Of a stretch of 64,000 nt of DNA, positions 1 to 64,000 are shown in pieces. The stretch is from NCBI GenBank assembly GCA_965112735.1, contig OZ218960.1, positions 806,001 through 870,000 of the forward strand. The letters run 5' to 3'. Source of the DNA: Phaeosaccion multiseriatum (lineage: Eukaryota > Protista > Ochrophyta, other classes). Made by a program: the position numbers and the translations under genes. The notes under the pieces were generated by a model, which was not told the origin of the DNA, did not search any database, and was given only the letters and a program-made list of their open reading frames with translations. The first letter of the stretch is position 1. Each line of letters starts with the position of its first letter.

Positions 1-2520
1 TGACGTGTGGTCGCTGCTCTGGAGTGGTGAGAAGCACGAATGTGACTCTCTCACCCACCCACCCACCCATCCTTCACTTCCTCCATCCCTCACTCTCTTC
101 CTTGCCTCCCTCACTCCCCTCCCTCTCCTCCCCCCCTCCCTCCTTCTGCTCCTCTTCGATACACAAGGTGCAATCGAGCTCTGTCTGTGGTGTGCTGCTG
201 GCTGAGCGTGCTCATTCTATGGAGCGAAGTAGTAATTGGCGTTACAAGCTACAATCTGTCCCCCTTCGGACAGATCCTCAGAGGTGAGCAGGGTCTGGCT
301 ATGGCACTTAAGACCCCCACCCACCCACCCACCCACCCACCCCCACACCCACCCCCCCACCCACCCTCACTCACCCACCCACCCGCTCGCCCACTCGCCA
401 CCCACCCACCCACCCCGCCCGCCCCGCCCACCATTCCTGCCAATCAGTCCTGGGAAGTGCGACGCATCACACTGGGGAGAGCACCCCTGTCATACTGCAG
501 GTTGCGGCGATGGTTCCCTTTCTATACATGTCTGTGTGTTGTTATAGGGCACTCTTTAAGATCAAACTCTTTGGAGAGTTCTCGCTCAAGCCGCGGCACC
601 ACAGGTGAGTGAGTGAGTGAGTGAGTGAGTGAGTGAGTGAGTCAGACTTGTGCATAAACTTCTGTGATTGGTGACATCTGTGATGACCTTTGTTTTGTTT
701 GTGGTCACATCCTTTCCATCTGTGGGGTAAAATATCTGTCCCTCTTTTGTCTGTCAATGAATGAGTTCATCCGAGTCAAGTCGGTCAGTCTATACACATA
801 GTTTCTCTCCTCGCCTTTGCTTCGCTTCGAGCTCTCTCCTCACGTCTCTCTGTTTTCTTCGCCGCCCGTCTGCTTTTCTCTCTTTTCCTTCGCCCTCCCC
901 TTTCTCTCCTTTCCCCGTCTTCTCTCTCTCTCTCTCTCTCTCTCTCTTATGTGTGCGTGTGTGTGTGCGCGTGCTTGCGTGTATGCAGCTTGCCCGGCCC
1001 CCTGTTGTTCAACGCACAGTACCTCTGTCGGCTTCAATTCTCGCTGGGCTACAACTACCTGCAAGTGCTCGGAGCAAGCAGCGGACGAGTCGTGTCCTTC
1101 ACGGCCTTCCAAGATGTACGTGCTTGCGTGGGCTTGCGCGCGCTTAGTTGCCCTCCCTTCGTCCCTCCCTTCTTCCTTCTCTCCCTCCTTCCTTCTCTCC
1201 ACCCCTCCCTCCCTCCTCCCTCCTCCCTCCCCCCCTCCTTCCCTCGCACCCTCCATCCCTCCCTCCCTCCCTCCATTCCCCCTTACGTACGTCGCACGGC
1301 TTTGCGTTCCCCGTTGTCCCCCTCCCGCCGCTATTCTCTAAATCCCTCCCAACGCACGGGCACACACACACATCACCACAACCACACCACAACCACACCA
1401 CAACCACACCACAACCACACCACAACCACACCACACCACACCACACCACAACCACACCACACCACACCACAACCACACCACAACCACACCACAACCACAC
1501 CACAACCACACCACAACCACACCACAACCACACCACAACCACACCACAACCACACCACAACCACACCACAACCACACCACATTCACACCACAACCACACC
1601 ACAACCACACCACACACATCACCACAACCACACCACAACCACACCACAACCACACCACAACCACACCACAACCACACCACAACCACACCACAACCACACC
1701 ACAACCACACCACAACCACACCACAACCACACCACAACCACACCACAACCACGCCGCAACCACACCACAACCACACCACAACCACACCACAACCACACCA
1801 CAACCACACCACACCACACCACAACCACACCACAACCACACCACAACCACACCACAACCACACCACACACATCACCACAACCACACCACAACCACACCCC
1901 AGGTTATGAGTGACATGGAGGTGGTGCCGCTGCTGGGCACGAGTTTCAATGTGTACGCCCCTCTAATGATGGTGGTGCTGTGCATCTTCACCTTCGGCAA
2001 TGGCTACGCGCGCATGCTTCAATTCATCGGCCTTGAACATGAGGATCTCCTTCTCGCAGTTGGTGGAGAAGGCAAGGATCGTATTCAGGAGGGCAAGTCG
2101 CTCATTGATCGCAGTATGCGACAGCGGCTCAATCGAGAGAAGCGACTTCAGCAGCAGCAGCAGCTGGCGGGCGGACATGCAGCGGGTGGTGGAGGTGGTG
2201 GTAGTGGATCCATCGACCTTAGCTTCGGTGAGGGAGGTGTGGGCGGGGGAGGAAGGGGCATGAAGGGAATCAACGGACTATCCCCCCCCCCTCCACACGG
2301 CGGCACTGGTGGTGGTGGTAGAGGTGGGCTGCGTACCCACCATCTGAGTGGCGCTAGGGATGGTCGGGGTCATCAGCGGTCGGGTGGGGAGGCAGGAGGG
2401 GCGGGAAGCAGCGGCAGCGGGGGGGGAGGGACTCCCATGTATGTGCCTCCCTCGAACCTGCTAGCAGGGGGGGGGAGGAGATACGGACAGGTGCCAGACC
2501 AGGACGATGGCACAGTATGA
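1..2520 (+). CDS. LMBRD2: LMBR1-domain membrane protein (LMBRD2-like), 3' part; exons approx. 168-283, 448-604, 989-1115, 1903-2520 (5' end outside window)
   Basis: GT-AG spliced translation gives LSVLILWSEV...SPFG, YMSVCCYRALFKIKLFGEFSL, LLFNAQYLCRLQFSLGYNYL, TAFQDVMSDMEVVPLLGTSFNVYAPL, matching the recalled LMBR1/LMBRD2 C-terminal region; stop TGA at 2518-2520. Confidence 0.85.
1371..1898. repeat. 11-bp minisatellite (CACCACAACCA)n filling the 3' part of an intron
   Basis: Visible tandem array ending just before the ccccag acceptor at 1902; source of the HHNHTTTTPQP / VVVVWLWCGCG artefact ORFs. Confidence 0.95.
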
Positions 2521-2523
2521 CTG

Positions 2524-2570
<47 letters not shown>

Positions 2571-3551
2571 TGGTGATACATAAGCTGCAGCAGAAACAGC
2601 AGCAGGAGCGGCAGGAAGAGGAAAGCATAAGATATATGCAATAGGAGCAATTAGATCCCTTGGGAGTCCATATGGGGATAAAACGAGGGAAGTGAAGAGT
2701 AGAGGGGTTTTGCCCTTCCCCCCTCCACTACATGTCATCTACAATTGACACACTATTACACCAAGGAAGGACGCTTCCCTTTTGGAAGCTGTGGTGAGGC
2801 GAAGGGGCTTTGTTGAGGTATGATTTGATGTCTTTTTTTCCCTTTTCTTTCCTCTCTTTGATTATTACTATTAAAAAATAATTGATCTATTGATTGAAGC
2901 TGTGTTGCGGTATAATTGAAGGAAGGAAGAATGTCAAAAAGATTTCCTTTAGTAAGCTGTGGTGAGGCGAGTGGAGTGATCGCCTCGCAGTCGTCATGTG
3001 AGTGTCTGAGTCAAGTAAGTCACAAAAGAAGTGTAGCCAAATGGCAAGGTCTCCCCCTGCGCCTGGTTGGATTTGTAGGTAAGTACTATTAGATTGATTT
3101 CAGTTTCAATCAAGTGACCGCGGAGGAGTTGCAGCTTGGTCGGGCGCGGGGGGTGGGCTGTGACTCTCAAAGTCGAGACGTGAGAAGGGACACAAAAAGA
3201 AGGAGACAGGGGAGGGGAGGGTGCAAGCAGCGGATGGAGGGGAGTATCTTTGTGACTACTGACTGAAGTGAAGTCAGTCAGTCAGTACCCCCCTTTCCCA
3301 CCCCCGCTCCTCCACCACCACCCCACCTCCTAACCCTTTGTTTTCGTCCATTCTTCTCAAGGCTCTGCAAGCAGAGAGAGCCATTTGCCAATTTCCCCCC
3401 ATATTGTAACAAAACAAAACGCCGTCATTAACACATTCAACCGCTCCACAAAGCCCTTAGTTCCATCACTGAACACCATCACAGGCTACACACGTAATAC
3501 TTACTAATACTCCCAACTACTCCACCGTCTACCCCGAACGCATTCGTCTCG

Positions 3552-3724
3552 ATGCATCTGTTCTGCCACTGCCTGGCTTTCTCTTGGCCCCCTCTTGGCC
3601 CCCTCTTGCGACCCAAAAGTAAAGAGGAAGGCATCCTATGTCGTCGGCCTCCTCTTCGCAGCGGAGGCACGTCAGCTTTGGGAGGAAAACATTAGCCAGG
3701 GAAGCGTCACACCATCCCATGCAC
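3552..3724 (-). promoter_or_regulatory. Candidate SECIS element with a very long apical extension in the msrA 3' UTR
   Basis: Minus strand GUGAC (3710-3706), 12 nt GCUUCCCUGGCU, AA, ~113 nt insert, AGCCAGGCAGUGGC, AGAA (3564-3561); outer GUGCAU/AUGCAU pairing. Folded by eye only. Confidence 0.35.
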
Positions 3725-3804
3725 ACAGCCCTCCTCCTCCTCACGCGCTCTTCCGTCTGACCATCCCGTCCACACATCTCTCCTCCTCCCCGCGTACTCT
3801 TTCT

Positions 3805-4092
3805 CTAGTACCGTCTGTTCTTGCGATAGAAGTCCTGCGAGGTTGATGAAGGAGCAGTCCGAGGGGGGGCAAAAGAGAGCACACATTCAGCACCGGTTAG
3901 ATGGATCAGAATGTGATTATGGCGGCATACTCTCTTTCCCTTCCATTGCCATCCTTTCTGACGAACCTGGTGGTACTCCTCCGCTCTGAAGGCCTCCGTG
4001 ACCTCTGCCTGGTACGTCTTCACTGACTTGCCGCTCGCCTCCAGTTCCGCCACCTGCCAAGGCAAAGCAAGCAAGATAACACGCACACGGGT

Positions 4093-4135
<43 letters not shown>

Positions 4136-5811
4136 GATTATCCACAAGGAGGAATAAATGAGGGTGTAAGTTCTGAAACGGCGTAAGCAAGCAAGCATTC
4201 GGAACTCTCCACTGACGACACACACTAATCACACTGCCGGGGACAACGAACAACCCGTATCTCCCTCGTTCCTGCGCCGCGGGGTCGGTCCTCGGTTTGG
4301 GTCCCCCCTCCCTCCTTGGCATGGGTCCCCCCCCCCCCCTCCTCCTCTCCCCTCCCGCCCCGAATGAGTAGAAGGAGAGCCTTCCTGTAGGAGAATGTTC
4401 CTCACCTTCGCGTCGAGAACCTTCTTCTGGTCTTCGTCGTGCCACCAAACGCCCGTCATGTACTGCCTTCCTCTGTACGATGAGTCAGTCCCACAGTTGT
4501 GCTGTGCATGGATGGCAGTCCATGTGGGCAGGGGCAGGGACAGAGGCAGAGGCAGGGGGGCAGAAGCACGGGGAGATGTAGGGGGGCAATGTGCGTATTG
4601 TGGCGGGGTAAGGGAAGGCATCACGGACCCCACGATCATTATCAGAGGCAGCAGCTCCCCCCATACACGCAGCTAGAACTACACGTTTGCGCGCTATTCT
4701 TGTTTGCGTGTGTGACGTATGTATACACGCCTCCACGAACAGCGCGAAAACAGCAGGAGCGGAGGCCCTTCCTACCTCCCTCCCTCCCTTCCTCTCTCCC
4801 TCTCTCCCTCCCTCCCTCCCTCCCTCCCTCCCTTCCTCCCTCCCTCTGGCCGTGCACCAACCTCGGTGAAGAAGAAGTCCACCAGCTCTCTGTAGGAAGT
4901 CTCCTGGGGGTCGTAAAAGACTCGAACGCCCTCTGTCTGGTCACCCATACTGGCGGCGGCCGGCAGAGAAGGGAGAGAGAGAGAGAGAGAGAGAGCGTGT
5001 GAATGACAACGCAGGCAACAAAAAACGTGTGTATCTATGTATGTGCGTGTGTATCTATGTGTGCGTGAGTGAGTGTGCGGGAGTGAGTGGCACAGTGTGT
5101 GGGGCATGGAGGGAATTAATAGGGAACGACTTCTTTCTGTCTCACAATGACTCGTTCGCCATGGCCGAGGCTGCTTAAGGTGGGTCATTTCACTCACTCG
5201 TGGTAGGTTGGCCACTCCTTCTTTCCACCAACGTAGATGCAAGTCACGTCGAGAACGCCCCGACGCTTCCTAAAGGCAGCGTCTGGAACAGGGGCACCAG
5301 AACAGCAGTCAAAGAACGCGAGGAGTGAGGGGATAGTGGGCAGAAGGTTTGTCCTCTGCTTCCAAGAAGACGCACTACTCCACACGGTATATACCATGGC
5401 CCCCCTCTCCCCACAAACTCACCGGGACCCCAGAATCATCCTGGAGGAAGGCACGCAGGGGGGGGGGGGAGGACTGAGAACAGGGCAGGTGCGGAGGACT
5501 TGCGGACGAAGGAGAAAGGAGTAAAGGAGGGGAGGAAGCGAAGAAGAGCAAGCCTTCCGTCCCTTACCGAGGGCGAACGTGGCACTGGCTCTGTTCTCGG
5601 TGGGCGCCTCCAGTTCCAATAGAGGGCACTCCGCGGTGTCACTAAAGCTTGACATGGCGAGGGCGCCGGTCCAGCTCCTCGTACGTCCTGCTCCTTTTAT
5701 GCTGTTCCTCGTGCTCGTTCGAGCTCTTGGTAGTGGCAAAAGACTTCCCACAAACGCCTGGGTCCTCACTGGGCTACTTAATGTGCTTCTAAGCCTGTTC
5801 TGGGCCGCCAT
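3805..5811 (-). CDS. msrA: Peptide methionine-S-sulfoxide reductase A, selenocysteine form; exons 5568-5811, 5423-5440, 5198-5282, 4862-4949, 4406-4501, 3967-4053, 3805-3834
   Basis: Spliced product ATFALG-[TGA]-FWGPDAAF...YVGG...PTYHDMGDQTEGVRVFYDP..SYRELVDFFF...RQYMTGVW...AFRAEEYHQDFY has the MsrA motifs; all introns GT-AG with matching phases; N-terminal R/S-rich extension resembles a transit peptide. Confidence 0.93.
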
Positions 5812-5960
5812 ATTGGAGACCGCGCAATAATCTGGCCGATGACCCGAGGCCCCACCCACCATCGCGCGTTGGTTCTCCCATTTTTTATTTTTCACAAATG
5901 GAACGGTAGCACGTCCCATCCTGGTAGATATCCCGATATCCCTGTTACACACATGTTGAC

Positions 5961-7999
5961 TCATCCACCCTGCTTGATTCCCCGTCCTCTCTTCCCTCCC
6001 TCCCCCCCCCCCTCTTTCCTCTCCTCCTCCGCCACAAGTCTATCAAAAAGGCCCTCCATGTCGGCCCCCTCTCTGAACAAGTGGCATGTGCCATCCTCTT
6101 CGTACAGCACGCACGATACATCCTGAGCGCGAAGGCGGCGCCGGAGCTTCTTCCACCTCTGCAGGCCGCTGCTACTTCTACTACTACTACTACTACTACT
6201 GCTGCTGTTACTACTACTGCTACTACTTCTACTACTAGATACTGTCGAGCCGCTGGTCCGCTCCTCATCCTCCTTCTTCTCCTCCTGCGTCCTCTTCGCT
6301 TCGTCTCCTCCTTCTCCTCCTTCGTCGTCTTCTTCTCCATCGTCTCCCGCCACCTCTGCCGCCACACCCAGCGCCTCCAGAGCGTGGCGAAGAAGCTCAA
6401 GTCGCACTTGCTCCTTCCTTTCCTTCCTCTCCGTCTCCCTGTCCTTTGTTGCCCCCCCCCCTCCCAACCGCTCCTCACCTTCGCCGCTGCCAGAAGGGGC
6501 TTCGTCCTCTATACTCTCCCCAGCAGCAACACCAGCAGCACCAGGGGTAGCAGTTGGTGTTACAGCGGGAGGAGGAGGAGGACGAGCAACCCACGCAGAT
6601 GACGATGAAGAAGCAGAGGAAGAAGCTGCTTTTGGCAGAAGGTGTACAACCTCCTTGGCTAGGTGCTGGTTCACGGCTTCACTCTCTGCCCCCACCGCTA
6701 GGCAAGAGAAGCGCTCTACAGAGCCCGTGGGAAGTATGTGGAACAAGACCGGACCGTTGTGATCGTCCCACCCTGCAGTAAGTCAGTAAGTAGTTGATGT
6801 CAGGGAGGAGAGAAAAGAAGTATAGAAGCCGAGAAGAGAATTATTCGCTCAAAGGAAGGAAAAAAGTGACAGACAGACATGTCTCCTCACTCCTGAGCTC
6901 GAACTTGTTGGTCCTATGGCCGAGCATGTCAGGTCGTCACTCTCGCTCCCCTCTCCGCTAGCTTACCACTCCCACCTCCACTTTGCCCGGCCCTCTCCAC
7001 CGAGCGCACTCTCGCTGCGGCTGCTGGTGTATCACCAACAGTTCACTGCTCTTCCTCCTTTACCACCACCTCCCCTCCCCCCCCCCTTCCTCCTACCCAC
7101 GAACCTGCGAGAAGCATGTCCACCGCAAAGGGTCTCTTCCCCGCCGTGTGTGTGTTGCCGTGCGTCTTATCGGCGATCATTCGGGCCAGCATGTGGCAAG
7201 GAATGGCAGTCCCATACACGAAGCGGTGCTCACTGCACCACCCCTGAGACAAGTTGCAGAGGTGTCTGAAATCGCTCCACAAACTGCTTGTTGGCCGTCA
7301 TGGATCACGAAAGAAGAGGAGGAACACAGGCAAGACCAGCAGCGACAACGGCAGCACAACGGACAGGAAGCAACTCTTAACACCAACAACAAAAGAGGCA
7401 GATGCGTCATGCATGTATGCTTTCGCTCTCTCTCTCTCTCATTGTCTTGCCCCGGCCGTGGTGGCAAAAGCATGCACTGTGCAGGTCCAAAAGAAGCCTT
7501 CTGAAGAGAGCCCTCGCCCCTTCTATACGTGTACGACCTTCCCCGCGTCGACCCTTACCCCTTCACTTGAGTTACACTCAATCACTTAGCCTCTCATTCC
7601 TACCACCCGCTCCCCCGGAGTCAGTCACGTACCCAGCTCCGGCAATGCCGACGTGGTTATCAACCTTCCACACCATCTTGCCCGGTTTAGGAGCAGCGAG
7701 CGATTTGGGAGAGCGCGGCTGCCACACAGCCACCACAGCGCATCCACCACCACTCACCTGAGCAAGCGGGAGAAGAATGCGCACGGGTTGGGGGTCGGGT
7801 GTGAGGGTGTACTCAGGCCTCCCTCAAATGGTCGGGAGGGGAGACGTGGGGAGGGGAGGAAGTGGTATACACACATTCTTTCTCTCTATCTCTCTCACAC
7901 ACACATGTGACGCTGCATCGAAGAGCGACTCACCCCAACAACGGTGCTGCTACCCCTCTTTGTTGCTTCTATTGCGTACTCCACTTGGTACATACGGCC
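5961..7999 (-). CDS. Divergent 20S proteasome alpha-subunit homologue (alpha6/PSMA1-like); exons 7934-7999, 7633-7757, 7105-7283, 5961-6772; true N-terminus unresolved
   Basis: GRMYQVEYAIEATKRGSSTVVG, KMVWKVDNHVGIAGAGLWSD, KRPFAVDMLLAGWDDHNGPVLFHILPTG, AVGAESEA, ELLRHALEAL follow the alpha-subunit motifs in order. Confidence 0.85.
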
Positions 8000-8889
8000 C
8001 TGGCGAGAGAGAGGCAGGCGTGTCGGCAGCGGGGCGGGGGGGAGGGGGAGACGAAGGTTCAATGGGAAGTGAGGTGAAGCAATGGGTGTATATGAAGAGG
8101 GGAGGGGGGGAGACCCTTACCAGCGATGGTCGATAGAGGTCATGCGCTATGCGGCATATGCACCAGGAGTGCGGAGCAGGAGAGGAGCTTCTTCTTCCGC
8201 CTCTCTCTCTCCCTTTGTTCTCTCTCTCTCTCTCTCCCTCTGCCCCTCATTCTTCACACAACCACCGTCTTGGTCTCTACTACCGGGAATTCTGTTCTGC
8301 TTTCCGCGCATGCCTTGCGTGCACCATCGCTAAGACACATTCCCCCCCTCTCCAACACCCTTCCTCTCACCTTTGGATCGTAGGTGGTTGTGGAGCCATC
8401 GTAATTGTGCTGATTGATGCCCCCACCAGCAGCGAGCGAACCAGGAAGCAGCAGCGGGAGAAGGAGGAGGATGAGAAACCGTGCTGGAGCTCCCAGGAGG
8501 GAAGGCATCGCGATGGAGGGACGATTAGGTCGCGAAAATCATTTACTATTAGGCAGGATGGCACCCGATGGCAGGATTTTCAAATCTCACTCACTCGCTG
8601 CTTGCATCCCGCCCCCCACCCGCATCAATCAAGCTGCACACACACATTGGGCTTGGTGATTGGAAAGCGGAGGTTGCTTCCTTGCCGCACGTGTCTCTTT
8701 GCTCTTTGAGCTGCTGTTGAGCTCTGGGGAGAACCAACGCATTGACCCGGTTGCACCCAAGACGGTAACGCGTGGGCAAGAGCAGCCCCCCCCAGCCGCC
8801 GCGGAGGTGGGAGATATGAGAAGAATGAGCGGCTGCTGATGGGGAGGACGAGCTCCTAGCAGGTAGGCAGAGGGAGGGAATATAGGGAG

Positions 8890-11800
8890 ATGATTGCCGC
8901 TGGTGCGCGCAAGAAAAGACCTCGCCAAGAGAGCGCCATGAGCCAGGACAGCAGCCGACTGGCACCCTTCGCACCACCAGCAGCAGCAGGAGCAGCGGCT
9001 TCGGATGGAGGAGGAGGAGGAGGAGGAGGCGACGTGATGACGAGGCTTCCCCGCAAGGTGGCACTGCAGCTGGTGCCCGCAAACGACTCCACCAGAGAGC
9101 AGCTGCGGCAGTCTGGCCTCAACCCGCGATTACAGCTCATGACGCCTCCGACCAAGACCTTAAAGTCCATCCGGGCACACCTTTCTACGAAATGGGGCAA
9201 AGTCAGGGTATTAGCGGCGGCTGCCGCGGCGGCAGGACCAGGCTCGGCAGGGGCGGCGGGAGCCAGGGCCGAGGGCGGAGACGGGAAGGGAGCAGCTGGG
9301 CAATGCATTGTCCTTCAGGGCGTGGCTACCACAGGAGCAGCCGCAGCAACAGTAGCAGCAGCAGCAGGAGGAGGAGGAGGAAGTGCGCGTAGCGGTGGTG
9401 TGGCGCAGTGGCGGGCGAGGGACGATTTCTATGCCCGGACCGGCGGCGGTGGTGGTACCCCCACTAGTGCCTCCCCCTCCGTCACCCCTCTGCAGCTAGT
9501 GGACATCATTCGAACACTACCTGCGGAGAACCGAGAGGAGGTGAGTGAGTGAGTGAGTGGGTAACGTAAATTCATTCAAAGCGATGTCAGATCATCTTGA
9601 CGCACACCACGATGATTGGTGGCAGCAAGAGTTGGGATGAAGTGTAATGAAAGGAATGATGTGATGCCCCGCCCATGACCCCCGACTCAAGCCTCTCTTG
9701 GGGTTTGTGGTTCTTTGGTGGGCGTGTCCGGCTCGATGGATGGAACGCCCGCCCGTCTCGCTGTTTGCTTTAGCCCACTCATCAAAGAACCGAACTGACC
9801 CGAACAATTCACTCGTGTGTGTATATGTGTGTGTGTGTGCATGTGCGTGTATGTGTGTGTGTGTGTGCGTGTGTGTATGTGTGCCCACAGGTTTGCACCA
9901 AGGGCGTGCTGCAGCTGAGGTACTTGTTTGAGGATGTTACAAGAGGGGGGGTGGAGACGAGCGCCCAGCAGCAGCAGGGGCGCGACGGATGGCAACGCAC
10001 GGCTGCTCTATCTGTTGGGTGGAATGGTGTCGGTGCTGGTGCTGGTACTGCTTCTCCCGCCACGGATGGAAGTGACCTTCGATTGTTCGGAAGAGGCGGA
10101 GGAGGAGGAGGAGGAGGAGGAGGAGGAGCCGCGGCAGGAGGCGGATATGTGAGTAGCAGCGTTGGTGGTGGTGGTAACGGAGGAGGAGGGCCGCCCATAG
10201 GAAGCCTTGGAGAGGACAGTAGAGGCAGTAACATGGTAGGGTTGGAGTTTGGGGAGAATACCTGCCAAGAACTCTTCGGGGCCCAAGAAACTGAGACCAC
10301 GCCATCAGCAACCGGCGCTGCTGTACCACCATCTGCTACTGCTGTTGCTCCAGCTCCAGCTCCTGCTCCAGCTCCTCCTGCTGCTGCTGCTGCTGCTGTT
10401 ACTACAGGAGGCAGTGCTGGGGTTAGGGGCGGGACCGGCTTTAGTCACCTCAAGAGAGACTTCCTTGCGAGCGGCGGCAGCGGCAGCCCCGCCATCGCTT
10501 CTCCTTCTTGTGGGGTGAGAGCTGTCGCGTCCCCTGTCCCGTCCGTACAGAGGGCCCGCCGTGTGCACTCTGCGCCTGCCCCAGGAGGAGGGGAGGCGGT
10601 GAAACGAGTGGCACCCTACCCCGCACCCGCGGCAGCAACAGCAGGAAAGGGGGGCAACATGCCTATGCCGCAGAGCGTGTTTGCGCCACTGGCAGCAGTA
10701 CCAGCCGTCGCAGTGCGTTACACTTACCCTCAAGTAGCACAAGTGCCAGCAGCAGGAGCAGCAGCAGCAGCGGCAGGAGTAGCAGCAGCAGCAGCACCAG
10801 CAGTGGCCGGAGGTGCCCAGCGATTTGTCGGCTCAGCTTCAGCTCCACGCCCCTCTGATTCCACGTCAACGGGTAGAGCAGCAGCAGCGGCCGCAGCAGC
10901 ATCGGCAACCGGAGCATCGGCGGCCGCCGCTGCCGCAGCAACAGCAGCCCAGAGGGCAGGAGCTGTCGCCGCGAGAGCAAAAGGTCGACCCGCTTCCAGT
11001 CCAAAGGGTAGAGCATCAGCTTCTGCGGCCGGAGCAGCAGCGGCTGCCGCTGCCGCAGCAACAGCAGCCCGGAGGGTGGAATCTTTCGCCGCGAGGGCGA
11101 ATGTTCCGTCTGCTTCCAGTTCAAAAGGCAGAACAGCATCAGCACGCCGGAGAGTTGGAACGGTCACCGCGAATGCAAAGGGCCCCTCTGCTTCCACGTC
11201 GGCGGGTAGAGCAGCGGCAGCAGCGGCTGCAGCAGCGTCAGCAGCTGTATCAGCAGCAGCAGCAGCAGCAGCCCGGAGAGTGGAGGCAGTCACAGCAAAA
11301 GCAAAGATCCCCTCTACTGTACCAGCAGCACCAGCACCACCAGCACCACCAGCAGCAGCAGTAGCAGTTGGTGATACAGCAGCAGAAGGACAAGGAGAGG
11401 GAGAGCCCCTCCTGACCGCCCTGCCCCCCCCAGACTTGTACCCGCCGCTCTCTCAAGGGTTGCTAGATCTTGGGGAGGACACTTGCATGCAGGTCTTTGG
11501 CTCAACAAAGGCCGAAATGGAGGTCATGTCGTCCGTCGGAGCGGCGGTGCTGCCTGTGCAGGTCGGTGCGGATGGGCGGGGAGGTGAGGGTGGGGATGGA
11601 GCAAGTTTGGCGGCCTCACTGGCAGCAGCAACACGGTCGGGGGAGGGAGCGACAGCAGCTGGAGCTGGAGCAGCGGAATGCAATCCATCCACAGCGCCAC
11701 CCAAGCTCCCCCTGTCTGCAACATCAGCAACTCAGTCCTCTTCCATATCACCTCCAGCTTCAGCAGCAGGAGGGCAGCAGCAGCAGCCGCCCCAGAAGCA

Positions 11801-13115
11801 GGAGGAGGAGCAGCAGTTGGTGATACAGCAGCGGCAGGAGCAGAAGGAGCATAGCATGGGTCACGAGCCCCACTCTCTGATGAGCCCCCCTTCGCTGTCC
11901 ATGTCCTCCTTCGCCGGCGTGTTGGACATGGGAGACAGCTTTGAAGGGCTGCTGGACTGCTCAGCGGCTCGCGGTGACTCGCGCTTTGGTGTGAGTAGTG
12001 ACCCTGCTGCTGCTGCTACAGCTGCTACTGCTGCTACTGCTTCTGATCCTGACGCTGATGTTGCTTCTGGTGCTCCGGCGGCGGCGGCGGGACAGAACAA
12101 TGTGGCTGGAAGGAAAGGTGACATCGACGCTTCGAGTACTTGTGGTGGGGATCGGCCCTTCGCTGCCTTGGGTTTGGGCAGCGGCAAGCTGCCATGGAAG
12201 GAGGGAGGCGCGTCGGGAGGAGGGGTTGGAGTAGCAGGAGGTGGTAAAGTGGGCAAGGAAGGAGCTAAACGGAAGCTCTCAGAAACGGTAAACGGATGTG
12301 TCGAAGCTCCGCTCAGCTGCACGGATGCCGAAGGAGGTGGTGGTTGTGGTGGTACTGCCGGAGGTACAAAGGGCGGCAAGAGACAGAGGAAGAGACCACC
12401 AGCGCCCATTTTCTCCGACCTACGGGGAGCTCTGTCGACGGGAGGTTCTATGGATTCGGCAGCGTCCTTCTGGAGAGGGGGAGATGCCCCCTCTTGTGAG
12501 AACGAGAACGAATCCGAAGCAGCAGTCGCCGCCAAGGGGGGGCTCAAGTCAAGTAGCAGTAGTAGCAGTGGTGGTGGTGGGGGAGAGCTCCGGGGCCTGC
12601 AGGGGATGACCAGTACTGAGGGAGAGCTACTGGGAGTGGATATCGGTGCTTCTTGCGATGCCTTCTTGGAGGGACTGGAGAGCAGAGACAGATCGAGCAG
12701 TGGCTGTCTGACCCCCGGCGAAGCGGGCGGAGGAGGAGGAGGAGGAGGAGGAGGAGGAGGAGCAGGAGGAGGAGGAGGAGGTGGTGAAGGAGAAGGAGGA
12801 GGAGAAATAGGAGGAGAGAGTGGCAGGGGCGGGGCTGGGGCTGGAGTGGAGGGGCCTGGGCCTGGGCAGCAGCAGAGGCACTTCAGTTTTTCTGCAGGGC
12901 CTCTTCCTGCAGCACCGGCGTCCACCCGATCACCGTCAGCGTGGGCTGCTGGTGCTTCGCGGATGGACACGGGGTCCGGAGGGAAAGAGAACGGAGAGCA
13001 GGGTTCGGCGGCTGTTGCAGCCCTGCCAAAGGGGGGCACTCAACAGCAGCAGAAGAAGCAGCAGACCCGTCGACGCATCGCCCCCACTCTTGTCAGCCAA
13101 AACCGCACCAAGTGA
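8890..13115 (+). CDS. CRAMP1/TSL-kinase-interacting protein 1 (TKI1)-like protein with a long Ala/Gly low-complexity tail; exons 8890-9540, 9891-13115
   Basis: KVALQLVPANDSTREQLRQSGLNPRLQL...KTLKSIRAHLSTKW resembles the recalled conserved CRAMP1/TKI1 block (LQL.P......L...G.NP.L.L.....K....V..HL..KW); donor gag|gtgagt at 9540, acceptor cacag| at 9890. Confidence 0.7.
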
Positions 13116-13588
13116 TGAAGTGATTGTACTGTGCGAGGACTGAGCCCAGCAAAGGGCTTGAGCCGTCTTGCCACAGAGAAGGATGTGCATGTGTGCCTTC
13201 TTCCTCAAGGTAGCTGTGACTGTCGCTACGGTGTGGACCCAAAAGGGAAGGAGGAACAACGAAACCTAAACCCTATATGTATGTATATGTGTTCCGTGTG
13301 GCAAACACTGCACGTCTACAGGCACTGTTCGGAGGGGGTGACGCGCAATCGGGGCCGGATACATTATGCACCACCCCCAAAGTTGATAAGTCGGGAACGA
13401 TCTTTTGCTGCCAAACCACTTTGTGTATGTATACGTATAGGCGTACAGGGGGGGGGGTAGCTGCGACAGCTCCCTGACCTGAGGTGCGGGCCATCTACTG
13501 CTGGTGCGCGCCTCTACACACCCACCCACACACCCACGCGCGGCCTCTCCTGCATCTCGTTGGGTTCGCCTTGTCTTTTGCGCTGCGC

Positions 13589-14631
13589 TCACTTGATGTT
13601 CCCGTCCTTCTCCTTCCCCTCCTTCCCCCCACCCCCGTCCTCCTCGGCTTTGAGCTCGTCCTCGCCCGTCTGGAAGAAAGCGATGTGCTTCACCTTCTCT
13701 TTGAAGGCCGGTGTGAGCGCGACGCACAGAGGGAGACGGAGTGGCTCTAGAAGTTCGTTGAGCGCGACTGAAACCGCCATGTTTCCCATACCTGGACTGT
13801 GGGGGTGTTCGGGGGAAGCACAGAGGGTCAAAGGGGGCCGGAGAGAGACGGAGGGTTTGCACAATTAATACTCCAGTAGTACTCTGCCGCAGAGAGAGAT
13901 AGAGAGAGAGAAACGTGTGCTATGCTACTGTTCCGTACTTGACATAAGTATCAACATCGATGAGGTTGTTCGCGCCGATGAACTTGAGTCCGTCGATGAC
14001 CGCTGTTGGGTTGGCGCTCACCACCGAGTACAGAGTCGGGATACCCGCCACCCAGACCGTGGTCCTGCGTGCGTGGGTGGGTGGGTTTTGGAAAAGAGGT
14101 GAGTTCTGATCTACTTGCATACGGCAGTGAAGGCGAAAAGGCGACAAGGGCAGTCAGAAAGAGTGCTTCGTCCCCCCACCCCTCAATCTTCTGACACTCC
14201 ACTCACCACAGCACCAGAAAGGGCTTGCCATGCGTCTTCAGGAGACCCGAGAGTTTGCTGGGGGCAGCAGCAGCAGCAGGCTTCTTTCCCATTTCTCCGT
14301 CCTTGCTAGCCTGCTGAGCCTGAGCTGCCGCAACCTCCGCCGCCGTGAAGCCCCCCCCCGACACCCCCCCGGCTCTCTGCCTCCGCATCCGTCTATTCAT
14401 GCCGCCACCGCCGCCGCCACCGCCACTGTTACTGCTATTGCTTCTAGAGCTCAGTTCCCTGCATCCTTCGTGCCGTGGTGCCGCCCTGAAGCCCGCCATC
14501 ATCGTTTGTGTCCTTCGCAGGCACCGCTCTGGCACCATCAAGGGAGGACCACCACCTCTGCTCCATTTATTCTGCCATCGTGCTCCCTGCCTCTGCAAAA
14601 CTCTACAACAGCGAGAGAGGGAGGACGCCAT
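13589..14631 (-). CDS. FAM210/DUF1279-like mitochondrial membrane protein; exons 14207-14631, 13939-14064, 13589-13796
   Basis: Arg-rich presequence, then LLKTHGKPFLVLWTTVW...GNMAVSVALNELLEPLRLPLCVALTP, the DUF1279 pattern. Confidence 0.8.
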
Positions 14632-14810
14632 ATTTGTTTGTTTGTCGTGTGGTGATTGATTTGATGTTGATTTGGTAGTAAGTCAGGGAGCGGACAAACT
14701 GAAATAAATTCTCGCCCCCCCGGGGATCTCGATCTCTGCGCATTCAACTCTCAAAACTCTGATTTGCCATCCCACCTCCTTCAGCTCTCCTTCCTCTCTA
14801 CTCTAAAACA

Positions 14811-16167
14811 ATGGCTGGATTCAAGTCCTTCGTGGTGGTGTGCTTGGCGCTGTGCCTCGCATCGGTGTCGGCCTTCGTCGCACCCACAGCCACCATTGCG
14901 CGAGGTAAGTTCATGTTTCTCCAGTTGTAGGATTCGCCTGTTGCATACGTTTGCAAGAGAGGTGGGCCCTCGCAAGGCGGGGGAGCGGCACGAGCACGCT
15001 CGTGCGATGCCGCAGACGCGAAGAGGTGTCTCAATGCTCGAATGGCGCAGCATGGAAGGGTGGGCTGCACACGGTGGGATTTTTCGTGCGAAGAGGGATT
15101 TGTGCTGAGTCCAAGTTGCGCAGCACAGCACGCAGAGGAGCACAGGGACGGACAGTCTTCAGCCAGGGACTACCGAATGAGTGCTCCATGCCCCTGCTCC
15201 AGCGTCGCCTGAAAAATTGCAGCGGCAGACACAAAAGGAAAAATAGAATCAAGGGGATGTTCTTTTCAGGGGCAAGGGCGGACGTGCTTACGGCACCGCG
15301 GCAGGGAGAGGGCAAAGCGACAGCAACACTTGTCGTAAGGAGCTTTGTGACTTTGACAGTCCTTACTCCTGGTGGGCAAAGCGAATGCAAAGGATGTCGT
15401 CGACTCTCAGTGTCGCCAGGAGGGGAAGGGGAAGGATCAGTCCGAGAGGGGCTTGCAGCATAGAACCAGCGAACCTGCCATCGACCTTCGTGCGCGATCT
15501 TCCGCGTCTTTGCCCCCCTGACCTCACCACACTCGTGCCTATTTCAGCTCTCGTTTTGTACCTAACATCACACCCCCCTTTTCATCCGCTTTTCCATCAC
15601 CAACACCAAAACCAAACAGTTGCCACCAAGACCGCTGCCACCACCACCATGAGCGCCGTGTCCCCCCTGGGCAAGGCCATGGCCGGTGTGGCTGCCCTGG
15701 GCCCCGCCGTCGTGTCCCTGCCCGCCATGGCTGACACCACCGACATCGTGTCTCAGCTGCCCACCACACTCGTGGGGCTGGAGGTGCAGTTCGCAGCCTA
15801 CCTCGCCATCCTGCTCGGTAAGAAAAAGTCACAGCTACACACTCACTCTTATTTCAGCCCTAACCCCTCCCTGCACCGTGGTACCTGCGTTGCCTATGTA
15901 TGCTCATTACTGTGACGGGTGTTTCTGTTCAACTTCCGTTGTCTTTACGCCCCCGCTGTTGTCGTACTCATTTGTTGAGTCGTTTGTGAGTGTGGTGCCG
16001 TCTCTTCACACTGTCGCCCCCCATGCCCTAACCTTCCTGTTCGTGCCTCTCTCCCTCTCTCTCTCACTCTCTGCGCAGGTGTGTTGATTCCCGTTTCGTT
16101 CCTCATCCTTCTCTTCGTGCAGTCAGAGACCAGGATATCGGGAGAGGAGAACGGCCCCTCAAGCTAA
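14811..16167 (+). CDS. psbM: Nuclear-encoded photosystem II reaction centre protein M with bipartite plastid presequence; exons 14811-14904, 15620-15817, 16079-16167
   Basis: MAGFKSFVVVCLALCLASVSA-FVAP (signal peptide plus ASAF-type site), AxA-type 'LPAMA', mature part EVQFAAYLAILLGVLIPVSFLILLFVQSE. Confidence 0.9.
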
Positions 16168-16973
16168 GCAGGCGCGGTACATCGACCTCGCTTTCCAAAC
16201 TTGTACGCATTCCGCCACACACACACTACATACTCTTTAGACCAACCCCCCACACCCCCCCCCCCTCCCCCCCTAGCCGCTTTGTCGCGAGCTGTATAGT
16301 ACAGTCAGTGCCATACGGCCTCTCACTCTAGTAGCGGATGAGTGTTGAGCTGGTGCTGGTGGGGGAGGATCCACCAAGGCCCTCTGGGGGGCCTTTAATG
16401 GGATGGCAGTGGATGGAGGCTTCTCACCTTTCTCGGATGGGAGATGAGAAGCCACCCACCTACAGCCAACTCAACCCCGACTCAGCTGTACCTCCGCCGC
16501 CGCTGACCGACCTCTCTCGGAGAGAAGCCGATTGGCGACGACGATGAGAACCAAGAGGCTAACTTGGCCAAGGGAGGCGGGACGTGTTATGTGCGTACAG
16601 CGCGTTTAGACGCATTGTACACAGCCCAGTGGGGAATATAATATATTTTTTATTTTTTGAAGCTGCTCTTTGAGTGTGTGCGCTTGCGCGCTTCATCGTC
16701 TTTCTTCTGTAGGGGCATGCATGGGAGCAAGGGACAGGAGGAAATTTCACAAATGGCTGGGTATGTAGAAGGCTTGCACTTGCCCCTCTCTTTCTTTCTC
16801 TCTCTTGTCTCTTGTAGCGAACTTCTCTGTCCCCCCATTCCGGCGAAGAGCCGTCCTTAACCTGACCTGTTGACACCTCGAAGGGGGAAGTGGGAGAAGG
16901 TGACGATTTCCTCCGAGGAGCTGGAGGAAAGTGATGGTTTGATGGCTGAGAAGGGTATCATACCACAGCGGCG

Positions 16974-20913
<3,940 letters not shown>

Positions 20914-21125
20914 CCAAAGAGGATTAAAAAAAAATTGTGTCGAAAGGAGACAGGTCCATTTTTGGCCCATATACCTTTTTCTAGGGTTTCCACTCCTTCC
21001 TTTGTGACCCCATCCACTTGTCCATTGCGCATCAATCGGCGTTTTGTAGGGGAGAGGGAGAGAGACGAAGAATCATCCAGTCATTGGCGAATAAGAAGCC
21101 GCTCCTTGCTGCTGACGTGTCCGCC

Positions 21126-22615
21126 ATGGCAAGGCGCGACTGCTGGCTGCTGTTGCTCCTGCTGCTGCTGAATGGGCCTGGCTCAGCGAGTGCGTTTGTG
21201 TCCATGGGAGGAGGAGTGGGAAGTGTAGTGGTTGGAGGGGTGGCAGGAGGAGCAAGGGGGGGAGGTCGGATCGCCCCTACGTCTACTGGGGTCGATGCGG
21301 CTTGGAGGAAGGGTGCGTCGATGAGGATGAGCAACACGCGAGCAGGGGAGCGTGGCTTGGGACGAAGGCTCATGTGGGGGAGAAGGAGCAGCAGCAGACC
21401 TGGGCCCGACCAAGAGGCTCAACAAAAGCCGCCACAGCAGCGCTTGGCGGCGCCAGTACGGCTCACGGAGGATATGATGGCCAAGGCCCCGTCACGCGTT
21501 GCCGCACAAGCATTGCATGCTCTGTTGGTTGAGGAGGCCGCTGGGTCAGGGCCACAGCGACCAAAGTCCGTGGGGGGCAGAAGGGCACTACCGGTGGAGA
21601 GGAGGAGGAGGAGGCGGGTTCAGCTGAGTCGGTCTGTGCGAACTGCAGCGCTGGGCGTGCTCTTGACGGGCTCCGTCATGGTGTGCAGTCCGACGGTCGC
21701 CTCTGCCAATCGCATTGTCAATCTCGAGCCCAAAGCACCAAAATCAAAGCCACCACCAAGGACCGCCGTGAGCAGCACAGTGGAGAATGACCCACACCAT
21801 CAAGAGGAGGGCGGGGCCGAGGGGGGCGAGGAGTTTCATGCGGAATTGGCTGGGGCGCCGCAGAAGGGGGGCATGTTTGAGCGAGTGAGTGATGTCGAGC
21901 GAGGTTGGAACAAGCTTGACCGAGAGGATTTTGATGACACCGCTATTGGTGTTGGCGCCGGCTTGCTCTCTTCCTTCGTCTGCTGGAGATACATCATCAG
22001 AAAGTACTTTGAGAGTGCCCAAATCATGAAGAAGCAACGGGTGAGTGCGTGGTGTGTGGGAGGAGGGAGGGTGTGAATGGATGTGAGTGGGTGTCCGAGG
22101 GAGTGGCTGAGTGAGGGTTGACTTGTGTTTGCTGTGTGTGTGGTCTACCCTTGCCCTGCCCCTCCCCCCTATGCCGATTCTATCCGCTGTCACTCGGTCG
22201 GGCCTGCTTTCCCTGCTCCGTTGTGTGTGGGCCGCGTTGCCCTCCTCCTCCTGCTGCTGCTGTTCCTTACTTCACTCCGATCTTCTGTGGTGCTGTCCCG
22301 CTCTTCTATCCATTGACTCTTGCTTTGTTTCCACGGACGCACCGACTCTTCCTGAACTGAACGTGACTGACTGAGTGAAGTGCACTGGAACTGACAAACT
22401 CATGGATAGACTAATCTTCACCGACTGACTTACTGACTTACTCTCGCAACAACCAGAAACGCGTGCGAACGTCCGAGGAGAAGAAGAAGGAGGCGGAGAA
22501 GGCTTTCTTGCAGGACCTCAAGGTTGAGGGGTCCTTCGACATGGACATGATCAGCAAGCTCAGGGAGCGGAAGGAGGCCCTCGTGGGGCCCGGAGACCCG
22601 GTGAGTGAGACAGAC

Positions 22616-22671
<56 letters not shown>

Positions 22672-23135
22672 GGTAGAGCAGGGATAAGGAGACAGCTAGA
22701 TCCCCCTCCCTTCCACTTCATCAAAAATGCCTTTCTTACTTACATTGTACTCCTCCTTCCCCACTCCTCCTTCCCTTCGCGGCCCTCCATGCCCGCCTGT
22801 CTTGTTCCCTCCTCCCCACCCCGACTACACCCCCCCCTTCCGCGCCCCAACAAACGAACCCGCCTCTCCCTCCCTCTCTCCCTCCCTCACAGTGGGCCAA
22901 AGAGACACGCACGTACGGAGGTGCTGAGTACCGAAAAAAGTACAAAATGGCCGACTTGACTGAGGAGGAGAAGAAGGCGATTGAGGAAGAGGAGGCCGAG
23001 GCGGAGGCACAGGGGATGACCATGGAAGAGTTTCACAAGAAGAAGGAGAAACAGAAGATGAAGGAAAACCTCAAGGCCAAGAAGAAGCGCATTAGCATGT
23101 TCGACAAGAAGGGCAAGAAGAAGGGCAAGAAGTAG
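21126..23135 (+). CDS. Unknown plastid-targeted protein with a transmembrane helix and a Lys/Glu-rich C-terminus (at least 3 exons)
   Basis: [25 protein letters not shown] bipartite presequence; TM IGVGAGLLSSFVCWRYII; exons near 21126-22040, 22458-22600 and a last exon ending at TAG 23135. Confidence 0.7.
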
Positions 23136-23837
23136 AGCAAGTGGACGAAGGCGGGCAGTGGGGAGTGGGGAGTGGGAATGAGAGCAAGCACGCACACCAG
23201 AGGGAGGGAGGGAGGAGCAAGAAGAAGGGAGGAAGGCGGAATGATTGATTGGTTTGTTGGTTTGTTGGTTGGTTCTGGATCGAGGGATGGATGGATGGAT
23301 GGATGGACAGCGTACTGAGCTCTGTACCGAGTCATAGGGAAGTGGCGGGAGGCTTTGACGGAGGAGCGACGTACCATACTACACTGCCATTGTGATGGTA
23401 GGCGGGCAAACTACGAACGAAGTGGCCGCATTGGTTGTCTAATCTTGCAGGCCTTGCCGCTGGCGACGACGGTGCCGGAGAGGTATGGAGGGAGGTGGGA
23501 GGGGGGCGATTAATTTTAGTCACACTCTTTGCGGATGCGCTATAGGGCAATCGAGACACAAAAAAAAGAGGATTTGTTTGGCTTTTATAAGAGGTTTTAT
23601 AATAGATACATGATGGTTTGCAAATAAACCCAAAGCGCCCAAACGTACAAAGCAAAGCGCCCACACCCCCAAAAAAGCCCAAAGCCTATGAATCATCATC
23701 CTCATCAGCCTCTGATAGACCCAGGTCATCAATCTCAGATGGGAAACAATAACATGAGATGACATCACACAAGACATCTGACGAGATGAGTCAAAAGGTG
23801 AGACGAGGAATGAGAGGAGAGATCATCAGTGGCCACG

Positions 23838-24293
23838 TCACACTCGTACGTCACGACCGTTGGGCCGCTTGGCCGAGGTTCCGTCTGTCTTGTCCCTCTC
23901 GAAGGCCTCCAGCGCCTTGTCGGGTAGGTGCTGCTGCCCCATCCAGGCCAGGATCTTGGCATGACCGCTCTCCACAAGCGGGCCCAGAAGCTTGGCGTGC
24001 GATCTGTCCACTTGGTAGCGGCGCCCGTGTGCACCGGTGTGGTGGACCGCCTTTGGTCGTGTGAGGAAGGGGGTAGGGGTGGAGTGGGGTAGGGTGGGGT
24101 AGGGGTGGGGTGGGGTGGACTCGCTCAACTCTCTCTTCCCCTTCTGTTTCTACTCTTAATCTGTATGCCTGTACGCATCTCCTCTACTATGCTCTACTCT
24201 ACTTTACTTTGCCTTGGTTCCTTCATTCTCACCTGAATGTTTCGAGCTCGGATAGTGCGTCCGTTGCCGTACACCCGTGAGATCCAATCTGTG

Positions 24294-24337
<44 letters not shown>

Positions 24338-27300
24338 CAAACACAAAAGATCCGTGGTGTTACGTCAGACACACGTTTCGCCCTGTCTCCCTGTCCATAT
24401 GCCCCCAAGTACATTCCCTCTGAACCTCTCTCGCCCCTGCCACCTTTCCGACACGAGACAGCGGAGACTCTGTGTCTACATGAGCTTCTCTTCCTCCCCC
24501 CCCTCCCCTCTGCTGCCTACGCCTCACCGTCCATCCACCAGTCGCTGAGCTGTGGAGGGTAGTATACCCCTTCGAAGATGTCCATGTGTCTGAAAAACAA
24601 CACAGAAAGAGAGGAAATACCAAGTAAAGCACTCACTCACTCATTCACTCAACTTACTCACTCACTCACTCACTCACTCACTCACTCACTCACTCACTCA
24701 CTCACTCACTCACTCACTCACTCACTCACTCATTCACTCATTCACTCACTCACTCTCACTCACTCACTCACTCACTCACTCACTCACTCACTCACTCACT
24801 CACTCACTCACTCAATCCCTCACCTCCTGTGCGTGAAGTCGTGCACAATAATGTCGCTATTCAGCGACTCGGGCCCCACCACCCCGAAGGGCTCTCCCAT
24901 TGACTTATTCATCGAGGGGCAGAGAGAGAACAGAGAGAGCAGCAATAGCAACAGCAGCACCAGTAGCAGAAGGCCATGCTTGTCGTTAGACTGATGAGTG
25001 CCCCCTCCACTCCCAACGCGGGCACGCACGGACGCACGGCGCCTTGCCGTCTGTAATGTGGCGTCCTTTTTGTACCTTGAGGGCGTATCGATAATCGATA
25101 TGCTCGACAGTCATCTCAACAAACTGCAAACTGCAAACTGACAGCTGACAACGAAACTGACAAACTAAACGGTAACTTCAACACACCTTGAGGGCGTTAG
25201 TGAAGGGCACTGCCCAGGGGCTCACGAGCTCTGTGTCGTCATTCAATCGGTACATGTACTCCGCGCCCAGGGCATAGGCTCGCTGGGCGATGGCAGTGAA
25301 CACCGGCCCGGGCTTCTTGACCTTGTTATCCACCTGTTAGTTTTAGCATGTACGTGTACGTGTATGCCAATTGTGATAGCGTTCCATTAGGGTTGGGGTT
25401 GGGGTAAGGGGGGGGGGGCGGAAAGGGGGTGAGCAGGGTGGAGGGTAGAGAGAACTGTAGGGCTGGAAGAGGGAGAGGGAGAGAGGGAAAGAAGGAGGGG
25501 GAGGGAGGGGGGAGGGAGGGGAGAGGGGGGGGTGAGGGACAGGGAAAGAGGGAGAGAAGAGAGAAGAGACACAGAGACAGGGAATAGAAGGAGAGTATGG
25601 GTGGTGGAGAGAAAGAAAGAGACATACACACACACTCCACACACACAAACAAACCCACACACATACATATACATACACCACAAGAGAGAGTGAGAGGATA
25701 TGTAGAGTGTAGAGGCATATGGGGACGAACCTGAACCAGTTCCAGTTTGATGGAGATACCTCTCTCCGCCGCCCAATCGGAGACGTTCTCCTCGAACCAC
25801 TTTTTCACCTGTTAGTGACATACAAACAGAGCGCGACTGGGAGAATTAGGGAAAGGGGGCTGCTGGGGAGATTGGTAGGAAGCATTGGCCCGAGCTTGAG
25901 AAAGGGCGAATTGGGGAACTACGCTGGTACGTACGTACGTACGTAGGTAGGTAGGTAGGTAGGTAGGTAGGTAGGTAGGTAGGTAGGTAGGTAGGTAGGT
26001 AGGTGGGTAGGTAGGAGGGAGATACGCCCACCACACACACATGCACACACGCACACACACGCACACACACACATACACACACCTTGGACGTTCCCGACTC
26101 GGAGTCGAAGAAGGGGTCCCCCACATCGTATCCGATGACGGCGGCGTAGTTGAAACCGCACTCGGCAGTCAGCGCCAGGGAGGGCAGCAGAAAGCGGAAC
26201 AGGGCAATGGACGCGAAGGTCGGGCTGACCATTGAGCGAGTGGTAGAGCCTGCCATGACTGGGGGGGAGCAGGCAACGGGTAGAAGGTAACAAGGGAAGC
26301 AGTTGGTGATACAGCAGGCAAGAGAAGGCACACACACACGCACGCGCACACAAATACACGTGCAGACACACGCACACATACATACATACATACGCACACG
26401 CACCCGCACGTATACCGACCAAAACTAGAAAGGCGAGAGTAGAGACGCAAGCCGGCAGGAGGTAGGTAGCGAGTTAGGTGGGAGCTGTGACCAAGTATGC
26501 AAGTATCCTACCTGCAATGAGGGGGTCAGAAGGGCGGGAGGGCCGGTCAAGGCATTGCGGCGCCTGCTCTCTCTTGCGCTTCAGAGGAGCGTGCTTGCGA
26601 AGCGGTCGGGACGCAGCTGCTGCTATTGGTGCTACACATGGCCGTGCGTGTGTACGTTTGTGCGTGCGAGGTGTGTGTGTGTGTGTGCGGTGGGCGTGGG
26701 TGGGCACGGTGTGCATGACAGCAGGAGAGAGAGAAGGGGTGGGTGGGAGAGAAGAATTGTAAGGTGTGAAGAGCGACTGATGACACACAACGAAGGCCGC
26801 CTGCCAATTGCAGCTTGACGCCTTTCCAAGCTCGGTCGCTCGCTCTCACTCACGTACTCACGCACTCACGCACTCACCCGAGCCTCCTTCGTTAGCACCG
26901 CTCATGTACTGGTTGCAACCCACCCCCTGCCACCACCTCTGGAGCTTGGCAGGCAGGTCGCCCCAAGACAGATGGGGTTGCACATGGTATTGCTCCTTCC
27001 GCTGCAGGCAACGGTCCTTAGTGTCGCCGGCCGCCCCTGTTGCCAAAGGCCTTCGCCTCCGCTCGGATCTCCCTCTAGGCCCTTCTCCTCCAGCTGCTAC
27101 TGCCCTCGGTGGCGACCTCTCTTCTCGTAGCGTTGACGGGCTTTCCTGGCCCCTCTCGCGACTGTTGTTGCTGTAGTGACGGCTGCTACTACTGCTGCCT
27201 TGATGTAAGCCGTTTCTATTGATCCTTGTTCTCGTCCTCCAGATGTCACTCTCTCCCTCAATGGAGTCAGCTGCAGAGCTGTTGCGTGGCCTACCCTCCC

Positions 27301-27616
27301 ACCGCATCTGATCCAAGTCACCCGCCTCGTCCTCTCCCATCTGACGAGCTGGGGATGCGCCAAGCGCTCTTTTGATCCCTCTACTTCCTCCTCCTAGCAC
27401 CCGCTCCCCCCGTCCTGTGGCGACCGCATTTCGTTGTCCTCCCTCTCGCCACGGCCGGCGCCCCGTCGAGAAGATGCCGCCGCACGCCACCAACCCCAGC
27501 ATCGCCGTCATAATCGCAGCTACCACGCGTATCCTCCTGCGTCGCAGAGACTCACATCGCGGACACGGAGACGCACATTGAGCGCACGGCTCCTCATCCC
27601 TAACCCTCCTCTCCAT
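23838..27616 (-). CDS. Type II membrane GT-A fold (GT2-like) glycosyltransferase, multi-exon
   Basis: N-terminal TM IRVVAAIMTAMLGLVAC; spliced PLIAVMAGSTTR, IGYDVGDPFFD, KPGPVF, YMYRLNDDTEL (DxD-like), GVVGP, HDFTHRRHMDIF, LSDWWMDDWISRVYG, VHHTG. Confidence 0.78.
24631..24814. repeat. (ACTC)n microsatellite = (GAGT)n on the coding strand just downstream of a 5' splice site
   Basis: Visible directly. Confidence 0.95.
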
Positions 27617-28307
27617 CCTTCCCCTCTCTTTCGCTTGAATCGAATTCCAACTCCAGCTGCTGCTGCTGCTGCTACTCCTGCTACTCCTGCTACTATACTT
27701 ATCACCCCATCTCCCCCCACGAAGCTAAGGAAGTCGGCTCGGAAGGGGGAAAAAAGGCGGACCTGCGAGGCTGAAACGGGAGCGAAGGACCAACACGACA
27801 AGGAAAAATCTTGATGCACGCTGTGCATGATGTTCAAGGTTCAAGGGGCATTTGCGAGTTTGAACGACCCGCGTGCGACAGAGAATCCCCCGTAAGGATA
27901 AGCGCCTGGCTGCACGACCACTACACTTACATTTCACTTCCTCCCCGAAGTGGGGATGTAGGAGTAGCAGGGCGGAGTGAATCACTCAAGAAACAAGAGA
28001 ACGTGCATCCCCCACTTCTAAAAAGGTGAGGCATATCGCGAGCAGCCTGAGAGATGACATCACTCCTTTTGCTCTTTTCATTCTGCTAAAGCTTAACCTA
28101 CGGCTGCTGCTGCTCCTCCCCCCTCCCTTCCAGCAGGGCTCATTTCGAATGAGCAGACATGAGAACTACTAAGCAAAAGCAGCAACAGCAGAAACAGTAG
28201 AAGCTTCAGCAGCAGCAGCAGCAGCAGCTGCAGCAGAAGGAAGGCCACTCGGATTCCTCCCTCTCTCACTCACTCTTCCCGATCTTGGCTCCAGTCCTTT
28301 GCACACC

Positions 28308-28711
28308 ATGCTCGGGGCGGGCATCCTGTTGGCGGTCATGACGGCAAGCAGCGCGGCGGCGCTGTGCCCAATGTCGTCGATGGACCCCCACCACCAGTGC
28401 CCGCAGCTACTACCCTGCAGCGGCATGAACAGGAGCGGGGGCATGGGCTTTGTCCCCAGCTTCACCAGCACCAGCAGCACCACCAGCAGCAGGAGAAGGA
28501 TGAGGAGGAGGAGCAGTAGTGGTGTATTCCCAGCAAGCACGACGCGGAGAAGGACTGAGGCCAGTCGACCCCACCTAAGCGCCGCAACCCGTCATGGCCG
28601 CCCCATCAGGGAACAAGGCCTCTCGCTCCTGTGCCTCAGGGCATCGCCAGCGGGCTCCACAGCCCCATCAGCAGCAGCAGCAGTAGCATCATCATGGTCA
28701 TCATCATCATC

Positions 28712-28743
<32 letters not shown>

Positions 28744-30932
28744 TAGCAGCATCACTTTCATCACTATCAAAGCGGCGCTGTAGGCAGACGTGGGGGCTGG
28801 GCAGCAGCATGCACAGCATCGGCAGCAGTGGAGAAGGAGAGCAAGCCACGGCAGGGACAGTGGAGGAGGTCGAGCAAGCGAAGGAGGGGTTGATGCAGGG
28901 AATTGAGTACTCGCCTCCCCTCGAAGTCACAACAGAGGGAGTAAAGACGCAGGAGGAGAGGGGCGGCAAGAAGGAGGGGTGGCAGGTGCAACAGAAGAAG
29001 GATGACAAGAAGAAGGCACCCAAGAGCGCCCTCTCTTCTCTCAGGGAGATGAGGGACTCGTGGCCAGAGCCAGACACGAGCAGCTATGCCGCTTACGTGG
29101 GGCCAGCGGGGCGAAGGGAGGAGAAGAAGACGAAGGATGGGAATGAGGAGGAAGGGGCGGAGGGAGAAGAAGGAGCAGAGACGCAGCGAAGCGGACAGCA
29201 GGGCACTGCGCGCGAAGGAGGGGTGGGGAGAGCGGGGAGGGGGCGGGGTAGAGAGGGCGGAGGGGCGCGGAAGGGGAGCGCTCTGCAGCAGCTTGAGGCT
29301 AAGACGCCGAACCCCAACCCACGGGACATTAGTATCTACCACGGCAAGATCCACAGGCTGGGCAAGGAGGGGCAGTCAGAGCGGATACGCGAGGTGTTTG
29401 AGGAGATGAGCGGGTACGGTGTCGAGCCGGACTATGTTTGCTATACGACCGCACTCAAGGCGACGTGGCGGGGGTCTTCACCGGAGGATGCGGTGTGGTT
29501 GCTGTGGGCCATGCATGAGAGGGGCTTCGAGCCAGACCTGAGTTGGCTCAACTCTGCACTCGCCTCTCTGTGTAAAGGGGGCGAGTGGGAGAGGGCCCTG
29601 GAGCTTTTGAGGGGTGTGCAGGGACTGGGGCTGGTGCCCACGGTGAAGGATTTCAACACTGTGATGCAGGCATGTGGGCAGGCAGGGGCGCTGGACAAGG
29701 CTGTTGACTTGCTTCGTGAGATGGAAGCGTGGGGGGTGTGGCCGGACCAAAAGACGTACATCAGCGTCATGGTCGCTTGTGCCAAGGCCGGGGAGTATGA
29801 GAAGGAGGTGGCCTTTCTGAGCACCATGGCCAACGCTGCATTGGAGCCACCCATGAGTCGATTGAGCAACTCTATACGCTGGTGCAGCACGGCAGGGGAG
29901 TATGAGAGGGCGTTGCGGCTGCTCCGACAGGCGCAGAAGCAAGGCTTGCGGCTCACGGTGGCCAACTACAATGCTGCGTTGAGCGCTAGCGGGCAAGCGG
30001 GCTGGCACGAGCAGGCGCTGGACTTGTTGCATGAGATGAAGAAGCTCGGCAGCAGTAGCAGCGACGAGGCCTCTCAGGCTTCTCTGGCACCGACAGCTCG
30101 ATCCTACAACACCGTCATTGGTGCTCTCAAGGCAGCGGACGGACAGGAGCAAGTGGCAGAGTCGCTGCTGGCGGAGATGAAGGAATTGGGTCTGCAGCCC
30201 AACTTGCTCAACAGCAATGGGGCTGGAGCCGGTAGCACGGATGGAAACGGTAGTGGGGCTTGTGGCGGTGGCGGTGGTGATGGTGGGGGTGGTACAGCGG
30301 GTGGCGGTTACGAGGAGGTACTGCGACGCCTCAGGGAGGAGTGGAAGGAGAGGGCCTCGGCAGGACTGCCCCCACCCTCCGCCATGGATTACAACGTGGC
30401 CATCATCGCTTGCGGCAAGGCCGGCCAGCACGAGCAAGCAGTGGCACTCCTCCGGGAGATGGCAGTCGATGGCAACGGCACCGGTGTGGCGCCCACGGGG
30501 GTGAACTATCGAGCGGCCATGCAAGCGTGTGCCGATGGGGGTGACACTGAGACTGTGCTGACCCTCCTGAAGGAGATGCAGGAGGAGGAGAGAGGCCTTG
30601 CCCCCACGGCAGCGCATTACAGCTTGGCCGTGGGTGCGTGCGCGGCCGCGGGGTGGTACGAGAGGGCGCTGGTCTTGCTTCGGGAGCTTCAGGAGAGAGG
30701 GATGGACGTGACTGTGCTCACCGTTGACGCGTTGCTTGGCGCGAGTACAAAGGCCGGGGAGGCGGAATGGACGCGGCGCTTTGTTCGGGAGCTGAGGGGG
30801 GACGAGGAGGATGGGGAGGAGGGGGAGAAGAAGGAGGAGGAGGGGGGAGATAAGACGAAGAAGCGGAGAAGGAAGCTGTGGCCAGACGCAGCCAAGGCCC
30901 TGGCGGTGTACGCAGCCAAGGAGGGCATGTAG
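28308..30932 (+). CDS. Pentatricopeptide-repeat (PPR) protein, probably plastid-targeted, intronless
   Basis: Signal-peptide-like N-terminus; repeated ~35-aa units such as PTVKDFNTVMQACGQAGALDKAVDLLREMEAWGV and PSAMDYNVAIIACGKAGQHEQAVALLREM. Confidence 0.93.
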
Positions 30933-31542
30933 CGAGGAAGGGAAGGAACGGATGGCAGCGGAAGAGGGAAGAGAGGGAGGGGAGGAGGAGACTCTTGGCA
31001 AGGATGGGCACAGAAGAGGGGAGGGAGGGGGGAGGGGGTATTGCACTATTCGATCGATGCTACTGTTGTGTTTTTTCACCCCCCTCGTTATCCTCATACT
31101 AGACTCCACGCTTTCTCGACCCCTGACGTGGTACCGAGCGATTCTCGGTAGCAGGTAGCAGTTAGCTCAGTGGCAGCTAATGGTTGGTCGGCCGGGTAGC
31201 AGGTAAAGGCCGGCTGCTTATTGATTTTTAATAGGAATCACCTAAGAAACCGAAAGGGAGAAAGGATGGGAGGGAAATTATGACGCTATCTGTGAGCCGC
31301 CTGTATCACCACTTGGGGGAACCGTGTCCAATTCGCCCTCCCTTCGGCACATATACACATACGTGGGATTTTGAGGGAGGGTGAACAAAGCAATGATGAT
31401 CGTCCGGATAGGAGGTAACACATGACTGGGACGCGCACAGCAGTAGCAGCAATAGTGGAGAAAAGGGGATAGAGGCCCGGGGGAGAACGAGGTGGTATTT
31501 GAAGAAAGAAAGGGCGGTTTTTGGGGGCAGAACAAAGCGAAG

Positions 31543-32631
31543 ATGAAGTTCCTCGAGGAGGCAAAGCTTGCCCACCTCACTAGCATTCTCACGGGAATGG
31601 AGATTGGGGAGAGAATACTCAACGGCAGGATCGAGGCATTTTCATGTGAGTCAAGAAACGGCACGAACAAACGCCCGCAAACGGCGGAGGGGCTTCACAA
31701 ACACCGTTTTGTCCACGCCACAATCAGCCGCGAGGCCAGCTCTCCTGCCCCCCCCCCCTTTCCCTCCCGCAACAGGGAACAGGGGATGCTTAACACTGTC
31801 TTGCCCACACCCCCTCCTGATTTCTTTCTTTCCCCCTTTGGCTCCGTTTTACCCCCCCCCTCCCGCAACTGCCTGTCAACAGGCAAAAAGGCAGGCGATG
31901 ATAAGAAAGTATCAAAGCTCTTGGACCAGCACATGAAGGACTTATCGGCTTCCCCCCACTCCTCCAGCGGCAGTCCCAACTTTGGCCCTTTGGCGGACAG
32001 CGGCGTGCGACGGGTGCTGATAGACCTCATCTGCACGATGAATGCCTGCTTTCCAGACTACGACTTTGGGAACGTCACCCCAGATCACTTTGCCAAGGAG
32101 ATGAACATCAGCCTCGTCCTCAATCGGGTCAATACTCACCTCGCTGAGTTGGCAGAGGCTCGGAGGAGTGGTTTTCTGAATGAGGTGTGGTCGGCCATCG
32201 AGGAGTCTGTGAGCGTGAAGGACTGCGCCGTCTTTTCGTACGAGCCGGACCTGGAGGGGGACCCCTTCTCGGACGGCTGCTTGTGGAGCTTCAACTACTT
32301 CTTCTTCAACAAGAATCTGAAGAAGCTCTTGTTTTTTCACTGCACAGCCAAGAGCAAGTACCACGTTATGGAGGAAGAGGAGGGAGGAGAGGAGGGGGAG
32401 GAAAGAGGCATGGAGGAGGACGACGGCCAGAGGGGAGATGACGAGTCTGACGGCGAGGGCTGGGGAGAGAGAGGAGGAGTCCGGGGTCGAGGAGGGCATG
32501 GGCAAGCAGGTGGAGCAGGGCGAGGAGGAGGCTTTGCAGATGGAGGGGGGCGAGGAAGGGGTGGGGGAGGAGATCACAGCCACTCAGATGACATGATGTT
32601 TGGTCACGACGAGTGGATGGCATGTTCATGA
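31543..32631 (+). CDS. MAF1: Repressor of RNA polymerase III transcription Maf1; exons 31543-31645, 31883-32631
   Basis: MKFLE...GRIEAFSCK, GPL....RRVLIDLICTMNACFPDYDF, VFSYEP...DPF...LWSFNYFFFNKNLKKLLFF, acidic tail. Confidence 0.95.
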   Translation: MKFLEEAKLAHLTSILTGMEIGERILNGRIEAFSCESRNGTNKRPQTAEGLHKHRFVHATISREASSPAPPPFPSRNREQGMLNTVLPTPPPDFFLSPFGSVLPPPSRNCLSTGKKAGDDKKVSKLLDQHMKDLSASPHSSSGSPNFGPLADSGVRRVLIDLICTMNACFPDYDFGNVTPDHFAKEMNISLVLNRVNTHLAELAEARRSGFLNEVWSAIEESVSVKDCAVFSYEPDLEGDPFSDGCLWSFNYFFFNKNLKKLLFFHCTAKSKYHVMEEEEGGEEGEERGMEEDDGQRGDDESDGEGWGERGGVRGRGGHGQAGGAGRGGGFADGGGRGRGGGGDHSHSDDMMFGHDEWMACS

Positions 32632-33895
32632 CTTGTGACAGAACTGCTCACATCATGACTGGTGATGGAGTGAGGGCGCTGCTCATATGGGACGGATGAC
32701 CGGAGGGCGGTCGTGACAGTTGACCCCAGTCCTCCCTCCCACCGATCTCGTGGATACAGGAGCACAGCCGCTACACGGCACACTGTACGCACACACACCC
32801 ACACACACACAAGCAGAGAGAGAGATAGAGAGGGGGAGGGAGGGAGGGAGGGAGGGAGGGAGGGAGGGAGGGAGGGAGGGAGGGAGGAAAAGGCATGTAT
32901 TGTTTTTCCATGACCCGCGTCAGCCACGCGAGGTCTCCGATACATACGTATGGTATCTTGCTCGTGGAGCGAGGCCAAACAGCAAGCATGTGCATGTAAA
33001 CATAGAAACAAACATGATGTAGTTAGAGGTTGGGGTGTTGGGGTGTATGTTCAGGTACAGGGCTAGGTAGGCATGTTGGTAAGTGTTATAGTTGGTTATA
33101 TCAGATATTGTATTACATACGCGTGAGTAGGTAGGAAGGGAGGTAGGGTAGGGTAGGTACAATGTAGGTTAGTTACTTTGAATGCTGTACGATAAGAGTA
33201 GTCCCTGACCTAACAGACACCTAATCCTTTAGGCTTAAAATCAGTGAGACTAATGTTACCAAACACTCCGGCGGCCTTGCTGCACTCCCCTTGCCAACCG
33301 CTATCCGGGACGCGAAACAGAAACTGCTCGACTCGGCGGATGTCGGCGTTTGGGGGGGGGGGAGGGGGGCTAGGCCCAAATGATAGCAGACAGACACCTA
33401 TATGTATTCAATTTGCTAGGTTTTCACGTGATGAAAGCCATAGAAGTGAACTTGATGAGCATCGTGGCAGTGGTGAGTGAAGGGGTTCAGTTTCACACCC
33501 ACCGCGAGGAATGCCCCATTTTTTTTCTTCTTTCCCTTGCTTATTACTTACTTCGTAACATGTCTTTTATATTACAATAGAGTTTTAGTATTTCTTATTA
33601 TTACAATAGAGTTCTCCAAGATAGGAAGGAAGGGGGGCGGCGGGTTTTTTTTTTTGTACCATACGTTTTATTTCCCATCAAACAACCGGTATATACACGT
33701 GGAGTGATGACAACTCTTTGTATGCGACGACGCGACACTGTCTCGCTGTCTTGCGTGCTAGCCTTCCTCGGTGAACCTCCACAGCCCTGACCCTTTGGAG
33801 CTGACCCTTCTGTCTATTCTGACCCTTAAATTAGTATATCGTACTACGATAGACTTTATTTGTTACTCCTTCCTTCCTTACCCCCACATCACTTA

Positions 33896-33953
<58 letters not shown>
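33896..33953. repeat. (TAA)n microsatellite in an AT-rich convergent intergenic region
   Basis: Visible directly. Confidence 0.95.
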
Positions 33954-34148
33954 TTTATTTGTAAAGCCCAACGGTCCGCACGCACGCACGCACGGTGTAA
34001 CATCTATAGCCTTCCCTCACGTGCTGCTGCTCCCACAGTCCACGATGTGTCATTTAATTTAAAAAAAAAACTAACTTCTAATATTAAATTAAGGAAAATG
34101 CAATGCAAATCACGCACGCACGCACGGAGGAGCATCTGTAGCCCTCCC

Positions 34149-36312
34149 TCACGTGCTGCTCCCACAGTCATTAAAGTGTGCAAAACCACAATAGCGGCAA
34201 AATCCAGACGCGCGACTCGCTTCTGTATCGATACAGCCCAGGCCAGATGGGCACGTCGGGTGGACCTCGCACGTCTGGCCATTCACGCCACAGGCCGCCA
34301 CCCCATCACACGAAGGAGTCGAGGAAGGGGGGGGGGCGTCGAAGTCGTCGCCACTGCTACTGCTACTAGGGACGACGGGAGGAGTGTCGTTAGTACCACC
34401 ACTGCTGTTGTCGGGGGAAGGGCTGGCAGTGTCGATCTTGCAGTCCGCATAAATTCCAAAATTGCAGTACCTGCAACTCGTCAGCCCTCCGCCGATGCAG
34501 CCTCGGCGGTCGTGCATGCTAGAGAGGCACTCGGGGTCCTCCTCGCAGAACTGTTCGCCAACAAAGCAGGCTGCCACTCCAGCACAGGGGGATGGTCGGG
34601 GAGGAGTAGCGTCTGGTGCGATTACGTGGGGAGGAGTAGTTGGGGTGGAGATGGGGGGAGAAGTAGGGGGAGAAGTAGGGGGAGGAGTAGGGGGAGGAGG
34701 GTCTGCGGCTGGTACTGGAGTGAAGGTGGGGGGAGGAGTAGGAGCTACTGGGATGGGCGTAGGAGGAGCAGAAGGGGTGGTGGTGGTGGGGGGAGCAGTA
34801 GGCGCGGGGATCGGTGGAGCCGGAAACTCGTTGTCGGGCACTTGTGTAGCGTCCGGTGTTGAGGGGGAGGAGCCCCCCCACAGCTCATCTGTGTCGCCCG
34901 GACAGAAGATAATCTCGTAGTCCAAGTCGTTGACGCCTCCATTGGCCTTCATTCGGGAGCACACGAAGCTTGAGGTGGGGTCGTCGTAGGCGAAGGTGTA
35001 GGCAGTGGGGCAGCCGTCCTTGAGGAACTTGGCCAGAGGAAGTCCCCACGTCTCCCAGTACGGGTTTGTGTTGACGCATTCGGTGGCAGAGGCCATATTC
35101 TGACCGGGGTAGATTCGCTGCCAATCGGGGCAGCCGCACACAGTCGTACCGGCTCCTGGTGTGTATCCAGACTGTACGTACGGGGTGGTAGTGTCGCAGC
35201 CGTAGAGATCTGCGTTGTTGGTCGTGGGCGCACCCTGGCCCGTCGGCTCAAAGCACTGGAAGGGATTGTCGTCGTTGAGGTAATAGGCGGGGGCGCCGAT
35301 TCCCTCACTACGAGGGCACACCGACACGGCAGACAACCAGCCCAGAGGAGTGCCGCACACGTTGGGCTCCGAATAGACGCTTCCCGTTATAATTCGCCTT
35401 CCGCAACGCTCGCTCCCTAGGCAGTCACCGTCAGACGTACACTTCGCCAAGGGGGCACGTGGCTGCACCCAGAGGAGCTCAGTGGCGTAGGAGACCGGAG
35501 CGTCGGCGAACCTCCCTACATCAAGAAGGGCTGTAAATTCCCACGTGCATCGGGTCAGGCGAGAGGGGTCGATGGGGTCTCCTCCCGGGTTCCCGCACCA
35601 GAACGGGTCGCCAGGCCTTTGGTCCACGCTCTGGCCTCGAAAGGGGCGCATCTCCATCGGAAGGTTGATGCCGTCAATGACGGTGATATCGTAAAAGTCA
35701 TTCGTTGGGGTGAGCGTCATCTCCGCTCTCGTGACAGGGCCTGCGATGATATAAAGGGAGAGGAGAGAGTTGAGAGGAGAGAGTTGTGGGGGGTGAGAGG
35801 GAGACAGCGACTAGGAATAAAGTAGTGGAGAGAGAGGCAAAGAGTTGAGCCTGTCCGACACGTAGTGGGTTGCCCGCCCCCTACTCTGGGTCTCCATTGG
35901 CAAACAAGATTCACTATTACACTAATCGTCCCAGCTACACACCTCGAGGCCCTGCGTTGCTCGTGCAAGGTGCCCCATTGCTGCATGCTCCCGTAATGCA
36001 GACTGCGCCGGTGCTGCTGCACTGATGGCCGGCCCAGATATCCCCGTTCCAATCGAAGGCTCCGGGCTGCTCCGCCGTACCGAACTCCACCACCTTCGTC
36101 TCCTCCGGCAGAAGCATTTGCCCGTTGAGATCTTCACCGTCGAAGCTGAGACTACGTCCAGCCCCACCGGTTGTATACCCAAGCCTCACCGCTTGGGTAC
36201 ATTGATTCGTGAAGTGAAAGCTGCGGCCCGAGACCCCCTTCGGCAGCAGCAGCAGAGGCAGCAGCAGCAGCAGCGGGCTCGAGCGCGCTACACCAGGCAT
36301 CATCGAACGCAT
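34149..36312 (-). CDS. Secreted thaumatin-like (PR-5 family) protein with Pro/Thr linker and two C-terminal Cys-rich modules; exons 35943-36312, 34149-35740
   Basis: Signal peptide; FHFTNQC, WNGDIWA, PVTRAEMTL...DFYDITVIDGINLPM, FLKDGCPTAYTFAYDDPTSSFVC, YEIIFCP are thaumatin signatures. Confidence 0.92.
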
Positions 36313-36683
36313 TTGTGATACTGTCTCTCTCCCCTCCTCGCCTTATATTATGCTCAACAGCTGGATGCATCTCGTCGGTAGATCTATCTCCTAGGGGGGC
36401 TGTGAGAGGGAGGGACAAGCAGGGAATGACCCGTACGACACTCTTGCGGCTGCTGGGGGTGTCTTATTCCCGCGCAGTTGGAGCAGAGGGACGGGGGGGT
36501 CGATCGTTGTTCCTCTCAATTTTACTCTTAGGCATTTTTCCCGCTCACTATTGGCGTCTCGCCGTGTGCACCAGGGTCCTTCTGTAGACTCTTCTCTACG
36601 ACCACACGCCATCTTGCCGTGTGCACCAGAGCGGCACGTCTTCTCATGCTGGTCCTCCTCCTACAGCAAGCAGCTGCGCTGAT

Positions 36684-36820
36684 CTACAAGTGCTGGTTTC
36701 CAAGGCGAGGCACCCATTTCTTCACTTTTGCCTTTTTCATGAGACTCTTCTCCGCCGTGCCCCTCCTCCTCTTCTCCCCTCCCCCTTCACTACCAGCAGA
36801 ACCACCACCACCACCACCAC

Positions 36821-36855
<35 letters not shown>

Positions 36856-37540
36856 GTAACAGCGACGGCCCCATCCGTCTCAGTGTCTTCCACGTGTGTG
36901 GCAGTGAGGATGAAGCCTGTCGACCCCGGCATGTTCATCTGTGGGTGCGTGCGCCCTGGGAGGACTTGGTATTCTCGGTACCTTTGTGGGTAGGTAGTTA
37001 GGTAGATTGCAAGAGAGCAGACAAGAAAGAAAGAGGGGGTGAGGGGGGGGGAGCAGGGGAGGGGAGAAACCAAGGCATTCAGGATTGTGAGTTGGAATCC
37101 TCTAGGGGAAGACGTCGAATAAACTGAAACTGAAACTGAAACTGAAACCTCCATCTCCCTCCTCTTGAATCTTACTCTCACCATGTGTTGGCTATCCGAA
37201 TGGCACAGGCTTTCCGGCTGTCCTGCAGGAAGCGGTAGCACTTGACCAAGGGCTCCACGAACTCGCAAAAGATGACAATGGGGCCGCTGAGCACGAGAAA
37301 CGGCAGCAGCAGCTTGAGCACTGGGAGCGGCTCAAAAGAGCTGAAGATGAGGAGGGAGTCGGACAGACAGACAGAGAGAGAGATGGTCAGTGAGTCACGC
37401 AGACAGGCAGGCAGGCAGGCAGACAGGCAGGCAGGCAGGCAGGCAGGTAGGTAGGCAGGCAGACAGGCAGGTAGGTGGCAGGGGTAGACGGACAGAGACA
37501 GAGAGAAATAGTAGATCAATGGATAGACAGAGAGAGACGC

Positions 37541-37598
<58 letters not shown>

Positions 37599-37824
37599 CT
37601 GCAGATGATGAGGGAGTCAGACTTTTGGTGCAGCCACACCCGCTTCTGGAGGGCCGTGGGGCGGAGGCGGACGCTGTGAGATTATTAAACGAGAGAGATC
37701 GTTACACAGACAGACAGAGAGTCAGGCAGACAGACAGACAGACAGACAGACAGACAGGCAGACAGACAGGCAGACAGACACATCGACACACAGACACACA
37801 GACAGATAGACAAACAGACAGGCG

Positions 37825-37876
<52 letters not shown>

Positions 37877-40134
37877 GGCAGACAGGACAGGCACCGGCAC
37901 AGGCACAGGACAGAGCAGGGCAGCGCACCAGGCGAGGGGGGCGGAAAGGAAGGAAGGAAGGAAGGAAGGAAGGGAGGGGGGGGGGGCTACTTTAGTGTAT
38001 AGAAAGCAGTCTATAAGGAAGAGTGGCAGAGCCAGCACTGCCCTCATCGACACTTGCTACGATATTCACGACGAGAGCCGAGCAGAGCAGAGCATCGTGG
38101 TCTTCACGACGGGGGTGTCAGGACACACATCAGGGGTGTCAGAACAAACATGAGGTGTCGGGACGCACACAGGACAAAAGGTGACAATACCGACGCACCG
38201 CTTGAGTCTCTCGTGCTTCTTCTTCAGGAGCCTGTCCACCACGCGCGGATCCGTCGTACCCTGCTTCTTCAGATAGTCTCGGTACTCCTGATGGGTGGGT
38301 GTCAGGACAGTGGGTGGGTATCAGGACAGTGGTGGGTGTCAGGACAGTGAGTGGGTGATGAGACAGTGAGTGGGTGGTGAGACAGGTGAGTGTTCAGGAC
38401 AGTGGGTGGAGTGGGTGCGTGGAGTTGGGAGTGGGTGGGTGGATGGGTGGGGTGTGTGTGTGAGTGGGTGGGGCGTATGTATATGTGGGGTGTGTGGGTA
38501 GCTACTAGGCCGCCGATGTGCCCCTCTTGCCCTTCTCATTCTTCCCTCCTTCCTCCTCCCACCACCCACCCACCCACCCAACCCACTCACCTCTTCCTGC
38601 TCGCTGTCGGTGACGGACAGCTGATCCATGATGGACTTATCCTCCTCGGTGGGAGTGAAGGGGTCCTCCTTGCACACTTCACTGAAATGTATCGGACAGA
38701 GCATACTGCATCAACACAAAACACACACGCATACACACACGCACACGCCCACGCACACACACACATACAGGAAAGGACACACATTATTCAGATGAGTGCA
38801 TACGCTGGTACTGAACCATCACTGCACGGCACTGCACGCTATACCTGGTCTTGTCTGCGTCGGGTAGGTTAGACTGCTCCATCGCCGCCGGAGCCACCAG
38901 CTGAGCCCCGTCGAACACCGACAAGACTCGACCACGCTGGGCCGCCAGAGGACCCAGCGCTGCTGCACGGCCCGCTCCTGCGAGGGTGCAAGCGTGAGTG
39001 AGTAAGTGTGTGCGTGCGTATGTGTGGTATGAATCCCAGTGGGTTGTGGGGAAGAAGGGGGCAATGTGTGTGAGTCTGAACGCTCGATCGAAAGCGTCAG
39101 ATAGAAATGACCGACCTTCTCCTCCTCCACCCCCTCCTACTCCTCCTACTCCTCGTACTCCTCAACCACCCCCTCCTCCTCCTCCTCCTCCTCCTTCTCC
39201 TCCTCCTCCTCCTCCTCCTCCTCCTCCTCCTCCTCCTCCTCCTCCTCCTCCTCCTCCTCCTCCTCCTCTTACCCAGTCTCTCAAGCACCGCTGCTGTGAC
39301 AAGCCCTAGGGTGGAGTCCACCATGAGCACCTGAGTAGAGCCAAAAAGAACAACAACAAACAACAGACGTCCAGCAATGACAAATATGACCAAGAAGGAC
39401 CAAAGAAGGACGAAAAGAAGGAGCAAGGTATGTATAAAATAAAAACAGGGGTCCAAGTATGGCCAAGTTTGAGCAAGGGGGACCAAAGACGGACCAAAGA
39501 ACGTAGGTTTTGGGCAGCGAAGGGTCAAATATCCCTGCGGTAGGGTCAAGTATGAGACCACGCAAGGTGTGCCTCCCTTTCGCTCCTGCCTCACCCGCGA
39601 GGTCCACTGCACATTGGCGTAGGACAGGATCAGGGCCATAGTGTCCACATTCAAGCACCTAGGCAGGTACAGGGGTTGATGATACAGTAGTAGCAGCAGC
39701 AGTTGTTGATACAACAACAGCAGTAGCAGCAGGAGGAGGATGAAAATGAGAGCGGCACGCAAGGTGGTGCATGCCTGTATGCCTCCACGATGAGGTGATG
39801 TGACGTACTCCTTGCCGCTGCGTCCTTCCCTCCCGCTCCGTGCCAATTCCTCTCCCTCCCTCGCTCCCTCTCCTCCCTCCCTCGCCCACTCACATTACTC
39901 TCGCCTGGTGCTTGCTGAAGTACATCGCACAGAGATTCTCAGCGGTGATGCGCGAAATGCGGATGCGGGGACAGTACTTCTTCTCCATTCGCTTCATCCA
40001 TTTCTGCCCCGAATTGAACGAGAAAGGAACAGAGAGAGGAGAGACAGAGAGAGAGCAGCAGACGATTCACACCAGAGGAGAGAGATAGCGAGAAAGGACC
40101 ACAGGGGAGGAGGAGAGGAAAGGAAAGGAAAAGC

Positions 40135-40165
<31 letters not shown>

Positions 40166-40510
40166 AGAGAGAGAGAGAGCAGAATGCAAGGAGGTCGACG
40201 CTCGAAAAAAGAACGCAACAGATGCGACTCCCCCCCCCCGCCCCCCCTCACTCACTAAGAAGGAATTCGATAGCTATATTTCGATCAATGGTGTCGGGGA
40301 CGTGTGAACTGAAATGAAAGTGCAAGTGGACAATGAAACTCACTGCAATGCATGCCCCTACCTGTTGGCTGAAGACGGTCTTGCTGTCCCACGTGCTGCT
40401 GCCCTTCTTCAGCTTCTCAATGATGTCTGCGCCAGGCACGCCGGCCTGCACCATTTTGAGGATCTCTGCTTGAGACACCTGAGCCGGCGCACACAAACAC
40501 ACAGAGAGAG

Positions 40511-40542
<32 letters not shown>

Positions 40543-41637
40543 CACACGCGAACACACACGCACACAGAGAGACATACACGCGCCCACACACATGTACCCA
40601 CATACACGCACACATAGAGAGAACGAGGGAGAGAGAAGTTAGAGGGAGAAAGAGAGAGAGCGAGCACGCCATAGCCTGTACCCACAGTTATTCACAGGGC
40701 GGGCATCAGAGCCCCCCCCCCCCCCCTGCCTATCCACATACAGACAACACCCTCTCCATATACAAACAACAGGAGACGCCTGAAAAAGAGAGGCTCTTTC
40801 GTAACAACAAAAGACAACCACAAAAAAAAAAACCCCAACCAAGAAGAGTGCTTTGATCTCTACTTCCTTCTCCTTTCTTTTCCCCTCTCCTCACCGACTG
40901 AGCGTTGTTTTATCTCTACTTCCTTCTCCTTTCTTTTCCCCTCTCCTCACCGACTGGGCGTTGTTGTCATCGTTGAGATCTCTGTTGTCTGCCTTGCTGC
41001 CCGACCCACCCCCGCTGTTACCATCATACGTGGGACTGTCAGAGCCGTTCTCGACTGCAGCACCTAATGAGGAGGGAGGGAGGGAGGGAGGGAGGGAGGG
41101 GGAGGAGATGGAGGCATATGGGAAGAGGAGGGGAGGGCATGCAGATACATACTTGAGACGAGACGAATCACTGTACTCATCTCCCGAGCTGAGTGACGGC
41201 TCTCGAGAAGGGAGAAAGCACACAACACTTATCGAGTGAGTGGGTGAGTCGGTGGGTGAGTGAGTGAGTGAGGGAGCGAGTGGGTGAGTGAGGGGGGGGG
41301 ATTGAGTGATTGATGAGTGAGTGGGTGAGTGAGTGGTGGGTGAGTGGGTGAGTGGGTGAGTGAGTGAGTGAGTGAGTGGATGAGTGAGGGATTGGGTGAG
41401 TGAGTGAGAGAGTGAGTGAATGAGTGAGTGGGTGAATGAGTGAGTGAGTGGGCGAGTGGGTGGGTGGGGGAGTGAGCGAGTGAATGAGCGAGTGAGTGAG
41501 TGACGTGTACGAAAGAAGTCATGCGACGCTCATATACATGACGTGATATGTCATGCAATACATAGGAGGCGCGACAGTGATTCGTTGGTGTCTATCTACA
41601 GTCTATCTATCTATCTATCTATCTGTCTATCTATCTG

Positions 41638-41679
<42 letters not shown>

Positions 41680-43095
41680 CATCTTATCTACACACGTATG
41701 CCGAGGAGGTGATAGATTGAAGGATGGTGTGGTGAGGTGTAGTGTGGTTGTGTGGGTGTTTGCTGTGTTGCGTTGTGGTGGGGTGGGGTGTGATGAATCA
41801 CCAACTGCTGTGGTGTGGGGTGGTGTGGTGTGTGCTTACCTTCTGGAGCGCCTCCTCCAACGTCCTGTGAGTGACTTGTGACGAGATCCTTGACAGATGA
41901 CCTTACGATGGGCAGGGCGGGAGCAAGGCAGGCAGGAGGGAGAGGAGAGACGCCACAAGGAATCGCAAGGAGTGGAGGAGGGAAGGGGGGCAATAGCCAG
42001 AATTCACAGGCAGGAGAGTGGGAAAACACCATGAGCCATCACATGGAGGAGTGAAGGGGATACGTAATGATATGTACAGCCTGCCGACCAAGCCCTTTTA
42101 GTTCAACGACGACATCTTCATTTGCAAAGGGAGGACAGCAGCACATACCACACCCCACCACACCCCAGCCCCCCCCCCCCCCCCCCACACACACACACTT
42201 TCAGTTTTGTCAATACATAATTCCCCCACCACACCACCCTTCCATCCATCAACTCCTAGGCTCACGTGTGTAGATAAGATAGCAAAAAAAAGTCGATAGA
42301 TAGACCCCAACCAACCATGCCGCGCCATCCATGTAGCACGTCATAAGGAATGTATGTAAATGTGTGAGGTAAAATGAAATGAGGGTGGGCTCGATACCCT
42401 CCTCACCTCGTCAGCTTGCCCACCCCAATGTCGAAGATGGTCCCGAAAGGCTGTCCCTGGAGGTCTGAAGAGAAGCAGCGTGTCTTACCGAACATGGTAC
42501 GCGTTTTCTTGTCCACCTGCGGTTTGTTTGGCGGTGCAAGTGTTTGGAGGTGGGGGGTTGAGATCGCCTCTCGCTCGCTCACTAATCACTCACTCGCTCG
42601 CTCTGCTTGCAAGCATGTGCAGGTAGGGTGTGGTCTGACTAGTGGGTGCGATATCACTCGGTTTAAGGAGAGGCCAGTAATCCCCGACTCGAGGAGCTCG
42701 CCCCGCCCTCATTGGGGCTCGAATCCTGGCCTCTTGAGAGCAAGCCCTCTCTCAGGGGAACCCCTCTCGATCAAGCAAGCAAACAACCTGCAAAGTCTCT
42801 CCACCTCTTCTGCTCGTTCGTATTTCAGCCCTTTACCTTTCCCCCCAAGTACACACACCTTGACCTGTTGCAGCCCCCCATCTGACGAGAATTGGGCCAT
42901 GACCATTTGCCCATTGTGTATCATCCCGTCGTCGACTACACCATTCCTAAAGAGGTAATCCTCCGTCTCCGATACCGCCACCACCGCCACTGAAGGGGAT
43001 TCTGCTGCTCCTGCTGCTGCTCCTGCTGTCGCTGCTGCTGTTGGTGCTGCTGCCTCTGGTGATGCCTGTGGCTGCTCTGTCCCATCTTCCTCCAT
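36684..43095 (-). CDS. TRM6: tRNA (adenine-58-N1)-methyltransferase non-catalytic subunit (Gcd10/TRM6), about 13-14 exons
   Basis: [41 protein letters not shown]...[46 protein letters not shown]...GFIL. Confidence 0.93.
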
Positions 43096-43480
43096 CCCTC
43101 TCTCTGTCTCCCCTCCCTGCTAAAGAGTATGCGCCGCTCGTCCCTCACGCTCTCACAAATTTTTGTTTTCTGTTTTCAGGGGGAGACTTTCAGTGCATCC
43201 CTGCGGCTGATTGGGTAGCGAGGCGGCCTCGTTGGGTGTGGTGTCTCGCTGTCCGTCCGTGAACTCCACTTCCTGCCTCTTACGTGACTAGGGCGCAACC
43301 GCGGCGGCGCCTGCTGATTCTGTTGCCTCTTATTCGACTACTTATTCAGATGATGGGATAGATGTGTACTGGAGGGAGGAGAGGGCGACATGGGGCGGGG
43401 TAGCTTGGCTTGAGTGCTTCACTCACAAATGCCCAGCTGTATCACCAACTGCCCGTCTTAAAAGAAGCTAACAAAAATAA

Positions 43481-43635
43481 TCGACCCCGATTCCGACCCC
43501 CTGACACGCTATCGCCCACTTTCTCGATAGCGCACCGGCTGGCGCCGGGATAGCGGATAGCGCGCCGGCTGATAGCGGATAGCGCGCCGGCTGGCGCCGG
43601 CGATAGCGGATAGCGGATAGCGTGTCAGGGGTCGA
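43481..43635. mobile_element. Putative MITE (155 bp) between the divergent TRM6 and MAPK genes
   Basis: Ends TCGACCCC / GGGGTCGA; inner inverted pair CCCCTGACACGCTATC (43498-43513) / GATAGCGTGTCAGGGG (43616-43631); flanking 6-bp direct repeat AAATAA (43475-80, 43636-41); internal GATAGCG(CGCCGGCT) array. Confidence 0.7.
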
Positions 43636-44689
43636 AAATAAATCGCGCAGCTCAGAAGCATGGCATTCGCCCCATGCTTATCGAGCCCGCCCGCTCCGTG
43701 ACTCATGGTTCATGGTACAGAGCCAAGTTTCGAGACGTGGCTCGGGCGGCAGAAAGAAGACAGGAGGGCGAAGGAAGACGGGCAAAAGCCGGCCGAGAGA
43801 GGAGGGCGAAGGAAAGACAGGAAGCAGCAGCAGCAGTAGCAGCCAGTTCCCATCCCCATACTCAGCTGAAATACCCGAAGAGGAATCATAACGTATGTCC
43901 ACGTGGGCATCACCCCTCTCTCTGCTGCTCCTCCCTCTCCCCCTTCTCGCTGTCACGAACTGTGCCTGCCCTCATGAAGAAGGGGAATCCGGTGTTCTAC
44001 GCTATCCCTCGACCAAGGCCGGGTTCCTTCATCAGCGTGACGAGCGCCTTGTGCACATCATGTTGGGCTGTACTGAGCCCCGTTTTCATGCAGGTGGCGG
44101 TATGCCCCTCCGTAAGCGGCTTTCCTGGGCACGTATACAGTCTTTGCTGTACATTGGGTCGATGCCAAGTAGGCTCCTGATGGCACCCTTGTGCTCAAGG
44201 CGCGTGAGGTGGAGTGCCCCCCCCCCCCTGCTGGTAGGCCAAAGGTGGAGCCACGCTTCAGCACCTTCAATGAGGCATCGCTAGTGTTGACGGCGTCAGC
44301 CGGCACGCTATCAGCTAGCGTCAGCGGCGCGCTATCAGAAATTCCCCTCCCCGACCCCCCCTCCTCAGCTATTGCGCCTCTGACCACAAGAAATGATTGA
44401 GCTATCAGCTATTGATGCCTGCAAATATCGCTATTGGGCTCAATTGCGGGTCATTGATCTGGGTCGCATGATACGCCACGCACGCACACGCAGCACGAAA
44501 TGAAACTGAAAAGTGAATATGACTTTCAGATCCTTTCCTCTTCTCTCTCTCTCCTTTCCCCAATATCTCCCGTCCCTCGTCCCCTTGCTGCACCAAAGGG
44601 ACTGACGCAAAAGCACACTTCGTTGCAGAGAGAAAGGAATACGGCGAGTGAGCAGAGCAGAAGCTGGACGTACCGACTATCAAGGGAGG

Positions 44690-50959
<6,270 letters not shown>

Positions 50960-50971
<12 letters not shown>

Positions 50972-51256
50972 CTGTCCATTACAAGGAGTGACGGTCCCAA
51001 AAACGAAAGGAAGTGTTCATAAGAAGGAGTGACTGTTCATAAATGGAGGACTATCCATTAAAAGGAGATTGTCCCTAACAAGGAGTGACTGTCCAAAAAG
51101 GAAGAGATTATCCATGACAAGGAGTGACTGTCCATAAGAAGGAGGGAATGACTGCACTGACTGCGCTACTCTGACCACCACAAGGGAGGAGGAGGAGAAG
51201 GAGGAGGAGCAGTGACTGGCTGCACTACTCCGACAATCACGAGAGGACGTGACTCC
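50960..51256. repeat. Degenerate ~20-bp tandem repeat (AAGGAGTGACTGTCCAT...) starting at the MAPK stop codon
   Basis: Several visible copies of ggagtgactgtcc; the last codons (cactacgccgacaatcac) recur near 51165 and 51223. Confidence 0.8.
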
Positions 51257-51365
51257 AACGATCACAGAAGTGCGAGAGACAGCACTATTGGACTCCGAAA
51301 GGGAAGATGAGGCGGCGTAGCTTTATCACTCTCCCGTTCATATATATATATTATACTTCGTAGTA

Positions 51366-51753
51366 CTATCCATCACCTTCTTCGGCTGTTGCTGCTACCG
51401 GTGCTGCTACTGCTGCCACTACTGCTGCTGCTGCTGCTGCTGGTGATGGTGGTGATGGTGGTGATGGTGGTGGTGGTGATGGTGGTGGTACTGCTGCCTT
51501 CGCTGCCGGAACTCGTGCTCTTTCGGGCGATTTCGGAGGGGGCGAAAGTAGAGGGGGGATGGAGGAGGAGATGGAGCCGAAGAGAGGCCTCTCGTTAGGC
51601 GGGCTACAACTTCTACTCCTCCTCCTACAGCGGCGTTCTGTCGTGGACCCATTGCCATCAGAAGCTGTCGATCCTTCCACTGCCCCTTCTATTGCTCCTG
51701 CTCCTGCCCCTGCTGAAGCAGCCTCAGCGGCTCCTGGTGCCTCAGCCGTTTCA

Positions 51754-51784
<31 letters not shown>

Positions 51785-54700
51785 AAGGCTGAGTATTGGG
51801 GAGAACCAGGAGGTCCCTGGTGTTGAGAAACGACGACACGGAAACTAGCCCCTCTTCTTGGGTCTGGATGGGCGAAATGTGCGCGTCGTTGTGGACATTG
51901 ACCATAATGGGCGATGTGAAGTGCTGCTGCTGCTGCTTGGAGCTGCTCCGTCCAGAGCGAGGAGGGGTCCTCGGGGGGTCTACACCTACACGCTTCACCT
52001 CAGCAGAGCTCCGCTGGCCGTGTTCGTCCAGGACCTACAATTGTAAGGGGAGAGAGAGAGAGACACACACACAAAGAGAGAGAGAGAGAGAGAGAGAAGG
52101 GGGTGTGGGTGCTTCAACAGCGGCCGTCTCAGCTGCGACAGCTTGCTCTTTCCTACGACTTTGTTGTCTGCATCCCTTCCTCTCTCTTCCCTCTCTCTCC
52201 TCCCTCGCCCCCTCCCTCTCTGTAGCCCCCTCTCTCCACCCCCTCTTCTCTCTCCATACCGTATCCCCCCCCCCGGCCCCCAAAAGCCCGTCGGGTCAGG
52301 CCCTCCTCCTCCTCCTCCTCCTCCTCCTCCTCCTCCTCCGTCCATCCACTGCCATCCTCCTCCTTGACCCTCTTACCAGGTCCAGTAGCTCAATCCCTTC
52401 CTCGCCTTGCTCCGGATGCTCGCCATCCACTTCCATTCCGCCGTAGCCGTAACCGGCATCTCCGTACATGTAACCGTCACCGTCTTCGGACTCCCTGCTC
52501 TCCCCCACTTCTGGCGGTCGGCGCTGCGGCTGTGGTTGACGTTTTAACCTTCCTTTGCGCTTGCTGTGACCACCTCCCTCGCTCGCGCTCCCATCTGGGT
52601 GGAGAGACTGATAGGAGGTTTGCCTTCTCCTGAGAAGGGAGAAAAGACGCGCGCGAGGAGAATGGAGGCGAATCGGGGGCGGTGGAGAGGGAGGAGTTGG
52701 AGGGGCAGAGAAGACGAATGAGGGAGTAGACTTGGGGGGGGGGGACAAGAGACAGAGACAGGGAGGGAGGGAGCAGTGGAGAGATGCTGGCGCAGAGAGA
52801 GAGAACAGATGCACCGTATGGTTGTACATTGTGTAGCATCTCATTCTTGTTTCAATTCTTTTCTTTCCCGGTGCTGCTGCATACTTGCTCCATTACTTAC
52901 TTTTCCCGTCCCTTCTTGGCGGCATGTTGTAACAAATCAGTCTTCCACAGCACGCACACAAGCCCTGCTGCGAAGATAGCGATGATCCACAGCTGGAGCA
53001 GTTGGTGATACAGCAGCATTGCATCGCATAGCATTGCGTAGAGCAAGCGTAGCACATTAGTTGGTCAGTGACTGATTAACTGACACCAGGTAGTGGCTGA
53101 CTGACAGGCTGACTGACTGATTGACTGACTGACTGATTGACTGACTGACTGACTGACTGACTGACCGACTGAGCGACTGACTGACTGACTGACTGACTGA
53201 CTGACTGATTGACTGATTGATTGACTGAATGACAGACTGATTGACTGACTGATTGACTGATTGACTGACTGACAGGCTAACTGACTGATTGACTGACTGA
53301 TTGACTGATTGACTGACTGACTGACTAAATGACACCAGGTACTGACCAGCAAGAGCACGTCTGTCGCCGAGAAGACTGTGGCAGCGACCGCCACCACCTC
53401 CACATCCTCCGACTGCTCGATCTGCTCGATCTGAGACGACGTCAAATTCACCTGTTTACAGATGGCGCAACAGGCGAGGGGGGGGGAGTACAACACGCGG
53501 GGGGAGGTGGTGCGGGGAGGGCTTGGACCTTGCTACTGGCTGATTGCTTGCTTTCTTCGTCCCTCCCTCCCCTCCCTGCCCTCCCCTCTTCTCCCCTCCC
53601 TCCCCTCCCCTCCCTCCCTCCCTCCCTCCTTCCCCCACCATTACCTTGTAGTAATGCGAAGCGTTGATGGCAATGTAGGCCACCTCGTCGAGACAGTCAA
53701 AGTACTTGGCAAAGTCACTGAGACTGTTAATGTACGAGTACTTCTTCTCCTGCAGGCACACTTGCAATCCCCGATAGTACGCAACGACTTCGGTGTGCGC
53801 ATCGGTGGCACTTCTGTCGTTGTCGTCCTCGTTGGCTCTGGCACTGATAACCCTGTCACCTCCACCACCACCATCACCACCACCACCACCACCACCACCA
53901 CTAACAGCACCAGTACCACCATCACGGCGCCCTCCTAGCTGCCTTCTCGCGAAGCTCGTCTGCTCCGTCGCTACCGTACCCTCCTCGTCTGAAGGAGGGC
54001 GGCCTGCCGCTGGGAGCTCCGTACCCATACGCTCCTGCATGGCCTCGTGCCTCTCCTCGCAGCCCCTCTCGCGTGCTTTCTCGCTGCTGCCAACGCCGCC
54101 ACCGCCGCCTCTATCCATCTCGCCTCGAGCTCGATGTCGATGTGCGCGACTTTCCTTGCCCATAGGACTGCCCAAGTCAGCGGTGGCCGGCGGTGCTGCC
54201 AGTGCCCGCTTTCCCCCTCTCTCTGGGAGCATTATATTTATCACCTCCGGGGGGCTCTGAGTGTAAATGACAATCTGACATTGGGTGGAGGGGTGGATGG
54301 GTGGACGGGTAGTTGGGTGAGTGAGTGGGTGCGTGCGTGCGTAGGTGGGTGGGTGGGTGGGTGGGTGGGTGGGTTGGGGCCGCTTACCTTCCTCTGCTTG
54401 GGTAAGATGGTGGGAGCCAGAGTAACGCCTCTCTCCGTGGCCGTGGCGAGAAGGTTCCAAACGAACTCATCGCAGCTCGAACCACCCACAAACTCCTCTC
54501 CAGGGTACTCCTGTCGGGGGGGAAGGGGTCGTCTATGAGACAAAAAACGACAAAAATGAATTCCCCTTCCCCCCCCACTCCCCACTCCCCCTCCCTCCCT
54601 CTCTCCCCTCCCTCCCTCCCTCCCTCCCCCGTTCCCGCCCTCCCCTCTCCCTCCCTTCCCTCCTTCCCTCCCTCCCTTCCTTCCCTCCCTCCCTTCCCTC

Positions 54701-55373
54701 CCTCCCTCCCTCCCTCCCCTCACGCTCCAACTCACCCTGTAGACGGAGAAGGGTTGGTAGCGGGGGTGCAAGCTGTGGTAGTCCTTGGCGAACTGGACCA
54801 GCACGCTGAACAGGGACCCCGTCGTCGACCTGAGAGAGGAGGCACGCACACACACACGTATACACACGTATGCGAGCACGTACGCCAGCACGCACACACA
54901 TGTGCACACAAACAAGGGAGGCGTCAGGAACCGCTCTGGATCCATAGTGGTAAGCCTCTTTGCCTTCACCCTTCTTCCCTCCTCCCTCTGTCTGTTCTTC
55001 CCTTCTCTCCCACTTGCTCACTCCCTCCCTCCCCTCCCTTCCTCCCTTCCTTCCCCCCGCTTGTCTATCCTCCCCGCCCTTTCCTCACCTCACTAGCTCC
55101 TCTTCCTCTCCCTTCCTTCTTCCCGCCCCTCCCCTCCCTTCCTTCTCCCCCCCCCACCCCTCCCTCTCTCCCTCTCTCACCCAAGATAAGCGATGCTGTC
55201 CCACTGACGCTCGTCGATGGTGGTCGCAAACTGCACGGAGGCTCCTGTGTAGTCCCACTTGACGTTCCTGCCGTCTGCGCTAATGCTCGGGAGCAGAGAT
55301 ATGGTGGCATTGGTCGGGACATACACGAGCACAGCCTAGTGAGAGGTAGCAGGAGGAGCAACAGGAGCAAACA

Positions 55374-55410
<37 letters not shown>

Positions 55411-56139
55411 GAGGGGGAGGAGGAGGAGGAGGAGGAGGAGGAGGAGTGAGCGCATGCTGAACGGTGGAAAGGTTGGGCATCGGCAGGGGAGCATGCACAG
55501 CACTGCTACTGACACGTCCCATTGATTCGGTCGGCAGAAGCCCCTCTATCCAACCTCTCGCCGCCCCCTCCACTCTTCCATTGATTGACGCACCATCTTG
55601 CTTGGCTCTTCCAGACACTCAAAGCCCAGCGCCACAACGTCGTAACTGAGCTCGTGATTCAAGCCGCCCCGCTCCAGGACCATGTCTCGTGCGTGGAGAT
55701 GGTACATCTGCAGCACATCTGCGCTCTCGAAGGGTGTGTACAGTGTCTCCTCCTCCAAGAGCCACCACCCCTCTCCAGCCCGTCTGGGCTTGCTCGCCGC
55801 CGAGGCTGCCGTAGAAGCACTTGAACCAGTGCCGGGTTGGGGCGGTGGTGGTGCTGATGGTGGAGTTGTAGCGCCGGTTCCTGAAGCTTCCTCGGCTTCC
55901 GCGGCTGTGTCATGACCTTCCGCATCATCAGCAGCATTTTCTCTTCTCTTCCCCCGCAGAAGCTTCCTCTCTCCAAATTCTACTGCTGCTGGGCCCAACG
56001 CGCCTCCTCCTCTCCCTCGCGATGGCCACTCTATATCCTGAGACAGAAGTGGTGATGAGATGCCTACTGTGGGCGAGTCAGCAGCGAATGACAGCCGCCA
56101 GGAAAGCAGAAGCAGGCCCTGCGAGAACAGCGAGAACAT
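51366..56139 (-). CDS. CLN5-like protein with signal peptide, C-terminal transmembrane helix and cytosolic tail; exons 55594-56139, 55181-55335, 54736-54829, 54388-54510, 53645-54274, 53347-53451, 52902-52996, 52377-52629, 51366-52034
   Basis: Spliced DVLQMYHLHA...ALGF, W..TGA....IDERQW, TGSLFSVLVQF...YQPFSV, SSCDEFVWNLL...GV, IVIYTQSPP, YIAIN..YY align in order with recalled CLN5 segments (DDIEVFRLQA...AIGF, WCNQGA...IDDVHW, SGNMFNQMAKW...YETWNV, YDCSKFVLR, IFLYSGEP); TM LLLWIIAIFAAGLVCVLW. Confidence 0.7.
53097..53327. repeat. (GACT/GATT)n intronic microsatellite
   Basis: Visible directly. Confidence 0.95.
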
Positions 56140-56299
56140 TCTCCGGTCCAGCCGCGCGAAATAGAAGCGCGGAATGCCCGCTCATCTCCACATACTGAAC
56201 TTCTCGAGCCGCTCTGCCTGGTGAGAAAGATGTGGCAGGCCTAGCTCTCTCTCTCTCTCTCTCTAAAAAAAGGAGCTGATTTGATGTCCCGTGATTTTT

Positions 56300-56334
56300 T
56301 TTTGACGCCAAATGACAATTACTTTGACGACGTT
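56300..56334 (+). repeat. Left copy of 35-bp inverted repeat TTTTGACGCCAAATGACAATTACTTTGACGACGTT
   Basis: 34/35 identical to the reverse complement of 60111-60145. Confidence 0.92.
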
Positions 56335-56590
56335 GACGCCCTTTTATCTATTGATGACCGGTTTTGGTGGGGCGAGATGCCCCACTCGGTGAAAGTGGGT
56401 ATTTTTAGTACCCAATTTTTTTAAAAGTGGGTATTTTTAGTACAGTACCCAATATGGACCAGTAGGCCCCTCCCCCCCCCCCTCCTTTTTGGTGTATCTC
56501 TCCCCTCCTCCTCCAAAATATACTACGCTATGATATGACGATTTAATGGTATTACCACGATAACAATGGTATTCATATTTACAGACACAC

Positions 56591-56975
56591 TTAGTGTCCG
56601 TCCTCAATCATGCATGGCATACAGTAGTAGTCAAAATCGCCTTCCGCAAAACCCTTGCTGTCGCAAAACTCGACGGTGCACATGTGGTGCACGAGGTTTC
56701 CACACGCTCTTTCGGATGGGCAGAGGAACAGCTTGACTTGCGAGGGCTTAGTACAGCCATACGAGCATGTGAAGGCCATGTCTCCCTCTCTCAAGCCGCC
56801 CAACGACGGCGCTGCTGACGCGGCAGCAGCGGCAGTAGCGGCCGCAGCGGCCGCATCAGAGGCAGCAGCAGAAGCAGCATCAGAAGCAGTACCAGTACCA
56901 GTACGCTGTTTTTTTTGGGCCCCCCTTCCCCCACCCCTTCCTCCTCGTCCTCCTCCGGCTCCGCCTCCTCCTGTT

Positions 56976-57015
<40 letters not shown>

Positions 57016-59657
57016 TGCTGCTGCCACCTCCCTCCTCGTCGTCCTCTGCACCGCTATCACCTCCATCCCCCTCCTTCGACTCGTCTGCACCAGTGCCACT
57101 TTCCTTCGCCCTCGCCCGCTTCGCCCGTTTTTTCGCGTCCGCCTGCTGCGCGCTCCATAAATTATACACGGTGGTCCACACCAGCTGATTGAAGCGGCGC
57201 TTGTGAGAATCAGAACGAGACTTGATGTCAAAGGCGTCTTTGACTGCGTCAAACATGCTTCGCGCCTCTTCAAGCGTCGGCTTGTCCTTCCAGAGCCCCT
57301 TTTCTTTCGCCGCGGATTCAATCGCACCCATCAAACAGCAAAATTTTGACATCCTTCGCTTCTCCGCCCTCCCCTGCACGTCTGCTGTCGTGAATTCTCG
57401 AAGGCGAGGAGTGCCTGTCATCCAAGCATCCCAAGCAGCGCGCACAGTGAAGCTAGGGACCTCAAAGTGCTCGGGAAGGGTATGCCACCGGCCGTTGTAG
57501 AGATACAGAGGTGGCTGATCTGCACCTGCACAAGAAGAAGAAGAGGGCGGGGCGCTGCTCGAACCCTCACCAAGGCCCAGAGTGCCTGCCTGGTGAGCCG
57601 CGAGAAGGTCGCTGAGCCCACTCTTAGAAAAGGCTGCGTCGAGGGTCGTCTGCAGGGCCCTGCTCACACCCAGACTGGTGACAGTGCCAGAGGCCTGTGC
57701 ATTCTCCTCCAGAACGTCACGGATCAGCGTCTCCAAGTCGACCTTGATCGTCTGGCCCAACACCTCAAGCTTGCCGCCTAGAGAGGCCACGCTGTCCGCC
57801 ACGACTTGGAATTGCCTCAGCTGCACGACGTGGGGAGGAATCCCGGTTGCAGAAATCTCGTCCGTCTCGTCCGGATACTTCAGCACGACATGCTCTGAAA
57901 GGTCCGCCAGCAACCTTTGATCTCGGAAGAGCTGTGTCGTGAAAAGAGGGTGATTCTCCTGAAGAGTGCTGCGCAGAAAGCCGGCGTGGTACACCACACT
58001 GGCAAGACAGAATTCAGCCACCTTCCTCAATCTCAGCGGCACGTCCCTGAAGCAGCTCACAATGGCTCCCGCGAGCACGTCTTCAATGCCCTCCTTCGCT
58101 GTGCCGTCCACCTTGAGGCGCTGAAAAAAGGGAGGAAGCAATGCAAACTCCTTCGCTGAGATGTTCGCCCCGGAGGCAGCCCGGCCCACATACTGATCTG
58201 CTGCATTGATGGGGTTGAAGTAGATGTCCTGGACGCCGGGAAGAGACCATCCCATTCGAAGTTGCACAGCAATTGGGTTGGGAGCAGCGGACGAGCCGCT
58301 TGTGACGTGCGAGGCAGCGCCCTTGCGCCCAGAATGAGTGCCGAGGTCCTCTGGAGTCAGCCCCATGCCTTCCAAAATGGACGAGTTCGCCGCCGCCGTA
58401 CGTCTGAGGAAGCCGCAATACCTATCGTACTGATTGTTGCCAGCGAACAGCGCGTTCTTCTCAAAACCAAAGCTCAGGAGGTAAACACCAAGCGCGAGGA
58501 CGGGGCAGATCTCCGGCATGATTGGATTCGCGTAGACGTGGCGAGGATGTCGGGCCTTCTCTCCCAGCTGGTCGCCCTTTTGCTTCCCAAAATAGACGCA
58601 GAGCGCGTCCCCCTTCCACTCGAGATGATCGAGACAAATCTCCACACAGTTGGTGGCGCGGCACATCAGATTCCAGGAGAGAACGAGGAAGGGGTGGCCA
58701 AAGGCGCCCTGTCTGTGCCCGTTCTCACAGACTGCCGAGCTCAGCATTGCTGCGATGTACACAAGCGAAGGAAACAGTGGCAACCAAAGACGGCGTCAGG
58801 GCTAGGAAGTGAGTGGGGGGCAGTCAATGCATCAGCCACTTGTCTCCACCCACTCCACTAGTTTCCACTGTCCACTGACTCCACACAGCTGGGAATTTAC
58901 CTTTGGCAAGAGCGCGGTAGAGAGCGAACGGCATGGGAGCCTTCCCTTCTCTGACTTCGACATTTCCCTCCTGCTTCTCTCCTGCGATCGTCCTCTTCAG
59001 CCCCTTGGTGAGCGTCGCAAGGTCGCTTTGCAATTTGCGGTGCTGCTCCTCCTGATGGTAGTCTCTGTACAGATTGAAGAGTGCAGAGCGTTTCGACTGT
59101 GCACCGGCCTTGGATAAGCCCTTCGGCCCCTTCTTGACTTCAAGCAGCCACCCGAAGAACGCGTCGGCTGTCAGCAGATGGAACAGCAAAGGGTGCGGCG
59201 CCCGAGGTGCTTGGATCAAGTGTGCCTTCACCCGCTTCGTCCACTGCGCCTCAGCCTTCTTCTTGGCCTTTGCTTGGGCTTTCGCTGCTCTCGACACCTC
59301 AGCCGGCGTCTGCTGTGCCGCTGCAGTGGCACCACCCGCTCCGCCAGGTGCGGCGGCTGCTGCGGCTGCTGCTGCTCTCCTCTGTGCTTCCTCCTCTTCC
59401 CCATCTTCCCCGTCTTCCTCCTCTTCCCCCTCCGGTGGAGCAAATGCTGTCCTGAAGTCAGGGTCCAGAAGCTCCGGGTGCTTGCGGAAGAGGTATCGGA
59501 TCAGCATCGTGGAGGCGCATGCATATCCACTTCTCGAGCGTGGGGCGATGGTGTTGTTTCGGGGGTTCTGAATCTGCTGCTGCTCTGCAGTAAGCGGTGC
59601 TTCTTCCCCCTCTGCTGCTGGTGCTTCCGGAACCGTAGCAACAGCGACGTCAGCCAT
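56591..59657 (-). CDS. Crypton tyrosine recombinase (about 971 aa); exons 58901-59657 and 56591-58749; possible GCR1_C-like region and C-terminal Cys/His finger
   Basis: EGKAPMPF, LSWNLMCR (R), KQKGDQ (K), PRHVYANP...CPVLAL, GTHSGRKG (HxxR), LRMGW, QDIY (Y): catalytic set intact; phase-1 intron aaag|gtaaat...tcgcag|caatg. Confidence 0.9.
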
Positions 59658-60110
59658 GGTATACTCTGTTCTCCTGCAAATTCACGTGGGAGATGCCCCT
59701 CCCACCACTGGCATCAGCTGTTACAGCCGGGTATCGTCCGCGCAGCCGCTGCTCCTCTTACATAGCTGCACTGTGCAAATATGCTGATGCTGTGAATGAA
59801 ATAAACTCCACGTGGGGAGGGGGGGGAGAATGCCCCACAACCAAAAAATATTGGATAAAAAACTTGAAAAACGAGCATTTATGGCCCATAAAATATCCAA
59901 AACAATTATTTCGTGGGGCAGGTGCCCCACTTCACGGTACTATTAGACATACGGACTACAGAGAACTTAATTGACGCCCTTTACCCCTTCTTCTTAATTC
60001 GCCTTAATTTCGTCTAAAAAAAAATCACGTAAAAAAAATCACGGAAAAGGGCGTCAAAGGGCGTGAAATAGGGCTATAAAGTGGGTAAAAAAGGGGTTCA
60101 AAAGTCGTCA

Positions 60111-60145
60111 AACGTCGTCAAAGTAATCGTCATTTGGCGTCAAAA
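60111..60145 (-). repeat. Right copy of 35-bp inverted repeat
   Basis: AACGTCGTCAAAGTAATCGTCATTTGGCGTCAAAA. Confidence 0.92.
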
Positions 60146-60531
60146 GTGGGGCCAAAAAGTGCCACTCCACCAATTTATATTATAGGGAGGCCCTGCTACT
60201 AGCTCTCCTTCCTTTCCTCCATCGTCACTCAGAATCTACGTAATATAGGACACACCAACGCGAGGGGGGGGGGGGGGGGATTCGAGGCCTTCCAACATCC
60301 CCAATGCCTATCCCATGACCTTCCAACACTAGCACCAACTTTTCTGCAACAAAACCCTACCCGGTAACGTCCGTCCATAGCTGAGGCACCAACAAAAGCG
60401 GTATCGGGCCAAGGAGACAAGCGGCCCCAACACACATGCATAGAGGGGGACACCCAGCCACTCACTCACTCACCTCACTCGCCCGCAAACTTGACCTATT
60501 CTAAACGACGCGCTGTGCCCTGCTTTCAGGC

Positions 60532-61191
60532 TTACTTGCAATTGAATCTGCCGTCGCAAAAAATCTGCAGCAGGACGCCTAAGAGTACGGGTATGCCAAA
60601 CGTGCTCAGCAGCGAGACGCCCGTGTAGCGCAACAGCAGGCGAAGGGTCTCGTCTGCCCGGTGCCTCCAAACTCTCACAGCGCTGATCAAGATTGGCACG
60701 GGATAGAAAACCGCCCACACGACAAACAGCTTTGTGAGCACGACATCTTCGGAGCCGGGTGCATCAAATGCCATCAAGCTGGCAATCATCACCCCCGGCC
60801 AGACCACTAAACTGCACACCAGAAGACCGTTAAGGAGGAAGAGGAACGCTTTCGTTGCTTGAACCCTCGCCGATGGCAGACTGGCGCCTCCGCGCCGGCC
60901 CCTCATCCTATCGGAGAGCTCGTCACCTGAGCGCAGAAGAGCCTGATAGTCGATCTGCTCGCCCCCTTCAACATCTACATGCTCCCCAGCACGTCTCTCC
61001 ATCGCCCCGCCGTCTCGGCAGTGGCCTTGAGGGCGCTCTGGCTGGGCCTTGATCGACCTCCACCTTTCGGACCAGTCTTCTTCGTCCTGCTTCGCGTCCT
61101 CGCCGCCTTCTCCTCCTCCTCCCTCGCCGCCACCTGTTGTCCCTGCACAGGGCCAGGCCCCTCTGCAAGGTCTCGTACCCACCAGCAGCAC
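60532..61191 (-). CDS. Small 3-TM membrane protein with MAFDAPGS motif, copy 1 (termini may be spliced)
   Basis: Hydrophobic helices around WPG...SLMAFDAPGSE...WAVFYPVP; close paralogue at 63740-64000. Confidence 0.7.
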   Translation of the reverse strand: MLLVGTRPCRGAWPCAGTTGGGEGGGGEGGEDAKQDEEDWSERWRSIKAQPERPQGHCRDGGAMERRAGEHVDVEGGEQIDYQALLRSGDELSDRMRGRRGGASLPSARVQATKAFLFLLNGLLVCSLVVWPGVMIASLMAFDAPGSEDVVLTKLFVVWAVFYPVPILISAVRVWRHRADETLRLLLRYTGVSLLSTFGIPVLLGVLLQIFCDGRFNCK

Positions 61192-61855
61192 CTTTAAGTA
61201 AACCGCACCCTCGGAGGATTCAGCTTTTCACATGGCATCTCCCAGGCTCCTTGTGCTGCCCCAGCAATACCATACGGTCAGGAACGATCCAGGAATTTTT
61301 TATTCGAAGGAAGCTACTAGCTACACCTGCTGACGAGAGGAGGGAAGCCGAGAGGCTTGGAAGGGAGGAAAATGCGAACAAGCAGACCAGATAAGGTGTC
61401 GTGTGTCTCTTCTCTACTGTGTAGGGACGTTGCGAGGAAACAGAGGCCAGAGCGGAGGGAAGGAGAGGGGAGGGGAAATAACAAAAAACAAGGAAGGAAA
61501 GGACTCCACCGCCGTCTCTCAGCATGGCCTCGGCTTCTCTCAGCCTCCTCCCAGCCCTTCCTCTCCACTGCCCCACCCATACCTGCTGCTGCTTGGGGCA
61601 GGAGTGGAGAAGAAAGAGGAAAATATATTGACTTAATAGTGCAGTGCAAGTTGGTCGTTCAGAACAGGGTTTGACAAGACTTCCCCTGCAGCCCCACCCT
61701 CTCTGTTTAATACCTCATCTGCATTACGGCCCATAATCCCTTCCTTTTGCTGCGACAGACACTCAAGCATAGCGGGAGGCATCGTCGACGGGCAGCATAC
61801 ACCCCATGCCAGAGGGAGAGGGAGGGAGAGGCAGCGCCTGGGCAGCGGGGAAGGC

Positions 61856-62877
61856 GTGGAAGGTGATGCCGCGGATGCTGCTGATGAAGCCGCTGCTGTA
61901 CAGGAGGAGGACTACGTTGCCAGCGTCAAGGCCTTGGGGATGGAGGAGGTCCTGGGGAGAGTCATGCCCCTGGTAGGGGAAGGCCCACCGCATCTTCGTC
62001 GCCAGCGTGTGCAAGGAGTGGCAAGAGCACTACCGCATGGCCCACAACCCAGTCGATACTGCCCTCTTAGCGTGGTGGGGTCTGTTCAGCGCGTGCGGTG
62101 GGCCAAGGGGTGTGGGTACGAGCTGGGTGTGGGTACGAGCTGGTCGGCAGCAGAGTTCGGAGATGTGAGCGTGTGCGAGGAGCTTCATCTGCCCCTAGGA
62201 TGAAGACGTCTGTAAGGCTGCTGTTAGGAATGCAAGGCAGGGGCTACGTGTCCTCAAGTGGCTGCGATCCGAGGACCCCCCCAAAGAGAAGGAGCCCTGT
62301 CCTTGGTCGGGAAGATGGTATCTGTGGTGAAGCTGGCAAGTGCGGCAATGTGGAGGTTCTGGAGTGGCTTCTGTCTGACGAGTGCGACGTATTGCTCGGA
62401 GGATCGATGTGATTGGAAGCGGTGTAGGCGGGACGTATTACCGTGTTGGAAATGCTTGTGCCCCACCCCAAGCTCAGAGCTCAGCTGAAGGCGACCGAGC
62501 GAAACAGGATGCCATACTGGGCTAAGAACTGGCATGACTGGGAGCCGGACAGGAGAAAAAGATTGTGGAGAGGCGGGGCTTGGCGGGCAGCCACTGAGGG
62601 CAATATGGAAGTGCTGCAATGGCTGCATGCAAACGCACGGGAGCTGTGCAGGTGGGATGCAGATGTCTGTAAGAGCGCAGTTCGTGACGCCAAGAGCCTC
62701 TCCATGCTGAAATGGCTCCGATCGGAGGTGGTCATGTGTCCCTGGGACGAGGTCGCATGCCCACGGGTGATGAAATACTGGTGGCGCGGTGAATGGGGTA
62801 TTGTGCCCCCTTCCGCCTTTGAGGAGATGACGCAGTGGGTGCACGCCAACGGACACCCCTGCGGCTGCCAGGACTGA
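61856..62877 (+). pseudogene. Frameshifted ankyrin-repeat protein (CPWD-type repeats, F-box-like N-terminus)
   Basis: FVASVCKEW, DEDVCKAAV...VLKWLRS, GNVEVLEWL, GNMEVLQWLHAN...WDADVC, LKWLRS...CPWDE lie in different frames; 17-bp tandem duplication at 62108-62141; in-frame stops near 62410-62427. Confidence 0.75.
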
Positions 62878-63601
62878 CCTCGGGAACGTCATCCACTTCC
62901 GAGGGACTCCGTTCTCTCCGCGGCGGAAGGGGGAAAGAAGGGAGAGTGTCTCTCTCGTGCGCTGCCGTCTGTGAGCGCGGACGAGGCGGGTGGGAGGAGG
63001 GCGGGGACTCTCCGTGGGCTGGCCTCGGACAGACAAAGGGGAGGGAGGCCGCTCAGAGTGGGCGCTGCGTGGCGGGGATGGCACCAGGTGGGGCAGCAGC
63101 CCCTGCCGTGAAGCCCCCCCCGCTGCGGCAGCAAGAGAACAGAGACGCGTGTAGTTCTAAGAGTGGGATTCCGCTGTCGGCGGTGGGGAGAGAGGAGCGC
63201 GATGATACATTGATAAACACTGACTCTCTCTTGCTCACTCTACACCTACTTTCCTCTCTGTCTATTCACGCAAAAATACATGATTCCTACAACAGCGGGA
63301 CCGCATGCACGAGCAAAAATGAAATCAAATGATCGCCCCAAGACCCCACGTGTCCGCCTCGAGCGGCAGTAGGCAATAGCTCGTCGTCACAAGAGTCGGA
63401 GGAGCAGCACTCAGACCAGCAGTAGGAGCACCGGATCTTGCGTGCCTTTGAATTAAAATTAAAGCAAGTCCTTGCGAAACATGGGCACTTGCAACCAAGC
63501 CCTTGCAACCGACCTGCAGCAGGATTTAAAAAAAAAAACACCTGCCCGGTTCAACACGTCCAGCTGAGGCACCGCATCGGGCCAAGGAGACAAGCCGCCC
63601 C

Positions 63602-63640
<39 letters not shown>

Positions 63641-63739
63641 ATCTATATACATACACACAGAGAGGGGGGCGAGGACACTCGCTCACCCACCCACCCACTC
63701 ACCCACACCCGCGCACTACACACTCGCTCACTCACCCAC

Positions 63740-64000
63740 TCACCCACTCATATTGCAATTGAAGTTGCCGCCGCAAAAAAAACCCAGCAGGGAGCCTAAG
63801 AGTACAGGTATGCCAAACGTGCTCAGCAGCGAGACGCCCGTGTAGCGCAACAGCCGGCGAAGGGTCTCGTCTGCCCGGTGCCTATAGACTCCCCCAGCGC
63901 TGATCAAGAGCGGCACCGGATAGAAAACTGCCCACAAGACTGTCAACCAACTGAGAGGGTTTTTCTCAGAGCCAGGTGAATCAAAGGCCATGACGCTGAA
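63740..64000 (-). CDS. Small membrane protein with MAFDSPGS motif, copy 2 (5' part outside window)
   Basis: WAVFYPVP...RHRADETLR.LLRYTGVSLLSTFGIPVLLG nearly identical to copy 1. Confidence 0.72.
   Translation of the reverse strand, partial: FSVMAFDSPGSEKNPLSWLTVLWAVFYPVPLLISAGGVYRHRADETLRRLLRYTGVSLLSTFGIPVLLGSLLGFFCGGNFNCNMSG

Follow-up and report, generated by a model that had tools for sequence, protein, structure and literature searches.

Forms of the repair enzyme methionine sulfoxide reductase A (MsrA) that carry selenocysteine (Sec) have been described from several algae. Two papers (PMC9404770, PMC2375036) give Chlamydomonas reinhardtii as the source of the first such enzyme; Sec-MsrA is also found in Ostreococcus and in the diatom Thalassiosira pseudonana (Lobanov et al. 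2007, PMC2375036), and Jiang et al. 2020 (PMC7539508) count MSRA with the Sec proteins that are most widely distributed in algae. An earlier, sequence-only reading of the DNA studied here had stated that Sec forms of MsrA exist in green algae and some other lineages, as the records for Chlamydomonas, Ostreococcus, and Thalassiosira confirm (PMC2375036).

The window (the whole 64,000-nt stretch of Phaeosaccion multiseriatum DNA that was analyzed, to which coordinates without a prefix refer) contains what is very probably, judged from its DNA, a genuine Sec-MsrA gene, in which the catalytic Cys of the GCFWG motif would be replaced by Sec at UGA 5438-5436. The sequence-only reading had proposed that this TGA is recoded as Sec; the proposal is supported by an intact seven-exon MsrA gene, Cys in four paralogues, a genome with Sec machinery and further selenoprotein genes, and a 3′ UTR that contains a SECIS-like element. 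The product would be a short, apparently cytosolic MsrA of 163 codons. Since green algae and a diatom are already known to have Sec-MsrA, this gene adds to a known type, and the knowledge of how Sec-MsrA works is unchanged by it. The undescribed detail appears to be the 18-nt exon that bears the Sec codon, for which a full-text literature search found no description, and its consequences are mainly for annotation: gene predictors would skip so short and stop-bearing an exon or truncate the gene, leaving the enzyme missing or mis-modelled and the selenoproteome under-counted.

Gene structure and the TGA-bearing microexon

The MsrA gene lies on the minus strand and comprises seven exons, from an ATG at 5655 to a TAG at 3807-3805, with a total of 492 nt in one frame that is open apart from the TGA. 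Its six introns (127, 140, 248, 360, 352, and 132 nt) all have GT donors and CAG acceptors, and many of them are filled with G/A-rich and C/T-rich low-complexity tracts. Exon 1 (5568..5655; 88 nt) opens with the ATG at 5655-5653, holds 29 codons plus 1 base, and ends in ...ATFAL-G|gtaagg. The microexon, exon 2 (5423..5440; 18 nt), encodes (G)-U-F-W-G-P-(D), with the TGA at 5436-5438 as the Sec codon. Exon 3 (5198..5282; AAFRKRRGVLDVTCIYVGGKKEWPTYH...) matches positions 15-40 of the Pfam PMSR profile (E 0.003) and has 50% identity to the corresponding exon of the paralogue on contig C12. Exon 4 (4862..4949; …DQTEGVRVFYDPQETSYRELVDFFFTE), with a conserved Glu and the YDP motif, matches profile positions 48-73 (E 1.4e-4) and is 41-47% identical to the paralogues; exon 5 (4406..4501; …SYRGRQYMTGVWWHDEDQ…), with the conserved G-x-Q-Y, matches positions 86-107 (E 0.088) at 39-44% identity to the paralogues. 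Exon 6 (3967..4053) ends in the C-terminal MsrA motif (…FRAEEYHQ), and exon 7 (3805..3834) encodes DFYRKNRRY and the TAG; neither of these two exons, nor exon 1, has a Pfam match alone. Cys residues, as candidates for the resolving residue, are encoded in exons 1, 3, and 5.

A neighboring gene on the same strand ends upstream near 5961, so that promoter and 5′ UTR together have about 300 nt. On the other side, a convergent gene on the plus strand is located at roughly 1950-2600; between these two the MsrA gene is tightly bounded. Inside or beside the convergent gene there is a tandem array of about 500 nt (1400-1900) with an 11-nt unit (GGTTGTGGTGT, minus strand).

Around the microexon the minus strand reads ...ccttcctccag|GATGATTCTGGGGTCCCG|gtgagt. 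The splice sites (acceptor ctccag, donor gtgagt) agree with the consensus, a strong and long polypyrimidine tract lies upstream, and the flanking introns are short (127 and 140 nt), so that the active-site motif stands alone in an 18-nt exon. Exon 1 ends and exon 3 starts in phase 1, giving ...ATFAL-G-U-F-W-G-P-D-AAFRK... across exons 1-3. The sequence-only reading had placed an 18-nt minus-strand exon with an in-frame TGA here, and its coordinates (5440-5423, with the TGA at 5438-5436), splice sites, and phases all proved to be as claimed. G-TGA-F-W-G-P occupies exactly the place of the MsrA active site, exon 3 starting at position 15 of the PMSR profile, and exon 2 thus supplies the N-terminal catalytic motif G-C-F-W-G with its Cys/Sec nucleophile. 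By our own rough estimate, which was not computed with a tool, the 285 nt that separate exons 1 and 3 would contain AG, GA-TGA-TTY-TGG-GG, and a GT 18 nt further along, all in the correct phase, with a chance probability on the order of 1e-8. No second G/A/S-[C or stop]-F/Y-W is present on the minus strand between positions 3000 and 7000, and there is therefore no hidden alternative exon encoding Cys in that interval.

As had also been noted from the letters alone, skipping of the microexon keeps the frame: its length is 18 nt, and the codon at the junction is G|AC whether exon 2 is included or not. Skipping would remove exactly G-U-F-W-G-P. The sequence-only reading had raised the idea of an on/off splice switch. 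Inclusion might conceivably be regulated, for example by selenium supply, yielding either an active Sec-MsrA or a frame-preserving isoform with neither the active site nor the UGA; the splice signals of the microexon are strong, however, and we consider such a switch very unlikely. If it did exist, the skipped isoform would be spared premature termination and the decay of its mRNA whenever selenium ran short.

MsrA paralogues and selenoprotein context

Scored singly against PMSR (PF01625), exons 3, 4, and 5 reach 18.2, 22.6, and 13.5 bits, each below the 23.7-bit cut-off, with the profile order and spacing right. Exon 4 aligns with the solved MsrA structures 4gwb and 1nwa, the Glu of H-A-E there corresponding to T-E-G(-V) here and YDP being kept; exon 5 aligns with the MsrA/B structure 3e0m through G-R-Q-Y, with the Tyr kept. 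Exon 3 alone had no PDB match. I-Y-V-G-G of the present gene corresponds to G-Y-A-G-G in the C12 paralogue. The Glu of T-E-G-V and the Tyr of G-R-Q-Y are presumably the catalytic or substrate-binding residues of MsrA known from established structural work.

A whole-genome search located four further MsrA loci, on contigs C5, C13, C10, and C12. All four have GCFW with Cys, encoded by TGC at the aligned codon; only in the present gene is the codon aligned with Cys in these homologues an in-frame TGA. The exon 6 sequence TEAFRAEEYHQ corresponds to TKWFKAEDYHQ, AEEYHQ, and AEDYHQ in the paralogues. Among the MsrA loci of the genome the present one departs furthest from the Pfam model (E 0.059 and 0.118). 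In exon-wise tblastn comparisons, exons 3-6 are only 39-64% identical to the corresponding paralogue exons, and for this reason we regard the gene, as far as its sequence tells, as a real, old, and diverged MsrA and not a fresh dead duplicate. No relatives emerged when the open frame around exon 4 was used in a word search, or when that around exon 5 was used to scan metagenomes.

The sequence-only reading had pointed out that the organism would need Sec machinery, and the genome provides it in the form of tRNA-Sec, SepSecS, SelD, and eEFSec domain IV. Rfam detected at least 10 genes for tRNA-Sec (10 above threshold), nine in tandem on C12 (G000:C12:2660299-2661653, L002-L008, with a period of mostly 170 nt) and an extra copy on C10 (G000:C10:1901872-1901957, L001). 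ARAGORN classified all nine of the copies submitted to it (eight of the array and the one on C10) as tRNA-SeC with anticodon UCA. SepSecS is represented by three colinear pieces (best 203 bits), eEFSec domain IV by an in-frame match of 44 bits, and PSTK by a weak match only.

Other genes in the genome have the marks of selenoproteins. Two GPx genes carry a TGA at NVASxU, and in both an exon ends right at this Sec codon; they read NVASK-TGA-G and NVASE-TGA-G. One is on the minus strand (L027, G000:C3 ~4051250) and has a compact canonical SECIS at L027:295-376 (minus), and the other is on the plus strand (L026, G000:C1 ~331245). A SelM-like gene on the plus strand (L033, G000:C2 ~2843090) reads ETCSG-TGA-QLNKLKG; its SECIS, at L033:2695-2776, is likewise compact and canonical. 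A Sec-MsrA beside four Cys paralogues in a selenium-heavy genome would be useful for following Sec/Cys exchange within one family.

A candidate SECIS in the 3′ UTR

A hairpin in the 3′ UTR (3552..3724, minus strand, which is the coding strand), starting 81 nt after the stop codon, with its GUGA core at ~95 nt, is a good candidate, by sequence and predicted fold, for the SECIS of the MsrA gene. It was found with a descriptor modelled on the published SECISearch pattern, in which RUGA-N is joined by a helix II of 9-14 nt with AA immediately behind it, and the 3′ side has N-GA; the apical length was relaxed to 220 nt. Helix I pairs 3724-3719 with 3557-3552; the 5′ core is GUGA at 3710-3707, followed by C at 3706; and the 12-nt helix II pairs 3705-3694 with 3578-3565 in 11 pairs, with one U.U mismatch and a 2-nt bulge. 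Unpaired AA at 3693-3692 leads into a structured apical insert of about 110 nt (~3691-3579), and the 3′ core is A-GA-A, with GA at 3563-3562.

The candidate is the sole strong descriptor match in the 3′ region, with a helix-II score of -14.4 compared with -9.7 to -11.7 for the compact SECIS elements of the genome. When the 1205-nt 3′ region was shuffled 2000 times with its dinucleotides preserved, a score as good arose 5 times, a frequency that is optimistic as a p-value, the descriptor having been fixed after the candidate was seen. Matches of equal quality numbered one other in the 128 kb of window strands and none in ~98 kb of other loci, about 226 kb of strand sequence in all. The candidate and the compact elements alike show UGA-C, and in both the fourth quartet pair is not Watson-Crick. 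The candidate is atypical in three respects: its core is GUGA and not AUGA, its apical insert measures ~110 nt, and in its quartet U faces A. Its total folding energy is no better than that of shuffles (z +0.51), and constraining it to the SECIS fold costs 4.2 kcal/mol relative to the free MFE.

Rfam gave no SECIS in positions 2400-5800, either at the gathering threshold or at E<=10, and its SECIS_1 model had no match in the whole genome. This blank is uninformative, because the textbook type-II element at L030:1524-1572, clear and canonical, was missed too. A SECIS with a structured apical insert of ~110 nt may be a lineage-specific form that standard tools miss; if it is real, it shows why SECIS searches based on patterns and on Rfam fail in this lineage. 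A covariance model from the genome's compact elements was dropped, as the MAFFT alignment was not structural. Other possible cores downstream of the gene were rejected: AUGA at 3428-3425 with GA near 3329 has a poor helix register, an AA too far from the core, and a z of -0.07, and GUGA 3482 and AUGA 2738 have weak G-U-rich helices or no 3′ GA in register.

SECIS-like hairpins were also seen at several other places. One follows a Cys-type MsrB gene on C6 that has no in-frame stop in its catalytic region, a warning of SECIS false positives in GC-rich UTRs. Another, in the window at 15437-15527 (minus strand), has G-UGA-G, an 11-nt G-rich helix, AAAG, and a 3′ UGAU, and its score (-17.0) is better than that of the MsrA candidate; a gene on the plus strand starts at ~15650, with the hairpin immediately upstream, and no minus-strand selenoprotein ORF was seen above it, so it may represent either chance or an unannotated gene. 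On C12, a GUGAC...AA...AGAG match with a helix score of -12.8 (L019:2712-2944, plus strand; G000:C12 ~1802930-1803165) occurs ~140 nt beyond the last exon that was matched in the Cys-type MsrA paralogue; a Sec-to-Cys conversion could have left it behind as a fossil SECIS, or the match could be due to chance. On C3, a weak Rdx/SelT-like match, in which no CxxU codon was located, has downstream of it an AUGA-C...AA...C-GA-C element (L029:1018-1221, minus strand; G000:C3 ~1166744-1166947) whose helix I is strong and whose GC-rich apical extension of ~150 nt is very stable (constrained fold -95 kcal/mol).

For the MsrA gene itself, we infer that the microexon is included in the mRNA, that the 3724-3552 hairpin functions as its SECIS, and that Sec is incorporated at the UGA. 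After splicing, ~90 nt would separate the AUG from the UGA, and the SECIS core would follow ~490 nt downstream of the UGA. The stem-loop in the 3′ UTR would direct decoding of the UGA as Sec, with Sec-tRNA(Sec) delivered there by eEFSec and SBP2-like factors, and the selenolate of G-U-F-W-G would attack methionine-S-sulfoxide in the way that the thiolate does in Cys-MsrA.

Alternative readings and comparison with known MsrA

The TGA could instead be a true premature stop, derived from TGC or TGT, in a dead or dying fifth MsrA copy that is redundant to the four Cys paralogues. That those paralogues are intact, that this copy is the one most diverged from the Pfam model, and that the exon-4 word search and exon-5 metagenome scan produced no orthologue to show constraint would all fit such decay. 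The gene nevertheless has no other lesion, with its start, six introns, frame, and stop intact; the catalytic Glu, the Tyr of GRQY, and AEEYHQ are kept even though no whole-exon identity to any paralogue exceeds 50%; the sole stop falls on exactly the one codon where the family is known with Sec; and a SECIS-like element is present in the 3′ UTR. Decay is on this balance improbable.

Alternatively, the microexon might be used rarely or not at all, the main mRNA joining exon 1 to exon 3 and encoding an MsrA-like protein without an active site. An exact, in-phase G-U-F-W-G-P would not persist in an unused stretch, and the consensus gtgagt donor, the cag acceptor, the long pyrimidine tract, and the short flanking introns all look like those of a working exon; we think this reading very unlikely, even if skipping keeps the frame and 18-nt exons are hard for the spliceosome to define. 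An error of assembly or base calling, by which an ordinary Cys-MsrA with TGC or TGT would appear to carry TGA, takes only a single base change. It is extremely unlikely, given that a Cys gene would have no need of a SECIS-like element in its 3′ UTR, that the genome clearly uses Sec in other genes, and that the assembly, in only 22 contigs, seems to be of high quality. The reading as a functional nuclear Sec-MsrA gene is the one we prefer.

So read, the gene has the domain and motif order of Cys-type MsrA (PF01625; 4gwb, 1nwa, 1ff3, and the four paralogues): G-x-F-W-G, I/G-Y-x-G-G, x-E-x-V-x-V-x-Y-D-P, G-x-Q-Y, and A-E-x-Y-H-Q. It differs from the paralogues in its catalytic residue, which is TGA/Sec here and Cys there, and in the isolation of the motif: an intron directly follows GCFW in two of the four, but in none of them does the motif stand alone in a microexon.

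With Sec-MsrA of C. reinhardtii, as described in the literature, the present gene would share an algal host, a UGA-encoded Sec in place of the catalytic Cys of GCFWG, and decoding through a 3′ UTR SECIS, for which there is a candidate in our case; that organism is a green alga, whereas this one is a stramenopile. Published searches for Sec-MsrA used compact canonical SECIS patterns, in contrast to the GUGA and ~110-nt apical insert of the candidate element. The enzymes of T. pseudonana and Ostreococcus belong to the same family and would share the same recoding, and Thalassiosira is likewise a stramenopile.
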